A DNA stretch of 64,000 bases from a virus. The stretch lies in IMG/VR virus record IMGVR_UViG_3300042542_004122, positions 8,162 through 72,161 of that record; one strand, given 5' to 3'. A model generated the notes under the pieces. The model did not search any database and was not told the DNA's origin. It was given only the letters and a program-made list of their open reading frames with translations. This document shows positions 1 to 64,000 of this stretch, piece after piece. Position numbers and translations under genes: made by a program. Each line of letters starts with the position of its first letter. Position 1 is the stretch's first letter.

Positions 1-532
1 GAGTTAGCGTATTATGCGTAGGTTCATAGCCATAGTTGCAGTATTTAACAAGACGGCCTAGGATCTTATCAGAATGCTTGAGCTTGTTAATAGTTAAGGT
101 CTTAGTGTAGACATCTGAGACGGTCCAAAACCCAAAGGTGAACTCGTCTTTGTCAGGAGTGTAAGCACCCTGAGTTACCGTGAAATCGAAACTCTGGATA
201 ACATCATTTTCGTCGACGTATATCTGTTCCATTATTTGGACATCTATACCATTACCGTTAAAGGTGCGACTCCACTCAGTGTGGGCAACTTCTTTAAAAC
301 CTGAACTGATAAGAGCAGTTGCTAGCTCCGTCTTATCCTGTTGGGAAAAAGTATAGATATCAATGTCTCCATCAATATCCTTCTTACCTTCTAGGAGAGA
401 GCGAACGGCTCCACCGGCTACACAGAAATTACCGACAAAAAGAAATACAGGAAGCTTCTTAAGAAGAGAATGCTGCCAATCATAGACATGAGGCAGTCTC
501 TTAGCGATATCTTTTAGGTTAATTTTGATCAT
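1..532 (-). CDS. tRNA nucleotidyltransferase / poly(A) polymerase-like head domain (runs off window edge)
   Basis: Not in the ORF track. Hand translation from ATG at 532 gives MIKINLKD...CVAGGAVRSLLEGKKDIDGDIDIY...IQSFDFTV, i.e. the GGAVR..DxD and DFT motifs of class II nucleotidyltransferases. Confidence 0.7.
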   Translation of the reverse strand, partial: MIKINLKDIAKRLPHVYDWQHSLLKKLPVFLFVGNFCVAGGAVRSLLEGKKDIDGDIDIYTFSQQDKTELATALISSGFKEVAHTEWSRTFNGNGIDVQIMEQIYVDENDVIQSFDFTVTQGAYTPDKDEFTFGFWTVSDVYTKTLTINKLKHSDKILGRLVKYCNYGYEPTHNTLT

Positions 533-634
533 AGGCTATTATCTCATAGTAAAAGGCCCCAGTCTACAAAATTCTTAATGTAGACTAGAGCCTTCCTACG
601 TGGGTAGCGATATAATGCAGTACGAAATACTGGA

Positions 635-1312
635 TTAATCTTCACGCCGCTGACCCAGGAGTTGTAAGAGATGGATGAATATATTGATAAAGTCTAGGTA
701 GAGCGTAAGAGCCCCGAAGATGCTGCTACGAGCCTGAGAACTGAATCCATAGACTAATCCACTTGAGTAGTATTCTTCTGATAATCTTTGAGTATCATAG
801 GCAGTAAGACCTGTGAAGATTAGGACTGCTAGTACAGAGACGATCCAGCTAAGCATAGAAGAACCTAGGAACAGGTTGACTACGGATGCCACTACGATAC
901 CGATTAGGCCTATAAAGAGAAACCCTCCTAGAGAGGTTAAGTCCCTCTTAGTAGAGTATCCATAGAGGCTTGCTGCTGCGAAAACGCTAGTAGAGATTAA
1001 GAGCACTTGAACTATGCTGCCTAGGGTGAAGATTAAGAAGATTGAACTTAGGCTTAAACCCGTAGCGGTTGCATAGAGATAGAATACTAGGTGTGCAACT
1101 GTCTCAGACATCCTATCCATGAAATTTAAGGCTAAGACGAATGCTAGGGGTAGGAAAGCTAAGACGATATTAAAACTACCTAGTGTGGCTACCCAAGGAG
1201 CGGCTACCCAGGCGGTTAGCGCTGTAACTAGGAGCGCAGTGGTCATCTTGTTGTAGACGCCGATGAGATATGACCTAAGACCCTCATCTACGGTTTGTGT
1301 AATTGTATTCAT
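635..1312 (-). CDS. Bax inhibitor-1/YccA family membrane protein
   Basis: About 7 hydrophobic segments, YDTQ and GALTLYLDFINIF motifs. Start moved to MNTITQ behind a GAGGG RBS. Confidence 0.9.
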   Translation of the reverse strand: MNTITQTVDEGLRSYLIGVYNKMTTALLVTALTAWVAAPWVATLGSFNIVLAFLPLAFVLALNFMDRMSETVAHLVFYLYATATGLSLSSIFLIFTLGSIVQVLLISTSVFAAASLYGYSTKRDLTSLGGFLFIGLIGIVVASVVNLFLGSSMLSWIVSVLAVLIFTGLTAYDTQRLSEEYYSSGLVYGFSSQARSSIFGALTLYLDFINIFIHLLQLLGQRRED

Positions 1313-1343
1313 TTTTCCCTCTAACGCGTAGAGTCCGGCAGCG

Positions 1344-1505
1344 TTAGCTACCAGACTCTTCATCCTCTCTAGACATGAGCTTATCAAGATCTTCTCGGCT
1401 GATCCAAAAGATTTGGCTGTCTACCTTGACTTGAGCATAACTGTCGTCAATGTGAACAACTTGTCCTTTGTTGCCTTCTACCTTGATATCTTTAAAAATT
1501 TGCAC
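1344..1505 (-). CDS. small hypothetical protein (53 aa)
   Basis: Hand translation from GTG: MQIFKDIKVEGNKGQVVHIDDSYAQVKVDSQIFWISREDLDKLMSREDEESGS. Fills the gap between co-oriented genes. Confidence 0.55.
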   Translation of the reverse strand: MQIFKDIKVEGNKGQVVHIDDSYAQVKVDSQIFWISREDLDKLMSREDEESGS

Positions 1506-1683
1506 GTTGGTAATACCTTAGCTTCTCTTTCTGATACTCACTTAGGTTTTTATATCCCTGCATACGAAGATGCTGAGATACTTCCCACTCTGCGCGGGCC
1601 ATTTTAGCTTCTGTAAAGGCTGCGTTAACCTTTACTAGTGTTGCCCAGATAGCCTTTGCTACTCTGGTTATATACTTATACAT
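1492..1683 (-). CDS. small hypothetical protein (weakly DUF1127-like)
   Basis: AAGGAG RBS upstream; 63-aa basic helical protein. Confidence 0.6.
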   Translation of the reverse strand: MYKYITRVAKAIWATLVKVNAAFTEAKMARAEWEVSQHLRMQGYKNLSEYQKEKLRYYQRANF

Positions 1684-1698
1684 TATTACTCCTTTGTC

Positions 1699-2004
1699 TC
1701 ACCTTTCGGCTGAGACTTTCTTCCTCAAGGGAATTACCTCGTGGCAATGTTCACGATATAGTCTAGGTAGATCCCTGGGACACTCGACGTCAGCTTTCCA
1801 AACTGGGGCTAGGCGCTTAGCTTTCAAGGCTGTTGCGACTAGTCTACCCATTTCATACTGCATCTGACTAGAAAAATCTAAGAGGTCATATCCTTTAGCC
1901 CACGGGAGACCTAGATATGCGTGCTGGTAACCTATCTTAAAAGGGTAGTTACCTTTGAAATAATTTCGATCAGCTTTTACAAGCCTGACTTTACTGTTGA
2001 ACAT
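1699..2004 (-). CDS. hypothetical protein (probably leaderless)
   Basis: 101-aa ORF; ATG lies 6 nt after a TATAAT box. Confidence 0.7.
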   Translation of the reverse strand: MFNSKVRLVKADRNYFKGNYPFKIGYQHAYLGLPWAKGYDLLDFSSQMQYEMGRLVATALKAKRLAPVWKADVECPRDLPRLYREHCHEVIPLRKKVSAER

Positions 2005-2010
2005 TTTTAT

Positions 2011-2039
2011 ATTATATCTTTTTTAGGTATAATAAGCAA
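2011..2039 (-). promoter_or_regulatory. sigma70-type promoter TTGCTT-N17-TATAAT
   Basis: Read directly; the same TTGCT(A/T)-N17 architecture recurs across the window. Confidence 0.75.
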
Positions 2040-2057
2040 GAACTATATAAAAACAAA

Positions 2058-2131
2058 TGGCGACCTTAGAGAGAATTGAACTCTCGACACCTGTTAGACA
2101 GACAGGGATTTTACCACTAAACTATAAGGCC
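2058..2131 (-). tRNA. tRNA-Asp(GTC)
   Basis: Cloverleaf, anticodon arm CCTGT-CTGTCTA-ACAGG, encoded CCA. Confidence 0.9.
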
Positions 2132-2132
2132 T

Positions 2133-2208
2133 TGGTGTCCCGAGTCAGACTCGAACTGACAGAAAACGATTTTTGAGAACGTCGCGTTTACCTTTTCGCC
2201 ATCGGGAC
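2133..2208 (-). tRNA. tRNA-Leu(CAA), short variable arm
   Basis: Anticodon loop CTCAAAA, Leu-type D-arm, 3' ACCA, no long V-arm. Confidence 0.8.
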
Positions 2209-2210
2209 AT

Positions 2211-2241
2211 AAAAAAGGGACGAGATTACTCTCGTCCCCTT
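2211..2241 (-). terminator. rho-independent terminator
   Basis: GGGACGAG-AGTAAT-CTCGTCCC followed by T6 on the minus strand. Confidence 0.8.
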
Positions 2242-2261
2242 AGTATGGACTGAGAATTATC

Positions 2262-2708
2262 TCAGAACTTTAGAGCAATACCAGCGGTAACGCTCTCTCT
2301 AAGATCGTTGTTATCAACGGAGTTGACCCTACGATAACGTAGATCTAGGTCTAGAGTCTTAGTTAGTTCGGTACGAACTCCAGCTCCTAGGACATAGAGA
2401 GGCTTACTATCTAGAGACTCTAGATCAGCCCCTAGACCTACTAGAACATAGGGAGTAATCCCAGTTGTAGGAATAGTAGCCTGAGGCATTACATGACCGT
2501 AAAGGTTATGCACCTTGCTGTCGACACGATACTCATAAGCACCCTCTACACGAAGATTCTTATTTAGATCTGTTCCAACAGCTAGGCCTAGGGTATTTTC
2601 CCTAGCTCCCTCTACCTGAGTTCCTAGATTACCAGCAACATATACGTCACCAGCTAGGGCAGAACTTGCAGCTAGAGAAGCTACAAGCGCGATTACATAC
2701 TTATTCAT
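2262..2708 (-). CDS. outer-membrane beta-barrel protein (OmpA/Opa-like)
   Basis: Signal peptide, amphipathic beta strands, LRVEG, PYVLVGLG, C-terminal Phe. Confidence 0.8.
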   Translation of the reverse strand: MNKYVIALVASLAASSALAGDVYVAGNLGTQVEGARENTLGLAVGTDLNKNLRVEGAYEYRVDSKVHNLYGHVMPQATIPTTGITPYVLVGLGADLESLDSKPLYVLGAGVRTELTKTLDLDLRYRRVNSVDNNDLRESVTAGIALKF

Positions 2709-2730
2709 TTATTTTTTCTTTCTCCTGATT

Positions 2731-2805
2731 TGGAAGCCCTGACCGGATTTGCACCGGCGTTGACGCCTTGAGAGGGCGTTATCCTAACTACTAGATGACA
2801 GGGCC
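2731..2805 (-). tRNA. tRNA-Glu(CTC)
   Basis: Anticodon arm ACGCC-CTCTCAA-GGCGT, CCA end. Confidence 0.85.
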
Positions 2806-2809
2806 GTTT

Positions 2810-2901
2810 TGGTGGAGGCTACTCGACTTGCACAAGTTGTCCGGACTACCCCTACTGTTTAAGGACGCCCGTTTTACAGACGGGTGTAGGGAATAGCCTC
2901 C
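2810..2901 (-). tRNA. atypical D-armless tRNA-Tyr(GTA)-like RNA with V-loop pseudoknot
   Basis: Acceptor GGAGGCT/AGCCTCC plus ACCA; anticodon arm CCCGT-CTGTAAA-ACGGG; T-arm ACTTG-TGCAAGT-CGAGT. No D hairpin, and CCCTAC is complementary to GTAGGG in the 30-nt variable region. Confidence 0.75.
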
Positions 2902-2912
2902 ATGTTATTTAC

Positions 2913-2941
2913 ATTTTATCAAAAGCTTAACCATATAGCAA
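2913..2941 (-). promoter_or_regulatory. promoter TTGCTA-N17-TAAAAT for the Tyr-like RNA
   Basis: Read directly, just upstream of the RNA. Confidence 0.6.
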
Positions 2942-2942
2942 C

Positions 2943-3362
2943 TTATTTTTTATCTAAGTTAGACCAGTTAAGTATTTGATCTAAGGTCGTCGAGTATAAA
3001 CCATATTTTGTTACTAGTTTATGAACTCTAGGGGCGATGGTATGTCTGAATAACATCTCCTCTTTGCGACTTTTTTCGACTAGAGAATAAGGTTTACCGG
3101 CAATATAAGCTCTCGCTAATTCCGTTGCGCGAGATTCATTTCTGACATCCCATCTACGATGGGTTATCAACCCTAATCGTTTAATATGCAGACCATATAG
3201 TTCACGATGTTTTTTATATACTGTATCGGAATGAAGGTCTTCAGTTATTTGATGATAGACCTTATAGTGGTCGATCTGTTTTTTAAGCTTGCGCTCTTCT
3301 CGTTTAATAATGCTAGGCTCAAACGCAAGATGCTTAGCTTTAATTTTTAGTTCTATACTCAT
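2943..3362 (-). CDS. basic hypothetical protein, possible RNA-binding partner
   Basis: 139 aa, K/R/H-rich (LKIKAKHL...HRRWDVRNESRATELARAYIAGKPY); GAGGAG RBS. Confidence 0.85.
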   Translation of the reverse strand: MSIELKIKAKHLAFEPSIIKREERKLKKQIDHYKVYHQITEDLHSDTVYKKHRELYGLHIKRLGLITHRRWDVRNESRATELARAYIAGKPYSLVEKSRKEEMLFRHTIAPRVHKLVTKYGLYSTTLDQILNWSNLDKK

Positions 3363-3377
3363 AGAATCTCCTCTTTT

Positions 3378-3443
3378 TTATAGTTTATAGTTGGAAAAGA
3401 GAAGATTAGGAGGCCCTCTGGCCTAGGCTGTCTGCTTAAACAT
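3378..3443 (-). promoter_or_regulatory. amber-interrupted leader peptide / translational attenuator (MFKQTA*ARGPPNLLFSNYKL*)
   Basis: GAGGA RBS and ATG at 3443; in-frame TAG at 3423-3425; RGPP codons; AATCTTCTCTTTT can pair with AAAAGAGGAGATT over the downstream SD. Confidence 0.7.
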
Positions 3444-3456
3444 GTTTCCTCAAATT

Positions 3457-3530
3457 TGGTGCCTCTCAGGGGATTTGAACCCCTCTACTCCGTTTTAGAG
3501 ACGGTCGCATAGCCACTCTGCCAGAGAGAC
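3457..3530 (-). tRNA. amber suppressor tRNA (anticodon CTA)
   Basis: GTCTCTC/GAGAGGC acceptor plus ACCA, D-arm GGCAGAGTGGCTATGC, anticodon arm CCGT-CTCTAAA-ACGG, T-arm AGGGG-TTCAAAT-CCCCT. Confidence 0.85.
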
Positions 3531-3540
3531 GTATTTAAAT

Positions 3541-3616
3541 TGGCTCCCCCGGTTCGATTCGAACGAACGACATTCTGATTAACAGTCAGATGCAACTACC
3601 GCTGTGCTACAGGGGA
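3541..3616 (-). tRNA. tRNA-Asn(GTT)
   Basis: Cloverleaf, loop CTGTTAA, CCA. Confidence 0.9.
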
Positions 3617-3623
3617 ATATAAA

Positions 3624-3698
3624 TGGAGCGGACGATGGGGATCGAACCCACGACATACACGTTGGCAACGTGCAACTCTACCGCTGAGCTACGTCCGC
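3624..3698 (-). tRNA. tRNA-Gly(GCC)
   Basis: Cloverleaf, loop TTGCCAA, CCA. Confidence 0.92.
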
Positions 3699-3699
3699 A

Positions 3700-4212
3700 T
3701 TAATTTTGTGGTAAAAGAGAAGTAGGAGGACCTAAAGTAGTCTGCCCCCACCTATCTGATGGCCACATAGGAAGAACTGTTTGAGGTTTAGACTTTGCTT
3801 TAATAAGCGCAGCCATTTCCTTATATCCATCCGCAGTAGGATGAATACCGTCCTTACCTAATTTAACTGTCTCAATTAGTGTATCACTAAACATTGTTGA
3901 CAAAGATTGCACAACATAGTTAGCTTCCTTATTACAGAATATATCATTACAAGGAGGATTAATCCAAATAATATTTGAAGATTTAATCTTATCTCGTACA
4001 GATAGAATTTGCAATAACTGTTCTTGTAGAGTTAACCCTTTATCATTTGTTCCTAGGCTAACTACTACAGTAGCAGCTTTTAGATCTACATGACCGAAGG
4101 TTTTACTCCAGTTAGAACTACTAATACCAACAACACTATAATTTTTACATTCAGGATAAGCCATACTTATCCCTTTGGCAATACTATCGCCTAGAATAAT
4201 GCATTCTAACAT
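3700..4212 (-). CDS. SGNH/GDSL hydrolase
   Basis: LGDS, LGTND and DGIHP blocks. Start moved to MLEC because the track's extension overlaps tRNA-Gly. Confidence 0.85.
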   Translation of the reverse strand: MLECIILGDSIAKGISMAYPECKNYSVVGISSSNWSKTFGHVDLKAATVVVSLGTNDKGLTLQEQLLQILSVRDKIKSSNIIWINPPCNDIFCNKEANYVVQSLSTMFSDTLIETVKLGKDGIHPTADGYKEMAALIKAKSKPQTVLPMWPSDRWGQTTLGPPTSLLPQN

Positions 4213-4215
4213 AAT

Positions 4216-4289
4216 TGGAGCGGAGTACGAGATTCGAACTCGTTTAGCCAGCTTGGAAGGCTGGAGCACAACCTATATGCCAACTCCGC
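4216..4289 (-). tRNA. tRNA-Gly(TCC)
   Basis: Cloverleaf, loop CTTCCAA, CCA. Confidence 0.9.
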
Positions 4290-4298
4290 GTAATACGC

Positions 4299-4333
4299 TT
4301 AAATATGTAGTAAGATACCTACTACATATTTAA
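4299..4333. repeat. 14-bp inverted repeat between tRNAs
   Basis: TTAAATATGTAGTA-N7-TACTACATATTTAA. Confidence 0.8.
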
Positions 4334-4339
4334 AAGTAT

Positions 4340-4413
4340 TGGCTGGGGAAGATGGATTCGAACCACCGTAGACGGTACCAAAGACCGCCGTCCTACCGCT
4401 AGACGATTCCCCA
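4340..4413 (-). tRNA. tRNA-Gln(TTG)
   Basis: Cloverleaf, loop CTTTGGT, CCA. Confidence 0.9.
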
Positions 4414-4419
4414 ATAAAC

Positions 4420-4493
4420 TGGTTGACCTTTATGGACTCGAACCACAACTAGCCGGTTCAGAGCCGGATGTCCTACCATTAGACGAAAGGTCA
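4420..4493 (-). tRNA. tRNA-Gln(CTG)
   Basis: Cloverleaf, loop CTCTGAA, CCA. Confidence 0.9.
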
Positions 4494-4644
4494 ATATAGC
4501 TAGCTATCACGTCTTAGCTAGCACTGTCAGTATTTCGACTTGTCGCGACAAGTATCTGACTATTGACTGAAAAACCTTCTTTCTGGAAAATACAGCCCAA
4601 CACTATGTTGGTCTCAATAATGAAAAATAAGGTTAGTCAGTCGG

Positions 4645-4722
4645 TATACACACAAGCGTGACTCCAACACGCATTTTCGAGTTAAAGGCTCGACGTCCTA
4701 TGGTTAGACGACAGTGTGTATA
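4645..4722 (-). ncRNA. degenerate tRNA-like element (loop CCTTTAA, no CCA)
   Basis: Gln-like D-arm, TCGAG/CTCGA anticodon stem, GCGTG/CACGC T-stem, extended TATACACAC/GTGTGTATA stem. Confidence 0.5.
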
Positions 4723-4723
4723 T

Positions 4724-4798
4724 TGGTGGACCCTAAGAGATTTGAACTCTTAACCCCCGCCGTGCAAAGGCGATGCTCTCCCGTTGAGCTAAGGGCCC
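4724..4798 (-). tRNA. tRNA-Ala(TGC)
   Basis: Cloverleaf with G3:U70, loop TTTGCAC, CCA. Confidence 0.92.
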
Positions 4799-4804
4799 TT
4801 TATA

Positions 4805-4944
4805 TTAGAACGATTCTGAGTAGAATAGGCCGGCTCAGACTAGGCGCTAGATCCGCGCATACCGCGGTGGAGGTGGAGGTGGGTGGGTATGCGATCGTTC
4901 AACTGTATTGCTGAACCTCACGTATCGGTTCGAATGTCTTCTAG
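4805..4944 (-). ncRNA. candidate structured sRNA with anti-Shine-Dalgarno loop
   Basis: Several hairpins, including GCATACC-(CACCCACCTCCACCTCCACCGC)-GGTATGC; no convincing ORF. Confidence 0.5.
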
Positions 4945-4990
4945 AATTACGACTTTGGGCTTAAGGGCTAGTATCTAGATAGAACGTAGA

Positions 4991-5155
4991 TCAGTGCTGG
5001 AACTGAGGGCGGTGACGCACCAGGGTGCACTTGTAATGGACGGGTCGAGACTCCTCTAGAGCGTAGACCTTATCGAGAAACAGCTGAGCCTCGGCGAGGC
5101 TATCAAACTTACGGAGCTGCTTCATATTCTTAATTGTATCTGCAATCTTCATCAT
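4991..5155 (-). CDS. small hypothetical protein (54 aa, leaderless)
   Basis: MMKIADTIKNMKQLRKFDSLAEAQLFLDKVY...; ATG 6 nt after TTGCTA-N17-TATAAT (5162-5190). Confidence 0.55.
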   Translation of the reverse strand: MMKIADTIKNMKQLRKFDSLAEAQLFLDKVYALEESRPVHYKCTLVRHRPQFQH

Positions 5156-5199
5156 GTATACATTATACGAAACTTTTGGGTAGATAGCAAATTTATTGT

Positions 5200-5364
5200 T
5201 TAATTGTGCCGGACTGCTACTACACCGGCTTTCATCTCATAGCCATTAATTTTCTTAGCGGGCCAAGGACGAAAACGTCTCCATTTAGGATTTTTTAGAT
5301 CCTGCGTAGATGCGTAATATTCTTTAGGGAACTTTTTTAGTTGAATAACTGTTTCTTCGGTCAT
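5200..5364 (-). CDS. small hypothetical protein (54 aa)
   Basis: Hand translation MTEETVIQLKKFPKEYY...; start overlaps the upstream stop. Confidence 0.5.
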   Translation of the reverse strand: MTEETVIQLKKFPKEYYASTQDLKNPKWRRFRPWPAKKINGYEMKAGVVAVRHN

Positions 5365-5591
5365 TAGATTCCAATCACTTTATTAGCCATTTCTCTTGCC
5401 TTTTGGCGGTGTAGGCTTATATCACTGCCAAGATATACATAATTAGACTTATGCATAGGCATAATCTGTTTACTACGAGCTTGCGCTTTTAAGCGAGCTT
5501 GATGTTCTCCGCAACTAAGACAAATAGTTATCCCGAGAGCAAATCTGCCCTCGGGATATTCATCTCCACAATCTTCGCAATATGCAATCAT
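5364..5591 (-). CDS. DksA/TraR-type C4 zinc-finger protein
   Basis: CEDCGDEYPEGR...ICLSC motif. Confidence 0.75.
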   Translation of the reverse strand: MIAYCEDCGDEYPEGRFALGITICLSCGEHQARLKAQARSKQIMPMHKSNYVYLGSDISLHRQKAREMANKVIGI

Positions 5592-5631
5592 AAATATATT
5601 ATAGTATATTTAAGACTAATCATCAAAAAGA

Positions 5632-5835
5632 TTACTTAAATTTTTCGTATGAATAATCACTTACAGTCACATCGTAAGGTTTAGTGCTAACAACACCAAC
5701 TTCTTCTGAGTGACCTATGGCTTTAAGGAAGTCGTTAAACTTATCTACCATGTAACCAAGATTAGGAGATCTAAAAGATAAGGTGATTTCGTTGTCGTCA
5801 TCGTCTGAATAGTTAAAATTAATTCTAGGGTTCAT
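5632..5835 (-). CDS. hypothetical protein
   Basis: 67-aa ORF in a co-oriented run. Confidence 0.65.
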   Translation of the reverse strand: MNPRINFNYSDDDDNEITLSFRSPNLGYMVDKFNDFLKAIGHSEEVGVVSTKPYDVTVSDYSYEKFK

Positions 5836-6113
5836 GGTAGCTCTTCTATAGTAGTAAAACCACTTCTCATTACTTGTTCATCGTTCCAATTCTTTAGATA
5901 ATCATTATCTTCCTTAAAGAGCTTAATAGCATCTTTTTTAGAGATAACCCTAGAAGATGTTATAACATCTCCTAAGTGTTTTTGAGAAAATTCTTTTGCT
6001 TGTTCCATAGTTACAGTATCTTCTGCCCAAGAAGTTTTACCTTCTGGTACTTCTACTAGATATCTCATGCGATGTTGAGATATTGTTTCAACAAGTATAA
6101 ATTCAGTTTTCAT
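5832..6113 (-). CDS. hypothetical phage protein
   Basis: 93-aa ORF with a leaderless-type promoter upstream. Confidence 0.75.
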   Translation of the reverse strand: MKTEFILVETISQHRMRYLVEVPEGKTSWAEDTVTMEQAKEFSQKHLGDVITSSRVISKKDAIKLFKEDNDYLKNWNDEQVMRSGFTTIEELP

Positions 6114-6189
6114 ATAATAATGATATCAAAAAAATAAACAGCTAGCTATTAAAAAATAGCTAGCTGTTGTATCAAGTGGTAATTAATTT

Positions 6190-7215
6190 TTACTTCATTG
6201 GTGTTAGTGTAAGAGCATTTTTACGCACAAGTTCTCTCTGTGTTTTCGTCAATGGCACTAGACCCTTTTTTTCAAGGTATCCATTCTCAGCCATGGAACG
6301 ATCTGAAACATACTCAGCTATGAAATCTCTAATGCCAGGAATAACTTCAGCATGAGCATTCTTGACATAGACAAACAAGGAACGAGCGACTGGATATTTC
6401 TGTGTAGAGATATTTTCAAACTCTGGCTCTACCTCATCAATCTTTAATCCAATAAGCTTGTCTACGTTTTCTTCCAAGAACGAGTATCCAAAGACTCCAA
6501 TAATTAGATTGTTCTTGTTAGAAACCAGTCTCTGAACAATTAGATTATCATTTTCACCCGCCTCAATGAATTTGCCATCTTCACGAATTGAAGAGCAGGC
6601 AGCTTGCTTCTGTCTTGCATCCTGCAGAGACTTGATTTCATCGAAACTCTTGCAGCCATGATCCATTACCATTTCAACAAATGCATCGCGCGTCCCAGAA
6701 GTTGGAGGAGGACCCATGACTTCAATTGGAGCGTTTGGTAGTTTAGGATCAATCTCATTCCATTTCTGGTAGAAATTATTTACAAGCTTACCGTCCTTTG
6801 GCACCTGACGAGCCAAAGCAAGCCAAACGTGTTCGCGTGTCAAACTAAAAGGCTTTACATCCTTGCGAACCGCAAATACGATGCCATCATATCCAATCAT
6901 TACTTCAGTAATGCTCGTTACACCATTTTTGGCGCAAAGTTCAATTTCTGATTTTGTGATCGGACGAGACGCATTTGAAATGTCTGGGTGTTGTGTTCCT
7001 ATACCTGCACAAAACAGACGAAATCCACCACCCGTTCCAGTAGATTCTACAATAGGCGCCTTCAGACCTGATGTTCGACTGAAATTTTCAGCAACCGTTG
7101 TAGTAAATGGAAAAACTGTCGATGATCCAACAGCACGAATTTGATCTCTTGCGTTTTGTGCATATGCCGTAGTACTAATTAATAAAATTGTAGTAGCTGT
7201 GATTAGTAATTTCAA
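6190..7215 (-). CDS. pstS: phosphate ABC transporter substrate-binding protein
   Basis: Signal peptide, GSSTVFP, STGTGGG, GPPPTSGTRDAF, YPVARSLFVYVK. Confidence 0.95.
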   Translation of the reverse strand: MKLLITATTILLISTTAYAQNARDQIRAVGSSTVFPFTTTVAENFSRTSGLKAPIVESTGTGGGFRLFCAGIGTQHPDISNASRPITKSEIELCAKNGVTSITEVMIGYDGIVFAVRKDVKPFSLTREHVWLALARQVPKDGKLVNNFYQKWNEIDPKLPNAPIEVMGPPPTSGTRDAFVEMVMDHGCKSFDEIKSLQDARQKQAACSSIREDGKFIEAGENDNLIVQRLVSNKNNLIIGVFGYSFLEENVDKLIGLKIDEVEPEFENISTQKYPVARSLFVYVKNAHAEVIPGIRDFIAEYVSDRSMAENGYLEKKGLVPLTKTQRELVRKNALTLTPMK

Positions 7216-7240
7216 TGTAATCTCCTTCTTAAGATAATGT

Positions 7241-7274
7241 ATTATAGCATAAAATTATTACAGGAATATTACAA
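7241..7274 (-). promoter_or_regulatory. Pho box plus -10 element upstream of pstS
   Basis: TTGTAAT-ATTC-CTGTAAT (11-bp period), then 10 nt, then TATAAT; matches PhoB promoter geometry. Confidence 0.75.
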
Positions 7275-7440
7275 ATTGAGATTTTAACTAGGATATCTAT
7301 CCATTTCTTCTAGCAAAATTATTGCTTCTTGTTTAGTTATATTAAATTCTCGCATGACCATTTCCAAAAAATCAGGTCTGCCTTGCACGAGATCGTAGTC
7401 TAGCTGTCTCCATGCTTGGTGCATCAATCTAACTCTGTCT

Positions 7441-7692
7441 TCAGCCGACATAACTATTACCTAAAGAGTTTAGAATAGACCTAAGTTTATCATGCTCTTT
7501 GCAAAGAGTCTCTAGATCTATATAGCTTCCATCTTCTAAACAATAAGCATACTTTATCTGATATCTAAGCTGCCCTATTTGTTTTTCGAGAAATTCTATC
7601 TCTCCTACTACATTTTCTAAGGACTGTTGGCTATCGCGAATAGCAATTGCTAATTCAGTAATTCTATTTTTTAGGGTAGCTTCTCTTATCAT
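7441..7692 (-). CDS. hypothetical coiled-coil protein
   Basis: 83-aa ORF coupled to the upstream gene. Confidence 0.6.
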   Translation of the reverse strand: MIREATLKNRITELAIAIRDSQQSLENVVGEIEFLEKQIGQLRYQIKYAYCLEDGSYIDLETLCKEHDKLRSILNSLGNSYVG

Positions 7693-8210
7693 AGTTCGCT
7701 CATTGCTAACTTGGTAAAATCAGTGGCCTGCTTGCAAAACTCTTCCCTGAGAGGCTCTTGATCTGGCAGAGTAGAGTTAAGAAATTGCTTGCGTATCTTT
7801 CTATAAATGGTTTTAAAAATCTCACCATGAGGAGTGTCCCTAAAGTAATTAACCTTATACAGATAGAACTGACTAGCATGGGCTATCTCGTGACACAGAA
7901 TCATCTTTAGACCGTCCATCTTGTTATCTGTAAAAAATCCACCGATATCAGGATCTTTATCAAATGACTTATACTCATGAACTCTATATGCTTTTACAGA
8001 TGAGTAACTACTGCCGTATCGCTGCATAGCGATATTAATACCAGGGCCAGAAGAATACATTCCGCCTCGAGAAGTAACTCGATGTGGAGACCAATCAAAT
8101 TCAACCTTAGTCAGTTTAAATCCTTTCCAGACTCCGCCCTGAGAAATAGTCCAATCCTCAATATCTTTGATATACTGACGAGCTTTATCTTCACAAACTA
8201 TCTTTAGCAT
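7689..8210 (-). CDS. SprT-like zinc metalloprotease
   Basis: HEIAH followed by PHGEIFK; leaderless ATG 6 nt after the -10 box. Confidence 0.75.
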   Translation of the reverse strand: MLKIVCEDKARQYIKDIEDWTISQGGVWKGFKLTKVEFDWSPHRVTSRGGMYSSGPGINIAMQRYGSSYSSVKAYRVHEYKSFDKDPDIGGFFTDNKMDGLKMILCHEIAHASQFYLYKVNYFRDTPHGEIFKTIYRKIRKQFLNSTLPDQEPLREEFCKQATDFTKLAMSEL

Positions 8211-8252
8211 AGACACATTATCTCACATACAGAGTAATTTAGCAAGTTAAAA

Positions 8253-8570
8253 CTAAATACTAAAAGACTTCCCACACCCACATCCAGCTTTTTGATTCGG
8301 GTTTTTAAGTTTCAAACCGCTGCTTCCAATAGTCTGTTCGTAATCTAACTCTGTCCCAGCTACATATAGTAAACTCATACTGTCTACAAAAAACTTACAA
8401 GTTAAAAGATCTATCTCAAAGTCATCAGGTTCTGCACTATCTACAAATTCATAGTTATACACAAAACCAGAACATCCTCCGCCCTTGACTTCTAATTTAA
8501 CCGCCTGCTTATTGTTTTCTTTGCATAGATACCTAATATAATCTCTAGCGATGGGAGTTAAGCTAAACAT
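8253..8570 (-). CDS. iscA: IscA/HesB A-type Fe-S carrier
   Basis: GGGCSG and NPNQKAGCGCGKSF. Confidence 0.9.
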   Translation of the reverse strand: MFSLTPIARDYIRYLCKENNKQAVKLEVKGGGCSGFVYNYEFVDSAEPDDFEIDLLTCKFFVDSMSLLYVAGTELDYEQTIGSSGLKLKNPNQKAGCGCGKSFSI

Positions 8571-10056
8571 TTTGTTTTTTGTAAATTGTATTGCCTACTA
8601 CCAACACATCTATGTCTGTTGATTTAAATAAGTTCATGGCATTCTCAATCCAGCCTGCTATAGGTTTTCCTGCTTCGTTAAGGCTTGTGTTTAATAATAA
8701 AGGGCACCCCGATAGTTCATGGAAAACTTCTAACAATTTTCTAAAAGCATAGTCAAACGATTCATTGACAGTTTGAGCGCGACAAGTTCCGTCGACATGA
8801 GTTATAGCTTGTAAATTATCTTTTTGTGTTGTGCCTAGATAAAGCATATACGGATTTTCAAAATCTAGATCAAAATATTCTTTGCCATACTCTTGCAAAA
8901 CACTAGCTCCAAAAGGTCTGTAGTACTCTCTATTTTTAACCCTATTAATTATATCTTTTCCATTTTTAATTCTTGGGTCCATTAGTATAGATCTGTGCCC
9001 TAATGCTCGTGGACCTATCTCACCATGTCCTTGATACCATGCAACAATTTTACCTTCATTTAAAAATTTAGCTGTTTGATATATGGTATCAATAGTAGGT
9101 TGGCTATGTGGAGACTGATCAGACTGCATGAATGGATATCTAGACATATTAAACTTAGGTAAATTTTTTGATTGTCTAAATAGTTCAAGTGTTCCAAAAG
9201 TTAATCCCTCATCGCTGCAATGTGGATATATTATGAGATTGGGGTATTTTTTCTTTAACAACGTATTCCAAACAACATTTTGTGCTACTCCACCTGAATA
9301 GCCTATTCTCTCATGCGGTTTGAAATGTTTTTCAAAAAATTCTAGTAGTAATTCGCCTATTCTAAAATGAATAGTGTGAGCAATATCTAATTTTTGTTGC
9401 AGAGGTAATGTTCTATCAACAAAATATAAATGATCGTCAGATGCAACTGTCCATTTCCAAGGTCTGTCTTTACGCATACCTTTAACTGCAGTGCTAGTAT
9501 AGTTCATGTTGTACTTTAAAAGATTTTCATAATGTTTCAAATTTAATCTACCATAACTTTGCCAACCCATAAGTTTACCCGCAAGATCAAGGCCATGACC
9601 TTCAATATCTAAATAATTTGCTATTATCCCCAAACCGTCGCCAAAACTTACGCCAGAATTAGAGGTAAGTATTTGGCTTATAATTTTATCATCTCTAAAA
9701 ATGCTACACCAAAGATCAGCGTTATCCCCTAATCCATCAACTACTACATGAGCATCTATTTTTTCTTTTTCTAATATCTCTACACTATATGCATGCTTTC
9801 TATGATGCCCTTGATACTTTTGATGTTCTGAGTAGCTAATATCTAAAAAGTTACCATTATATTTATTTTTACAATAAACAGCAATAAAATCTTGAATTTG
9901 AAATTCAACAGCGGACTTGCCAGTAATATAAAATCCAAAATGTTTATTTTGTAAAAGCCTTTCAAATTTTAAATAGCCTACTTTAGTATTAAAATAAGCT
10001 ATGGAAGCATCATGATAAGGATGTGATGCTACTATGCTTAACATAATTTCTTGCAC
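8563..10056 (-). CDS. NodU/CmcH-family carbamoyltransferase
   Basis: HDAS, HHRKHA, AGKLMG, EIGPRALGHRSIL, KNREYYRPFG, HVDGTCRAQ, LNTSLN. Confidence 0.92.
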   Translation of the reverse strand: MQEIMLSIVASHPYHDASIAYFNTKVGYLKFERLLQNKHFGFYITGKSAVEFQIQDFIAVYCKNKYNGNFLDISYSEHQKYQGHHRKHAYSVEILEKEKIDAHVVVDGLGDNADLWCSIFRDDKIISQILTSNSGVSFGDGLGIIANYLDIEGHGLDLAGKLMGWQSYGRLNLKHYENLLKYNMNYTSTAVKGMRKDRPWKWTVASDDHLYFVDRTLPLQQKLDIAHTIHFRIGELLLEFFEKHFKPHERIGYSGGVAQNVVWNTLLKKKYPNLIIYPHCSDEGLTFGTLELFRQSKNLPKFNMSRYPFMQSDQSPHSQPTIDTIYQTAKFLNEGKIVAWYQGHGEIGPRALGHRSILMDPRIKNGKDIINRVKNREYYRPFGASVLQEYGKEYFDLDFENPYMLYLGTTQKDNLQAITHVDGTCRAQTVNESFDYAFRKLLEVFHELSGCPLLLNTSLNEAGKPIAGWIENAMNLFKSTDIDVLVVGNTIYKKQNV

Positions 10057-10987
10057 AACTTAGCAATCGATTCTGAATACGAGATTCTGAGTATAAAGCT
10101 CTTAGGTGTTTACTATACTTTAGATCGTCTATCAATCTTTTCAACATTTTCAATTGAGTATTTTTATTAATTTCAGATGTTAATCCTATATATTTTAAAA
10201 AGGTATTAATGTCTGAAAGTTCTTCTTCTTTATTGATTAGTGCTAAAAACTCTCTATGAAAACCAAAAACACTGATTTCACATTTGGTAGTATAAGTATT
10301 TAGTAATTCATATAATAGCCTGTAATTTTTATCAATCCAGAATTTTTTCCAAAATGTTCTATATTGTACTTTTAGTTCTATTTCATTAATAAAATTATCT
10401 GGTAAAAGATATGAGTAGAATAAAAATTCGCAAGGTTTATCTTGATTAAGAAGAACATCAATCGCTTCTTCTATGTTTTCAATTTTATCTAGATACTTTT
10501 TTTGAACATAAAAAGGCGTATGAGGTGTTAGAAAATAGTCTAATGATTTTTTTTTAAAGTAGTTACTGTAATCATCTACACATTTTTTTGATGGAAAAAT
10601 ATCATGTGCATGTATAGGGCTAATATTACCTGAGCCAATAGTATTTTTCCAATTTGAATAGCTACTATTTCTAATAAAAAAATTCAATGGACCTAGAAGG
10701 AGGTAATCACCATCTATAAACTGAGAAACAAGTATTTTAATTCCCTGATGTCTAAACCATCCATTCTTATAAGAATTTACCTTTGCAAAATCTTTGACAC
10801 TTAAAACTTTTACAGAATTTTTGTCTTTATAATATTTCTCAATTAAAACATTCCACTTTTCAAAATCTGTATATTCATTAATAATTATCCAATGAACATA
10901 CGAATCTATAAATTTGGATATTGATTCTAGTTGAAGTTCAAAAACTTCAAAATCACGGTCACAAACAATAGTAACTATATTCAACAT
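10010..10987 (-). CDS. hypothetical glycosyltransferase-like protein
   Basis: IVCDRDF...LQLESI and GWFRHQGIKI; resembles GT-A-like phage proteins. Confidence 0.55.
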   Translation of the reverse strand: MLNIVTIVCDRDFEVFELQLESISKFIDSYVHWIIINEYTDFEKWNVLIEKYYKDKNSVKVLSVKDFAKVNSYKNGWFRHQGIKILVSQFIDGDYLLLGPLNFFIRNSSYSNWKNTIGSGNISPIHAHDIFPSKKCVDDYSNYFKKKSLDYFLTPHTPFYVQKKYLDKIENIEEAIDVLLNQDKPCEFLFYSYLLPDNFINEIELKVQYRTFWKKFWIDKNYRLLYELLNTYTTKCEISVFGFHREFLALINKEEELSDINTFLKYIGLTSEINKNTQLKMLKRLIDDLKYSKHLRALYSESRIQNRLLSCARNYVKHSSITSLS

Positions 10988-10990
10988 TCA

Positions 10991-11641
10991 TCAATCTTTA
11001 AGAGTATTAAAACTATCATCCATAACAAACTCAGTCATATAACTATCGTCTGTATACATCTTATCTTTATTTTCTACAGAATATATTGTAAGATCAATCT
11101 CATAACCTGGATTACTAGTTATAGGATCTTTCACCCAGGCATTGTCATGCCAGATAATTCTATTATTAGGATAAATGTAGTAGTTGCCCTCGTCCATTTG
11201 GAATAGGTGGCCGCACTTATGTTCTGGAGTTTCAGAGAAGTTAGTATCTAATATTGCTCTATTTTCAAAAGACCAATCGAGAGTGAACAAATATATACCT
11301 TCTCTCTTATCTCCTGTTGGGGATATAAGTTTAGCTCTTAGTCTATTTAGTCTTGCTCTAACTTGCACATCTATATAAGGACTAAAACAATCCCAATATA
11401 TATGCTCATTCAATGCTCTAACTGGAGCATCTTGCTTCCAACAAAAGGCTGTTATAGGTCTACGAGTCCAATTTACTCCATTTTCTAAAAATGCTTCAAA
11501 TAGAGGAACTCTATTCTCAATAGAAGCTACTGAGTGCATATTGCAAGGAGTATACTCCCCGTGACCTTTACGGTGATTAAACAGATATTCATTCCTAATA
11601 TAACAAGGTATAGTAGGTATATTATGATTTAAATAAGACAT
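10991..11641 (-). CDS. conserved phage hypothetical protein
   Basis: 216-aa ORF (SYLNHNIP...WDCFS...YLFTLDW...EHKCGH...PNNR). Confidence 0.8.
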   Translation of the reverse strand: MSYLNHNIPTIPCYIRNEYLFNHRKGHGEYTPCNMHSVASIENRVPLFEAFLENGVNWTRRPITAFCWKQDAPVRALNEHIYWDCFSPYIDVQVRARLNRLRAKLISPTGDKREGIYLFTLDWSFENRAILDTNFSETPEHKCGHLFQMDEGNYYIYPNNRIIWHDNAWVKDPITSNPGYEIDLTIYSVENKDKMYTDDSYMTEFVMDDSFNTLKD

Positions 11642-12081
11642 TATTCACACCAAGATTTTTTTTCCTCTCCATAATACTCTCTAGCTAGTCCAGCTGCAAT
11701 TAAAGATTTAGCTAAGTTTACATCGCCAACCATTACATCGGCATTAATTCTTCCACCAAATTTATCCCATTTAACTTTGCTAAAAGTAATAGTGGTATTA
11801 TTAGCCTTTGCAGTCTCTATTAGTTTTTTGGTGTGCTCAGTAGCTTTGACAGCTAGTGCAGCCTCAGAAGGGCACTTGGCTCTTCCACCTTTTTCTGGCG
11901 TATCTACTCCTAGAACTCTTACTTTAAGTCCTAATTCAGGAGGTAGTCTCATAGAGGCTACATCAATCTCTAAAGTATCTCCATCTACAACTCTTAAAAC
12001 TTTCCAGTCATATGATTTTGTCTGTGCAAATGCAGTTGTTGCAATAAGAACAAATGCAGTAGATAATAATAACTTTTTCAT
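11641..12081 (-). CDS. secreted thermonuclease (SNase family)
   Basis: Signal peptide, VVDGDT, VRVLGVDTPE, DKFGGR. Confidence 0.9.
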   Translation of the reverse strand: MKKLLLSTAFVLIATTAFAQTKSYDWKVLRVVDGDTLEIDVASMRLPPELGLKVRVLGVDTPEKGGRAKCPSEAALAVKATEHTKKLIETAKANNTTITFSKVKWDKFGGRINADVMVGDVNLAKSLIAAGLAREYYGEEKKSWCE

Positions 12082-12201
12082 GATTTACCTAATTTTCCTT
12101 TTTTCTTTTCTCCAGTTTCTCTAGAGATAAGACCTCTGGCTTTTAATCTAGCCTCTGCTGTAGCTCCGACTGATTCGCCTCTTTTATACTTAGATAACAT
12201 T

Positions 12202-12387
12202 TTATCCAAGTGAGATTTCATCTTTTTTCCCTGAAATCGAAGTGCCATAGATATCCTTTTTGGAGCTGTGTAAGTTGTAAGCAGATATATAATCGTAGAA
12301 CTCGTCTAAGATTTTTAACTTTTTAGCACGTTGTTCACAGTTATATGGAAATTTTAAATGAAGACCGTTACAAACTACGCAGCGCAT
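12202..12387 (-). CDS. small hypothetical protein
   Basis: 61-aa ORF with CxxC...H...C. Confidence 0.45.
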   Translation of the reverse strand: MRCVVCNGLHLKFPYNCEQRAKKLKILDEFYDYISAYNLHSSKKDIYGTSISGKKDEISLG

Positions 12388-12427
12388 AGTTAAAGCTTAT
12401 CGTAGTAAGGTCCAGTAGTCAATAATA

Positions 12428-12452
12428 AAAAAACCGGGATTTCTCCCGGTTT
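12428..12452 (-). terminator. rho-independent terminator
   Basis: AAACCGGGA-N4-TCCCGGTTT with T run. Confidence 0.7.
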
Positions 12453-12454
12453 AA

Positions 12455-12811
12455 TTAGACTCCAAGTCCTCTATATTCTTCTTTTACTCGTATATTATCA
12501 GTTTCTAACTCTCGTCGCAAAACCTCTATAGCTTTCCAAGGATCACAATTACCGCAAGTAAAGATGTCTATACTAGCGTAATTAAGTTCTGGAAACGTGT
12601 GCCAAGAAGCGTGGCTTTCTGCTAAGAGAATTACTCCGCTGCATCCTTGCGGAGAGAACTGATGATCGTGCACATGGATAATAGTTGCCCCTGTCGCATT
12701 ACAGGCCATGAGCATTGCATTTAACACATTCTCTCTAGTTAGAGCCGGAGAGTCAAACACCTCAATTAAGAGGTGTTTGCCTACGTAGTTTGTAGGATGA
12801 GAAAAACTCAT
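12455..12811 (-). CDS. speD: S-adenosylmethionine decarboxylase proenzyme
   Basis: GKHLL, FSPQGCSGVILLAESHASWHTFPE, DIFTCG. Confidence 0.9.
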   Translation of the reverse strand: MSFSHPTNYVGKHLLIEVFDSPALTRENVLNAMLMACNATGATIIHVHDHQFSPQGCSGVILLAESHASWHTFPELNYASIDIFTCGNCDPWKAIEVLRRELETDNIRVKEEYRGLGV

Positions 12812-12812
12812 C

Positions 12813-13181
12813 TTAGCAAGCCTGGCGAATGGTAAAGTCCCACTTTGCGTTCTGTGGCTCAAACCACTCACGGAAGTGAGCGACTACAGCCTCATTGTCG
12901 AACGGCTTGCAAGAAAAGATATCTAGATATCCATCGCCTGACTCATTGCACAGATGGGCAGTAATGCTTGAGGTTTCGATTGGCTGAAGTAGTGTGATAC
13001 CGCATAGATCAGGGCGATCCTTTGGACCACAATCTTCAATCCAAGGAGTGCCCATTGACTTCATGCCAATGAGTTTAAGTAGTGATTCGTTATATTGAAG
13101 AACATACGGAATGCTCTTGATTTTTTCGATGACGCAAGCGCGTGCATCAATACGTAGGTGATATCCCCAGTAGTTTGACAT
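12813..13181 (-). CDS. second SAM-decarboxylase-like pyruvoyl enzyme
   Basis: WGYHLRID, GITLLQPIETSSITAH, YLDIFSCKPF; AAGGA RBS before MSNYW. Confidence 0.8.
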   Translation of the reverse strand: MSNYWGYHLRIDARACVIEKIKSIPYVLQYNESLLKLIGMKSMGTPWIEDCGPKDRPDLCGITLLQPIETSSITAHLCNESGDGYLDIFSCKPFDNEAVVAHFREWFEPQNAKWDFTIRQAC

Positions 13182-13324
13182 AGTGGTTCCTTTCATCAAA
13201 TATTTAAATAAGATGAAGAAGCCCACTCTTCCATTCTTAATCTAGGGCTATCAGGCAGGTTTAGCTTAGCAAACTGCCAAAATGTAATATATAATACAAC
13301 TTTCTTAAGTGTTGGGCAAATATA

Positions 13325-13355
13325 AAATGCCAGCATTTGTTTAATGCTGGCATTT
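13325..13355 (-). terminator. hairpin terminator
   Basis: AAATGCCAGCATT-N5-AATGCTGGCATTT. Confidence 0.65.
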
Positions 13356-13358
13356 AAT

Positions 13359-13430
13359 TGGTGGCTTGACCTGGAATCGCACCAGAATGGCAGACTTATG
13401 AGATCCGCTCGGTTAACTAAACCTCAAGCC
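13359..13430 (-). tRNA. compact atypical tRNA(CAT), Ile2 or Met
   Basis: 72 nt; 6-bp anticodon stem GCGGAT-CTCATAA-GTCTGC, 5-nt D-loop, 3-nt V-loop, ACCA. Confidence 0.7.
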
Positions 13431-13436
13431 TTGCAT

Positions 13437-14012
13437 TTATAGCGTAGGACCGCCGACGGGGCGATTACATTCGCATAGTTGATCAGTAAGGAGTGCATCT
13501 AGAATACGTAGGGTCTCATCAGCACTACGTCCTACGTTTAGGTTATTCACCGAAACGTGCTGAATAACATCGCTAGGATCTACGATAAAAGTTGCACGGA
13601 GTGCAACACCAGAGGTAGTATCAAGAACTCCTAGCTGATAGGCTAGGCCTGTAATCTCGACATCTTCTACAGGATCTACAAATCCTTCTCGAAGAGTATC
13701 GGCAAACATCCAAGAATTAGTCTTCTTTAGATCGGGATGTGCGTTTCTCCATGCTAGCTTGCAGAACTCATTATCGGTTGATCCGATAAGAAGAACTGTA
13801 TCTCGGTCTTCAAAATCCTTATTTAGCTTATCATAAGCTACAATCTCAGTAGGGCATACAAAGGTAAAGTCTTTAGGATAAAATACTATTACTTTCCACT
13901 TACCCGGAAAACTAGTCTCATCAATATGCTCAAAAGCATCCTCACCCTCTAATACTCCTGGCTTAACGCCTTTAATATTAAATGATTCTAGCTTATCTCC
14001 AACGGTTTTCAT
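13437..14012 (-). CDS. ahpC: AhpC-type peroxiredoxin
   Basis: FYPKDFTFVCPTEI, RATFIVDP, GRSADE. Confidence 0.95.
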   Translation of the reverse strand: MKTVGDKLESFNIKGVKPGVLEGEDAFEHIDETSFPGKWKVIVFYPKDFTFVCPTEIVAYDKLNKDFEDRDTVLLIGSTDNEFCKLAWRNAHPDLKKTNSWMFADTLREGFVDPVEDVEITGLAYQLGVLDTTSGVALRATFIVDPSDVIQHVSVNNLNVGRSADETLRILDALLTDQLCECNRPVGGPTL

Positions 14013-14485
14013 TTCTTCTCACTTTCTTCTTTCAAAACATACTGTTGCATTTTATTGTGTGGTATTCCTGCAACATGAATACCAGGGGAACGTTGTCCCT
14101 TGCCGCTTTCATCAAAATAGTTTTTAAACTGTATATTGTACGGTCTAAAATCTACATTGGCGGTTTTATACGCTCCAATAGTCATAACTTCTATTGGAGA
14201 CGGATATAGTTTATCGTAAGCAGCTTTAACTACTTTCATTACAGATTCAGCTCCTTTGCTGAAACCGTAAAGATAGTAGCATTTTTCATCTTCGACTATA
14301 GACATAGCAATATCTAAGTCTTCATGATAAAGTGTTATAGGATACAATCCTCGTAATTTAGCATAATCTTCAAAAGCTGCCTGATCAAATTGGCCTTTTA
14401 AACCACGAAAACCTATGATAACACAGTCGTTAGCATAGGTTTGTAGAGGCCATATAGTTAGTATGGTTGCGATTAGTTTTTTCAT
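14009..14485 (-). CDS. secreted hypothetical protein with GxSxG motif
   Basis: Signal peptide; LYGFSKGA resembles a nucleophile elbow. Confidence 0.6.
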   Translation of the reverse strand: MKKLIATILTIWPLQTYANDCVIIGFRGLKGQFDQAAFEDYAKLRGLYPITLYHEDLDIAMSIVEDEKCYYLYGFSKGAESVMKVVKAAYDKLYPSPIEVMTIGAYKTANVDFRPYNIQFKNYFDESGKGQRSPGIHVAGIPHNKMQQYVLKEESEKK

Positions 14486-14715
14486 TTTAAAATTTGGTGT
14501 GGGCTATGCACAAGAGCGTTGCATCTTGCCATGATCTCTTTTCCAATCCCCCACACAGACTAGAACGTTCTGTCATCTCTATAAACCTTCACCAACCGAC
14601 AGCTCAGAGTGTGAATTTGTTGAGAAATTTTACATAGCCTCTTCAACAGGCTCTCCTCTAGCAGTCTTCATTGACTGACGTTACGTATCGTGTCAATCCA
14701 TCGTCTACTAGAAAC

Positions 14716-14792
14716 TGGCGCCTCTGGCAGGAGTCGAACCCACAACCGCTCGGGTAGAAACCGATTGCTCTATCCAATTGAGCTACAAAGGC
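14716..14792 (-). tRNA. tRNA-Arg(TCT)
   Basis: Cloverleaf, loop TTTCTAC, CCA. Confidence 0.9.
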
Positions 14793-14846
14793 ATTTAACT
14801 TTATGATTAATAATATCAAGTTTAGAGATAACTTGCAACTAAAAAA

Positions 14847-14920
14847 TGGCACCGGCACAAGGACTTGAACCCTGACAAACAGATTTGGAGGCTGTCGTGC
14901 TACCATTACACTATGCCGAT
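14847..14920 (-). tRNA. tRNA-Trp(CCA)
   Basis: Cloverleaf, loop CTCCAAA, GCCA end. Confidence 0.88.
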
Positions 14921-14924
14921 AATT

Positions 14925-15010
14925 TGGTGCCCGCAGCCAGACTTGAACTGGCACGCCTCTAAAGGCTACGGATTTTAAGTCCGTTGCGTCTGCCATTCCG
15001 CCATGCGGGC
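14925..15010 (-). tRNA. tRNA-Leu(TAA)
   Basis: Long V-arm, loop CTTAAAA, ACCA. Confidence 0.92.
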
Positions 15011-15015
15011 AATAT

Positions 15016-15091
15016 TGGTAGCCGTAGAAGGAGTTGCACCTACAACATCTCACTAATCAGGTGAGCGCTCTGCTAATTGAGCTATACGGCT
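15016..15091 (-). tRNA. tRNA-Ile(GAT)
   Basis: CTCAC-CTGATTA-GTGAG, ACCA. Confidence 0.88.
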
Positions 15092-15096
15092 ACAAT

Positions 15097-15190
15097 TGGT
15101 AGTCCCACCAGGATTCGAACCTGGACTGCTCTCTAATCTGGAGACAATGCCGAATATAAGTCGGGTGTTCTACCGTTAAACTATGGGACC
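15097..15190 (-). tRNA. tRNA-Ile(TAT) with long extra arm
   Basis: CCGA-CTTATAT-TCGG, then an insertion of about 23 nt before the T-arm; ACCA. Confidence 0.75.
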
Positions 15191-15199
15191 ATAAAAATA

Positions 15200-15275
15200 T
15201 GGAGGGCCCCGTCGGAGTCGAACCGACAACCTACAACTTAAAAGGATGCTGCTCTGCCAATTGAGCTAGGGGCCC
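15200..15275 (-). tRNA. tRNA-Lys(TTT)
   Basis: Cloverleaf, loop CTTTTAA, CCA. Confidence 0.88.
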
Positions 15276-15427
15276 TGATGTTACTGACAGCATTATCACA
15301 TCCTAAGTAGGTTCTAAATACTCGGTTTTATCTACATCATACTCTCGGGTCATATAGCGTACGCAACTGAATCGTGCCTTATATGGCTTGCAATAGTAGA
15401 CCGGGCATACCGAAACCGGTAAAAAAA

Positions 15428-15502
15428 TGGTGGGCCGTGACGGGATTGAACCGCCGACATTCGCCGTGTAAAGACGCTGCTCTGCCGCTGAGCTAACAGC
15501 CC
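15428..15502 (-). tRNA. tRNA-Val(TAC)
   Basis: Cloverleaf, loop TTTACAC, ACCA. Confidence 0.9.
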
Positions 15503-15577
15503 ATAAAAGCCCCTGCCGGCCCGTGAGTTTCTTTCGTGGGCAGGAACGGTATGTTTTATATCAAAAACATACAAAAC

Positions 15578-15653
15578 TGGTAGAGCGTAGGGGATTCGAA
15601 CCCCTGTTAACGGATTGAAAGCCCGCGATCCTAGGCCGCTAGACGAACGCTCC
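15578..15653 (-). tRNA. tRNA-Glu(TTC)
   Basis: Cloverleaf, loop CTTTCAA, CCA. Confidence 0.9.
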
Positions 15654-15658
15654 TCAAT

Positions 15659-15733
15659 TGGTTGCAGAGACAGGACTTGCACCTGTGGCCTTCTGGGTAT
15701 GAGCCAGACGAGCTGCTTCTGCTCCACTCTGCG
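15659..15733 (-). tRNA. initiator-type tRNA-fMet(CAT)
   Basis: C1:A72 mismatch, loop CTCATAC, ACCA. Confidence 0.85.
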
Positions 15734-15735
15734 TT

Positions 15736-15855
15736 ATGATACTTGATTGTGTGCATTTTTATGAGAATCGAACTCACTCAACTCCGAACGCGGCAGAGCT
15801 ATTTACCATTATATCGGCGTGGCCTTTGCCTTCCATGCACACAATCAAATATCAT
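15736..15855 (-). ncRNA. tRNA-like domain closed by a ~21-bp stem
   Basis: ATGATATTTGATTGTGTGCAT/ATGCACACAATCAAGTATCAT encloses D-loop-like AATGGTAA, a 6-bp hairpin and T-arm GTGAG-TTCGATT-CTCAT. Confidence 0.55.
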
Positions 15856-15999
15856 TGATACTTGTTTCCCGAATTTTACTCTCTGCGTTGTCGCCGCAGA
15901 TCCTTCATCCGACAATGTTTTTCAAAACATCAACTTATATATAATACTAAAACTTAGAGCATCTAGCAATATAAAAATGCAATTTTATACTCTAGACGC

Positions 16000-16043
16000 A
16001 AAAAATGCGATAATCTAGGTTACCCTAAACTATCGCATTTTTG
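16000..16043 (-). terminator. terminator after the giant ncRNA
   Basis: AAAAATGCGATA...TATCGCATTTTT inverted repeat. Confidence 0.7.
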
Positions 16044-16045
16044 TA

Positions 16046-16890
16046 GGAAAGCTGAGATTACACTTTCTATATTAGCACTTCAAGAGGTACCCTCTATTTG
16101 CAGTAGAGGTTTTCTTGACATCCACCAGATGCCTGCTAAGGTCACCCAGTATACCAACAGTATCGCCTTTTAAAGTCTGGCAGTAGACTTGACGTTATAC
16201 GCTACTCTATATTATACCGTCCGCTGACCTTGCGAGCCATTAAGCCTTGCGAGCTACGAATTTTTTAATATAAACTGATTTCACCTTGCGGGTTACATCA
16301 GACCAAGTTCTCTTTCGAGCTTGGTATTAGATACCTTTCACATATAACCGAGGCAGACTTTGCTTTTTTAAAACATTGACTGGATTTGAACCAGCGTCCG
16401 TTTGCTTCCAACGCAAATGCTCATCCACTGAGCTACAATAATAACCTACTGCGATGTGCTGCCTCGTTGCTCCGTATGGTTTTGACATACAAAATACAAC
16501 ACACCACGTATCTTTCGCGACGCGCGCTACTCGATCGTATTTTGCGACGATGTATAAGCATTTATAGCTTATCCACTACCGCTGATACTGCAAAAATGCC
16601 TTTAGTTGCTTAAACTTCAGACAGAGATGCTACCCTTTGTTCTACCAACTGCTAGATTGGTGTTGTAGTGAAGTCGGCACCACCCGTTACATTCCAATAA
16701 CTTAGGTTCCCCTTTCGGGCCTATAAGCTATCGTTTTCTCACTACACCTAGTTCATTGTTACCTCCGTTGCCGAAGGCTAGGAACTGGGCTTGCTTAAGT
16801 GGGCCACTCGGAGAGTGGTGCGGTTATGTAGGGATTACCGCTTTTATCACATTACTGTGACTATCCTTATGGGGCTTAAGCGCCCCAACT
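16046..16890 (-). ncRNA. GOLLD-like giant structured ncRNA (~840 nt)
   Basis: No credible ORF; GC-richer segment in a phage tRNA cluster; many GCAA/GAAA tetraloop hairpins; embedded tRNA-like domain; own promoter and terminator. Confidence 0.72.
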
Positions 16891-17089
16891 CATTATTTAT
16901 CTATAATATCAAACTTTTAAGTAACTACCAACTAAAAAATGACTTTTCTTTGTCGGTCCTCTTTAAGAGTTTTATTTTGTAGGAGAGGAGGTTTTACCTG
17001 TCTCTCCGCTTCAGTTTTTATATATTACTAAACTTTTTAGCGTTGAGCAATATAAAAATAAAAGAATTTGGTATAGTGCTATTTTTAAA

Positions 17090-17167
17090 TGGTCCGGGTA
17101 GCAGGATTTGAACCTACGACCCCTCCGCCCCAAACGGAGTGCTCTAGCCAGACTGAGCTATACCCGG
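17090..17167 (-). tRNA. tRNA-Pro(TGG)
   Basis: CTCCG-TTTGGGG-CGGAG, ACCA. Confidence 0.92.
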
Positions 17168-17177
17168 TTAAATTATG

Positions 17178-17253
17178 TGGAGGACTCGACAGGAGTTGCA
17201 CCTGCATATTACCGATTTGCAGTCGGCTGCCTAACTATTCGAACCACGAGTCC
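17178..17253 (-). tRNA. tRNA-Cys(GCA)
   Basis: Loop CTGCAAA, U73 and CCA. Confidence 0.88.
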
Positions 17254-17255
17254 GT

Positions 17256-17330
17256 TGGGGTGACTACTCGGATTTGAGCCGAGTCTGACAGAATCACAAT
17301 CTGTAGTGCTGCCATTACACTATAGCCACC
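17256..17330 (-). tRNA. tRNA-His(GTG)
   Basis: Loop TTGTGAT, encoded G-1:C73, CCA. Confidence 0.88.
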
Positions 17331-17335
17331 ATAAC

Positions 17336-17411
17336 TGGTGCCCCAGACAAGACTTGCACTTGTTTCCTTACCCTTACCAAGGGTCTGTTCAGCTATATGA
17401 ACTTCAGGGGC
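17336..17411 (-). tRNA. tRNA-Thr(GGT)
   Basis: Loop TTGGTAA, ACCA. Confidence 0.85.
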
Positions 17412-17417
17412 GTAATA

Positions 17418-17493
17418 TGGTAGGTTGTCTCTGAATCGAACAGAGTTCCTTCGCTCTTCAGGCGAATGTGTGCACCAGCTTCACCAACAACCC
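17418..17493 (-). tRNA. tRNA-Phe(GAA)
   Basis: TTCGC-CTGAAGA-GCGAA, ACCA. Confidence 0.85.
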
Positions 17494-17494
17494 A

Positions 17495-17571
17495 TGGAGT
17501 ACCTAGTAGGACTTAAACCCACAACCTCTCAGTTCGTAGCCGAGTGCTCTGTTCAATTGAGCTATAGGTAC
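17495..17571 (-). tRNA. tRNA-Arg(ACG)
   Basis: Loop CTACGAA, CCA. Confidence 0.88.
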
Positions 17572-17577
17572 AAGAAA

Positions 17578-17654
17578 TGGTAGACCTCTTCGGACTTGAA
17601 CCGAAAACCCTCAGTTTAAGAGACTGATGCTCTAACCAATTGAGCTAGAGGTCC
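17578..17654 (-). tRNA. tRNA-Lys(CTT)
   Basis: Loop CTCTTAA, ACCA. Confidence 0.9.
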
Positions 17655-17657
17655 ATA

Positions 17658-17746
17658 TGGCGGAGAGCCGGAAGTACGATTTCCATCCCTTTGCAGGCAC
17701 CCTCAGTTTAGCAAACTGTGCTAGCTCCCCGCTAGTTGGCCTCTCC
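17658..17746 (-). tRNA. tRNA-Ser(GCT), 8/4-type (allo-tRNA-like)
   Basis: 8-nt acceptor strand GGAGAGGC, 5-bp D-stem CTAGC/GCTAG, 4-bp T-stem GGAA/TTCC, long V-arm, GCCA. Confidence 0.78.
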
Positions 17747-17941
17747 AGAAATTTGTTTATAATGATGTAAACAGTATTTACGATGCTTATAGTGAATATG
17801 AGCATCATCAAAACAGTTATGAAAAGCACAAAGCTCTAGCTTGTTTTTAAACACAGCTAGAGCGTGCCCAGCGGCGTCAGCGTCTAGTTGGGTCATCCAA
17901 TCTACAAACGCGCGGCGAGCATCCTGCAATTCATCATTCAT
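17732..17941 (-). CDS. hypothetical protein (leaderless, His/Cys-rich C-terminus)
   Basis: ATG 6 nt after TTGCTT-N17-TAAGAT; 3' end overlaps tRNA-Ser. Confidence 0.6.
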   Translation of the reverse strand: MNDELQDARRAFVDWMTQLDADAAGHALAVFKNKLELCAFHNCFDDAHIHYKHRKYCLHHYKQISGEAN

Positions 17942-17990
17942 ATAGATATCTTACTACAGAAATAAGTATTAAGCAAGATAAAAATGAAAT

Positions 17991-18080
17991 TGGCGGAGTG
18001 ATGGCGGAATCGAACCCCTGGCCCGTAGGCTCCAACCGCTTTCAAGGCGGTGCTAGTATCCCCGACTAGACATGCACTCC
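17991..18080 (-). tRNA. tRNA-Ser(TGA), atypical (allo-tRNA-like)
   Basis: ACCGC-CTTGAAA-GCGGT, 5-bp D-stem CTAGT/ACTAG, long V-arm, irregular acceptor/T junction, GCCA. Confidence 0.78.
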
Positions 18081-18093
18081 AAATTCTTTGTAG

Positions 18094-18193
18094 TTAACCC
18101 ATTTGAGATATAGGTGATGGCACACGGGACATTCTGTTGGTCCCGCATAATCTTGCCACTCTGTGGCACAACGCATACATCTAAAATGGGCTA
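18094..18193 (-). ncRNA. candidate three-way-junction RNA
   Basis: Closing stem of about 18 bp plus hairpins TGCCAC/GTGGCA and GCGGGAC/GTCCCGT. Confidence 0.45.
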
Positions 18194-18213
18194 TTTGGCG
18201 ATTCATTGTAAAT

Positions 18214-18297
18214 TGGTGCGACTAGAGGGATTTGCACCCCCACCTCTCTCGAGACTAGTTCCTAAGACTAGCGCGTCTGCTGTTTCGCCATAGTCGC
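18214..18297 (-). tRNA. tRNA-Leu(TAG)
   Basis: CTAGT-CTTAGGA-ACTAG, V-arm, ACCA. Confidence 0.9.
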
Positions 18298-18303
18298 ATT
18301 ATC

Positions 18304-18378
18304 TGGTGCCCACAGAGAGGATTGAACTCCCGACCTTCGGTTTACAAAACCGCTGCACTACCGCTGTGCTATATGGGC
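18304..18378 (-). tRNA. tRNA-Thr(TGT)
   Basis: Loop TTTGTAA, ACCA. Confidence 0.92.
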
Positions 18379-18433
18379 TCGTTTAATTGTTTTTAGATTA
18401 TAAGATATTTTTTAGCAAATACCAATAAAAAAA

Positions 18434-18958
18434 TTAATGTTCCCACTCATACCAGGCAACTGATAGAGCTACAGTCGCAGTAGCTCCGGAGTGTTCAACA
18501 CTTACCATATAATTAGAGTTAGGAGCTAAGATATATTCAGGAACTCCGTCATTTTGAAGATCCCCAGAATCTGCTTTACCGAAATTATAGTGAGTAGTTA
18601 GTAGAGTTCCATTAGCACTAGCTACTGCCCCAGAATATGTAAAAGCGCGATTTGTTGTAATCTCTTCTGGGTGTCTATTAGCACATATTACCGCTGTGCC
18701 AGTTCCCTCGGATGTTAAGGTAGGATTTTCAAATATTTTTAATATTAAAGTTCCACTAGAGTTGTAACTAATAATTTTTCTAAGATGAACCGTAGTAGCA
18801 TTAGTTCTTATTAATACATTGCTAATTGCAGTTCCTACAGAACCGTAATCTACGTCTGTAACAAAAGTTTTTCCTTGGTGAACCATTTGGTGCTCAATAG
18901 TTCTATAAACCTGAATAGGCTCTAGAGAGCGTTCATAAGAATTAGTTCTTACCACCAT
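18434..18958 (-). CDS. hypothetical beta-rich protein
   Basis: GGAG RBS before MVVRTN; long ORF. Confidence 0.7.
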   Translation of the reverse strand: MVVRTNSYERSLEPIQVYRTIEHQMVHQGKTFVTDVDYGSVGTAISNVLIRTNATTVHLRKIISYNSSGTLILKIFENPTLTSEGTGTAVICANRHPEEITTNRAFTYSGAVASANGTLLTTHYNFGKADSGDLQNDGVPEYILAPNSNYMVSVEHSGATATVALSVAWYEWEH

Positions 18959-19092
18959 CTTTTTTTCTCCATAACAGCTCAAGCATTATTTCTAGCTTTT
19001 GCTGTTCGCTATACTGAGTCCAATTTTGTATCTCAGTTATAGTTCTACGACATCCTACGCATGTATTAGTTTTATAAGAGATCTTACAAACC

Positions 19093-19356
19093 TTAATGCA
19101 AGGTGTTAGTATTTTTTTCATTACGATTCATAACTTGCTTAACTCCGTTAATAAACTCTTCAGCCCAACGATTTCTAAAATCTTTCGGACCGCTATTTAT
19201 AATACTAGAGCAACAAGCTATGTGTGCAGCTAATAAGGCAGCAACTATGTAGTGAGAATCCTCTAAAGATTCAGAGGCGACCCTTGTTGCGGCCGCCTCT
19301 GTCATGCTTTGATATAGATCATCTCTTAGTTTTAAGAACTTATCAAAGTTTTCCAT
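19093..19356 (-). CDS. hypothetical protein
   Basis: 87-aa ORF overlapping the upstream gene end. Confidence 0.65.
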   Translation of the reverse strand: MENFDKFLKLRDDLYQSMTEAAATRVASESLEDSHYIVAALLAAHIACCSSIINSGPKDFRNRWAEEFINGVKQVMNRNEKNTNTLH

Positions 19357-19792
19357 CTTTTAACAATTCACCCATCCTACCACGTTTCATGGCTTCCTGC
19401 ACTCTTTTAAATTCAGATAGACGAGGATTCCACTTATTAAGTAGTAAGTCAATTTTATCAGTTTTTACAGCTTGAATAGCAGCTGCTCTTTGTAGACCAG
19501 CTTCTCCATACTGATTAAGTAATTGGGCTGCTCTAGACTCTACGTCGTTATCTTTAAGATATTTGTCGCGTAATACTTTTTCTTGAGCATTTTGTGGTCT
19601 ATCAATGATCCTAGTTCTCCAGCGAAGACTTTGAAAAAGAGAATCAAGTCTATCATACTCTGACCTATCTTTTCTAGCAAGTAGTTTATACTTCCTAGAA
19701 ACAGGTCGCGCACTAACTTTAGGACCAGTCTTCTTAGTAGATACTGCTTGTGTCTGTTTTTGATTTTTATTTTTTGCCATGTATAACTCCAA
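19343..19792 (-). CDS. basic hypothetical protein
   Basis: 149-aa ORF; the true start is probably MAKNKN after GGAG. Confidence 0.7.
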   Translation of the reverse strand: MELYMAKNKNQKQTQAVSTKKTGPKVSARPVSRKYKLLARKDRSEYDRLDSLFQSLRWRTRIIDRPQNAQEKVLRDKYLKDNDVESRAAQLLNQYGEAGLQRAAAIQAVKTDKIDLLLNKWNPRLSEFKRVQEAMKRGRMGELLKDGKL

Positions 19793-19841
19793 TAGTAGCT
19801 ATACTATCAAATAAGACAGATACAAGCAAGTATTATTATAG

Positions 19842-20021
19842 TTATTTTTGTTGTAATGCTCTAAGACTTTCAGTTGAAGTAACTGATATGAGTGTAGTAT
19901 CTGTTTCATATAAGGCGTGACATTTAAAACAAGATATTAACTCAGCAGACTCATCAGAACGTTTCCAATCTATGTTCTCATTACCACATTTAATACAGAA
20001 AGTCTTAAAGATACAAATCAC
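19842..20021 (-). CDS. small zinc-ribbon protein
   Basis: Hand translation from GTG: ...FCIKCGNE...ISCFKCHALY; 59 aa. Confidence 0.5.
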   Translation of the reverse strand: MICIFKTFCIKCGNENIDWKRSDESAELISCFKCHALYETDTTLISVTSTESLRALQQK

Positions 20022-20312
20022 TCAGTCTTCTTTAGCTATCTTAGCAGTTTTTTCTTGAGTGCGACCAAAGGCTGAGATACCTAATACTGCGCCCATAGCT
20101 AGGTGAAATAGTCCACCTTCTGCTAGAGTTAAACTTTTCCACACTGTGTGCGGTATTTTAGTTACAGCAGATAAAATACCAAAAAATACAGGAGCTAACA
20201 TAAAATCAAATAAACATATTGCCATGTAACTCCAACCCATGGCCGGTCTCCAGTATTTTTGAACCCAACTCTCAGGTGGTTTTACCTCTTTAGGTTCTGT
20301 ATCATCGCTCAT
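20022..20312 (-). CDS. holin (3TM/GTA-holin family)
   Basis: WRPAMGW...FDF...LG(I)SAFGRTQEK; lies in the lysis cassette. Confidence 0.8.
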   Translation of the reverse strand: MSDDTEPKEVKPPESWVQKYWRPAMGWSYMAICLFDFMLAPVFFGILSAVTKIPHTVWKSLTLAEGGLFHLAMGAVLGISAFGRTQEKTAKIAKED

Positions 20313-20321
20313 CTCTTTCCT

Positions 20322-20573
20322 TTAAGAAGCTGCCTGAGCTATTGCTATTAAGGCTTTTACTGCTTCTTCAATTTTTGCTTGAGTCTCTAACTCATCTGCA
20401 AATTTAGCTAAGTTTTTTTGAGAGATTAAGTCTCTTAATAGTTCTTCATGTTCTTCTTTAGAAATTAATCCTTCTTCAAACTCTCTATGATATTTAATAG
20501 CTTTATTAGCACAACTAATAACGGCAAAATCTGTGTGCCTAGATAGATTAGTTAATTCGGATATTGGGTTCAT
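20322..20573 (-). CDS. hypothetical protein
   Basis: 83-aa helical ORF. Confidence 0.65.
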   Translation of the reverse strand: MNPISELTNLSRHTDFAVISCANKAIKYHREFEEGLISKEEHEELLRDLISQKNLAKFADELETQAKIEEAVKALIAIAQAAS

Positions 20574-20959
20574 CTAGATCTCCTATTCATACTTTGTTGC
20601 ATTGTTTCTGTAGATTCCATGATGGTTTCCAGTTTTTCTTCGCAATAAGTTTTAGATACTCTAGATACAGTAAGATATCTATTATGCATAGGTTCTACTA
20701 TATTAAAAAGTTCTTTGCTCATATTATATGTAGGGTTGTTATTAGGTAGATGTTCAGAATAGTGAACTAAAGTGAGACTAAGTTCTGTCATCTGTTGAGT
20801 TTTATCTCTCATATACGACATATCGTCACAATGTTTACGAGAAAGCTGACTGATAGTTCTAATTTGAGTTACATATGAATATTCAACAGAATCAAATTTA
20901 GCAGTAAATATACAACTACTGAGAAGGAGTGTTAGAGGTATCAGACTTAATTTCTTCAT
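20570..20959 (-). CDS. lipoprotein of unknown function
   Basis: MKKLSLIPLTLLLSSC lipobox. Confidence 0.7.
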   Translation of the reverse strand: MKKLSLIPLTLLLSSCIFTAKFDSVEYSYVTQIRTISQLSRKHCDDMSYMRDKTQQMTELSLTLVHYSEHLPNNNPTYNMSKELFNIVEPMHNRYLTVSRVSKTYCEEKLETIMESTETMQQSMNRRSR

Positions 20960-21296
20960 TAGAAGTAACCTTCCTATAATATACAATTATTTCTTTCTGT
21001 TGATTGATGTAACGTCGTATCTCTTCTAAATTTAAAGCCATAGTTTCATAGTCTTTAACGCTAAAAGCTATAAATACAAAGTCATCACCGTATTTTTTCT
21101 TCCATTGTTTTAAGAAGTCATCTATATTTTCACTAGTAACTACTTTGAATTCTACATCTTCTAATTTTACAGCTCTAACAGCAGCCGGCTGCATTACAGG
21201 AACTTTAACAGGTTCCGCAGATATCTCTATCTTTTTTTCTCTAGAAAAACAGCCAGATAATAAAACAAGGCTACTTACTAGTAGTATCTTGTTCAA
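20916..21296 (-). CDS. o-spanin-like lipoprotein
   Basis: LLSGC lipobox; overlaps the i-spanin 3' end. Confidence 0.7.
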   Translation of the reverse strand: MNKILLVSSLVLLSGCFSREKKIEISAEPVKVPVMQPAAVRAVKLEDVEFKVVTSENIDDFLKQWKKKYGDDFVFIAFSVKDYETMALNLEEIRRYINQQKEIIVYYRKVTSNEEIKSDTSNTPSQ

Positions 21297-21651
21297 TCTG
21301 CCTAAAGGTTCTCTTAGTTCCATTATTAATCTTTTTTTCTGCTTCAGAAGGTCTATCTTTCAAAATCTTTTCTAGATTGTGTTTTTTTAAAAGATTAGAC
21401 AACTTAGCTTTATCTTCTTCTACCTTAGATAGATTAGATTGTAATTCATTAGCAAGTTTTGCTTGTCTAGCAAAATCTTCTTTCATAGCTTCTATAGTTT
21501 TCTTCTGTATCTCTACAGCTACTTCTAATTTAGCTACGTTCTCTTGTAAAATTTGAATAGTATTTTGACTATCTACATAGTAAATATAAAAGGCACTAGA
21601 TACGGTAACAAGAGCTATTGCTAAACCTAGCGATATTTTTCCGCCTATCAT
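21271..21651 (-). CDS. i-spanin-like protein
   Basis: N-terminal TM helix plus long coiled coil, directly after the endolysin. Confidence 0.75.
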   Translation of the reverse strand: MIGGKISLGLAIALVTVSSAFYIYYVDSQNTIQILQENVAKLEVAVEIQKKTIEAMKEDFARQAKLANELQSNLSKVEEDKAKLSNLLKKHNLEKILKDRPSEAEKKINNGTKRTFRQIEQDTTSK

Positions 21652-22115
21652 TATGCAATTAATCCTGGTTTATATACTGTCTTTCCATTTTCTTTCATAG
21701 CGGTCATAACTTTCTTCTGATTATCACCTTCTACATAAGATACATGGACCCAGCCACTATCTGGTATTCCTGGGGTATAGAATTCTAAAATTAACTGTCT
21801 AAATTCTAGGTTATTTCTAATCCATTCTGCTAATTCTGCATTAGCTATTCCGGGTATTTCAATGTCGGCAGCTTGGCCTTGGCAGTGATCTGAGGTCTTT
21901 GATCCGCCTACAGCCGCGTTAACTTCTGGATGGCGAAACCCAGAGTTAACTTTTACACCCTTGCCAAAAGCATCCCTGATAGGCTGAAGAACATTTTCAC
22001 AAAGAGCCTTTAGGTTTTCAATCTCTCTTTCTCCAGGGGTATTATCAAGTCCGTGTCTAAGGGCTGTTTCGCTCTTAACCATTTCTGATAGAGAAAAGTT
22101 TTTTGTAAGCTGCAT
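21651..22115 (-). CDS. endolysin, peptidase M15A family
   Basis: SGFR...N..VGGSKTSDH..GQAADI...WVHVSY. Confidence 0.9.
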   Translation of the reverse strand: MQLTKNFSLSEMVKSETALRHGLDNTPGEREIENLKALCENVLQPIRDAFGKGVKVNSGFRHPEVNAAVGGSKTSDHCQGQAADIEIPGIANAELAEWIRNNLEFRQLILEFYTPGIPDSGWVHVSYVEGDNQKKVMTAMKENGKTVYKPGLIA

Positions 22116-22292
22116 ATGAACTCCTTTTTAATTATTGGTAGTTTATCAAAACTTTTTTTACTAGTCAAACCAAAATCTTCCAAGTTACCTATGCAACATT
22201 AATTTTTTAGATTTACATAAGCACAGAAAAGTATTCTTTTACTATTTGTGGTATTTTTAAAAAAGTGTATAATATCTATAAAGGAGCACGTC

Positions 22293-22577
22293 ATGGAAGC
22301 AGAATTCTTTAAACTGGTTGCAGAGGTAGGATTTCCTATAGCATCATCTATAGCTGGTGGTTACTTTGTATTTCTTACTCTCAAATTCATTCTCGCAGGG
22401 GTTCAAAGCTCTGTAAAAGGTTTAAGTGGAATTATTGTTGCACTTGATAACAGAGTTAAAACAATGAACCACGATATTATCAGAATTGATGCACTAATAT
22501 CTACAGCTCTAGGAGTAAAACCAGATACAGATAGAATTGCAAGAGCGGACGGTAAAAACGACGCTAGAAAGGACTAA
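22293..22577 (+). CDS. small membrane protein
   Basis: AAGGAG RBS; VGFPIA TM segment; similar to 22764-23006. Confidence 0.75.
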   Translation: MEAEFFKLVAEVGFPIASSIAGGYFVFLTLKFILAGVQSSVKGLSGIIVALDNRVKTMNHDIIRIDALISTALGVKPDTDRIARADGKNDARKD

Positions 22578-22761
22578 GGTGTTTTACTTAGGTTATAATA
22601 TACAAATATCAAATAGCTCTCTAGTATTAGACGAAGAGTTAGTTTTAATGCCCAATCAAAATAATAGTAGGATACAACAAACTTTACCTTGGAAAGAAGG
22701 TGATAAATTTGAATTAACAGTAATTCAGGGTAATACTGTATTTAAAAAAGTGAAGGATTAA
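22537..22761 (+). CDS. hypothetical protein (AbrB-like C-terminus possible)
   Basis: LPWKEGDKFEL; start uncertain. Confidence 0.45.
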   Translation: MQERTVKTTLERTKVFYLGYNIQISNSSLVLDEELVLMPNQNNSRIQQTLPWKEGDKFELTVIQGNTVFKKVKD

Positions 22762-22763
22762 CT

Positions 22764-23006
22764 ATGGATATGGTTCAACTTATTAATAAATATGGATTTC
22801 CCATTGTTGCTGCAGGCGGTATGGGTTACCTTATTTTTTACGTTTGGAAATGGGCAACGGCAGAAATTAAACCTGTTCTATCAGAAGCTAATACTGTATT
22901 GATAGCATTAATAGATCGTGTCAGAATGTTAGATAACGATTTAATAAGACTTAATCAAAAGATTAACATAGTATTAATGCTAAAGGAAAGGAATGAAAAG
23001 CCGTAA
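22764..23006 (+). CDS. small membrane protein
   Basis: YGFPIVAA TM segment, LIDRVRMLDNDLIR. Confidence 0.75.
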   Translation: MDMVQLINKYGFPIVAAGGMGYLIFYVWKWATAEIKPVLSEANTVLIALIDRVRMLDNDLIRLNQKINIVLMLKERNEKP

Positions 23007-24885
23007 ATTATTTAAATTATTAACAACTGCAAGCTTATTAATATCAGCAATCGCTTTTTCACAAACTCTTCCTTCAGGATATGTTGGAACAGTTACTAAC
23101 AATACGCCAAATACCTGGGAAACCTATTCATATTCTTTTACACCAAATATCTCAGGAACAAACTATGTCGGTTTTGCGTTCAGACAAGATCCTGCATTCT
23201 GGACATTCGACAACGTGTCGTTAACAGAATCAGGATCTACCGTAAATCTATTGACAAACGGAGCATTCACAACTGGTGGTGCAATCAACATCACCACAAG
23301 TAATGGACCAGGAACAATTCAAGCACCAACAAATTGGGGTGTGTGGTATCAAAACGGCACGTATCCAGCAGCTGCTGGCACTTGGAACGACATCGGAGGA
23401 TCTCACGGCGGTGTTTGGTATGATGGAGCCGTCGGAACATTTGACGGTATCTATCAAGGAATTAGCCTACTAGCAGGCACAACATATACGATTACATTTG
23501 AAGTGTCTGGTAATCATGTAAGCAATGGTAGTTCTGTACAGCTTGGCATTTATGCTGGTCCATGTGCTGACACAACGATTGCTGTTGCGTCATGTACAAT
23601 ACCAAGCTCAGCTGGATTCACAACATTAGCAACACCAGCAGAAGGTGCATCTGCAGGCAATCCTACACCAACTATTGTAAGTCAAGTTGCTGGAACACCA
23701 ATCGTTTCAGAATCATCAAGCCGCGGCACTACGACAACTACTGTGTCAAACACAAGAGGAACAACAGCTTATGTTCCTACAACTACATTCACAGGCACAA
23801 GACAAGACCCAACGCTCACGGTAAATCGCAACATCACTACAGTTGCAACAACACCGATCACCACAGTAACAACGCACACAACACCTATCACAGTAGTAAC
23901 AAGCACAACACCAACTACAATTCAAACATGGAGTGACGGATCTATTACGACTGTAAACGGAACAGCAACGACCTCAACGACAGTTGTCAATGAAATATTA
24001 ACCGGGACTTCTGTGGCTAATGAAGTAGTCACCACACAAGATAATCAACTTTTCACTACTAGAATTGATCAGTTAGCAAAACTTGACAAAATTAGCACTC
24101 TTCAAAATGAAAATTCACTAGCTGATCCATTGGCAAGAAATAAAGTATTTGGTAATAAGATCATAACAAGGGGTCCTGTAAACAAGGATTCTCAAGCTTA
24201 TATTACAGGATACTCTCTTCGTTCTGGCACCAAAGACACATATAGCTACACGACAAATGTTTTTGGTATTGGGTATGAACAAAAACATAATGATTCATTA
24301 TTATTTGGCATTCAATTAAATGGTGCGGTTACAGATCTAAGCGGTGATGCGTCTTCTGGAGAACTAAAGAAGTATTCATTTGACATATTTGCTTTAAAAG
24401 TAGAAGATGATTGGATACTAAAAACAAATTTTGGTGTAGCATACAATGAGTTTGAAACATCACATTTCATGCGCGGTCTAAACTTACTGAACACAGCTTC
24501 TACAAAAGGCTATGATACTTGGTTTGTAAATAGACTTTATACGCCAGATAACTACGGATTTAGACCATTTGCAGGTTTAAAGTTTGAATACGATTATAGA
24601 GACAGTGTATTTGAAACTGGCCCAAATCTTACGGCAGTAAGACATGCTGGTAGAAGTGACTTTGAAGTTACTGGTCACGGCGGTATTAGATTTGAACAAG
24701 ACATCATTCAAGATATGACTGGTGTTATAGAGGGCATGATTGAAACCAGTAAAGCAAAATCAGCTTTTGCTGGATTCTCTTATGCTATAGACGAAAATTC
24801 TTCTATTAAGCTAAAGTATGCAATACAAGAGAAAGAAGATGTGGTAAATAACATTATTGGAGCACAGATAAGAATAATGTTCTAA
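22993..24885 (+). CDS. autotransporter-like outer-membrane protein (CBM-like passenger, Thr-rich stalk, beta-barrel)
   Basis: Signal peptide, LLTNGAF jelly-roll-like domain, T/V-rich stalk, C-terminal barrel ending in F. Confidence 0.7.
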   Translation: MKSRKLFKLLTTASLLISAIAFSQTLPSGYVGTVTNNTPNTWETYSYSFTPNISGTNYVGFAFRQDPAFWTFDNVSLTESGSTVNLLTNGAFTTGGAINITTSNGPGTIQAPTNWGVWYQNGTYPAAAGTWNDIGGSHGGVWYDGAVGTFDGIYQGISLLAGTTYTITFEVSGNHVSNGSSVQLGIYAGPCADTTIAVASCTIPSSAGFTTLATPAEGASAGNPTPTIVSQVAGTPIVSESSSRGTTTTTVSNTRGTTAYVPTTTFTGTRQDPTLTVNRNITTVATTPITTVTTHTTPITVVTSTTPTTIQTWSDGSITTVNGTATTSTTVVNEILTGTSVANEVVTTQDNQLFTTRIDQLAKLDKISTLQNENSLADPLARNKVFGNKIITRGPVNKDSQAYITGYSLRSGTKDTYSYTTNVFGIGYEQKHNDSLLFGIQLNGAVTDLSGDASSGELKKYSFDIFALKVEDDWILKTNFGVAYNEFETSHFMRGLNLLNTASTKGYDTWFVNRLYTPDNYGFRPFAGLKFEYDYRDSVFETGPNLTAVRHAGRSDFEVTGHGGIRFEQDIIQDMTGVIEGMIETSKAKSAFAGFSYAIDENSSIKLKYAIQEKEDVVNNIIGAQIRIMF

Positions 24886-24900
24886 TTAGAAAGGTATTTA

Positions 24901-25341
24901 GTGATAAATAAAAATGTATTTTTATTCGTTATATTAATGCTGAGTTACTCCGCTAAAGCTAGTGAATTAAATTTTAAATTTAAAAATCCGGCTTTTAGCG
25001 GAGTTAACTATTCTAGCCACGTATTTGCAATTGAACAACTGGAAGAGCAAAGAAAACAAAAAATAAAAGATGAACAAGAAAAAATTAGAAAAGAGTTAGA
25101 AAGTAAACTTGAACAGAGTAATCTTCAGAAGTTTTTAAGAAATGTTGAAGCTAGAATATACGCTCAAATATCTAAAGATGTTGTCGATAAGATGTTCGAC
25201 GGCACCGGATCGTCATCGGGAACCGTTGTAATAGGAGGAGCTAGCGTAAGTTTTAACAATGACGGCTCTAACATTACATTAAATGTAGTAGACGATAAAG
25301 GTAATACTACTGTTATAACTATACCTCTAGGGGCTTTTTAA
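24901..25341 (+). CDS. csgF: curli assembly CsgF-like protein
   Basis: Signal peptide followed by SELNFKFKNPAFSG; adjacent to csgG. Confidence 0.8.
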   Translation: MINKNVFLFVILMLSYSAKASELNFKFKNPAFSGVNYSSHVFAIEQLEEQRKQKIKDEQEKIRKELESKLEQSNLQKFLRNVEARIYAQISKDVVDKMFDGTGSSSGTVVIGGASVSFNNDGSNITLNVVDDKGNTTVITIPLGAF

Positions 25342-26114
25342 TGAAAAAGATTTGCTTAGTAGGTTTTTTATTGTTAACAGCATGTATACCTCCTAATGTA
25401 GAAGAGCCTATATCAATAAATGAATCTGTAGTTAAAAAACTAACTATAGTTAATAGTCCTTTATCTACAGAAGCTCCTTTTTATATAGCAGTATATCAAT
25501 TTTCAGATAAAACAGGACAGAGACGTCCAAGCGAAGTAGTAGCTCATCTAAGTAGTGCTGTTACGCAGGGAGCCGAAACTTGGCTTATAAAAGCACTTCA
25601 AGATGCTGGTAACGGTAGCTGGTTTAAAGTTGTAGAAAGAGTAGGGTTAGAAAACCTAACTAGAGAAAGACAATTAATCAGGCAAACCAGAGAACAATAC
25701 GAAGGTAAGGATGCTAAGCCACTAAGACCTTTAGTATTCGCATCTCTTATATTAGAAGGTGGAATTATAGGATATGACGTAAATACGATAAGCGGTGGAA
25801 TAGGAGCGAGATATTTAGGTATAGGTTCTTCAACACAATATAGACAGGATCAAGTAACTATAGTAATGAGACTAATTAGTGTTCAAACAGGAGAAGTGCT
25901 GCTTAACGTAGCTACAAGTAAAACCATACTTAGCTCTGCTGTAGGTATAGATGTTTTTAAATTTGTAGATGCAGGAACTCGAGCCGTAGAAATAGAAACT
26001 GGTTTAGCTACAAATGAGCCTGTAAACTATGCTGTCAGAGCAGCGATTGAAGCTGGAGTAGTAGAACTAATTCAAGAAGGTGCAAGAAAGGGGCTTTGGA
26101 GAATGTCAGAATGA
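25341..26114 (+). CDS. csgG: curli secretion channel CsgG-like lipoprotein
   Basis: LTAC lipobox, AVYQFSDKTGQRR, SSAVTQG, VVERVGLENLTRERQLIR, EGGIIGYD, NEPVNYAV. Confidence 0.92.
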   Translation: MKKICLVGFLLLTACIPPNVEEPISINESVVKKLTIVNSPLSTEAPFYIAVYQFSDKTGQRRPSEVVAHLSSAVTQGAETWLIKALQDAGNGSWFKVVERVGLENLTRERQLIRQTREQYEGKDAKPLRPLVFASLILEGGIIGYDVNTISGGIGARYLGIGSSTQYRQDQVTIVMRLISVQTGEVLLNVATSKTILSSAVGIDVFKFVDAGTRAVEIETGLATNEPVNYAVRAAIEAGVVELIQEGARKGLWRMSE

Positions 26115-26764
26115 AAAAATTATATACTATTTTAATGATCTTATTAAGCACTCATGCTTATGGACAAAGTAACGTTCTATATATAGAACAATCAGGCGCT
26201 GGATTCTCAGGTTCTATTACTCAAGATGGAGCAACTAATATAATTGGAACTTCTAGTAGTCCTTCGATAATTAACGGTACTACCAATACTATTAGTGTCA
26301 ATCAAATTGGAAATAGTAACTCTTTAGATTTTGCAGTTTATGGAGATACAAATACGATATCTATTACAAAAACAGGCGATTCCAATTCAGTTACTCTTGA
26401 AATAGGCAGTAACGGACAAGATAGTAGCACTAATGAATATACCCTAGACATTACTGGTAGTAGTAATACTATAGAATCTACTATAACTGGCGGTATAAAT
26501 ACTGTAGGTATAACAATTTTCGGAGACAGTAATAGTATTACTAATACTATATCTAGTGGTAATACAGAACTTACTCTTACCGTAACAGGTAGCACAAATA
26601 TTATAACAACTAATCAATCAGGAGCTGGAGCACATAGAATAATACATGACCATACAGGAGATACTGGAACTTTTAGTTTTAGCCAGAGTGGAACCAATGC
26701 AAAAATTATCAATATTATTACTAACGGTAATAATCAGTCAGTTACTGTATCTCAAACAGACTGA
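26111..26764 (+). CDS. curlin-like (CsgA/CsgB) repeat protein
   Basis: Signal peptide plus repeated xxQxGxxN / ITGxSN units. Confidence 0.75.
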   Translation: MKKLYTILMILLSTHAYGQSNVLYIEQSGAGFSGSITQDGATNIIGTSSSPSIINGTTNTISVNQIGNSNSLDFAVYGDTNTISITKTGDSNSVTLEIGSNGQDSSTNEYTLDITGSSNTIESTITGGINTVGITIFGDSNSITNTISSGNTELTLTVTGSTNIITTNQSGAGAHRIIHDHTGDTGTFSFSQSGTNAKIINIITNGNNQSVTVSQTD

Positions 26765-27746
26765 AGCAAGAATAGGAGATGTAACAGAGCTTAACGGACA
26801 GGCGTCTGTTACAAGAAATAAAAAAGAACAACCTATAGGCATTCGAGACGGTATCGAATCTATGGACACTATCTCTACTAAAAATTCAAAGGTTAGGATA
26901 GATTTTATTGACAAAACCCACGTTAGTGTAACTGAGCATAGTGACTTAGAAATAGATGAGTATGTTTTTGATCCTTCTAGAGATTTAGCAAAATTATCTA
27001 TGAAAGTATCTTCTGGCACTGTACAATATGCAAGCGGACTTTTAGCAAAAAAAGTAGGAGCTGTAGATGTTAGAACTCCTACTGCTTCTATAGCAGTTAG
27101 AGGTACAGAATTTTCTATGAGTGTCAATGAGTTAGGTAAAAGTTTGATTATGCTTTTACCTAACCAAGATGGAAGCACAGGAGAAATTACCGTTAGCACA
27201 GACGTTGCAAGCGTTATTCTAAATAGAAGTTATCAAGCTACTATAGTGACTAGCAGCTCTAGTCCGCCTTCAAATCCACTTATTCTTAATATGTTAGGCA
27301 GAGTAATAAATAATGATTTACTGCTGTCCATGCCGAAATCTGTAGAAACAGTTTCTAATGTCGAAAAAGAACAAGGTCCATTGGATTTTGACCTTAAATT
27401 TGTAGACGTAAATATGCTGGATAAAGATCCTCTTAAATTTGAAGAACTGAATGTAGACCTGCTAAAGTCTGATTTTTTCAATACTAGATTAAACAATATA
27501 GATTCAATTTTTGATAATTTTAGTGAACGAGATGGTCAAGTGACTGGATATAATCCAACTACACAAATTAATACAGTAGTAGAAGACACTACCGTATTAA
27601 CCCAAAGATTAGATATTTCTATATTTTCTGTAAAAGTTAATAAAGATTATGGATTAAAAATCGAATACAATGGCGATGGTATCTCTGCTGCGTTTGTAGC
27701 TGGAAATATGCAATCCAACAGTATTTTAAAGGTTAAGCAAAAATGA
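26697..27746 (+). CDS. FecR-domain protein
   Basis: IGDVTELNG, F.DKT...TEHS.L.IDEY, VRTPTASIAVRGTEF. Confidence 0.85.
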   Translation: MQKLSILLLTVIISQLLYLKQTEARIGDVTELNGQASVTRNKKEQPIGIRDGIESMDTISTKNSKVRIDFIDKTHVSVTEHSDLEIDEYVFDPSRDLAKLSMKVSSGTVQYASGLLAKKVGAVDVRTPTASIAVRGTEFSMSVNELGKSLIMLLPNQDGSTGEITVSTDVASVILNRSYQATIVTSSSSPPSNPLILNMLGRVINNDLLLSMPKSVETVSNVEKEQGPLDFDLKFVDVNMLDKDPLKFEELNVDLLKSDFFNTRLNNIDSIFDNFSERDGQVTGYNPTTQINTVVEDTTVLTQRLDISIFSVKVNKDYGLKIEYNGDGISAAFVAGNMQSNSILKVKQK

Positions 27747-29797
27747 AAAAAGTAATCATTACTTTACTAACAATCGCAATAGGTATCGGTATAAAGATAT
27801 ACGAGCCTAATATAGTAGAAATTTTAAAACTCAAAGGATTTGATCAGTTATTAACTTTAAATGATACTAAAACTAGTGAAACAGCCGTAATAATAGAAAT
27901 TGATGAGCCTACAATAGAGCAACAAGGTCAATGGCCTTGGCCAAGAGATTTAATAGCAGATGGTATTAAAAAAGCTGTAGATCATGGAGCTGAGATTGTA
28001 GTTCTATATCCGCTTTTTGCAGAAAAAGATAGATTTAATAAAGATGAAATACTTAAAGAGGTTATAACAAATAGTAAGGTCATAGGAACGCAATCTGCTT
28101 CTTTAAAAGGGAAAGGAGATCTAGTAACTAGAGGTTTTGCTATCGTAGGAAATACAGAAGAACAATGGTTTTATAGGTATCAAAACGGAATAGGTAGTAT
28201 TTCTGAAATATCTAAAACAGCTCAAGGTATGGGTATGATTACTACAGTCCCAGAACTAGATGGAGTAACTAGAAAAATACCTTTAGTGTTAATGGTTGGT
28301 GATAAGTTCTATCCTTCTTTACCTTTAGAAATAGCAAGAGTAATACATGGGGCTAAAAATTATAGAGCAAAAGTTACTGAGGCGGGATTATCTAGCATAT
28401 ATATCAATAAGAATTTTTCCATAGAACCAGATAAGCGCGGAGAGTTATGGATAGATTGGTCTTGGACCTGGCCTATTAAAAGTTGGAAAGAGGAATCTTG
28501 GGGAGACTTGACAGGTAAAATAGCTATTTTAGCTATAAACGTAGAGGGAATTACTAATACTATTGCAACCCCTGCAGGCACTAAACTAGGTCATGAAGTT
28601 AGTTTAGCTGCATGGGAAACTCTATGGAACGATAATAAAATAACTAGACCTTATTGGGCAGATTTAACTGAGCTTTTATTTTTCTGTCTGTTGATAGCAG
28701 TCAGTGCTCTCGTTGCTGATAAAGGAAATAAATTACTCGTAGGAGTATGGGGAGTAGTTATACTACTAGTTCCATTTAGTATAAGTTACTACGTCTTTAA
28801 TCAATATCAATATTTAACTGATTGGACATTTAGTTTAGTATTTGGAACACTGTTCTATGGATATGTCGTGTATTCTAGATTTGTTAAAGAGTTTAAACTA
28901 AAGCAACAAATCAAGAAACAATTCCAATCTTATCTTTCAAAGGCTCTTGTGGAAAAACTCCAGAAGAATCCAGAGCTATTAAAGCTTGGCGGAGATAGCA
29001 GAGAGCTGTCAATCATGTTCACAGACGTTCGTGGGTTTACCTCTATCAGCGAACACTATGGTGAGAATGTTCAAGGATTAACCCAAATCATGAATCGCTA
29101 TATGACAGCGATGACTGCAAAAATTCTTGAGAATGAAGGAACGCTTGATAAGTATATTGGCGATGCACAGATGGCATTTTGGAATGCGCCGCTTGATGAC
29201 AAGCAGCACGCCAAGAATGCAGTTAAAACAGCTTTAAGTATGTTAGGAGATTTAGATGAATTCAACAGAAGTATTGCGGCTGAAGGCGTCCCTCCTTTCG
29301 GCATGGGCCTTGGTATCAATACCGGTATGGTTGTTGTTGGAAATATGGGCAGCGATCAACGTTTCGATTATACTTGCCTCGGTGATGCTGTCAATCTTGC
29401 TAGTCGTCTCGAAGGACAAAGCAAACCGTATGGAGTCAAATTAGTCATTGGTTCAAAGACAGCAGAGTATGTTTCAGATGAATATTTTATATTAGAACTG
29501 GACACTATTGCGGTAAAAGGTAAAAAACAAGGAGTTAATATCTATACTGTTTTAGGCACTAATAAAGAGATAGATGATTTAGGTTTTTCTTATGCAAGAA
29601 AAGATCATAACGATATGTTAGATTATTATAGAAATAAAAACTTCACTAGTGCTACCGTATTGTGCGAAAGATTAACGAAAGCATTTAAAGGCGATATGAA
29701 ATCATACTACGAAATGATGATGGATCGTTGTCGTGAGTATACAAAAACCCCGCCACCAGCTAACTGGGACGGGGTTTACAGAGCTACTAGTAAATAG
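27743..29797 (+). CDS. CHASE2-domain class III adenylate cyclase
   Basis: GQWPWPR and DGVTRKIPL (CHASE2), TM helices, FTDVRGFT, DKYIGDA, GDAVNLASRLE. Confidence 0.92.
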   Translation: MKKVIITLLTIAIGIGIKIYEPNIVEILKLKGFDQLLTLNDTKTSETAVIIEIDEPTIEQQGQWPWPRDLIADGIKKAVDHGAEIVVLYPLFAEKDRFNKDEILKEVITNSKVIGTQSASLKGKGDLVTRGFAIVGNTEEQWFYRYQNGIGSISEISKTAQGMGMITTVPELDGVTRKIPLVLMVGDKFYPSLPLEIARVIHGAKNYRAKVTEAGLSSIYINKNFSIEPDKRGELWIDWSWTWPIKSWKEESWGDLTGKIAILAINVEGITNTIATPAGTKLGHEVSLAAWETLWNDNKITRPYWADLTELLFFCLLIAVSALVADKGNKLLVGVWGVVILLVPFSISYYVFNQYQYLTDWTFSLVFGTLFYGYVVYSRFVKEFKLKQQIKKQFQSYLSKALVEKLQKNPELLKLGGDSRELSIMFTDVRGFTSISEHYGENVQGLTQIMNRYMTAMTAKILENEGTLDKYIGDAQMAFWNAPLDDKQHAKNAVKTALSMLGDLDEFNRSIAAEGVPPFGMGLGINTGMVVVGNMGSDQRFDYTCLGDAVNLASRLEGQSKPYGVKLVIGSKTAEYVSDEYFILELDTIAVKGKKQGVNIYTVLGTNKEIDDLGFSYARKDHNDMLDYYRNKNFTSATVLCERLTKAFKGDMKSYYEMMMDRCREYTKTPPPANWDGVYRATSK

Positions 29798-29802
29798 TAG
29801 AG

Positions 29803-30051
29803 TTATTTTTTCTTTGCAGTTCTAGCTTTTTTAGCTAAATCAGCATCTGCTGTGTAATAAGTTTTACCTTTGGTAATAAAGCTATTAACTCTAGCATATG
29901 CCCATTGCTCTCTTGTAGCACCTGGACGGTGACCTGTTGCCCAAGCAGCAGCACCTCTACGATATACCTGCTCTAAAATACTTTTAGGTATTTTAGATTC
30001 TTTAGCTTTACCAGCTAAGCCTTTATCTTGTGGTTTATTTTTTAGCGCCAT
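29803..30051 (-). CDS. small basic protein (DUF5824-like)
   Basis: QVYRRGAAAWATGHRPGATREQWAYARVNSF; start moved to MALKNK. Confidence 0.7.
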   Translation of the reverse strand: MALKNKPQDKGLAGKAKESKIPKSILEQVYRRGAAAWATGHRPGATREQWAYARVNSFITKGKTYYTADADLAKKARTAKKK

Positions 30052-30277
30052 TTTTCTTACCGTAGCGTTTTTGATATGCCAAAGTATATTTACTTGGCTT
30101 AGTCTCAACGCCCTCATCTGTTTTAAAAGGTTGATAAGAGTAATTACCAGATCTAGCTTGCTCTCGTCTAGCAACTACTTCCTTAGCTCTCTCTTTTCTT
30201 GACTGACCTTTAAGGGATCCAAGATATCTTTTAATAACTCTTTTACCGTCTACAGTTTCAGCAGGAACTTTCTTCAT
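30035..30277 (-). CDS. small basic hypothetical protein
   Basis: K/R-rich, TKPSKYT..Y.KRYG. Confidence 0.65.
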   Translation of the reverse strand: MKKVPAETVDGKRVIKRYLGSLKGQSRKERAKEVVARREQARSGNYSYQPFKTDEGVETKPSKYTLAYQKRYGKKNGAKK

Positions 30278-30443
30278 TTTTTCTTCTTACGACGAACAGG
30301 TTTATAAGAACCTGTAAGAGTCTGTGCAGCCATATCTTTATCGTAGGTAGCAATATTATATTTACTGACATTAGTTGTTGGAGTTATTTCGCCTACACCT
30401 AAACTTTTGTCTACCGAAGACATACGAGGTTTTTTTGTTTTTT

Positions 30444-30791
30444 TCATTTCTTTCTCGGATTACTTAGTTTAGAGCCACCAGATCCGGCCCATAACACTTT
30501 TCTAGCCCAATAGTTAGGAGAGAATTTATCGTCTTTAGTTAGTTGTCCGCTCTTATCTCTAATTCCTGCACTACGAGTTAGATAATTCTTTCTAGCATCT
30601 GGGCTGTAGTTATGTCCATAGCCTTTTTGACCAAAATGAACTACTTTAACTTCATCCCCTTTTTTGGCTAATACCATACGTTTTTTATCTTCTTTAGTAG
30701 AAGAACGAGGTTTATTAAACCCAGGAAAGACGGTGCCTCTATATTCTATTTTACCGTCTCCAAGTCTTTTTACGTCTTTAGATGATGCCAT
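30444..30791 (-). CDS. small basic hypothetical protein
   Basis: KVVHFGQKGY...RKNYLTRS...SPNYWARKVLW. Confidence 0.75.
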   Translation of the reverse strand: MASSKDVKRLGDGKIEYRGTVFPGFNKPRSSTKEDKKRMVLAKKGDEVKVVHFGQKGYGHNYSPDARKNYLTRSAGIRDKSGQLTKDDKFSPNYWARKVLWAGSGGSKLSNPRKK

Positions 30792-30949
30792 TTTATCCTC
30801 CGGGGATTTATAGCTATAATAGCTTTTTATTACTAGAATTGTCTACTGTAAAAATATAAGATACTGTATTGGAACTAACTGATGATGCAGTAGGAAAAGT
30901 ATTGCTGACATGAGCTAGATTATTTTTTAGTATAGTTTCTATAGAATAT

Positions 30950-31162
30950 TTACCCATTTCTATAAATTATTCTACCTCTATGTAAGTCGTAAGGACTTAC
31001 TTCTACCTTCACGCTATCCCCTACAGATATTCTGATATTGTTCTTTCTAATTTTTCCATTAACGTAAGCTAGTAAGATATTCCCATTTACTTCTACTTTA
31101 AAATTTGCATTAGGTAATGCTTCTAGCACTTTACCGTCTATTTCTATTAATTCTTTAGACAT
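30950..31162 (-). CDS. infA: translation initiation factor IF-1
   Basis: [14 protein letters not shown]...[28 protein letters not shown]. Confidence 0.95.
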
Positions 31163-31331
31163 ATTTATTGTATATACTTTTAAAAGTCTCCCATTGTTTT
31201 TGGCTGAGCTGTGGATATTTACTTTGATAAACTACAAGACTTTTAATAAATGCTCTTTGAGGATCAGTTAAAGGTTTTTGTAGTAATTCTTCTTGTTGTT
31301 GTTTAGATATTCTACGAGTTTTCATTAGTCT

Positions 31332-32075
31332 TTATAAACTAACCTGTAATTTTTCGTATTGATTAATTCTATATTTTAACTCAGGGATGAAAGGTAAAGT
31401 TTGTGATTCAAATACTTGAACATCTGCGTTTTCCACAGTAATTAAAACAACTATTTTTTGTAAGTTTGTTTTAAAAATTTCATTGTGAGCGTAAGCATAT
31501 GCTGTGCACTGTATAAAATAATCTTTAATATCTTTTATCTGTTTTTTCTTTTTAGATGTTTTAAAGTCTATTACTGCCGGAATTTTATTCCACTCTCCAA
31601 ACATATCAACTCGTCCAGCATATCTCAAATGCTTAGACCAAACAGGTATTTCTTGTGCCCAAACATTAGTTACGCCTTTTTGTGTAGCCTGTATGAGATT
31701 AGTAATCATTTTCTGAGTAGTAATTTCTTCATTTAAAATATCAGTTGCCCAAGAGTTAGATCCATCCCAATATCTTTCTAGATATTTGTGCACTATCTCT
31801 CCACGATCCGTAGCAGCTTTAGATACACGCGCTGCCTCTTCTTCTCCTACTTTATCTTTCCAGCGTTGCAACCAGATATTATTAGCCGTTTTTCCTAAAA
31901 TAGTAGTGACGCTAGGAAAACTACCATCAGGTGTTTTATATAGCCTGCCTTTTTCGGTAGTTTCTGCTGTTACCTCTTTGCATACGGAATAATCAAAATT
32001 TGTCAATTTGGTTACCAAACACGTCCCATCCAGGTCTTTGCGTTCTTGCAAACATTTCCAGATATGGGCCATCAA
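31332..32075 (-). CDS. PD-(D/E)XK exonuclease (true start probably near 32006)
   Basis: PSVTTIL, RGEIVH, YAGRVD, IDFKTS, YFIQCTAYA. Confidence 0.85.
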   Translation of the reverse strand: MMAHIWKCLQERKDLDGTCLVTKLTNFDYSVCKEVTAETTEKGRLYKTPDGSFPSVTTILGKTANNIWLQRWKDKVGEEEAARVSKAATDRGEIVHKYLERYWDGSNSWATDILNEEITTQKMITNLIQATQKGVTNVWAQEIPVWSKHLRYAGRVDMFGEWNKIPAVIDFKTSKKKKQIKDIKDYFIQCTAYAYAHNEIFKTNLQKIVVLITVENADVQVFESQTLPFIPELKYRINQYEKLQVSL

Positions 32076-32592
32076 ATAGTCTTTCTATTCTGTCATAGGC
32101 TTCGTCAGGTTTTCTACTATGCTCACGTTGTTGAGATATGATTACTTGTCTAACACCTTTATCTTTACGCTCTAAAGTTTTACCTCGTCTACCGAGTAGA
32201 CATAGCTCTGCGTTAGCTCTAGTGTAATATCCTAGATTCATGCGTATATCTTTATCTACATCTAAGGCTTTAAGATTGGCTGTTTTATTAGTTTTTACCC
32301 AAGTAAATGCACAGGTTTTATATTCAAATCCCCACGCTTTCATTACTTCGAAACTTTTGTCCAAGATAGGAAAAGTTACCCACATAAATAAGATTGAGTT
32401 AGGAGCCGCAATCTTCTTAATCGGTAAATTTTTAATATCTTCCAAAGTCATAACCTTATAATCTGGACTTCTATCTCCACCAGCTTCTGAGTAGGTTTCA
32501 AATGTCCAAGGTGGATCGGCGTAAATAACCGAATACCGTTTATCTGTATTAAATATGTCTATATTCACTATTACCTCAAAGACATTAACCAT
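31993..32592 (-). CDS. MT-A70 family adenine methyltransferase
   Basis: IYADPPW, LFMWVT, WGFEYKT, HSRKP, LEMFAR. Confidence 0.9.
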   Translation of the reverse strand: MVNVFEVIVNIDIFNTDKRYSVIYADPPWTFETYSEAGGDRSPDYKVMTLEDIKNLPIKKIAAPNSILFMWVTFPILDKSFEVMKAWGFEYKTCAFTWVKTNKTANLKALDVDKDIRMNLGYYTRANAELCLLGRRGKTLERKDKGVRQVIISQQREHSRKPDEAYDRIERLFDGPYLEMFARTQRPGWDVFGNQIDKF

Positions 32593-32625
32593 AGGACTAT
32601 AAATCCCATGGCTAATATTATTATA

Positions 32626-32895
32626 CTAATCATCTTCATCTACCATCTCACTACCAGATAGCATCATATGTTTCACTGATTCAATGCCACCTATAGCCAA
32701 GATAATATCAAATTCTCCTGCTATTATGGAAAATATTTTATTATCAGATCCCATACCCACAGCAACTATACCGGATAATTTACCTTGGTCTATAAGGTTA
32801 TGTATCTCGCCTACAATTTTTAGCATCATTTCTTTGGGAGATGTGGTTCCGTCTTTTTTACTTTTTAGGTCTTGAAAATTAATAATATTATCCAT
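32626..32895 (-). CDS. hypothetical protein
   Basis: 89-aa ORF in a coupled run. Confidence 0.65.
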   Translation of the reverse strand: MDNIINFQDLKSKKDGTTSPKEMMLKIVGEIHNLIDQGKLSGIVAVGMGSDNKIFSIIAGEFDIILAIGGIESVKHMMLSGSEMVDEDD

Positions 32896-33328
32896 TATAA
32901 CAACACTCGCTTGCTAAAGTATCTACTTCTTCATTTTCTGGTATGCCAGAATGGGCAGGAACCCATTTCCATTCTATAGATATATGAGAAGATAGAAGAT
33001 CTAGCTCTTTCCAAAGGTCTTGATTTTTTACAGGCTTACGGTTAGCAGTTTTCCAACCATTCTTTTTCCAAGAGTGAATCCACTCTGTTATACCCTTTTT
33101 AAGGTATTGGCTATCAGTATTAACCTCTATAGTATCTATTTCGAGTGTTACGTTTTTAATACCTTCTATAGCTGCTCGTAGTTCCATCCTATTATTTGTA
33201 GTATTAGACTCGCGACCTATTACTATCTTAGGATCTTTATCCAAGTAGTAAATTTTAGCCGCAAACCCTCCAGGACCGGGGTTACCTTTACAGGCTCCGT
33301 CACAAAATATTATAGCTCTATTAGTCAT
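32888..33328 (-). CDS. rnhA: ribonuclease HI
   Basis: DGACKGNPGPGG, TTNNRMEL, TDSQY, KNQDLW, WVPAHSG, NEEVD. Confidence 0.95.
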   Translation of the reverse strand: MTNRAIIFCDGACKGNPGPGGFAAKIYYLDKDPKIVIGRESNTTNNRMELRAAIEGIKNVTLEIDTIEVNTDSQYLKKGITEWIHSWKKNGWKTANRKPVKNQDLWKELDLLSSHISIEWKWVPAHSGIPENEEVDTLASECCYNG

Positions 33329-33415
33329 CAAAGATACTCCAAACGGCGTGAGATACTGCAGCAAAAAGCCCAATTAAGAATGCTAAAAAAGCAATAGAGA
33401 AAATTAATCCTAATA

Positions 33416-33979
33416 CTAGTTCCATGCTATTTTAATCTCGGCTTTCCATGCAGGTAGATAATCAACCCAGGAAGGGTGATATACAGTAACAGGAAATAAT
33501 TTTCTTAGCTCTATCAACTGTTCGTGAGTAGGATGCCAAGGTTTTGTATTTGGTTTCCACTTACCTACAGGCAGATGATCTGATTTAAGATAGTTACAAG
33601 TTGGACACGCTGCAACTACATTTAGCCAATCGTCTTTGCCGCCTTTTGACAGAGGCATAACGTGGTCTCTAGTAACAGTTTCCATTGAAAGTTTAGTATT
33701 GCAGTAAGCACAATGACCCCGGTCTCTATAAAGCAAAGAGCTTTTAGTTAGCACAGGTTTTTGCGTCCTTTTAACATATTCTTTGCGAATAATTATAGAA
33801 GGCCAATTTAACTTGATGTTTGGATTTGGAGTCTTAATAGGAGTGCCATAATCAGATACTACCGAACAGGTATCGGCAAAAAGTCTTATAACCGCCTGTT
33901 TAGCACTAATTACGTGAAGTGGTAGTACACTTATAGGAGTGTAGTCCGCATTAAGAACTAATGTTTTGAATTCTGTCAT
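33416..33979 (-). CDS. HNH endonuclease
   Basis: LVLNADY, RD..CAYC, T.DHV.P.SKGG...W.NVVAAC..CN. Confidence 0.9.
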   Translation of the reverse strand: MTEFKTLVLNADYTPISVLPLHVISAKQAVIRLFADTCSVVSDYGTPIKTPNPNIKLNWPSIIIRKEYVKRTQKPVLTKSSLLYRDRGHCAYCNTKLSMETVTRDHVMPLSKGGKDDWLNVVAACPTCNYLKSDHLPVGKWKPNTKPWHPTHEQLIELRKLFPVTVYHPSWVDYLPAWKAEIKIAWN

Positions 33980-34017
33980 TTTTTCTATCTTATACTATTT
34001 TAGAGTATGGGTCAAAT

Positions 34018-34047
34018 AAAAACAGAGGGAGATTACTCTCCCTCTGT
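34018..34047 (-). terminator. rho-independent terminator
   Basis: ACAGAGGGAGA-GTAA-TCTCCCTCTGT followed by T run. Confidence 0.75.
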
Positions 34048-34092
34048 CGTTAACCGAGCCAGTCCAGCTCTTCTTCTGTGTATGGCCACATT

Positions 34093-34485
34093 TTACTTAA
34101 TTGGAAGCTTGGTTACTTTCTCTGGATTACGAGAGAAGGTAATCTTTAGCATACCATCCTTAAGCGTGACTTCATCAACTAGAAATACTGGTGAAATTGG
34201 GAATACTGTCTTAAAGGCCTTTTTAGTTAGCCCCTGATGGACCCAACGTAGGGAATTTTCTGGATAAGCTGAAGAAGGCTGAGCTTCTACAGTTAGCCTA
34301 CCGTCTACGTATTCAACTGATAGGTCATCTTTGTTATATCCAGCAACTGCCATCTCTAAGATGTAGTTACCAGTCTTATCTTCCTTATATAGATTATAAG
34401 GTAAGAAGGTTTTGGCCGAAGCTAGGTAGTCAAGCTGACCAAAAAGTGCGTCTTCAATTTGACGAATAATATCAAGTGTAGTCAT
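34093..34485 (-). CDS. small heat-shock protein (Hsp20/IbpA-like)
   Basis: PYNL, YILEMAVAGY, LKDGMLKI. Confidence 0.9.
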   Translation of the reverse strand: MTTLDIIRQIEDALFGQLDYLASAKTFLPYNLYKEDKTGNYILEMAVAGYNKDDLSVEYVDGRLTVEAQPSSAYPENSLRWVHQGLTKKAFKTVFPISPVFLVDEVTLKDGMLKITFSRNPEKVTKLPIK

Positions 34486-34493
34486 GTTTTTTT

Positions 34494-34540
34494 ATCTCCT
34501 TAAAAGCAAGATTTTATACGTCCCAAATGGCAACGTATAG
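34494..34540 (-). promoter_or_regulatory. ROSE-like RNA thermometer
   Basis: Hairpin TATACGT...ACGTATA, then ATCTTGCT-TTTA-AGGAGAT pairing UUGCU with the SD. Confidence 0.65.
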
Positions 34541-34581
34541 ATATATGTTAAGCTATCTTATGGGTAACTAGCAAATAAAAA

Positions 34582-34854
34582 TTATTCGCAAAGTTCTACA
34601 AGAGACAAGATAGCTTCGTTTTTCTCTTCTAGCTCATCTTTGTTACGCTTAAATACCGCAACAGCAGTTGCACGAGTAAGACCTGACGCAAGTCCATACT
34701 CTGTCTTGAGATACGACTGTATATCTTTGATTACATCTCTAGATGATTCAATGAGCACTAGCTGATCTACTATCTGGTTAATCTTAACCTTAAAGTCTTG
34801 TGGATCAAGGGCCTTAGGTTCTGGCTTCTTTTTCTTTTCTGTATTCTCAGTCAT
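34582..34854 (-). CDS. T4 DsbA-like dsDNA-binding protein (putative)
   Basis: 90-aa helical pattern I..SRDVIKDI...LKTEYGL. Confidence 0.55.
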   Translation of the reverse strand: MTENTEKKKKPEPKALDPQDFKVKINQIVDQLVLIESSRDVIKDIQSYLKTEYGLASGLTRATAVAVFKRNKDELEEKNEAILSLVELCE

Positions 34855-35197
34855 TTTTTATAATTTTAAATCCTTTTCTTGTTTCTTTAGGCGGACGTCT
34901 GATTACTCGCTCCGCTTCTAGCTTGGTTAGGATAGTATTAAATACTATCTTAGCATTTTGTAAAGGCTCAACATCTCTAACGTCGTGTAAGGCCTTTATG
35001 ACCATATGTTGAGCTGTAGTGATATTTGCACTACCAATTTTACTTAGCCCATCTTCTCTTGGAGAAACTAGTTCCCAAGTAAAACACTCATAGATAGCTT
35101 GCCCGTCGTTTTCAATTACATCAACAGGTTCTGATATCAGAAGCTCTTTGACAAGAGGTAGTAGCTTATCTATTATTGTTGAATGGCTGGAGACCAC
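34847..35197 (-). CDS. hypothetical protein
   Basis: 116-aa ORF. Confidence 0.6.
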   Translation of the reverse strand: MVSSHSTIIDKLLPLVKELLISEPVDVIENDGQAIYECFTWELVSPREDGLSKIGSANITTAQHMVIKALHDVRDVEPLQNAKIVFNTILTKLEAERVIRRPPKETRKGFKIIKND

Positions 35198-36006
35198 CAG
35201 GTTGTTCTTCCATCATCCAGATTGATTTTTTCTACTGGATTTCCGTATGGGTCTTGTTTTTGGCTATAGACCATAACTCCTAGTCTAGCTTTCATCATCT
35301 CATCTGGCTTACTAGGAAATTGGATGTATGTGCCATGATTAGCGTATAGATCGCTATAGTTTCGTATGGTAGCGCCGCCCATCTCATAACTATTTCTGAG
35401 CACTTGTTTGACACTGTGATACAATCTTGAAAGTTCATCTTCGTTACAGTCCTTTACTTTTTTAGATGGATTAAGTTTTGCTAAAAATAGGCTTTCGCTT
35501 TTATAGATATTACCTACTCCGGCAATGGCTTTTTGTTCCATTAGGAAGCTAACTAATGTCTTAGCTTGATTTCTTTTACATATTTCTAGCCATATAGATA
35601 AACTAGGAGGATTATTTAACATATCTGGCCCTAGTTCTTGTAACTTCTTATTCAGTTCTTTTTCTGAAAAGATTATTTTGAGAGTACCAAAATTACGCAT
35701 ATCGCAATAGAATACGCTAGTACCATCACTGAAATTGAATCTAACTCGAGCATATTTATTTGGCTCCGTTTTATAGCTACCAGTCATGCCTAAAGTAGAA
35801 AATATCCAGCTAGATTCTAGTGTCCACCAGATAAATTTACCGTGACATTGAACTGATTTAACCTGCTCAGATTTAAACTTATCTAAACCTACAATAGGAG
35901 ATTTAGTGTATCTACCTGATACAGGGCTAATTATTTCTAAAGTTTTTCTTTGAACTACAGAATTAAGTTGTGTAGTTACATGAAGTACTTCAGGACCTTC
36001 TGGCAC
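35173..36006 (-). CDS. mutM: Fpg/Nei DNA glycosylase (zincless)
   Basis: PEGPEV, HGKF, LGMTG, DMRNFG, LGPD, GVGNIYKSESLF; GRTTWW without the Cys finger. Confidence 0.9.
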   Translation of the reverse strand: MPEGPEVLHVTTQLNSVVQRKTLEIISPVSGRYTKSPIVGLDKFKSEQVKSVQCHGKFIWWTLESSWIFSTLGMTGSYKTEPNKYARVRFNFSDGTSVFYCDMRNFGTLKIIFSEKELNKKLQELGPDMLNNPPSLSIWLEICKRNQAKTLVSFLMEQKAIAGVGNIYKSESLFLAKLNPSKKVKDCNEDELSRLYHSVKQVLRNSYEMGGATIRNYSDLYANHGTYIQFPSKPDEMMKARLGVMVYSQKQDPYGNPVEKINLDDGRTTWWSPAIQQ

Positions 36007-36283
36007 TTTTTTTACCTTTCTTTTTATTTAAAAGATCTACTTTATGTTTAGCGTAATCTAATTCGCTTAGAGTTTGACAGATTGCATTAACTGTCTTTAA
36101 AAACTCTATGTAGTTAATACCAGAATCCTGATGAAAAGCTATAGTCATAAAATGAGTTTGAGTATAGTAATCTTTTCTTTTATAGAAATGAACAAATCCA
36201 TTGTCATCTCTAATCCAAGTATATCTACTATCTACGTGTTTTACATCAGAAGCAATCTTATCGAAGTTATAAGGCTCAGTCAT
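35990..36283 (-). CDS. hypothetical protein
   Basis: 97-aa ORF. Confidence 0.6.
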   Translation of the reverse strand: MTEPYNFDKIASDVKHVDSRYTWIRDDNGFVHFYKRKDYYTQTHFMTIAFHQDSGINYIEFLKTVNAICQTLSELDYAKHKVDLLNKKKGKKSARRS

Positions 36284-36331
36284 TTTTTTCTACTGAGTAA
36301 TTTATAGCTGAAAATTAACCATTTTACCAGT

Positions 36332-36652
36332 TCAATTTACTGGATTCTGGAGCGCAAGATATTCACTAAGAGACAATTCAAAATTAAGAGGCTGCGGTCT
36401 AGTTGGTACTACATCTACACCCCAGAAATCTTCTTGATACTCTTTGTTGTAATAATAGCTACTTTCAATAGAATTAAGTGTATCGCAAGCGCGTTTAACT
36501 GCTCTATTATAATTTGCTACATCAATAGGATTAACAGCCCTTGAACGAGCGCTATCAAACCATTTCATAGCCTCATTAGGATTCCAACGGCACATATTAG
36601 CTGCATCATTAACTAGACGAGCAAATGGCATATCAAGTCCGATAATTCTCAT
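36332..36652 (-). CDS. hypothetical protein
   Basis: 106-aa ORF with AAGGA RBS. Confidence 0.7.
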   Translation of the reverse strand: MRIIGLDMPFARLVNDAANMCRWNPNEAMKWFDSARSRAVNPIDVANYNRAVKRACDTLNSIESSYYYNKEYQEDFWGVDVVPTRPQPLNFELSLSEYLALQNPVN

Positions 36653-36852
36653 TATTTAGTTTCCTTCATTTTCTTTAAGAGTTTTTGTTCTTTTTTCTTT
36701 AGATAGTCCATATATACCCTTTTAATAAACAGGGCTCCAACAAACTCTCCAGACTGTTGTTTAATAAGTTCATACTCATCTAATACTTGAGTTTGACCGT
36801 GAACATCGGCCATAGTTTTAAAAAATTGTTTACCTTCTGTATAATAGCTCAT
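36652..36852 (-). CDS. hypothetical protein (leaderless)
   Basis: ATG 6 nt after TATAAT. Confidence 0.65.
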   Translation of the reverse strand: MSYYTEGKQFFKTMADVHGQTQVLDEYELIKQQSGEFVGALFIKRVYMDYLKKKEQKLLKKMKETK

Positions 36853-36858
36853 TCTATT

Positions 36859-36953
36859 ATTATAGAGTGTTTTTTAGTCTTTAGCAATAAAAAAATAAGA
36901 GATAATGGTCAAATAAAGAAATTATTTGACATTTTAAACTATTATGTTATAGT
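36859..36953. promoter_or_regulatory. divergent promoters at the strand switch
   Basis: Minus strand TTGCTA-N17-TATAAT (36859-36887); plus strand TTGACA...TATAGT (about 36926-36953). Confidence 0.65.
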
Positions 36954-37125
36954 AATTTAATGTATGCAACCCCTCAGGAACTAAAAGCCCAGGTTAGGGA
37001 TCTTAGGTCAGAAATCATAGCCGTATCTAAAGAGTTAGGCGGAGAGATTCAATACTTAAATCATCGTATTAATGAACTCCATTCTATAATAGAAGCCCAG
37101 GCGGAGGCAATTAGGAAATTGAATA

Positions 37126-37401
37126 ATGTATAATAAGTTGTACGGATTCTATCACAACGATACTCTTTTAGAGTATTTGAATGCTAGATTCAGCGAGTTA
37201 TCTGCTGTTACAAAAAATCTTGAGTATATTACCTTAGATGAAACATCTGATAAAGCTCAACTATGGGGTGTTAACGTATTTCCTACGATAATACTTAGTA
37301 AGCATGATCTTATGGGACCAATTTTACAAGGCGCATACCCAGGACATACATTATTACAGTGGTTGCAAAAGTATAACGTAGAAGTGAGTAAAGATAATTA
37401 A
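37126..37401 (+). CDS. thioredoxin-fold-like protein without CxxC
   Basis: AQLWGVNVFPTIIL motif. Confidence 0.5.
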   Translation: MYNKLYGFYHNDTLLEYLNARFSELSAVTKNLEYITLDETSDKAQLWGVNVFPTIILSKHDLMGPILQGAYPGHTLLQWLQKYNVEVSKDN

Positions 37402-37670
37402 TGAAACTATTTGTTAAACATAACGACGTAACCAAAGCGTATAAGATTTTAACTAAAAAATTAAACGATGAAGGTATTTTTAAGACTTTAAAATCTAAGG
37501 AACATTATCTTAGTAAGAGTCAGAAAATACGTGCTAAAAAGAAAATAGCCCTATCTAGGTTCAGAAAAGAACAGAAAAAGAAAAGAATGATAGAGGCTAG
37601 GCAAGAAGAGAAGTTTTTACTTTACTCTAAAAAATCAGGTAACTTTCAGCAGCCTAGAAGATACTCTTAA
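37401..37670 (+). CDS. rpsU: ribosomal protein bS21 homologue
   Basis: VKHNDVTKAYKILTKK...GIFKTLKSKEHYLSKSQKIR; basic. Confidence 0.75.
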   Translation: MKLFVKHNDVTKAYKILTKKLNDEGIFKTLKSKEHYLSKSQKIRAKKKIALSRFRKEQKKKRMIEARQEEKFLLYSKKSGNFQQPRRYS

Positions 37671-37714
37671 AAATACAAGTTGTCTCATACTTATATATTT
37701 CATATAATACATAT

Positions 37715-37978
37715 ATGAAAGCATATAAAGGAAAGTTTACAAAAAAAGACGGATCTGAGCGAAAAATGGTTTTTGCAAAGATCCTAGACATTACTAAAGT
37801 TAATGACGAGTTTATCGCAGCAAAGATCGTAGGAGATGGTAGATCCAGAAACTATGGACCCGGACAAGAACTTGTTTGGGATTTAGAGGCTGATGATTTT
37901 AGAATATTTAACTGGGAAAAAGCCGTAGAAATAGAAGAAATAACTATTTCTAAAAGTATTTTTGAAGGAGTTAAATGA
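37715..37978 (+). CDS. SH3/WYL-like hypothetical protein
   Basis: FTKKDGSERKM...VWDLEADDFRIFNW; leaderless promoter. Confidence 0.7.
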   Translation: MKAYKGKFTKKDGSERKMVFAKILDITKVNDEFIAAKIVGDGRSRNYGPGQELVWDLEADDFRIFNWEKAVEIEEITISKSIFEGVK

Positions 37979-38125
37979 CTGACGTCGATATTGTTTTAGC
38001 ACAAGCAAGAAGATTATATCATCATTATACTAATTTAGAATCTCCTAATAGACAATTCTCTAGAGTAGCTGATGATTTTGGTTCGATAGTAGAAAATTTA
38101 GAATACATTCAATCAAAATTACATA

Positions 38126-38311
38126 GTGTTTCAACTAAAACATAACTACTTTAAAGGTCAAGTCGTAGAATTTAGTTATAATTACTGGTCCATCTATAAT
38201 GAGGCTGGTAAGCTAATTCTGACTACTAAAGATAAAAAATATGCTGAGGCTAAATTGCAACAACTAAATAAGGCTTTAGCAGACAAGATCTCGTTGATAG
38301 CAGCGAAATAA
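38126..38311 (+). CDS. hypothetical protein
   Basis: 61-aa ORF; 3' end overlaps the tmRNA acceptor piece. Confidence 0.4.
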   Translation: MFQLKHNYFKGQVVEFSYNYWSIYNEAGKLILTTKDKKYAEAKLQQLNKALADKISLIAAK

Positions 38312-38556
38312 GCATACTGGACACGGGGGCAGTGCCCGTCATCTCCACCATAAATATGTCGATTAGTAAACATTGACATATTTATAATGGGGATGAATTA
38401 GGATCGACAGGTGTGTAAAGGTTGAAGTAGAGATAGGTGCGCGAGCGACCTCTAATCGCAAGAAATCAATAAATGCTAACGATAATAGCATCGAAGAGAT
38501 CCGCCTAGCGGCATAACTTCTGCGGTATGGGCTCCACCGTATTACCCAACGGGCCT
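38270..38556 (+). ncRNA. ssrA: circularly permuted two-piece tmRNA
   Basis: Acceptor piece ends ...GACACGGGGGCAGTGCCCGTCATCTCCACCA at 38350; hairpin spacer; coding piece starts GGGGATGAATTAGGATCGAC at 38389; tag ANDNSIEEIRLAA* at 38475-38516. Outer ends approximate. Confidence 0.9.
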
Positions 38557-38578
38557 ATTCCTTTTAGAAAGATTTTTA

Positions 38579-39289
38579 ATGTTTATTTATTGGAGAGTAT
38601 GCGAATTACAAAAATCTATTAGCTACGTTAATAGATGGAAAAACTATAACAAAACAGACATCTTAAAAAGATGCTGGTTATCAGTTCAGAGTAGCGTATC
38701 TCCAGACGATCAAATCTATCTAATAGAAGATAATGTAACCCATGAGACTTTAACTTGGTTAAGAGAGACGTGCAAAGCAAAGCTAAGTATCATACACGTA
38801 CCAGAACATGCATGGGAATATCATCAACATACAGTAACCTTGATAGATACGCTAGAATCCTCTGTTAAACAGTATGAGCAAGATGTTCATCTTATTTTAG
38901 AAGATGATTATCTGTTTACTCCAAACGGATTAAATACTTTTAAGTTGTCCGCTGAAAATTGGAATCAAGGATTTATAGCTCCTTACGACTATATTGATAG
39001 ATATAAAGAAATAAAACCCACTCAAGTTCTTTTAGGCCCAGATAGACATTGGCGTACAGTAGATAGTATTACTATGACTGTAGCAGCCAAAGGTTTTATC
39101 TGGGTTAAGTATTTAAAAGACTTAAAAGATGCAGCTCCTACCAGCAATGATAAAGTCTTCGATAAGATTTTATCTGAAGTGCCATGTATCTCTCCAATGC
39201 CTTCTTTATGCAGTCATCTTACCGAACATCATAATAGTCCTTACATGGATATAGAAAATATCTGGAAATATTACGAGAACAATCTATGA
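38579..39289 (+). CDS. GT-A fold glycosyltransferase
   Basis: LILEDDYL DxD-type motif. Confidence 0.75.
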   Translation: MFIYWRVCELQKSISYVNRWKNYNKTDILKRCWLSVQSSVSPDDQIYLIEDNVTHETLTWLRETCKAKLSIIHVPEHAWEYHQHTVTLIDTLESSVKQYEQDVHLILEDDYLFTPNGLNTFKLSAENWNQGFIAPYDYIDRYKEIKPTQVLLGPDRHWRTVDSITMTVAAKGFIWVKYLKDLKDAAPTSNDKVFDKILSEVPCISPMPSLCSHLTEHHNSPYMDIENIWKYYENNL

Positions 39290-40290
39290 AGATATATATA
39301 ACAGGAATAGCAGGATTTTTAGGCAGTCACTTAGCTAAGAGATTTTTAATGAAAGGCCACAAGGTATCTGGATGTGATACCCTTATAGGTGGTTATTTAG
39401 ATAATTGTCCGCAACCAGCAGATTTTAAACAGATAGATATTTTAAACTATGAAGCTCTTGTAGAGCATATGAAAGATTCAGACATAGTTATTCACACTGC
39501 TGCTCTTGCTTATGAGGGTCTATCTGTATTTAGTCCTAAACTTGTTACAGAGAACATCTACGCAGGAACTATGAGTGTTGCTACAGCAGCTATAGCTTCT
39601 AAAGCTAAACTATTATTGAACTGTAGTTCAATGGCTAGGTATGGTTTAATAGAAACTCCGTTTACAGAAAAGTCTGTATGCAATCCTATTGATCCATATG
39701 GGTTAGCTAAGTATCAAGCCGAACAAGCTATCAATTTACTTAGTGATATTCATGGCATTAAAGTAGTTCATGTGGTTCCTCATAATATAATAGGAACTCA
39801 TCAAAAATATGATGATCCGTATAGAAATGTAGTGTCTATCTTTATTAATTCGTTGCTGCAAAGCAATAAGCTCATTATATATGGAGACGGATTACAGAAA
39901 AGAAGTTTCAGTCCTGTTGTAGATTGTATAAATGCGATTATTAGAATAATCGAAAAAGAAGATATTCCAAATAAAGAAATCTTTAATATAGGACCCGAGG
40001 GCAACGAGATTACTATTAAAGACTTAGCCTATAAAGTAGCACATCTATGTGGTATTTATCCAAGTATTCAATACCTTGCTGATAGACCGCAAGAAGTAAA
40101 AAACGCATGGTGTAGTAGTGAAAAAGCTAGAATAGAGCTAAACTATGCGCCCAACACAAGTATGAACGATACCATTCAAGAAATGGTATCATGGATTCGC
40201 GGAAAGGGCGCTAAACCTTTCGATTACAAACTACCTTTAGAGATTATAAACGAGAAAACACCTAGGACATGGGTAGAAAAACTATATTAA
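39286..40290 (+). CDS. NAD-dependent epimerase/dehydratase
   Basis: ITGIAGFLG, SSMARYG, YGLAK, GDGLQKRSF. Confidence 0.92.
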   Translation: MKIYITGIAGFLGSHLAKRFLMKGHKVSGCDTLIGGYLDNCPQPADFKQIDILNYEALVEHMKDSDIVIHTAALAYEGLSVFSPKLVTENIYAGTMSVATAAIASKAKLLLNCSSMARYGLIETPFTEKSVCNPIDPYGLAKYQAEQAINLLSDIHGIKVVHVVPHNIIGTHQKYDDPYRNVVSIFINSLLQSNKLIIYGDGLQKRSFSPVVDCINAIIRIIEKEDIPNKEIFNIGPEGNEITIKDLAYKVAHLCGIYPSIQYLADRPQEVKNAWCSSEKARIELNYAPNTSMNDTIQEMVSWIRGKGAKPFDYKLPLEIINEKTPRTWVEKLY

Positions 40291-41237
40291 TATTCAACTC
40301 CCAAGCAACGGGAGATTGTCTAATAGGCACTCATGCCGCTAGGTTTATAAAACAGGCGTATCCAGATTCTCATATAATTTTTTGTGTAAGACAGAATTTG
40401 ACACTTACTACAGCTGAAAATAATAAAAACGGTATCTTTGAAGTTTTAGAAATATTGGAACTTCAAGAACATATAGATGACGTTGGTTTTATTGATTTTC
40501 AAGGTAATGTTAATACTAAAAATAATTCTCTTACCAGTTCTCCAGATATTATATATCAACAACACGGATGGTTTTCTGATTTAGGCGTCGTAAAAAGCGC
40601 ACTTACTGAGATAGCAGAAGAAATTGGTTGGAATAATATTCACACAGAAACTAAGTTCTCCGTTGGAGAAGAAGCACACAAATACAGTCAATTTACTGTA
40701 GCTACTGCTGGTCCTCTAGATTGGAATAGAAAACTAAATAAAAATCTAGACTACGGCAAAATATTTAATTACTTAAGGTCTCTAATACCTGACGTGCGTA
40801 TAATACCGCTTGGTAGAGATGTTAGTGATTCTAGCTATTTAACCTCTCTTAGAGAGTTGAATAAATGTCATATGTATTTAGGACCTATGGGTTCTATGAC
40901 AGCTATGGCAGCAGGTCTAGGAATAGATACTATAAATATATGTAGTGTTTTTCCACCTACATTTGATTCTCCAGAGTTTTATCATAGCGGAAATCATCAC
41001 AGCGTAACTGCAAAAGAAGATAAACATTGCGGAACTTATGCATGTATTAAACCTGCCTTTTATAAAAAAGAATATAGTAAGACCAAGATAGGTAATCCAG
41101 AAACTGAATATCCTTTTTGGACTAACACTTGTGGATACCGAGAAGATAAAAAATCTTGTGTAATAAATATAACAGAAGACGATATTATAGAAAAGATTGA
41201 TAAATGGTTCAAACAGTTACATTCGAAGATCAAATAG
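40269..41237 (+). CDS. GT9-like glycosyltransferase
   Basis: GDCL...IKQAYPD; C-terminal C...ITEDDI typical of heptosyltransferase-like enzymes. Confidence 0.65.
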   Translation: MGRKTILIFNSQATGDCLIGTHAARFIKQAYPDSHIIFCVRQNLTLTTAENNKNGIFEVLEILELQEHIDDVGFIDFQGNVNTKNNSLTSSPDIIYQQHGWFSDLGVVKSALTEIAEEIGWNNIHTETKFSVGEEAHKYSQFTVATAGPLDWNRKLNKNLDYGKIFNYLRSLIPDVRIIPLGRDVSDSSYLTSLRELNKCHMYLGPMGSMTAMAAGLGIDTINICSVFPPTFDSPEFYHSGNHHSVTAKEDKHCGTYACIKPAFYKKEYSKTKIGNPETEYPFWTNTCGYREDKKSCVINITEDDIIEKIDKWFKQLHSKIK

Positions 41238-41713
41238 TTCCAGAGTATATTACAAAAGGTAATCATACCAGATTCATAGAGCCTTTAGCTTTAGAAGTAT
41301 GTAAAGGTCACGGGTTAGATATAGGTTGTAATAGAGTAGAGTGGGCCTTAAAAGGCGCAGTGCCTATAGATCCAGTCATAGATCCTAATAGCCATGCGCT
41401 CTCATTACCTTTAAGATATGGCGGATGGAATTATATTTATAGTTCACATTGTCTAGAGCATATTCCTGACTACATGGAAGTCTTACGTTTTTGGACTGCA
41501 TGCCTAGCTCCGAAAGGAACTCTATTTTTATATTTACCACATCCAGATTGTAAATATTGGAGACCTTGGAAAATGCCTACTCGTAAACATTTACATCAGT
41601 TCTACCCAGAACAAATTCATGACGTTTTAAGCAGTCTTGGATATAAAAACATATTTGTAAGTGGTAGAGATTTGGCTTTTAGTTTTGCAGCATTTGGAGA
41701 AAAAAGTGAATAA
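41204..41713 (+). CDS. class I SAM methyltransferase
   Basis: GLDIGC, YSSHCLEH, LAPKG.LFLYLP. Confidence 0.85.
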   Translation: MVQTVTFEDQIVPEYITKGNHTRFIEPLALEVCKGHGLDIGCNRVEWALKGAVPIDPVIDPNSHALSLPLRYGGWNYIYSSHCLEHIPDYMEVLRFWTACLAPKGTLFLYLPHPDCKYWRPWKMPTRKHLHQFYPEQIHDVLSSLGYKNIFVSGRDLAFSFAAFGEKSE

Positions 41714-42458
41714 GGTATCTATTATAACTCCATATCTTTTTGAAGAAGAAATCAGCCACCTTAAACAAGCATCTGTTTTCTTAGATGCCGAGTTTATTTT
41801 CGAAGAAGATACTGCCAGAATAGGCTGCGATCTCATGTATCAAAAATTATGGAAAAAGGCAAATCCTAATGACGTAATTATTTTACACTCTGATATGGAT
41901 TTTTACAATGGTATTGAAAACTGGTTTAATGACTTATTAAAGTATGTTAATAAATACCCAGAAGCAGGAATGTTTGGTTGTAAACTACTATACCCTTTAA
42001 AAAATAAGAATAACCAACCACTTATTCAATGTGCTGGTGGAAAATTTTTAGAGGACGGCGCTCCAGATCATTTTGGTTCTGGTATAGATGTATTTTCTCA
42101 AAAAACATTTAAAGACGTTGAACCTGATTTAGGTCAATATGATTACGTTAGGGAAGTAGCTTGGACTACTTTTGGTGGGATATACATTCGCAGACAGCTA
42201 TTAGATCAAGTCGGAGATTTTGATCCTAGCTTTGAGTGGACATATAAAAGAGACGTTGATTATTGTTTGATGGCTAGAGATAAAGGTTGGAAGATATACC
42301 AGGTGCCTGTCCCTCTATACCATTTTGAAAGTAAAGATGTAAAGAGAATTAGGACTCAATCAAATGCAGATGCTGAGACTAGAAATATGCAAAGGCTATT
42401 AAACAAATGGAAAGGTTCAGAGTTGTATAAAACTCTCGACATTAAAATTAATGACTAA
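41661..42458 (+). CDS. GT2 glycosyltransferase (start probably GTG near 41706)
   Basis: ILHSD, GCKLLYP, VGDFD, DVDYCL...GW. Confidence 0.85.
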   Translation: MVEIWLLVLQHLEKKVNKVSIITPYLFEEEISHLKQASVFLDAEFIFEEDTARIGCDLMYQKLWKKANPNDVIILHSDMDFYNGIENWFNDLLKYVNKYPEAGMFGCKLLYPLKNKNNQPLIQCAGGKFLEDGAPDHFGSGIDVFSQKTFKDVEPDLGQYDYVREVAWTTFGGIYIRRQLLDQVGDFDPSFEWTYKRDVDYCLMARDKGWKIYQVPVPLYHFESKDVKRIRTQSNADAETRNMQRLLNKWKGSELYKTLDIKIND

Positions 42459-42711
42459 GTATATTAAAAAAGAAGAATTTGAAAAAACACTAGAAACTAC
42501 TATTGGCAAGTCTAATAAACAAGAGTCAATAATACTAGAAGCATATACTGGTTGGTTATGTGGATGGGTGCTGGCTATTTTTTCTATAGCATTCCTCTTA
42601 GCATTCGTATTATTATGCATATTACCTTTAGTTTTAGTCTTTGGACCAATTATATTACTAGAGTTATGGATTACAGGAGCACTTACCCGTGAACGAAGAA
42701 AAAACAAATAA
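42451..42711 (+). CDS. small membrane protein
   Basis: Long hydrophobic stretch. Confidence 0.6.
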   Translation: MTKYIKKEEFEKTLETTIGKSNKQESIILEAYTGWLCGWVLAIFSIAFLLAFVLLCILPLVLVFGPIILLELWITGALTRERRKNK

Positions 42712-43438
42712 ATTAATAGAATTAGCTACTAAGTCATACGAAAACTCCCAGAGAAATCTTTCAAAAATTGCTAATGACTGGAGAGTAATGGATCAATACT
42801 CAGTGTCTTCAAAGAAATTTAAAAATCTTTTAAGCAATCTGTGTAGCCTAGAAAATTGTTGTTATCTTGAATTAGGATGTTTTAGAGGCGGTACTTTAAC
42901 CGCTGCACTAATGCAAAATAAACTTTTAGCAGCTTATGCAGTAGATAACTTTACCTATAACCCGTTAGGCCAACATAAAGATCCAGAAACAGGAAAGATA
43001 TCTTCTTATAACCCTGACGGATGGCCTAATGTTAAATTGAACCTAATTGAAAATCTGGAAAAACTAAGTCTAGATAAATCAGTAAAAGTATTTATGGGAG
43101 ACTGGGATAAAATATCTCCTACATTTATTAAACATAAGCTTAACATTATACATTTAGATATACCACATAAAACTAACGATATTTTAAATTTTTATGATAA
43201 TAAGTTTGATGATGTATTTATATTAGTCGTAACTAACTATAACGAAAGAGAAATAAGAGAAGACGTAGACAAGTATATCTCTGATAAAAAATATGAGGTA
43301 AAGCACAAAATAACCACATACAGTGCTTCTAATGCAGACACCGAAGGATGGTGGAATGGCGTAAGCGTTATGGTAATTCAAAAACAAAATGAGGTTTTAA
43401 ATGAGAAAAAAGTCAGTAATCAGCCTAATCAGTTATGA
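42689..43438 (+). CDS. class I SAM methyltransferase-like protein
   Basis: YLELGCFRGGT, AVDNF, WWNG. Confidence 0.75.
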   Translation: MNEEKTNKLIELATKSYENSQRNLSKIANDWRVMDQYSVSSKKFKNLLSNLCSLENCCYLELGCFRGGTLTAALMQNKLLAAYAVDNFTYNPLGQHKDPETGKISSYNPDGWPNVKLNLIENLEKLSLDKSVKVFMGDWDKISPTFIKHKLNIIHLDIPHKTNDILNFYDNKFDDVFILVVTNYNEREIREDVDKYISDKKYEVKHKITTYSASNADTEGWWNGVSVMVIQKQNEVLNEKKVSNQPNQL

Positions 43439-44222
43439 TGCGGAATATCTTCCAGATAGTATTCTCAGCTACTATGACTATGTAGATGAAATTGTCCTTG
43501 GATTAGACGAGGATAGGATTACCTGGAGCGGTAATAAATTCTCTTTTGACGAAGCAAAACTATATTCAGCGTTAAAAGCAATAGACGTAGATAATAAAAT
43601 TTCTATAATAGAGCATAACTTTCATCACAGTAAAGTAGCATTAGAAAACGATAACTTTGAAAGAAATTATTTAAAATCTCAATGCACTAATGATTGGATT
43701 TTTAGTGTTGATGCAGATGAGACTCTGTTGAATTCTAAAGACTTTTTCTTGAAATTCTTACCGCTGGTTGAGAGATATAACAATAGTGTTGATCTGTTGT
43801 TTACATGGTTTTTACCTTATAAAGAATTTGACGATTCATATTTAGTTATTGCTAACGAAGACAATACTTGGTTTAGAGGTGATACACAAGGGTTTGTAAC
43901 ACATAAAAATAACGAATATACCTATTGTAGATGGACTAATAACAGAAAACACCTGCGCACTCCTCTAGCAGTTTTACACTGGAGTTTCTGTAGAAAAGAA
44001 ACTAAGCTAGATCAGAAATTAAATAATTTTGGACATAGCGATAAAACTGCAAAAGATCCTTTCTTTCATAATTGGAAATTGGTAAATCTAGATAACTATA
44101 CACAGTTAAGAAATTTTAAAACTAGTGGATATGGTGCTAACCAATGGGAGAAGCTAGTCAGGGTTCCTAAAAAAGAATTTCTAAATATTGCAAATCAAGA
44201 AGCTAGAAGAGTGTACACATGA
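43401..44222 (+). CDS. GT2-like glycosyltransferase
   Basis: YVDEIV, DWIFSVDADE, HWSF...KLNNFGH. Confidence 0.8.
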   Translation: MRKKSVISLISYDAEYLPDSILSYYDYVDEIVLGLDEDRITWSGNKFSFDEAKLYSALKAIDVDNKISIIEHNFHHSKVALENDNFERNYLKSQCTNDWIFSVDADETLLNSKDFFLKFLPLVERYNNSVDLLFTWFLPYKEFDDSYLVIANEDNTWFRGDTQGFVTHKNNEYTYCRWTNNRKHLRTPLAVLHWSFCRKETKLDQKLNNFGHSDKTAKDPFFHNWKLVNLDNYTQLRNFKTSGYGANQWEKLVRVPKKEFLNIANQEARRVYT

Positions 44223-45388
44223 AAGTAGAAATTGTAGGTAAATTTTTTGATAATCATAGCTTATCTATTATTAATAGATATATTGCTATTGAACTAGATA
44301 AGCTTAGTGAAACTAACGAAGTTGAAGTATGTATTACTCCAATAGATAAGTTAGATCCTTCTTTTAAAGTAGACAAAAAATTCTTAAAAAGACTAACTGA
44401 ATTATCTAAAGATAGAAACCCAGATAAAAAGGTAGATATTCAAATTAGACATACTTATCCTCCTATGTGGGTGTGGCCTAATAACCCAGAGACTAAGGTT
44501 ATTTATATTCAACCATGGGAGTTCTCTAGAGTTCCTTTTGAATGGCAGTATAAGTTTGAAACCTTTGCAGACCATGTGATAGTTCCTAGCACTTGGGTTA
44601 GAGATAGATACTTAGAAGGTGGAATAAATCCTAGCAAGATAACTGTAATTCCTAATGGGTATAACCCAGAAGTCTTTAATAAAGAAGGCGCTTTAACTTC
44701 TTTATTCGATAATAAAAAGTTTACTTTCACGTTTGTTGGGTGTGGACAGTTTAGAAAAGGTATTGATGTTTTAATAGACACCTTTAAAGAAGTATTTGTA
44801 AAAGCTGATGCTGTAAGATTGTTTATTAAAGACTCTCCGCAGATATACGGAAATAATAATCTTCTACATGAACTCACAAGAATACAATACTATAAGAGCT
44901 GTGCCGAAATAATACTCAATGATGACTCTTTATCAGAAGAGGAAATGGCTCAAATCTATCGTTCTACAGATGTATTAGTGCATCCATATAGAGGAGAAGG
45001 TTTTGGTATGCATGTGCAGGAAGCTATGGCTTGCGGAGCATTTCCATTGATTACAGGCGGAGGTCCTACAGATGATTTCGTTAATGAAGAGTGTGGCCTG
45101 AGAATAAACTCTAGCAAGAGATTAGTTAATTTTAATGATGAAAAGATATTTGCTACTAAACCCGGAGACAGCTTAACTAACATGGGCAGCCATGGATGGG
45201 TTTTAGAACCAGACGCTACAGATCTTAGAAATAAAATGCAGTATCTATATTACCATCAGGAAAAAGATAGCATATTATCGAAAGTTAATAACGCTAAGCT
45301 GTTTACATGGGAATCTGTGGCAAAAAATTATTTCCAGACATTAGCACACATAGTATTAGACACAAGAAAACCAACTAGAATAAAATAG
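44219..45388 (+). CDS. GT4 glycosyltransferase
   Basis: VIPNG, RKGIDVL, PYRGEGFGM..QEAMACG. Confidence 0.9.
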   Translation: MKVEIVGKFFDNHSLSIINRYIAIELDKLSETNEVEVCITPIDKLDPSFKVDKKFLKRLTELSKDRNPDKKVDIQIRHTYPPMWVWPNNPETKVIYIQPWEFSRVPFEWQYKFETFADHVIVPSTWVRDRYLEGGINPSKITVIPNGYNPEVFNKEGALTSLFDNKKFTFTFVGCGQFRKGIDVLIDTFKEVFVKADAVRLFIKDSPQIYGNNNLLHELTRIQYYKSCAEIILNDDSLSEEEMAQIYRSTDVLVHPYRGEGFGMHVQEAMACGAFPLITGGGPTDDFVNEECGLRINSSKRLVNFNDEKIFATKPGDSLTNMGSHGWVLEPDATDLRNKMQYLYYHQEKDSILSKVNNAKLFTWESVAKNYFQTLAHIVLDTRKPTRIK

Positions 45389-45440
45389 TTGCTTGCTTAC
45401 TACTACACAATAGTGTTATTATTCTTTTAAAGGTAAAAAA

Positions 45441-45716
45441 GTGTATTATGACGATTTAGATTTTGGCATAGCTTATATGAAATCTGACTATAGCGGTGTC
45501 AAAGTCACCATGAATTCTTTTAGAGACAGAACATATATTCATATTAGAGAATATTTATTCGACCCAGATGAAGAAGTATGGTTTCCAACTAAAAAAGGAT
45601 ATGCTTTAAATGCAAATGAAGTAGATACTGTTATTCACTTGTTAACTAAAGCTAGTAAAAAACTAAGTGCTGATTATAAACCAGATGATCAGTTAGAATT
45701 TAATTTTGAGGAGTAA
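45441..45716 (+). CDS. PC4-like ssDNA-binding protein
   Basis: FRDRTYIHIREY...WFPTKKG. Confidence 0.8.
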   Translation: MYYDDLDFGIAYMKSDYSGVKVTMNSFRDRTYIHIREYLFDPDEEVWFPTKKGYALNANEVDTVIHLLTKASKKLSADYKPDDQLEFNFEE

Positions 45717-45718
45717 TA

Positions 45719-46042
45719 ATGAGTACAAAAGCCTGGTCCGATGAAGAAGAAGCAAAGTTAAAAGACCTATATTTAACTAAAACACAAGACATAGAAGAGA
45801 TTGCACAAGAGTTTCCGCATAAAGGATATAGAAGTATTATCTCTAAACTAGTTCAGTTAAAGATTTATCAAAAGCCAGAAGAGGCTCAGCCTGATAAAAC
45901 AAAAACAGTTAAGTTGATGTTGCGAGATCTCGAAACTATGTTAGACATAGAGATAGAAGGCACTAATCTTAACAAAAAAGAAAATCTAAAAAATCTAGTA
46001 GAATCTGTAACTAGACTTTATACTTTAGCAAACGATAAATGA
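45719..46042 (+). CDS. HTH-like protein
   Basis: WSDEEE..L...IEEIA...RSIISKL. Confidence 0.65.
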   Translation: MSTKAWSDEEEAKLKDLYLTKTQDIEEIAQEFPHKGYRSIISKLVQLKIYQKPEEAQPDKTKTVKLMLRDLETMLDIEIEGTNLNKKENLKNLVESVTRLYTLANDK

Positions 46043-46611
46043 TTATAGGAATTAGCGGTAAGCTATACAGCGGCAAAGACACCCTAGCTTCTTGCCTTTT
46101 GCATGAGTTTGACGACTATGGTGTTACTTTTATGCAAAAATCTTTTGCCTTTAAGCTCAAGAAAATGGGCGCATACTTAACAAATACTCCAGAAATTTGG
46201 TGGTTTACTCAAGAAGGTAAGCAACATTATTTACCTAAATGGGACATGACCATAGGAGAATTTCAACAAAAACTAGGAACAGAAGCCATGCGAGATAATA
46301 TTCATCCAGACGGATGGGTAATAGCGTTAATGTCTGAATACTCATCTTTTGATAACTGGATAATTACAGATGTTAGATTCCCTAACGAAGCAGAAGCAAT
46401 AAAAAAAGAAGGTGGAATCCTTATTAGGATAGATGGTGACCCTTCTGACGGAAGAAAAAACTCTAAAAGAGATCTAAATCATCCAAGTGAAACATTGCTA
46501 GATAACTACGATGGTTTTGATTATAAGATACTTAATGTGCCTCCTATTGAAATGCTACAGAAGCAAGCACATACTATTGCTTTTAACTTGCTAAGATCTA
46601 GAATTTATTAA
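46039..46611 (+). CDS. deoxynucleoside monophosphate kinase
   Basis: IIGISGKLYSGKDT, LGTE..R, ITDVRFPNE, HPSE. Confidence 0.9.
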   Translation: MIIGISGKLYSGKDTLASCLLHEFDDYGVTFMQKSFAFKLKKMGAYLTNTPEIWWFTQEGKQHYLPKWDMTIGEFQQKLGTEAMRDNIHPDGWVIALMSEYSSFDNWIITDVRFPNEAEAIKKEGGILIRIDGDPSDGRKNSKRDLNHPSETLLDNYDGFDYKILNVPPIEMLQKQAHTIAFNLLRSRIY

Positions 46612-46623
46612 TATAATATAAGA

Positions 46624-48372
46624 ATGAATTACCAAGAGCTAAAAGAGCTTGTAAAAAAGCACTGTCATCTTTATTACGATGTGAATCGTCCAGAGATATC
46701 AGACCAAGAGTTTGATCGTCTATATGACACTCTAGAAGCCTTTGAAGATGCCCAGGGATGGGCAGATTATGATTCTCCTACCAAAAAAGTAGGGGGAACC
46801 AGTGGTAAGGTAAAACATAAATATAAGTTATTCTCGCTTAGGAAAGTCTATGACCAGGAAGATATTAACCCATCTTTCAAAATCAAGACCCCTAAGGTTG
46901 ATGGTGCTAATATTTCTATCATCTATGTAGATGGCAAGATGGTTCTTGCTATGACTAGAGGTGATGGTGAGTTCGGAGAAGACGTAACTCATCTGGTTAA
47001 ACATATTCAAAATGTCCCTGCAACCGTAAAATCAACCCATAAGGAATTGGTTATTAACGGAGAGTGCGTAACAGATAATGAGGTTACTAATTTTCGTAAC
47101 TATGTGTCTGGCGCTCTAGGTCTAGACTCAGCAGAAGAGTTTAAAACCAGAAACATTAAATTCATAGCCCATGATTGGCTAGGTGTAGATATTGACTATA
47201 CAGCACGAATGAGTGTTGTAAAAGCAATGGGATTTAATACCGTATTTGATACGGAATTCTGTTCTAAATATCCGCACGATGGAGAGGTATACCGACTTGA
47301 TTCTTATAAAGAAAGTGTCGAGCTAGGTTGGACCTCTAAATATCCTAGGTTTTCAGTAGCCCTTAAACCTAGAGGTCTTCTTACGGCTATTGCCGAACTA
47401 CAGAATGTAGTTTGGGTAGTAGGACGTACAGGCTCCGTAAATCCAGTAGGTATTGTTTCTCCAATCACTCTGGATGGTGCTGTCATTACTAGAGTAACTC
47501 TTCATAATATTGGTATTATCGAAGAGCACAAACTAGCTCTAGGAGACATCATTGAGATCGAAAGGGCGGGGGGAGTTATTCCTAAGTTCCTAAAAGTAAT
47601 TGATAGAACTAATACTAACTCAAAAATTACAGCCCGTCACGCAGAAGAGCAGTTAGGTATTAAAACGTATAGAAACGGACCTAAGCTTTTTTGTGAAGAT
47701 CACGAAGATCTAAGTGCCCCTAAAGCCTTAGAGCACTTTATCAAAATTATGGGTATCAAAGGGCTAGGTCCATCTAGTGTTAAAAAGATGGAACTTACTC
47801 ACCCACTAGATCTCTACAAAGATCAAAAGTGGGCTGCCTTAGGCGCTAACGGCCCCAAGATTAAGGCAGAAATTGATAAGAGTAAAAACAAACCTTACTA
47901 TATTGTCCTAGCAGCTCTAGGAATACCGCAGGTAGGGCTAACAGCTGCTAACAGTATTGTAAGTAAAATTCCGAGGTTTGATAGGCTGAGGGATATCGAG
48001 ACAGTAAAAGTTGATGGAGTAGCGGAAAAGACTATCAATAGTATTCTCAGCTGGTTAGACGTCAACGAGGAGTGGGTATCAGAGCTCCCACTAAATCTGT
48101 CTCAGGACCTTACTACGGAAGCTATCACGGCTCCAATAAAGAAGGATAAAAAGATCTGCATAACAGGTAAATTCGATCTAACTCGAGAAGAGTTAACTGA
48201 GATTTTATCTGGCTATGGTTACGATGTTAAGACATCCGTAACACGCGATCTCTATGCTCTTATTAGCGGTGGAGATTCCACTTCTAGTAAGTTCAAAAAA
48301 GCTGAACAGTACGGTATTACTATCATAGATTTTTGGACTAATAAAGAAAAGATTTTAACTGGTCAATTCTAA
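46624..48372 (+). CDS. ligA: NAD-dependent DNA ligase, single chain
   Basis: EISDQEFD, KVDG, TRGDG, VGRTG, TLHN, RAGGVIP, C-terminal BRCT. Confidence 0.95.
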   Translation: MNYQELKELVKKHCHLYYDVNRPEISDQEFDRLYDTLEAFEDAQGWADYDSPTKKVGGTSGKVKHKYKLFSLRKVYDQEDINPSFKIKTPKVDGANISIIYVDGKMVLAMTRGDGEFGEDVTHLVKHIQNVPATVKSTHKELVINGECVTDNEVTNFRNYVSGALGLDSAEEFKTRNIKFIAHDWLGVDIDYTARMSVVKAMGFNTVFDTEFCSKYPHDGEVYRLDSYKESVELGWTSKYPRFSVALKPRGLLTAIAELQNVVWVVGRTGSVNPVGIVSPITLDGAVITRVTLHNIGIIEEHKLALGDIIEIERAGGVIPKFLKVIDRTNTNSKITARHAEEQLGIKTYRNGPKLFCEDHEDLSAPKALEHFIKIMGIKGLGPSSVKKMELTHPLDLYKDQKWAALGANGPKIKAEIDKSKNKPYYIVLAALGIPQVGLTAANSIVSKIPRFDRLRDIETVKVDGVAEKTINSILSWLDVNEEWVSELPLNLSQDLTTEAITAPIKKDKKICITGKFDLTREELTEILSGYGYDVKTSVTRDLYALISGGDSTSSKFKKAEQYGITIIDFWTNKEKILTGQF

Positions 48373-48515
48373 TTTAACAAAAATTCTAAAACTACCAATT
48401 AAGAAAATTGTTTACACTTTAATCTTGCTTAGCTCTTAGATCGCTGATATAATCTGAACATAATCAATCGGGAAACATCTGATTGAAAACAAAATAAAGA
48501 GGAAAATTAAAAACA

Positions 48516-49193
48516 ATGTCAAAGTTTGAATACACTGATGAGATGGTTGCTCGTATGCAGTCACTCTGCGCAGGTGGAGTAACTGAGGAAGTTGTAGAGT
48601 CAATCTGCACTGAGTTCGAGTTCCCACGCCGTTCAGTAACCGCCAAGCTACGTAAGCTAGGTTACGACGTGCCAAAGAAGCCCGGCGCAGCTCCTATCTT
48701 CTCTCCTGAGGAGACTGAGGCACTAAAGCAGTTCCTAGTCGCTCATAGCGGACAGCACACTGCAGAAGAGATCGCTGCTAAGTTTGGTAATGGCAACTTC
48801 AATGCTCGCCAGATCAACGGTAAGGCTCTCTCACTAGAGATGACTCAGCACATCAAGCCAGCCGAGAAGAAGGTAGCTCCAAAGAGCTATTCAGTCGAGG
48901 AAGAGGCTCTTGTTCGTAAGATGGTTGAGGAGGGTGCATATCTCGAGGATATCGCTGCTCGCCTAAACAAGCCAGTCAACTCTGTTCGTGGTAAGCTTCT
49001 ATCAATGGAGCTAAAGGCCCCACAGCGTGACAAGAAGGCTACAAAGACTGACCCATATGAGGGTATCGAGGATATGGCCGACAAGACCGTAGCCGAGATC
49101 GCAGCTCACTTCGGCAAGACTGAGCGTGGTGTTCGCACCGTTCTCACTCGTCGTAAGATGGCTTGCGCTGATTACCAGCCAAAGGCTGAGTAA
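48516..49193 (+). CDS. T5 D5-like DNA-binding protein
   Basis: Tandem HTH-like repeats; follows the ligase as in T5. Confidence 0.7.
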   Translation: MSKFEYTDEMVARMQSLCAGGVTEEVVESICTEFEFPRRSVTAKLRKLGYDVPKKPGAAPIFSPEETEALKQFLVAHSGQHTAEEIAAKFGNGNFNARQINGKALSLEMTQHIKPAEKKVAPKSYSVEEEALVRKMVEEGAYLEDIAARLNKPVNSVRGKLLSMELKAPQRDKKATKTDPYEGIEDMADKTVAEIAAHFGKTERGVRTVLTRRKMACADYQPKAE

Positions 49194-49217
49194 TAACTCA
49201 AGTAAATTGAGGGGAAG

Positions 49218-49250
49218 AAGCGGTAGGTGTAACTCACCTGCCGCTTTTTT
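49218..49250 (+). terminator. rho-independent terminator
   Basis: AAGCGGTAGGTG-TAACT-CACCTGCCGCTT followed by T run. Confidence 0.8.
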
Positions 49251-49259
49251 ATTGGTGAA

Positions 49260-49577
49260 ATGGAAAAAGATTTAGAACCTTTTGAATTATTTAATGTGCC
49301 AGAAAGCACGTTAAACTATATATTATCACTTCCTGAAGAAGAAAAAACAGGCTACTTTCATTCCATAATCTCCAGATATTACGAAGATAAAGAATTAAGT
49401 AGTGAAAAATATAAAGAACTTCAGATAGCCTATAGAGCAAGTTTTATGCTAGAAAAAATATATCGAAACAATAAAGCCCTAAGAGATGGCTTTCGACCGG
49501 TGTATTCTAAGACGGGCTTAATTAGAGATTTGACTAATGATTTATATTTTATAGCTGAAAACCTACACGTTCATTAA
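49260..49577 (+). CDS. hypothetical protein
   Basis: 105-aa ORF. Confidence 0.65.
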   Translation: MEKDLEPFELFNVPESTLNYILSLPEEEKTGYFHSIISRYYEDKELSSEKYKELQIAYRASFMLEKIYRNNKALRDGFRPVYSKTGLIRDLTNDLYFIAENLHVH

Positions 49578-49620
49578 AGTTTAAGCTAGTTAAATTGTTT
49601 GAAAAACGATAATATATAGT

Positions 49621-50628
49621 ATGACTAACTTACAAGGATATTGGCTCAAAGAAGAGCCAACATACAGACTTGCAACTTGTTGTATGTTTGATAAACCGCC
49701 TTTAGATAAAATGAATATGGGCACGACTACAAAAACTAGTGCTCTTTCTAATTATCGAAAGGCTTTAGATAAAGCCGTTTACAACGCAAATAAACTTTTA
49801 GAACAGATTAAATTTCTATCTTCTCAGCCCAAAGAGCTTAGATATTGGAGAATTAGTTCTGAACTATTCCCTTGTTATACGGTAAAGGAGATACATCCAT
49901 ATTATGGAGAAATTACAGAAACACTTAAAGATATTCTGGGACGTGCTGGTGAACTCGCCATTTCTAGCGGGATTCGCCTTTCTAGCCATCCTGGTCAGTA
50001 TACTGTCCTTGGTTCAAACCGTGCTGACGTGGTTACAAACTCTATAGAAGACCTGCATTATCACGCACAGATATTTAAGTGGATGAATATACCAGCAAAA
50101 GAAGCTATTATCAACATCCATTTACAAGGTCTCTACGGAGGTAAACACTCAGACGGTATTAGTAGATTTGCTACCAATTACAGATACTTAGATGACTATA
50201 CACAAAAAGCATTGACAGTCGAAAACGAAGACAAACCTAATGGTTATGATATTGAGCACACACTAGAGCTAGCCAGTATCATACCTATTAGATGTATGCT
50301 AGACGTACATCATTACTACTGTCATCGTAAGGGTGAAGAGTATATTACTCATACGCATCCGTACTTTAAAGAATTCTTAAAAACCTGGTATCCAATTCGC
50401 CCAGCTATGCATAAAAGCCAGAGTAAAATTGGATCATCTAGAATGAATGAACATTCAGACGAGTTTCACGATGAATTCTTTGCTAGCCTAGCAGTGCCTA
50501 TGTTAGAGTATACAGACATAGAGTGTGAGCTTAAAAACAAATGGACAGGTGTTCAAAACTTTTACAACTATGTAAAAGAAGAAGAACAAATGGCCGGAGA
50601 AAATCTAAGCCTAAAAACAGTAAATTAA
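49621..50628 (+). CDS. uvsE: UV-damage endonuclease
   Basis: RISSELFP, RLSSHPGQYTVL, INIH, LTVENED, DVHH, ECELK. Confidence 0.92.
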   Translation: MTNLQGYWLKEEPTYRLATCCMFDKPPLDKMNMGTTTKTSALSNYRKALDKAVYNANKLLEQIKFLSSQPKELRYWRISSELFPCYTVKEIHPYYGEITETLKDILGRAGELAISSGIRLSSHPGQYTVLGSNRADVVTNSIEDLHYHAQIFKWMNIPAKEAIINIHLQGLYGGKHSDGISRFATNYRYLDDYTQKALTVENEDKPNGYDIEHTLELASIIPIRCMLDVHHYYCHRKGEEYITHTHPYFKEFLKTWYPIRPAMHKSQSKIGSSRMNEHSDEFHDEFFASLAVPMLEYTDIECELKNKWTGVQNFYNYVKEEEQMAGENLSLKTVN

Positions 50629-50649
50629 TTCAATACATTTCTACATATT

Positions 50650-50690
50650 AATGCGTTAGTTTCAATTCAAGTTGACTAACGCATTTTTAT
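50650..50690 (+). terminator. rho-independent terminator
   Basis: AATGCGTTAGT...ACTAACGCATT followed by T run. Confidence 0.7.
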
Positions 50691-50721
50691 TTGCTAGAAT
50701 CTATTGATATAAGGATTAAAC

Positions 50722-51486
50722 ATGGCAGTAAAAAAAGAAATACCTGAGTCTAAAATTCGACAGGTTATCTGGATGCTCAAGGCAGGTAAAACTAAAAAGG
50801 CCTGCTGCGAACATCTTGGTATTGCGTATAATACCAAGAGACTAGATACTATTATCACAGAATTCAAAGAAGGTCTTGAAAGAGAAGAACGCCTTAAGAA
50901 AGAAATTCGCTCTAAACCTATTGATGAGGCAACAAAAAAATCAATTATAGGTTCATACCTAAAAGGAGAAAGTACTTCTTCTATTGCAGAAAGTCTATAT
51001 CTAACTCCTCAGAAAATTAAACAAGTTCTTATCGAAGGTAACGTACCTATTAGAGCACGCTCAAAAAGAGGCGAGGCTAATGTAGACCATGTTATTCAAG
51101 ACCTAGATAAAAAGTTCGTCAAGGGTGAAAAAGTATTTGTTGCAAAAAATAACAGTTTTGCTATAGTAAAAGAAATATACGACGAAGAGTATTTAGAGAG
51201 ATTCGACAATGCTCATCTAAAGTCGGTAGAATTACATTCTTGGGCTAAGTTAGCTCCTGACCAAGAGCCTGTAGAGGGTATTCATTATGAATCATACTAC
51301 ATCCTTGATGACGGTAGTCAGTGGAAAAGATTCGCTGCCCAGAATTTTATTAACAGAGTCACAAAAATAATCGAAGAAACAGGAAGAGAAACTTATCTAG
51401 TATATCATATCGGTGATTATTCATATTTCGCCGAATACTATAGAAGAGATCTCTTTCCTATAGCAGGGAGTAACCCAGTTGCTTGA
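50722..51486 (+). CDS. hypothetical DNA-binding protein
   Basis: TKKACCEHLGIAYNTKRL plus a second HTH-like segment. Confidence 0.7.
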   Translation: MAVKKEIPESKIRQVIWMLKAGKTKKACCEHLGIAYNTKRLDTIITEFKEGLEREERLKKEIRSKPIDEATKKSIIGSYLKGESTSSIAESLYLTPQKIKQVLIEGNVPIRARSKRGEANVDHVIQDLDKKFVKGEKVFVAKNNSFAIVKEIYDEEYLERFDNAHLKSVELHSWAKLAPDQEPVEGIHYESYYILDDGSQWKRFAAQNFINRVTKIIEETGRETYLVYHIGDYSYFAEYYRRDLFPIAGSNPVA

Positions 51487-52849
51487 TCTACAAAAACTAA
51501 CTCTAGGTAGGCTTTTGGCTACTAGAGATAACGATTTCTATTCAAAACTTATGCCGGAATATTTCTCTGGCATGAGTCTTGTGCTATTTGATAAGATTAA
51601 AAACTTCTATAAGGCTAATCTTAGACTGCCTAGCATAGAAGAATTACTAATTGTACATAAAGATGTTGCTTTACAAGACTATATTGATACTCAGATTCTA
51701 TCTGATACTAATAAGTACGAAACTATTGCTAATGCATTTCTAGTAGGTCAGTTACAAGATCATTATGTAAGAGAAGATACTATCAGATTTCTAGACAAGT
51801 TTATGGATGATTTTGAAAACTATGAAAAAGTAGAAATCATTGATAAACTGCAAGAACACGTTTTACAACTTAATAAAGCGTCTCCATCAGTAGATGAACT
51901 ATTTGATGTAGGAGAATTAGAATTCTTTCCTAAAGGAGACGACTTTACCCTATATCCATCAGGTCTTAGTACTGAATATGATTCAGTTAATGGAGGATTT
52001 GCTCTTCAGGAACTAGTCCTTCTAGGCGGTCGTAGAGGTAGTGGAAAATCTATTATAAGTTTGAATTGCGCCTTTAATCGTTTCAAACAAGGCGCTACTG
52101 TAGCTTTCTTTACCATTGAAATGAGATACAAAGAGGTATACGATCGACTTCTATCTATAATTAGTGAAGTTCCATTTCTGGATATCTATAGAAACGAACT
52201 AAAAGAAGATCAAAAGTTAAGAATACTTCAAGCTAAGGTAAATACTTTTTATCAGCCAGAACCAGAGCTTTTAAAGCTAGTAGATGAAACTACTAGAACT
52301 AAAGACTTTGATAGGTTTGAACTAGAGATGAAAAATCGAAAGTTTCCTATGAAAGATAATAGGTTCTTTCTGATAGACGATGAAAGCTTGAATCTTTCTA
52401 GAATAGATCACTATTGTAATCTATTCAGTAGTAAATATCCTAACTTTAATATGGCTGTAGTTGACTACATCAACATCATTAAGATACCAGATCAAAAAGA
52501 CTGGAAATCTCAGATCGTATTGTCAGACAGCTTGAAATCTGTAGCAAGAAAGTATAATATAACAGTGCTTTCTCCTTTCCAGATTGATTCTTCTGGAGAA
52601 GCGCGATTTGCAAAAGGTATCTTAGATTTCGCAGACAGAGCTTTTAGCTTCATGCCTGTAGATCAGGAAAAAGATCCTAATAAACTGAAAATGTTAACCT
52701 CTAAGATAAGAAATGGTAAAACGATTAACTTTGAAGTATTCATGAACTGGCCTTGTGTTAAGATTGACCCAAGCCAGAGTAAAGTAATTAATGAACAGCT
52801 TCTACCCGGTGAGAGATACGGATCAGAAGAATCATCAAAGGATTTATAA
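51479..52849 (+). CDS. DnaB-like replicative helicase
   Basis: GGRRGSGKS, FFTIEM, VVDYIN, ARFAKGILD.AD. Confidence 0.9.
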   Translation: MLDLQKLTLGRLLATRDNDFYSKLMPEYFSGMSLVLFDKIKNFYKANLRLPSIEELLIVHKDVALQDYIDTQILSDTNKYETIANAFLVGQLQDHYVREDTIRFLDKFMDDFENYEKVEIIDKLQEHVLQLNKASPSVDELFDVGELEFFPKGDDFTLYPSGLSTEYDSVNGGFALQELVLLGGRRGSGKSIISLNCAFNRFKQGATVAFFTIEMRYKEVYDRLLSIISEVPFLDIYRNELKEDQKLRILQAKVNTFYQPEPELLKLVDETTRTKDFDRFELEMKNRKFPMKDNRFFLIDDESLNLSRIDHYCNLFSSKYPNFNMAVVDYINIIKIPDQKDWKSQIVLSDSLKSVARKYNITVLSPFQIDSSGEARFAKGILDFADRAFSFMPVDQEKDPNKLKMLTSKIRNGKTINFEVFMNWPCVKIDPSQSKVINEQLLPGERYGSEESSKDL

Positions 52850-52854
52850 AATAA

Positions 52855-53712
52855 ATGGATCTTATAACTATATTAGAAGATAGAGGAATTCCTTTTAAGA
52901 AAACAAATAATCCTTCTACTATCTTAATTAAATGCACTTCTGGTTTACACGAAGATAGAGATCCTTCACTAAGCTATAACTTAGACAAAAATGTATTTAA
53001 ATGTTGGAGTTGTGACTTTAAAGGCGGAGGATCTAAGTTTTTGCAATCTATAGGAATTGTAACTAGAGTTCCCATAGAAACTAAGCAAAGATTTAAAATT
53101 CAAAAGCTTAAACAGAAAGTTACGTCTTTTATTGAAAAAGACAATCTAAAGTTACCTAATAACAGGACAGAAGTAGATTTTCCGTTTAAAGGAATATCTG
53201 AAGAAGTATTGCAAGAATTTGGAACATTCCTAACTCACGAGATGGGAATGGAAGATTATATTTGCATACCAGTCTATCAATTTGGTAGACTAAGATTTAT
53301 AGAAGGTCGATTAAGACTTACTAGTAGTAAAAAACCGAAATACTTTCGTAGACCTATGGGAGCCTCTGTTACACAGATACTATTCCCATTAGATAAAATA
53401 GAACAAACAAAAGAAATTATATTAGTAGAAGGTATATTCGATATGTTAAATATGTGGCAGCACGGATTTAGAAATGTTCTATGTATATTTGGGACTCAAA
53501 ATTTTGGTCCTAAAAAAGTAGAACTTCTAGATCAAATAGGAATTACTAAAGTTCATCTTCTAATGGATGGAGATTCTGCTGGTATAAGAGCTGCTGCTAG
53601 TATTCAAAAACTACTAGAACTAAATAACATAGAAGTAAGAAATATAAGCTTACCTCCAGGAAGAGATCCCGGAGATCTATCAAAATATGAATTGGAACAA
53701 GCAATAAAATGA
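52855..53712 (+). CDS. DNA primase (CHC2 zinc finger + TOPRIM)
   Basis: C...HEDRDPS...CWSC; LVEGIFD; MDGDSAG; DPG. Confidence 0.9.
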   Translation: MDLITILEDRGIPFKKTNNPSTILIKCTSGLHEDRDPSLSYNLDKNVFKCWSCDFKGGGSKFLQSIGIVTRVPIETKQRFKIQKLKQKVTSFIEKDNLKLPNNRTEVDFPFKGISEEVLQEFGTFLTHEMGMEDYICIPVYQFGRLRFIEGRLRLTSSKKPKYFRRPMGASVTQILFPLDKIEQTKEIILVEGIFDMLNMWQHGFRNVLCIFGTQNFGPKKVELLDQIGITKVHLLMDGDSAGIRAAASIQKLLELNNIEVRNISLPPGRDPGDLSKYELEQAIK

Positions 53713-55958
53713 CAAAACTAGCTTTCGTATGTGCGTCTGTCGCCGATACAACTTTAGACTCATGGCTTAAAGAACTAGCACCCACATCCCTACATTCTAA
53801 GTATGATATTAAGTACCTATGCTCATCTCCTAAGGATAAGATCCTTAAGAAAGATGTAGATCTCGAAATGACAGTACTAGATACATATCCTTATATTGTA
53901 CCTGTAGGTGCCGAAGCTCTTAAGCATGTATGTGGTATGACTGGAATAACTAAATACAATGGAACCATTGTAAAAGATAAGTATATTCCATTGATGCACC
54001 CTAATATCATATCTGTTAAACCACAGAGTAGAGATGATATTGTTAAAGCCCTATCTACTATTTCTCAAATCGTAGATGGTAAATATAACGTAGTCGTAAA
54101 TGATAAGACCCATCTGTATATAGATAATGAGGAATCATATAATCAATATATGTCTTCTAGCTTTATAGATGCTAAAGAAGTAGTATGCGATATCGAAACT
54201 ACAGGTCTATCTTTTATGGACAATGACATAATCGGGGTTGCTTTTAGTACTAAACCTCACGAAGGTGTATTTATATCTATTGATATAATTCTAAAGCATA
54301 AAGAAGAAATTAAAAATCTACTTAAAACTAAAAAGGTAATATTCCATAACGGCAAATTCGATCAACAGTTCTTGAACTATCAACTAGGTTGGGAGTTTCC
54401 TGACTTTGAGGATACCATGCTTCTTCACTATTGCTTAGAAGAAGCCGTAGGCACGCATGGACTTAAGCCTCTAGCTATGAAATATACCGATCTAGGCGAC
54501 TATGAGCGCGAACTAGACGAATATAAAAAAGCTTTTTGTAGAAAAAGCAAGCTCAAGCTCGAAGATTTTAATTATGGAATGTTACCCTTAGACATCCTAG
54601 CTCCTTATGCTTGTAAGGATGCGGATGCTTCTTTTCAACTATACCTAAAATTCAAACCTCTTGTTGATAAGAATCCAAAATTTAAAAGTCTCTATGAGAC
54701 AATTCTCCTACCTGCTAGTAAATCACTAATGGTTCTAGAGAGAAACGGAGGCCCTATTGATGTATCCTTCGCCCAAACTCTTGTAGATAACTACAAAGTA
54801 GAAATTGATAAAACTCTAAAAGAGATTTATCAAGATGAAGCTGTTGCTAGATTTGAGCGTATATATGAAAAAACGTTCAATCCCAATAGCACTATGCAAC
54901 TTAGAGAACTTTTCTTTACTATTCTAAGATTAGAGCCAGTAAAGAAAACAGATTCCGGCGCTTGGTCAACAGATAAGGAAGTTCTAGAAGAACTAGATCA
55001 TCCTCTATCTAATCTAATACTAGATCTTCGTAAAAAGAAAAAGATCCAAGATACATACCTTGAAGGTATTATTAGCGGATTAAGCTCTGATAAAAGACTA
55101 CGTAGTGGTTTCAATATTCATGGAACTACCAGCGGACGTCTATCTAGCTCTGGAGTAATTAATTATCAAAATATTCCTCGAGACAATAAGGACATCAAAA
55201 AGATGTTTAAAGCCCGAGAGGGTTATAAGATAGTTCAGGGAGACTTGAAGACTGCGGAAGTGTATTACGCAGCAGTTCTCAGTAATGACGAATTCTTACA
55301 GAAAGCGTTCGTAGAAAAACTAGACTTCCACTCTTACATTGCTAAACAGATTTTCAATTTGCCGTGCAAGGTAGAAGAAGTTAAAAAACTATATCCAGAT
55401 AATAGACAGTGGGCAAAAGCAATTACATTCGGTATCATGTATCAAGCAGGGCCGGGTAAAATTGCAGAAACTGCTAACGTTACCTATCAAGAAGCTAAAA
55501 TGTTTATTAATAAATACTTTAGAGAAGCTAGTAATCTAAAGATATGGATTGATCATGCCAATGATTTCATTGCAAGCAATGCCTATATCTATAGCTTCTT
55601 CGGCAGAAAGCGCCGACTTCCAGAGAGTAAATCTCCAAATAGAGGCGTAGCAGGTCACGCAATTAGGTCTGGGGTTAACTTCTTAGTACAGAGTGTAGCG
55701 TCTGACATTAATCTTCTAGGTCTTGTAGATGCTATGAAATGGATACAAGATAACAACTATCAGAAAGAGATCATACCTTTTACCGTTGTTCACGACTCTA
55801 TAGTCGCGGAAGTAAGAGAAGATCTAGTTGATACCTGGGCTCAGAATATGCGTAAGTCTATTCAGATAGATAGAGGAATTAGTATCCCTAACTGTCCTAT
55901 TGATGTAGATTTCGAAGTAGGCAATAGCTGGGGAGAACTTGAGCCACTCAAAGTTTAA
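53709..55958 (+). CDS. polA: family A DNA polymerase with N-terminal UDG-like domain and 3'-5' exonuclease
   Basis: DIETTG, HNGKFD, YACKDAD, TTSGRLSSS, R..AKAITFGIMY, VHDS. Confidence 0.95.
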   Translation: MTKLAFVCASVADTTLDSWLKELAPTSLHSKYDIKYLCSSPKDKILKKDVDLEMTVLDTYPYIVPVGAEALKHVCGMTGITKYNGTIVKDKYIPLMHPNIISVKPQSRDDIVKALSTISQIVDGKYNVVVNDKTHLYIDNEESYNQYMSSSFIDAKEVVCDIETTGLSFMDNDIIGVAFSTKPHEGVFISIDIILKHKEEIKNLLKTKKVIFHNGKFDQQFLNYQLGWEFPDFEDTMLLHYCLEEAVGTHGLKPLAMKYTDLGDYERELDEYKKAFCRKSKLKLEDFNYGMLPLDILAPYACKDADASFQLYLKFKPLVDKNPKFKSLYETILLPASKSLMVLERNGGPIDVSFAQTLVDNYKVEIDKTLKEIYQDEAVARFERIYEKTFNPNSTMQLRELFFTILRLEPVKKTDSGAWSTDKEVLEELDHPLSNLILDLRKKKKIQDTYLEGIISGLSSDKRLRSGFNIHGTTSGRLSSSGVINYQNIPRDNKDIKKMFKAREGYKIVQGDLKTAEVYYAAVLSNDEFLQKAFVEKLDFHSYIAKQIFNLPCKVEEVKKLYPDNRQWAKAITFGIMYQAGPGKIAETANVTYQEAKMFINKYFREASNLKIWIDHANDFIASNAYIYSFFGRKRRLPESKSPNRGVAGHAIRSGVNFLVQSVASDINLLGLVDAMKWIQDNNYQKEIIPFTVVHDSIVAEVREDLVDTWAQNMRKSIQIDRGISIPNCPIDVDFEVGNSWGELEPLKV

Positions 55959-56451
55959 GGATATTGTTTTTCCTTTTTTTGCGAGAAAACATAATCCATA
56001 TTCTGTAATATACAAAAAAGATAAGGTTCTTGTTAAGGTAGATCCCCACAGTAAGGTTACGTTTATAGACAATGTAACCCCAGAAAACAAGAATCTTTCT
56101 TATTTTGAAAGATTATCTAATTTTGATACTAGAGTATCTTTTGAGTTTACTTGTAGAAATTTAACTGAACTATTGAATGCCAAAGTTTATTGGGGTGTAG
56201 ATAGTACTGGTAAAGTATTTGATTTAGTAAATAAAGAAAGATTTCCAACAAAACTAGCAAGAATTAGAAAAATTAAAGAAGGACTAATTTGGGTAAATTA
56301 TGTTAGCTATCCGTTAAAAATACATAAAACTGTAGACTTAGAAAATGCTGATTTAGACGTACTAAAAGTAATACTACTCTACATTGATTATGAATGGGTT
56401 ATCTATCAGTTTACCTATGATACAAAGATTAGTGAATACATAAACCTATGA
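55939..56451 (+). CDS. hypothetical protein between polymerase and D10 (T5-like position)
   Basis: 170-aa ORF; synteny. Confidence 0.7.
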   Translation: MSHSKFKDIVFPFFARKHNPYSVIYKKDKVLVKVDPHSKVTFIDNVTPENKNLSYFERLSNFDTRVSFEFTCRNLTELLNAKVYWGVDSTGKVFDLVNKERFPTKLARIRKIKEGLIWVNYVSYPLKIHKTVDLENADLDVLKVILLYIDYEWVIYQFTYDTKISEYINL

Positions 56452-57746
56452 AGATAAAAAACGCTACAATAAATGAAAAGTTAAGAATCTGCAAAGATGA
56501 CATAGAAGATATAAGTGATTTTGAATCTCTATATCTCTATAATTACGGAGATGAATTCTTTTCATCTATTGAAGAGATTGATAACTATTATTTAGTCCCT
56601 AGTAATTCTATATTTAAGCTAGAAGTAGAAAACTTAAAAGATGAACGCATAAAAAAAGAAATTGAACCTCTACTAGAATTTAATGGTAAATTAAGGCCTG
56701 AGCAGTTAGAAGCTATCAGGCCTTTTTTTCCAAATGGAATAGGTATGAGAGGGCTTAACTCCGGGCTACTACAGGCACCGTGTGGGTGGGGAAAGACTTT
56801 TGCAGCGTGCAATCTCATAGCAGAAGCAAGTCTTACTACTATAATTATAGTGCATACTAAGCTACTGTTCTATCAGTGGATAGAAGAATTGAAAAAGTTA
56901 ATACCAAATCAAGAAATTGGTATGATAGGCGATGGTAAGTTTAACCTTAAACCTATAACGGTTGCTATCTATAAAAGCGCCAACAATAATATAGAGGCTA
57001 TAAAGAACGAATTTTCCCTAGTGATAGTAGACGAGGCACATCTGTGCCCAGCCGAAACCTTCTCGGAAACTGTAAATAATATAAATTCTAAGTATAAGAT
57101 TGCGATTACTGCAACTCCTGCTAGAAAAGATGGTCACCATTTAGTATTACCAGATTATTTTGGAGATAAGTTAGTAGTCGCTAAAGATAGTAGAAAATTG
57201 GCAGATTGCCATTTTGAAATAGTTAAATCAGATATACCTTTTATGATATTCAATATCAATAGAGATTGGACTGCTAGGTTATCTGAACTAGGAGAAAATC
57301 CCAAGTATTTAAACTTAGTCGCAGAAAAAGCTAAAGAGAAAATAGCCGAAGGTAGATGCTTATTAATTCTGTCAGAACGAGTAGGTATGCTAAAAGAACT
57401 ATTAAAACTAATTCCAGATAGTAAACTTTTGATCGGAGAAACTCCGCAAACCGAAAGAGATAAAATACTAAACTCTGCTGGAAAAGAAGTAAAAGCTATT
57501 CTCACCACTAAGATATTTGACGAAGGAATTAGTTGTCACCGTCTAGATACAATATTTTTAACTTGTCCTAATAATAATCCTATTAAACTAGAGCAGAGAG
57601 TAGGAAGAATTATTAGGTTACATCCAGATAAAAAAGATCCACTAATCGTAGATTTTTGGCTAAAAGGACATATAGTTCAGGCACAACAATCTAAGAGAGT
57701 TCAGTGGTATCTGATCAAGGGATTTAAACCGATTGAAGCATTTTAA
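56448..57746 (+). CDS. SF2 DEAH helicase (T5 D10-like)
   Basis: APCGWGKT, DEAH, TATPARKDG, QRVGRIIR. Confidence 0.92.
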   Translation: MKIKNATINEKLRICKDDIEDISDFESLYLYNYGDEFFSSIEEIDNYYLVPSNSIFKLEVENLKDERIKKEIEPLLEFNGKLRPEQLEAIRPFFPNGIGMRGLNSGLLQAPCGWGKTFAACNLIAEASLTTIIIVHTKLLFYQWIEELKKLIPNQEIGMIGDGKFNLKPITVAIYKSANNNIEAIKNEFSLVIVDEAHLCPAETFSETVNNINSKYKIAITATPARKDGHHLVLPDYFGDKLVVAKDSRKLADCHFEIVKSDIPFMIFNINRDWTARLSELGENPKYLNLVAEKAKEKIAEGRCLLILSERVGMLKELLKLIPDSKLLIGETPQTERDKILNSAGKEVKAILTTKIFDEGISCHRLDTIFLTCPNNNPIKLEQRVGRIIRLHPDKKDPLIVDFWLKGHIVQAQQSKRVQWYLIKGFKPIEAF

Positions 57747-58221
57747 TTGGTACGAGTTAAAGTCGCGCAGTGATAATGTACCGGAAGGTATAATTACATT
57801 GACTTATGCTCTTAGTAAAGGATATAATTCAATTATAAGTTCTTCGGAGAGTTTATTGCTCTCCAGACTTAACATTGATCATATACCTCAAGTTTTATAT
57901 AGGAAAAGACATATAGTTAAAAGTCTCTTTGGGATTATTAACAACTATGTAACTACAGAACCTCAATGTTATTTAGTCAATTTCGATTGGCTAAACGATA
58001 AAGAATCTGTCTACAATAAAATTGTATATATTTATGCACTGAGTCAAAGATCCATAAATAATAAAAATTTATATATTCCAGAAACTTATCTAGATGATAA
58101 ATACTGGGATAATCCTTACTTAAAACATAAAGATCAAAAACTATGGTTCATACCAGAACTTACACATTTAAACCAATATAAAAAAGGAGAAACAACAAAT
58201 GGTAGCATGGGATCAGGCTAA
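57733..58221 (+). CDS. hypothetical protein
   Basis: 162-aa ORF. Confidence 0.65.
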   Translation: MKHFNWYELKSRSDNVPEGIITLTYALSKGYNSIISSSESLLLSRLNIDHIPQVLYRKRHIVKSLFGIINNYVTTEPQCYLVNFDWLNDKESVYNKIVYIYALSQRSINNKNLYIPETYLDDKYWDNPYLKHKDQKLWFIPELTHLNQYKKGETTNGSMGSG

Positions 58222-58843
58222 AAAAGAAACAAAAGGAGATCGCAAGGTAATCGAGCGTCTAACAATAGTAGGAGATACTAAGGTTAGATTCGTGGGAGAA
58301 GTTCTTCCTCGTTACGTTTACTGGGTAATCACTAAAGAGGGAAAGAAGATGCCGGTAGAATGCCTACAGTTCAACCGTCAGTCAGAATCTTTTGACAGTA
58401 ATGCAAAAGACCCAATGAAGGAACTACCTCCAGATATCTATTCTGAAAAGCCACAGTTCGCTTATGTCTGTAACGTACTAGACAGAAGCGATGGTAAAGT
58501 CAAGCTATTCGACGTCAAAGCAACTATTTACAAGCAAATTGTAGACTATGCTCGTAACCCAGAATATGGTAACCCCGCAGACCCAGAAAAGGGATACGAC
58601 ATCACAATCAAGAAAGAGAAGACAGGTCCTCTTCCTCAGAACGTAAAGTATACCTGTGTACCTGCTAGAACAAGCAAGGCACTGACTGCAGAAGAACGTG
58701 CTATTGAGCTTTACGAAGTATCAAAGATGTATAAGCGCCCAACTTACGAAGAGCAGAAGAAGTGGCTACTAGACAACACCATGTTGTTTAGCACTATAAC
58801 TGACAATTCTCTATCACCAGAAGGAGTAGAGGATCTTAATTAA
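58199..58843 (+). CDS. ssDNA-binding protein (T5 D11-like)
   Basis: RFVGEVLPRYVYW...G.PADP..GYDI...KTGP...NVKY, acidic tail. Confidence 0.8.
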   Translation: MVAWDQAKKETKGDRKVIERLTIVGDTKVRFVGEVLPRYVYWVITKEGKKMPVECLQFNRQSESFDSNAKDPMKELPPDIYSEKPQFAYVCNVLDRSDGKVKLFDVKATIYKQIVDYARNPEYGNPADPEKGYDITIKKEKTGPLPQNVKYTCVPARTSKALTAEERAIELYEVSKMYKRPTYEEQKKWLLDNTMLFSTITDNSLSPEGVEDLN

Positions 58844-59697
58844 TGGGTAAGGTATCAAAACTAGCAGAGATGATACCTAACGGTAAACCCTCTGTAACAC
58901 CTGACCCAAATAATCCGGGGCAGATGCACATAAACATTGAAGAACTGCAGAAACACAACCTGTTTTTTGCAACTCCATGTTATGGTGGACAGCTAACAGA
59001 TCAGTTTTTCTTATCAATGTTTAGGCTTACTCAAGCTCTAAATCATTACAAGATTAATTACAGAATCACTACTCTTAGAAATGAGAGCCTAGTGCCTAGA
59101 GCTAGAAATATCTTAACAGCAATGTTTCTAGAGAGTGATTGCTCTCACCTAATGTTCATAGATGCAGATATTGAATTCGAGCCAGATTCAGTAATCAGAA
59201 TGTTAGCAATGAATAAGCCATTAATTGCAGCAGCTTATCCTAAGAAAACAGTTGATTGGGAGAGTGTAAGAAGAGCAGCTATCGAAGGAAAAGAGGATAT
59301 CTCTAAGTACAGTGCTCAATATGCTATAAATCTTAAGTTCAAAGATCCTAGAACTAGAGAACTTAATGTAGATAACGGAGCTATAGAAGTAATGGATGCT
59401 TCTACCGGATTCTTCATGGTGCAAAGAGTTGTCTTTGACAAGATGATTCAAGCATATCCAGAACTACATTATAAAAATGATAGTTCTATTGATCCTAAGT
59501 TCAATCCATTCTGTTATTCTTTCTTCGATACTATTCATGATCCAGATGATAACAGATACTTATCAGAAGACTATACTTTCTGTCGTAGATGGCAGAAAAT
59601 AGGCGGTAAGATTTGGCTTGATCCTAGCACTAGACTAAGTCACGTAGGGGCATTCACTTTCCCTGGAGACGTGAGCAGGATATTTGACAGACGTTAA
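58843..59697 (+). CDS. GT-A-like protein
   Basis: ATPCYGG, ESLVPRARN, FIDADI, TGFFM, YLSEDYTFC..W...GG. Confidence 0.75.
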   Translation: MGKVSKLAEMIPNGKPSVTPDPNNPGQMHINIEELQKHNLFFATPCYGGQLTDQFFLSMFRLTQALNHYKINYRITTLRNESLVPRARNILTAMFLESDCSHLMFIDADIEFEPDSVIRMLAMNKPLIAAAYPKKTVDWESVRRAAIEGKEDISKYSAQYAINLKFKDPRTRELNVDNGAIEVMDASTGFFMVQRVVFDKMIQAYPELHYKNDSSIDPKFNPFCYSFFDTIHDPDDNRYLSEDYTFCRRWQKIGGKIWLDPSTRLSHVGAFTFPGDVSRIFDRR

Positions 59698-59938
59698 CCG
59701 CGTTGTGTCTCTCCGAGACAGCGTGGGAGTTCTTGTAATAATACTCCCACGTTAACCGCGTTGTGTCTCTCCGAGACAGCGTGGGAGTTCTTGTAATAAT
59801 ACTCCCACGTTAACCGCGTTATGTCTCTCCGAGACGGCGTGGGAGCTCTTGTAATAAGACACAAGACTCCCACGTATTCGTTATGTCTCTCCGAGACCTC
59901 TTAGTTGCAGCGTTCATACGTTATGCCTCTCCGAGGCA
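59691..59938. repeat. 58-bp tandem repeats of hairpin units; candidate replication origin
   Basis: Units at 59691, 59749 and 59807; core CGTT(A/G)TG(T/C)CTCTCCGAG(A/G)C at 59701, 59759, 59817, 59879 and 59919. Confidence 0.9.
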
Positions 59939-60032
59939 AGCTGAAGACGAATGTGCCATATAGGGAACCGCGGTCACATATATGCAACAACGTCTCATAC
60001 GTTATTTATAGCATATTATAGAAAGTTTTTCA

Positions 60033-60992
60033 ATGTTTAAAATCTTACACAGTGCAGATTGGCACATACTCCTACATAAGAAGAAAGTTCCTTGGGAATG
60101 GCAGTCTAATCGTTTCCAAGAGTTTTTCAACCATCTTCTTGAGCTAGAGAAGGGATGCACCGCGCACATAATCGCAGGAGATGTCTTTGATAAGAAACCA
60201 GAACCTGATGAAGTAGCTCTTTTCTTATCCTATATCCATAGGGTTAAGACTAAGACATTCATTATTCCTGGTAATCATGAGGCTACCTCTAAGGGTGAAT
60301 CTTTTTTAAAGCACTTCACTGGAGAGTATAAAATCAATAATCCCCAAGTAGAGATTATCTGCTATAACGCTGCGCGCAGCCTGGAAGGAGTTAACTTTCA
60401 GTTCTTTCCCTATGGCGAGATGCAACGAGATAACCTGCCTAGACCTCTTCCTGATCACATCCTAGTCACACACATACGTGGAGAGGTGCCTCCGCATATT
60501 ACAGCTGAGTATGATTTTGAAAGGTTACGTCCTTGGAAGCTAGTTCTTTGTGGAGACTTACATCATAACCATCAGTATCGAGATATGCCTGTGTATTATC
60601 CAGGTAGTCCGATGAATGTAAGTTTTGACCGTAATGAGGAAAGAGAATATGGTGTGAATATTGTAGAAGGAACTCTTGATGACTACAGGGTTAAGTTTGT
60701 CCCCTTAGACTTGCCTAAACTAGTTAGACGTCGTATCCGCTCCGGAGAAGAGATGACGCCTAGTGCAAGAGATCACATTGTATACGAAGTAGTTGGAAGT
60801 GTAGACGAGTTGGCGCGCGTTGAGGGGTCTGCACTCTTAGATAAGAAGATCGCGCATAGGGCAGACGAAGAGAGCACCTTAGATCTCACCGGGTTATCTC
60901 TAGTCGAAGAGCTGGAGAGTTATTTGCGTCATCAGCGAATAGAAGATGTAGAAGGTATCTCTGCCACATTTAAAAAGTTAGGAATCTCATGA
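60033..60992 (+). CDS. SbcD/Mre11-like nuclease (T5 D12-like)
   Basis: ADWH, AGDVFD, PGNHE, GDLH, YPGSP. Confidence 0.92.
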   Translation: MFKILHSADWHILLHKKKVPWEWQSNRFQEFFNHLLELEKGCTAHIIAGDVFDKKPEPDEVALFLSYIHRVKTKTFIIPGNHEATSKGESFLKHFTGEYKINNPQVEIICYNAARSLEGVNFQFFPYGEMQRDNLPRPLPDHILVTHIRGEVPPHITAEYDFERLRPWKLVLCGDLHHNHQYRDMPVYYPGSPMNVSFDRNEEREYGVNIVEGTLDDYRVKFVPLDLPKLVRRRIRSGEEMTPSARDHIVYEVVGSVDELARVEGSALLDKKIAHRADEESTLDLTGLSLVEELESYLRHQRIEDVEGISATFKKLGIS

Positions 60993-62815
60993 ATATTCAA
61001 CTTAGAAGCTTAGCATGGTCTAATATGTTTAGCTATGGCGCAGGCAATCAGCTAAACCTGGAGAGGGCTAAGATCTCTCAGCTCTCTGGCGTAAATGGTA
61101 ATGGTAAGACTAGTATTTCTCTAATCTTACAAGAGTTGCTCTACAGTAAGAACATCAAGGGTATTAAAAAAGGCGATATCCTTAATAGACATACTACTGC
61201 TCGTGGTTGGTCTGGGCAGCTTAGTTTCAAGGTAGACAAAGACCTCTATGATCTCACGGTAGAGCGTGTAGGAGATTCTAGTAAGGTCAAGCTGTTAAAA
61301 AACGGACAAGATATCTCTGAACATAAGATTCCTGATACCTATAAAAAGCTACACACTATTCTTGGTATGACTTTTGAGGTATTCTCTCAGCTAACCTATC
61401 AGAGTAGTACCGATCTCTTAGACTTCATCAAGGCTACAGATACTAATAGAAAGAAGTTCTTAATCAACCTCTTTGGGCTTGAGAAGTATCTTGAGATTGG
61501 TGACGTCTTGAAGATAAAGATGACTGATGTCGAACAAGAACACGCAACCTTACAGGGTGAACTCTCAGGAGTTAAAAAGTTTTTAGAAAGCACTACTATT
61601 ACTGATAAGAAAACGCTCATACCAGTTCCTCCTTATGACACGCAAGCAGAAACTAAGCGGGCTCATCTAAAAGTTCAGCTAGACGACTTTAACGCTCAGT
61701 GCATCAAGATTGATAAGAACCTAATGCTTATCAAGGAGCGTGATGGATTGAAATTTGATGTAAGTGTCGAAAAGCCTAGCCAAGACGTAACGCTTTCAGA
61801 CAAGATAAAAGCAGCAGATACTGCTATCACCTTAAAAACTCAGAAAGTCAAAGACCTAGAGCGTAACAAGTCTAGTATTGATACCAGTGATTCTTGCTAT
61901 GCTTGCGGTCAGAAGATTGATAACTCTAAAGGCGTAGAGTTAAAAAATCAGATAGATTTAGAGATAGGCAAACTTAACTTTGAACTAACAGAACTTAAGG
62001 CGGATCTGAAGTCGCACAGAGAGCAGGAGAATAGAGAGAGTATAGCCTATCGTAATTGGATAACTAATCAAAAAGCTATCGAGAGATTTGAACAGCTCTC
62101 ACAACTGATAGATAAGTCAATTCCCTTTGTTTACCCAGACTATGCAGCTATCAAAACAGACTACGACAATACAACAAAATATTTAAATGATTTGCAAAAC
62201 TCTATAGAAGAGGCTAATAGATATAACAATCAAGTTCATATCCACAATACTAGAGTAGAAACCCTAGTAGAGCAACGTAGAGATTTTTTAGCTAGACAAG
62301 AGTTGTTAGAGAATAGTATAATAAATCTTAAAATAAAGATTAATCATTTGAACATTCTTAAAAAAGCGTTTTCTACCTCAGGCATCGTTGCTTTTAAGCT
62401 AGAAAACCTTACTAAGCAGTTAGAGAGCACGATTAACTATTATCTCGCTGAACTCTCTGACGGACAGTTCCAGATTATCTTCAGACTCAATGGTGAAAAA
62501 CTCAATATCGTTGTTGCTAATAACGGTAAAGAAACACCCATCGAAACAGTTTCAGGTGGCGAATTTGGTAGAATTCAAACCTCTATCCTACTTGCCATAA
62601 GGAATATTTTATCTAAAATTGGTGGTAGTAAAGTAAATATACTATTCCTAGACGAAATTACAGGTGTCTTAGACGCAGCAGGAAAAGAAAGACTAGTAGA
62701 TATCTTAATGCAGGAAGATGCTAATACATTCTTTATCTCTCACGACTTTGAGCACCCACTTATCGAAAAAATTCAAATCGTAAAACAAAACAACATATCT
62801 AAAATAGGAGAATAA
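60989..62815 (+). CDS. SbcC/Rad50-like ATPase (T5 D13-like)
   Basis: GVNGNGKT, CYACGQ zinc hook, SGGE, LFLDE. Confidence 0.92.
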   Translation: MNIQLRSLAWSNMFSYGAGNQLNLERAKISQLSGVNGNGKTSISLILQELLYSKNIKGIKKGDILNRHTTARGWSGQLSFKVDKDLYDLTVERVGDSSKVKLLKNGQDISEHKIPDTYKKLHTILGMTFEVFSQLTYQSSTDLLDFIKATDTNRKKFLINLFGLEKYLEIGDVLKIKMTDVEQEHATLQGELSGVKKFLESTTITDKKTLIPVPPYDTQAETKRAHLKVQLDDFNAQCIKIDKNLMLIKERDGLKFDVSVEKPSQDVTLSDKIKAADTAITLKTQKVKDLERNKSSIDTSDSCYACGQKIDNSKGVELKNQIDLEIGKLNFELTELKADLKSHREQENRESIAYRNWITNQKAIERFEQLSQLIDKSIPFVYPDYAAIKTDYDNTTKYLNDLQNSIEEANRYNNQVHIHNTRVETLVEQRRDFLARQELLENSIINLKIKINHLNILKKAFSTSGIVAFKLENLTKQLESTINYYLAELSDGQFQIIFRLNGEKLNIVVANNGKETPIETVSGGEFGRIQTSILLAIRNILSKIGGSKVNILFLDEITGVLDAAGKERLVDILMQEDANTFFISHDFEHPLIEKIQIVKQNNISKIGE

Positions 62816-62816
62816 T

Positions 62817-64000
62817 ATGATTGCACCAGGCACAAAGCCAGTTCACTTTTATCTTAGTGAAAAATTCAAAAAAGACTTAAAAGCAGCTACAGAACAGTGG
62901 GGTTTCGGAGGTCTATCCGCCTTTACTTTCTATAGAACATACTCTAGAAAGAAAGCAAACGGAACCATGGAAACATGGGCAGACTGCGTTATCAGAGTAA
63001 TAGAAGGAATGTTTACCATTCTTAAGACTCACGCTAAGCTATCACACATTCCTTGGAATGATAAAAAGGCTGCAAAGCACGCTGAAGAAGCTGCTACTCG
63101 TATGTTTGAATTTAAATGGCTACCACCTGGACGCGGTCTATGGATGATGGGAACTCCCTTTGTGTGGGAAAAAGGCGGTGCCTGCTTAAATAACTGTGCA
63201 TTCGTTTCCACCGAGAATATCGAAACCGAGCTATCTAAGCCTTTCGCATTCCTGATGGATATGTCAATGGTTGGAGTAGGTGTAGGATTTGATACTAAGG
63301 GCGCTGATAGACTACCTGTCAACATGCCATCTGGAAAGACTGTAGAGACCGTAGTAGTAGACGATTCAAGAGAAGGATGGGTAGAAGCTATCTCTTGCCT
63401 AATCGATTCATATCTTGAGCCGGATTCTAATCCAGTAGAGATTAATACATCTCTAGTTCGTCCATACGGAGATCCTATTGCCGGATTTGGTGGAGTAGCT
63501 TCTGGACCTGAACCTCTAGAACAAGGCTTCTATGGTATTCGCGATGTTCTTGAAAAGAGAGCCATGAGCGATGATAATCTACTATCTTCTACAGATATAG
63601 TAGATATTATGAACCTAATTGGTAAAATAGTAGTCGCTGGAAATGTTCGCAGAACAGCAGAGATCGCCTTTGCAGAGCCTGACGATCAAGACTTTATTGA
63701 GATGAAGCGTTGGGATAAGTTTGGAGTAGAGACTGGCAGTATCGCTCCACCAGAGCTAAAAGCTATATCAGAAGAAGAATACGAGAGATACAATAATGAC
63801 TGGAATGCACGTGGTGAAATCGCTAAGAAATATGCTAACTATGAATGGTCTTATAAATTTGGGGGTTGGCGTTGGGCTTCTAATAATTCTCTTTTTGCCT
63901 ATGTTGGAATGGATTATACTGATGCGGCTAAGAGTATTGCAGTAAATGGTGAGCCAGGTTTTGCTTGGCTTGACAATATGCAAAAATATGGTCGTATGAA
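62817..64000 (+). CDS. nrdJ: class II (B12-dependent) ribonucleotide reductase, partial
   Basis: Not in the track because it runs off the edge. Hand translation: FYRTYSR...PPGRGLW...LNNC...GVGVGFD...DSREGW...FGGVASGP...VVAGNVRR...NGEPG. Confidence 0.92.
   Translation, partial: MIAPGTKPVHFYLSEKFKKDLKAATEQWGFGGLSAFTFYRTYSRKKANGTMETWADCVIRVIEGMFTILKTHAKLSHIPWNDKKAAKHAEEAATRMFEFKWLPPGRGLWMMGTPFVWEKGGACLNNCAFVSTENIETELSKPFAFLMDMSMVGVGVGFDTKGADRLPVNMPSGKTVETVVVDDSREGWVEAISCLIDSYLEPDSNPVEINTSLVRPYGDPIAGFGGVASGPEPLEQGFYGIRDVLEKRAMSDDNLLSSTDIVDIMNLIGKIVVAGNVRRTAEIAFAEPDDQDFIEMKRWDKFGVETGSIAPPELKAISEEEYERYNNDWNARGEIAKKYANYEWSYKFGGWRWASNNSLFAYVGMDYTDAAKSIAVNGEPGFAWLDNMQKYGRM

What the first reader, a model, noticed from the sequence alone, without database searches (positions are those of the whole stretch)
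3365..3451. Readthrough-gated translational attenuator
Seen: AATCTTCTCTTTT, the 13 nt directly after the Pro-Pro codons, pairs 13/13 (one G:U) with AAAAGAGGAGATT, which contains the downstream SD. The leader's TAA abuts that SD. Inference: a ribosome terminating at UAG would barely reach the anti-SD strand, whereas one stalled at RGPP would cover it and free the RBS. This is secM-secA logic gated by an amber codon.
Basis: partly seen in the sequence, partly recalled or inferred. Interest (0 to 1): 0.8.

Follow-up and report, generated by a model that had tools for sequence, protein, structure and literature searches.

The report
Phage switch gated by stop-codon readthrough
Just after a phage gene for a stop-codon-reading (suppressor) tRNA lies a tiny leader gene that probably lets the next gene be translated only when that tRNA reads through the leader's stop codon and the ribosome then stalls on a proline motif; about a hundred related phage sequences share the design, which seems not to have been described.

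Summary
On the minus strand, AATCTTCTCTTTT (3407..3395) pairs 13/13 (one G:U) with AAAAGAGGAGATT (3377..3365), the ribosome-binding site of a 139-aa gene (2943..3362). The leader reads MFKQTA-UAG-ARGPP-NLLFSNYKL-UAA and starts 14 nt after a tRNA with anticodon CUA (3530..3457).

Of 139 related phage loci with enough upstream sequence, 134 carry the design (98 distinct sequences):
- A short ORF, then an in-frame gate stop, 2-5 codons, Pro-Pro, then an arm that pairs with the downstream ribosome-binding site.
- Codon usage shows the post-gate codons are selected as amino acids, so the gate is read through.
- Where the leader is directly preceded by a suppressor tRNA, gate and anticodon match: UAG with CUA in 74 sequences, UGA with UCA in the one UGA-gated sequence.
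- Pro-Pro is followed at once by a stop in 86 of 98. Ten of the 11 R-[A/G/S]-P-P forms, the window's RGPP among them, have no adjacent stop. RGPP is a published strong arrest motif.
- Hairpin arms co-vary.

The window's copy is a derived variant. The controlled protein family (at least 1317 members, helical, no known domain) has no assigned function. I rate it a new variant of arrest-peptide attenuation.

The parts
3457..3530 (-). tRNA with anticodon CUA (amber suppressor; ARAGORN labels it 'Pyl' only because of the anticodon). It has an encoded CCA end and ends 14 nt before the leader ATG.
   Evidence: ARAGORN. Rfam tRNA model, 48.8 bits against a gathering score of 29. The same tRNA type sits upstream of the homologous gene in 22 of 23 loci and in 74 of 98 distinct leaders.
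3447..3451 (-). Shine-Dalgarno of the leader ORF (GAGGA, 3 nt before the ATG).
   Evidence: Sequence. An SD-like purine run precedes the leader ATG in the relatives (the parser required it).
3426..3443 (-). Leader ORF before the gate: M-F-K-Q-T-A.
   Evidence: Translation. In relatives this part has 1-10 codons and a variable sequence.
3423..3425 (-). Gate codon UAG, followed by G.
   Evidence: The gate is TAG in 97 of 98 distinct leaders and TGA in 1, where the tRNA anticodon is UCA. The next base is A or G in 97 of 98.
3408..3422 (-). Post-gate codons A-R-G-P-P, holding the RGPP arrest motif.
   Evidence: RGPP and RAPP are described as robust, EF-P-refractory arrest motifs in PMC12992588. 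Pro-Pro is present in every leader by the search criterion, and codon variety shows selection at the amino-acid level.
3395..3407 (-). 5' (anti-SD) arm AAUCUUCUCUUUU. In this lineage it is also codons N-L-L-F-(S) of the extended leader ORF.
3378..3394 (-). Hairpin loop, which is also the rest of the extended leader ORF (..S-N-Y-K-L), and its UAA stop (3380..3378) abutting the 3' arm. The UAA is in phase with the downstream ATG.
   Evidence: An extended ORF ending 15 nt before the ATG recurs in L027/L086/L087 and, independently, in L083.
3365..3377 (-). 3' arm AAAAGAGGAGAUU, which contains the SD (GAGGAG) of the downstream gene.
   Evidence: Both G's of the SD core are paired in 45 and 44 of 45 relatives' minimum-energy folds.
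2943..3362 (-). Controlled gene P0001, 139 aa. Conserved family of unknown function, basic and all-helical with a long helical hairpin.
   Evidence: No Pfam, PHROG or PADLOC match. At least 1317 homologues, all unnamed. AlphaFold2 model with pLDDT 88 and pTM 0.78. No specific structural match.
3411..3424 (-). Small local hairpin AGGCC-AGAG-GGCCU. It includes the last two bases of the gate codon and the first Pro codon. Specific to this lineage.
   Evidence: Also present in L027.
3352..3365 (-). Small local hairpin UCUAU-GAGU-AUAGA, which holds the A and U of the P0001 start codon in its stem.

Best explanation
The element is a translational attenuator that reports whether the adjacent phage suppressor tRNA is decoding its stop codon. 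It switches on the downstream gene P0001 only if the tRNA does so.

Proposed steps:
1. The tRNA(CUA), the leader and P0001 are transcribed together. This is inferred: 14 nt separate the tRNA end from the leader ATG, and no promoter-like or terminator-like site lies between them.
2. Ribosomes start on the leader's own SD and ATG and reach UAG after six codons.
3. If RF1 terminates there, the ribosome's front edge lies about 12 nt past the first gate base. It is still short of the anti-SD arm, which starts 18 nt away, so the hairpin keeps the P0001 SD closed.
4. If the suppressor tRNA reads UAG, the ribosome goes on and arrests.
   - In most relatives it arrests at [Arg/Lys/His]-Pro-Pro followed at once by a stop, which is slow termination after Pro-Pro.
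   - In this window it arrests at Arg-Gly-Pro-Pro during elongation.
5. The arrested ribosome covers most of the anti-SD arm. The SD is freed and P0001 is translated.

In the window's lineage the stop after Pro-Pro is missing. A ribosome that escapes the arrest would translate through the arm and terminate at the UAA that abuts the SD, 15 nt before the ATG. Termination-reinitiation coupling may add to the effect there.

Shown here: the anatomy, its conservation, the amino-acid-level constraint, the matching of gate and anticodon, and the co-variation of the hairpin arms. Inferred: readthrough, arrest and derepression. What P0001 does is unknown. Because the sensor is linked in cis to the tRNA it senses, I favour a role in controlling or exploiting suppression, that is, feedback on termination or suppression, or a timer.
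For: **Anatomy in the window:**

**Conservation**
- First set: 59 of 61 loci carry the leader, 46 of them distinct. The 61 are the 57 IMG/VR loci that have upstream sequence, 3 GenBank phages and the window.
- All sets, de-duplicated by sequence: 141 loci held, 139 with at least 110 nt upstream, leader in 134, 98 distinct.
- Two cultured phages have it: Synechococcus phage BUCT-ZZ01 (MGGDAS*INLKPP*) and DSS3_MAL1 (MKS*IRPPP*).

**Specificity**
- The pattern ATG..TAG..Pro-Pro-stop occurs nowhere in this 72-kb genome. The RxPP form occurs once, at the leader. Shuffles expect 0.12.
- It occurs in 23 of the 26 related loci scanned (145 kb, both strands), once in each and always at the homologous place.
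- An IMG/VR-wide scan for the commonest leader core gave 40 hits. Seventeen have an SD-ATG leader and all 17 precede a P0001 homologue. The other 23 are unrelated contexts.

**Peptide-level selection**
- The gate-to-Pro-Pro spacing is only 2, 3, 4 or 5 codons (33, 50, 8 and 7 sequences).
- The residue before Pro-Pro is R in 50 (CGA, CGC, CGT, AGA, AGG), K in 25 (AAA, AAG) and H in 8 (CAT, CAC).
- All four Pro codons are used at both positions.

**Gate and anticodon match**
- TAG with cta in 74 sequences and TGA with tca in 1 (L149/L151).
- Three lineages tie P0001 translation to readthrough even more directly: the leader is fused in frame to P0001 in L154, and the leader stop overlaps the ATG in L122 and L129.

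**Arrest motif**
- Pro-Pro with an adjacent stop in 86 sequences. R[AGS]PP without an adjacent stop in 10. One exception each way.
- RAPP and RGPP give robust, EF-P-refractory arrest (PMC12992588).

**Hairpin**
- The SD is paired to the segment just after Pro-Pro in 38 of 46 by a strict criterion.
- Cognate arms have a mean duplex energy of -12.8 kcal/mol against -7.5 for non-cognate pairs. None of 5000 permutations reached the cognate mean.
- Pair positions flanking the SD core show 3-4 Watson-Crick pair types each.

**Geometry:**

**Second stop:** the stop after Pro-Pro is rarely TAG (3 of 98), although TAG ends 17 of 124 ORFs in this genome.
Against: - There is no experimental evidence for readthrough, arrest or derepression.
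- The amino acid carried by the tRNA is unknown. It has no clear parent among the phages' tRNAs.
- The nascent peptides are very short, 6 to about 17 residues at the arrest point. I found no published test of [R/K/H]-Pro-Pro-stop in such short peptides.
- A stall may not be needed. Any ribosome passing the gate would open the arm for a moment.
- In the window's own copy the adjacent stop is missing, so its mechanism may differ from the majority. The overall fold energy of this copy is unremarkable (z = -1.4 to -1.7).
- RNAalifold on the MAFFT alignment of 45 leaders predicted no consensus pair. I attribute this to arms that are out of register in that alignment. The co-variation evidence therefore comes from my own scripts, which do not correct for relatedness of the sequences.
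- Five of 139 loci lack the leader (L026, L067, L130, L145, L164). In 21 of 98 distinct leaders no tRNA was found in the at most 330 nt of upstream sequence held. In 2 of 98 the nearest upstream tRNA is not a suppressor.
- The gate-anticodon switch to UGA/UCA is a single lineage.
- These phages are not recoded, so what else the suppressor tRNA is for remains unexplained.
Confidence: 0.72

Rival explanations
1. Gated by readthrough but without a true arrest. The suppressor tRNA lets ribosomes pass the gate, and simple transit or ordinary termination next to or inside the anti-SD arm opens the hairpin. In this window it would also allow termination-reinitiation at the UAA 15 nt before the ATG. 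Pro-Pro only slows termination slightly, or is kept for another reason.
For: Some lineages dispense with the adjacent stop. Instead they run the leader ORF to 15 nt before the ATG (window, L027, L083), overlap it with the ATG (L122, L129), or fuse it to P0001 (L154). So coupling alone can serve.
Against: The strict conservation of [R/K/H]-Pro-Pro directly before the stop (86 of 98) would be hard to explain if no pause were needed. The same holds for the switch to R[AGS]PP in 10 of the 11 sequences that lack an adjacent stop. Both motif types are documented pause or arrest signals.
Confidence: 0.14
2. Not gated. UAG is simply the stop of a 6-codon upstream ORF. The sequence after it is conserved as RNA, for example for tRNA 3'-trailer processing, mRNA stability or a constitutive SD-masking hairpin.
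For: TAG is a normal stop in this genome, ending 17 of 124 ORFs. The phages are not recoded. CCNCC resembles an anti-SD sequence and pairs with the SD in a few relatives (L025, L079).
Against: - The gate-to-Pro-Pro spacing varies only in whole codons.
- The basic residue is encoded by nine codons from three families that share no RNA motif.
- The gate changes to UGA exactly where the tRNA anticodon is UCA.
- The leader is fused in frame to P0001 in L154.
- The base after the gate is a purine in 97 of 98 leaders. It is a pyrimidine after 7 of the 9 TAG stops of ORFs of at least 100 aa in this genome.
Confidence: 0.04
3. Gated, but negative. The ribosome arrested after readthrough triggers A-site or +12 mRNA cleavage and tmRNA rescue, or in the window's variant blocks the SD. 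More suppression would then lower P0001 output, or cut the transcript between the tRNA and P0001.
For: Pro-Pro-stop pausing causes A-site and +12 cleavage and tmRNA tagging in E. coli (PMC3834316). This phage and BUCT-ZZ01 encode a tmRNA. In the window the leader's UAA abuts the SD.
Against: In most relatives the arrest site is 44-62 nt upstream of the ATG, so it cannot occlude the ATG. A hairpin that masks the SD in the unstalled state would be pointless if the stalled state were also 'off'. A cut at +12 would in fact sever the anti-SD arm from the SD and activate the gene.
Confidence: 0.05

Closest known systems
RAPP/RGPP-type arrest peptides (ApdA, ApdP, ApcA and the Streptomyces examples; PMC12992588 abstract and passages read; PMC10951233 and PMC7897499 seen only in a search listing)
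   Same: A small ORF directly upstream of the regulated gene, with an Arg-(Ala/Gly)-Pro-Pro core near its end. The window has RGPP, and relatives have RAPP (L078, L083, L085, L088) or RSPP (L122, L129, L154).
   Different: - The peptides here are 6-30 residues, with no signal sequence and no link to Sec or YidC.
- The motif lies behind a stop codon, so it is only translated after suppression.
- Most relatives use [R/K/H]-Pro-Pro-stop without the Ala/Gly spacer.
SecM-secA, MifM-yidC2 and ErmCL-ermC translational attenuators (recalled from general knowledge)
   Same: A ribosome stalled on a leader peptide melts a hairpin that masks the SD of the next gene.
   Different: The inducing signal is not secretion activity or an antibiotic. 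It is decoding of a stop codon by a suppressor tRNA encoded immediately upstream.
C-terminal Pro-Pro termination pausing (YbeL-PP model; PMC3834316 passages read)
   Same: Pro-Pro immediately before a stop codon, in 86 of 98 distinct relatives.
   Different: There it was studied as a quality-control problem in an engineered protein, whereas here it appears to be used as a regulatory pause. The window's own copy lacks the adjacent stop.
PepNL of E. coli (PMC11890864, abstract read)
   Same: A short upstream ORF in which stop-codon readthrough and peptide-mediated arrest together set the output.
   Different: The logic is inverted. PepNL arrests at its UGA, and readthrough by Trp-tRNA cancels the arrest. 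Here readthrough is needed to reach the arrest site, and the tRNA is a dedicated suppressor.
AMD1 C-terminal tail in mammals (PMC13025110, abstract in a search listing only)
   Same: Ribosomes that read through a stop codon pause at a second in-frame stop.
   Different: It is eukaryotic, the pause is 384 nt downstream, it acts on its own mRNA, and there is no suppressor tRNA and no SD hairpin.
prfB (RF2) autoregulatory frameshift (recalled from general knowledge)
   Same: An in-frame stop codon early in an mRNA serves as a sensor of termination efficiency.
   Different: The outcome there is a +1 frameshift within the same gene, and it senses RF2 rather than a suppressor tRNA.
'Code change module' of recoded gut phages (suppressor tRNA + aaRS + release factor; Borges et al. 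preprint 10.1101/2021.08.26.457843, passages read)
   Same: A phage-encoded suppressor tRNA clustered with genes thought to manage stop-codon decoding.
   Different: Those phages have in-frame stops in late genes, and no leader or sensor is described (0 occurrences of 'leader', 'sensor' or 'readthrough' in the text). The phages here use the standard code.

Membership tests
RAPP/RGPP-type ribosome arrest peptides | An Arg-(Ala/Gly)-Pro-Pro core near the C-terminal end of a small ORF | tested here: met
   The window leader reads ..UAG-A-R-G-P-P-N... The motif definition is taken from PMC12992588.
RAPP/RGPP-type ribosome arrest peptides | Encoded directly upstream of, and in the same orientation as, the gene it regulates | tested here: met
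   The leader ends 15 nt before the P0001 ATG on the same strand.
RAPP/RGPP-type ribosome arrest peptides | An N-terminal localisation signal, or monitoring of the protein-localisation machinery (typical of the founding members) | tested here: not met
   Only six residues precede the gate (MFKQTA). There is no room for a signal peptide, and P0001 has no Sec/YidC-related domain.
RAPP/RGPP-type ribosome arrest peptides | Arrest demonstrated biochemically (peptidyl-tRNA accumulation, toeprint) | not testable with these tools
   Needs in vitro translation.
SD-sequestering, stall-activated translational attenuators (ermC/secM type) | A hairpin that pairs the SD of the regulated gene | tested here: met
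   A 13-bp helix, 3407..3395 with 3377..3365. The SD core is paired in 44-45 of 45 relatives.
SD-sequestering, stall-activated translational attenuators (ermC/secM type) | A stall site placed so that the ribosome overlaps the anti-SD arm | tested here: met
   The arm starts within +12 nt of the inferred arrest A-site codon in 95 of 95 sequences, and beyond +13 of the gate in 88 of 95. The position of the ribosome's front edge is taken from PMC3834316 and from recalled toeprint data.
SD-sequestering, stall-activated translational attenuators (ermC/secM type) | The helix is supported by compensatory changes | tested here: met
   Cognate against non-cognate arm energies, with 0 of 5000 permutations reaching the cognate mean. 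Several pair types occur per position. Caveats: these are my own scripts with no correction for relatedness, and RNAalifold on the MAFFT alignment found no pairs.
SD-sequestering, stall-activated translational attenuators (ermC/secM type) | Derepression on stalling | not testable with these tools
   Needs reporter assays.
C-terminal Pro-Pro termination pause (YbeL-PP type) | Pro-Pro immediately followed by a stop codon | tested here: not met
   In the window Pro-Pro is followed by AAT. The feature is met in 86 of 98 distinct relatives.
Nonsense-suppressor tRNA | A tRNA fold with an anticodon complementary to a stop codon | tested here: met
   ARAGORN finds anticodon cta. Rfam tRNA model scores 48.8 bits.
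Nonsense-suppressor tRNA | It decodes the stop codon in vivo | tested here: inconclusive
   The evidence is indirect only: amino-acid-level constraint downstream of the gate, and gate-anticodon matching (TAG/cta in 74, TGA/tca in 1).
Stop-codon-recoded phage (TAG reassigned) | In-frame TAG codons within conserved, especially late, genes | tested here: not met
   - No large ORF in the window is split at a TAG.
- TAG ends 17 of 124 ORFs.
- The large-terminase frames of 5 complete relatives contain no stops.
- 40 kb of the late region of G001 is 93% coding under code 11.

The most novel reading that the evidence does not exclude
The tRNA, leader and P0001 form a self-contained sensor and controller of the decoding state. 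P0001 is made only when the phage's suppressor out-competes the release factor, and it then acts back on termination or suppression. That action could be a commitment switch or a homeostat, for example by binding the ribosome, a release factor or the tRNA. If so, this would be the first natural regulatory circuit that measures nonsense suppression. It would be found in standard-code phages that sit at the proposed intermediate step towards stop-codon reassignment, and it can be re-targeted by evolution from UAG to UGA.
Probability: 0.25. Interest if true: 0.95.

Novelty: new variant of a known kind. Interest (0 to 1): 0.85.

Why it matters
- **A new input for arrest-peptide attenuators.** It would add the decoding of a stop codon by a dedicated suppressor tRNA encoded in cis to the signals such attenuators are known to sense.
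- **A testable handle on an open question.** What phage suppressor tRNAs do in standard-code phages, and how a switch of genetic code is monitored, are unresolved. Two cultured phages carry the module: Synechococcus phage BUCT-ZZ01, on S. elongatus PCC 7942, and DSS3_MAL1.
- **A candidate partner protein.** A large, unannotated protein family (at least 1317 members) is singled out as functionally tied to suppression.
- **A compact arrest signal.** The comparison points to [Arg/Lys/His]-Pro-Pro-stop in peptides of 6 to about 17 residues.
- **A possible tool.** An element of about 80 nt that turns suppression efficiency into gene expression could serve as a reporter or selector in genetic-code-expansion work.

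Tried and rejected
**Known RNA families.** An Rfam scan of 2700..3800 found only the tRNAs. A U6 match on the opposite strand scored 25.5 bits, below the gathering score of 44, and I treat it as chance.

**Consensus fold.** RNAalifold on a MAFFT alignment of 45 leaders gave zero pairs. The arms are shifted by 1-3 columns between lineages in that alignment. I did not build a covariance model and used structure-anchored scripts instead.

**Recoding (TAG as a sense codon).** Rejected.

**Intrinsic terminator or promoter between the tRNA and P0001.** None found by consensus scans. This is weak evidence.

**Function of P0001**
- Pfam, PHROGs and PADLOC gave nothing credible.
- A PDB sequence profile search gave 0 hits.
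- Foldseek against the PDB gave nothing at E <= 0.001.
- The wide VIA-align search had a best Z of 8.3 (CHMP4B helical hairpin) among 862 chains with Z >= 5. That is only a generic helical hairpin.
- The ESM Atlas gave no usable feature hit and TM < 0.5 by structure.
- No longer, fused forms were found (weak evidence).

**Identity of the amino acid inserted.** The suppressor tRNAs have no consistent closest isoacceptor. The best match was Leu for 6, Thr for 4, and others for the remaining 10 of 20, all near 70% identity. This is left open.

**tmRNA in relatives.** RF00023 gave no match above the cut-off in 5 complete relatives. One 319-nt match scored 40.3 bits, and the other hits look tRNA-like. 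Inconclusive.

**Sequencing runs.** Contigs from RNA libraries cover the tRNA, the leader and P0001 in one piece (X15 record 1, 2900..4281). The tool states that this does not show transcription, and contigs cannot show RNA ends.

**Second outer helix.** Post-gate codons may pair with the first codons of P0001. The energy difference is small (-3.66 against -3.00 kcal/mol), although 0 of 5000 permutations reached the cognate mean. It is visible in the folds of L032, L057 and L060. I keep it as tentative.

**Prior description.** Literature searches for this device found none. One search looked for papers on related phages, and PMC10087341 has no mention of suppressors. Supplementary files were not consulted. 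Supplements of the phage-genome or recoding papers could list these tRNAs.

**Rows dropped before counts.** L068 has no upstream sequence. L114 and L135 have fewer than 110 nt upstream; the 81 nt of L114 do show TAG-IRPP-TAA. The IMG/VR and JGI sets overlap, so counts of 'distinct' leaders are by sequence.
Full report
**What is there.** The feature lies on the minus strand of a 72-kb freshwater phage contig with 36.8% G+C, 28 tRNA genes and a tmRNA. Reading 5' to 3':
- a tRNA with anticodon CUA (3530..3457)
- five bases
- a Shine-Dalgarno GAGGA
- a leader ORF, ATG TTT AAG CAG ACA GCC TAG GCC AGA GGG CCT CCT AAT CTT CTC TTT TCC AAC TAT AAA CTA TAA, which reads MFKQTA*ARGPPNLLFSNYKL*
- immediately after it, AAAAGAGGAGATT, then CT
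- the ATG (3362) of a 139-aa gene, P0001 (2943..3362)

The 13 nt after the two Pro codons (3407..3395) pair with 3377..3365 at all 13 positions, with one U:G pair. RNAfold places 12 of these pairs in the minimum-energy and centroid structures. About 0.5 hairpins of this quality are expected per 64-kb strand. The overall fold energy of the stretch is not exceptional (z = -1.4 to -1.7).

**Relatives show the design is real.** P0001 has no Pfam, PHROG or PADLOC family. It does have at least 1317 unnamed homologues in metagenomes. I collected loci around homologues from four sources:
- IMG/VR
- JGI and other metagenomes
- one MAG contig
- GenBank phages: Synechococcus phage BUCT-ZZ01, DSS3_MAL1 and Phage NCTB

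In 22 of the first 23 loci a tRNA(CUA) ends about 95-130 nt upstream of the homologue. In the 23rd locus it lies downstream.

Of 141 loci held, 139 have at least 110 nt of upstream sequence. Of these, 134 carry a leader of the same plan, in 98 distinct sequences. The plan is: SD and ATG, 1-10 codons, an in-frame stop (the 'gate'), 2-5 codons, Pro-Pro, and then an arm that pairs with the SD of the homologue. The five without it are the distant NCTB homologue (L026), L067, L130 (which has an ungated ORF ending ..APP-stop), L145 and L164.

The pattern is specific to this place:
- Within this genome, the RxPP form occurs only at the leader and the Pro-Pro-stop form not at all. Shuffles expect 0.12.
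- It occurs in 23 of the 26 related loci scanned (145 kb), once in each and always at this place.
- In an IMG/VR-wide scan for the commonest leader core, all 17 hits that have an SD-ATG leader precede a P0001 homologue. The other 23 hits are unrelated contexts.

**The gate is read through.** Four lines of evidence point the same way.
1. The spacing from the gate to Pro-Pro takes only whole-codon values: 2, 3, 4 or 5 codons in 33, 50, 8 and 7 sequences. The residue before Pro-Pro is Arg (CGA, CGC, CGT, AGA, AGG), Lys (AAA, AAG) or His (CAT, CAC) in 83 of 98. All four Pro codons occur at both positions. Only selection on the encoded peptide explains this.
2. The gate matches the adjacent tRNA. 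It is TAG with anticodon CTA in 74 distinct leaders. In the single TGA-gated lineage (L149/L151, leader ML-TGA-VYAPP-TAA) the upstream tRNA has anticodon TCA. In 21 leaders no tRNA lay within the at most 330 nt held, and in 2 the nearest tRNA was not a suppressor.
3. In L154 the leader continues in frame into P0001. In L122 and L129 its stop overlaps the ATG.
4. The base after the gate is a purine in 97 of 98 leaders. In this genome, 7 of the 9 TAG stops that end ORFs of at least 100 aa are followed by a pyrimidine. From memory of the classical context studies, not checked here, a 3' purine favours amber suppression.

**The Pro-Pro is an arrest signal.** Two classes appear.
- In 86 of 98 sequences, Pro-Pro (sometimes Pro-Pro-Pro) is followed at once by a stop.
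- Eleven sequences have Arg-(Ala/Gly/Ser)-Pro-Pro, and 10 of these have no adjacent stop. The window's RGPP belongs here.
- There is one exception each way.

Both classes match published pause signals. [quoted passage not shown] RAPP and RGPP give robust arrest that EF-P does not relieve, RGPP being the strongest, and RSPP is partly permissive (PMC12992588, abstract and passages). The second stop is TAA in 75, TGA in 19 and TAG in only 3 sequences. That is expected if a TAG there would itself be read through.

**The hairpin is conserved through co-variation.**
- Minimum-energy folds pair the SD with the segment just after Pro-Pro in 38 of 46 distinct sequences by a strict criterion. Most of the others do so with an offset.
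- Cognate 5' and 3' arms give a mean duplex energy of -12.8 kcal/mol against -7.5 for non-cognate combinations. None of 5000 permutations reached the cognate mean.
- With sequences anchored on the SD core, the flanking pair positions show three or four Watson-Crick pair types each. Examples of arm pairs are CUAAUAUUGAU/AUCAAUAUUAG, UUCCGUUG/CAACGGAG and CCUUAGUU/AACUAAGG.
- These tests do not correct for relatedness of the sequences. RNAalifold on a MAFFT alignment found nothing because the arms are out of register there.

**The geometry fits.** The arm starts a median of 19 nt after the first gate base, and beyond +13 in 88 of 95 sequences. It starts a median of 3 nt after the first base of the inferred arrest A-site codon, and within +12 in 95 of 95. 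The ribosome's front edge lies about 12 nt past the A-site codon (PMC3834316, and recalled toeprint data). In the window, a ribosome with UAG in the A site would reach about 3413..3411, short of the arm at 3407. One arrested with the second Pro codon in the A site would cover about 3407..3397.

**How the window's copy differs.** Compared with the consensus CCNCCGTAA, it reads CCTCCTAAT, one base shorter. Pro-Pro is therefore followed by Asn, and the ORF runs through the arm and the loop to a UAA that abuts the SD. That UAA is 15 nt before, and in phase with, the ATG. Close relatives share this form (L001/L027, L086, L087). L083 reached a similar form independently. This lineage also has the RGPP motif, so arrest during elongation replaces arrest at termination. 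Coupling by termination and reinitiation may contribute as well.

**What it is not.**
- The phages are not recoded. No large ORF in the window is split at a TAG, and TAG ends 17 of 124 ORFs.
- The terminase genes of five complete relatives of 167-174 kb contain no stops.
- Forty kilobases of late genes in one relative are 93% coding under the standard code, with only 1 of 40 ORFs ending in TAG.
- No Rfam family matches the leader.
- No terminator-like or promoter-like site separates the tRNA from P0001.

**The controlled protein.** AlphaFold2 gives a confident all-helical model (pLDDT 88, pTM 0.78) with a long helical hairpin at residues 3-36 and 53-87. Invariant residues are largely basic. 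Structure searches return only generic helical hairpins, with a best Z of 8.3. Its function is unknown. Because its translation is tied to the activity of the neighbouring tRNA, I consider a role in managing suppression or termination, or a delay timer, most likely. This is speculation.

**Novelty.** Four literature searches aimed at such a device and the text of the main phage-recoding preprint gave no description of a suppressor-gated leader. The closest known systems each share part of the logic:
- RAPP/RGPP arrest peptides
- SecM- and Erm-type attenuators
- Pro-Pro termination pausing
- PepNL, where readthrough cancels an arrest
- AMD1, where readthrough leads to a pause at a second stop
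- prfB

None combines a dedicated suppressor tRNA, a matching gate codon, an arrest motif and an SD hairpin. I rate it a new variant of a known kind, of high interest, with the mechanism at 0.72 confidence.

Noticed in passing
L149 and L151 (metagenome loci), positions about 118-303: An opal version of the module: a tRNA with anticodon TCA, a leader ML-TGA-VYAPP-TAA, and an 11-bp hairpin over the SD. It is a natural re-targeting of the switch from UAG to UGA.
   Followed up: yes
L154, L122 and L129 (metagenome loci): Variants in which the gated leader is fused in frame to the P0001 homologue (L154), or ends in a TGA that overlaps its ATG (L122, L129). All three carry RSPP.
   Followed up: partly
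window 3708-3745 (-), inside the 3' end of the GDSL-lipase-like gene at 3700-4213: A second, degenerate copy of the leader DNA (GCAGAC..CCTCCTA..CTTCTCTTTT) encodes the C-terminal tail ..GQTTLGPPTSLLPQN*. With the leader it forms a direct repeat flanking the three-tRNA block Gly-Asn-suppressor. It is also present in L001. Its origin is unexplained.
   Followed up: partly
window about 2809-2896 (-): A tRNA-Tyr(GUA)-like sequence, with an anticodon stem-loop nearly identical to that of the suppressor tRNA and a CCA end. Neither ARAGORN nor the Rfam tRNA model calls it.
   Followed up: no
window 38258-38607 (+); also L024 2385-2803: A phage-encoded tmRNA, with tag ANDNSIEEIRLAA here and ANDETFSMALAA in BUCT-ZZ01. 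This may be relevant because Pro-Pro-stop pauses and readthrough both create substrates for tmRNA. A search in 5 complete relatives was inconclusive.
   Followed up: partly
whole G000 contig (window and the 8 kb before it); L165-L166: TAG stops of ORFs of at least 100 aa are mostly followed by a pyrimidine (7 of 9). The gate TAG is followed by a purine in 97 of 98 leaders. In the late-gene region of relative G001 only 1 of 40 ORFs ends in TAG.
   Followed up: partly
window 27743-29797 (+), 6190-7215 (-), 635-1387 (-), 2262-2708 (-), 8563-10056 (-): Host-like genes in the phage: a CHASE2-adenylate/guanylate cyclase, a PstS-like phosphate-binding protein, a Bax1-I family membrane protein, an outer-membrane beta-barrel protein and a carbamoyltransferase.
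   Followed up: no
window 2900-4300: The stretch occurs nearly unchanged in many lake-water metagenomes and, as contigs, in riverine RNA libraries. The riverine variant has 13 differences within P0001 but only 1 in the 92-nt leader region (3394 G>A on the + strand), and that change lengthens the U-run of the 5' arm.
   Followed up: partly
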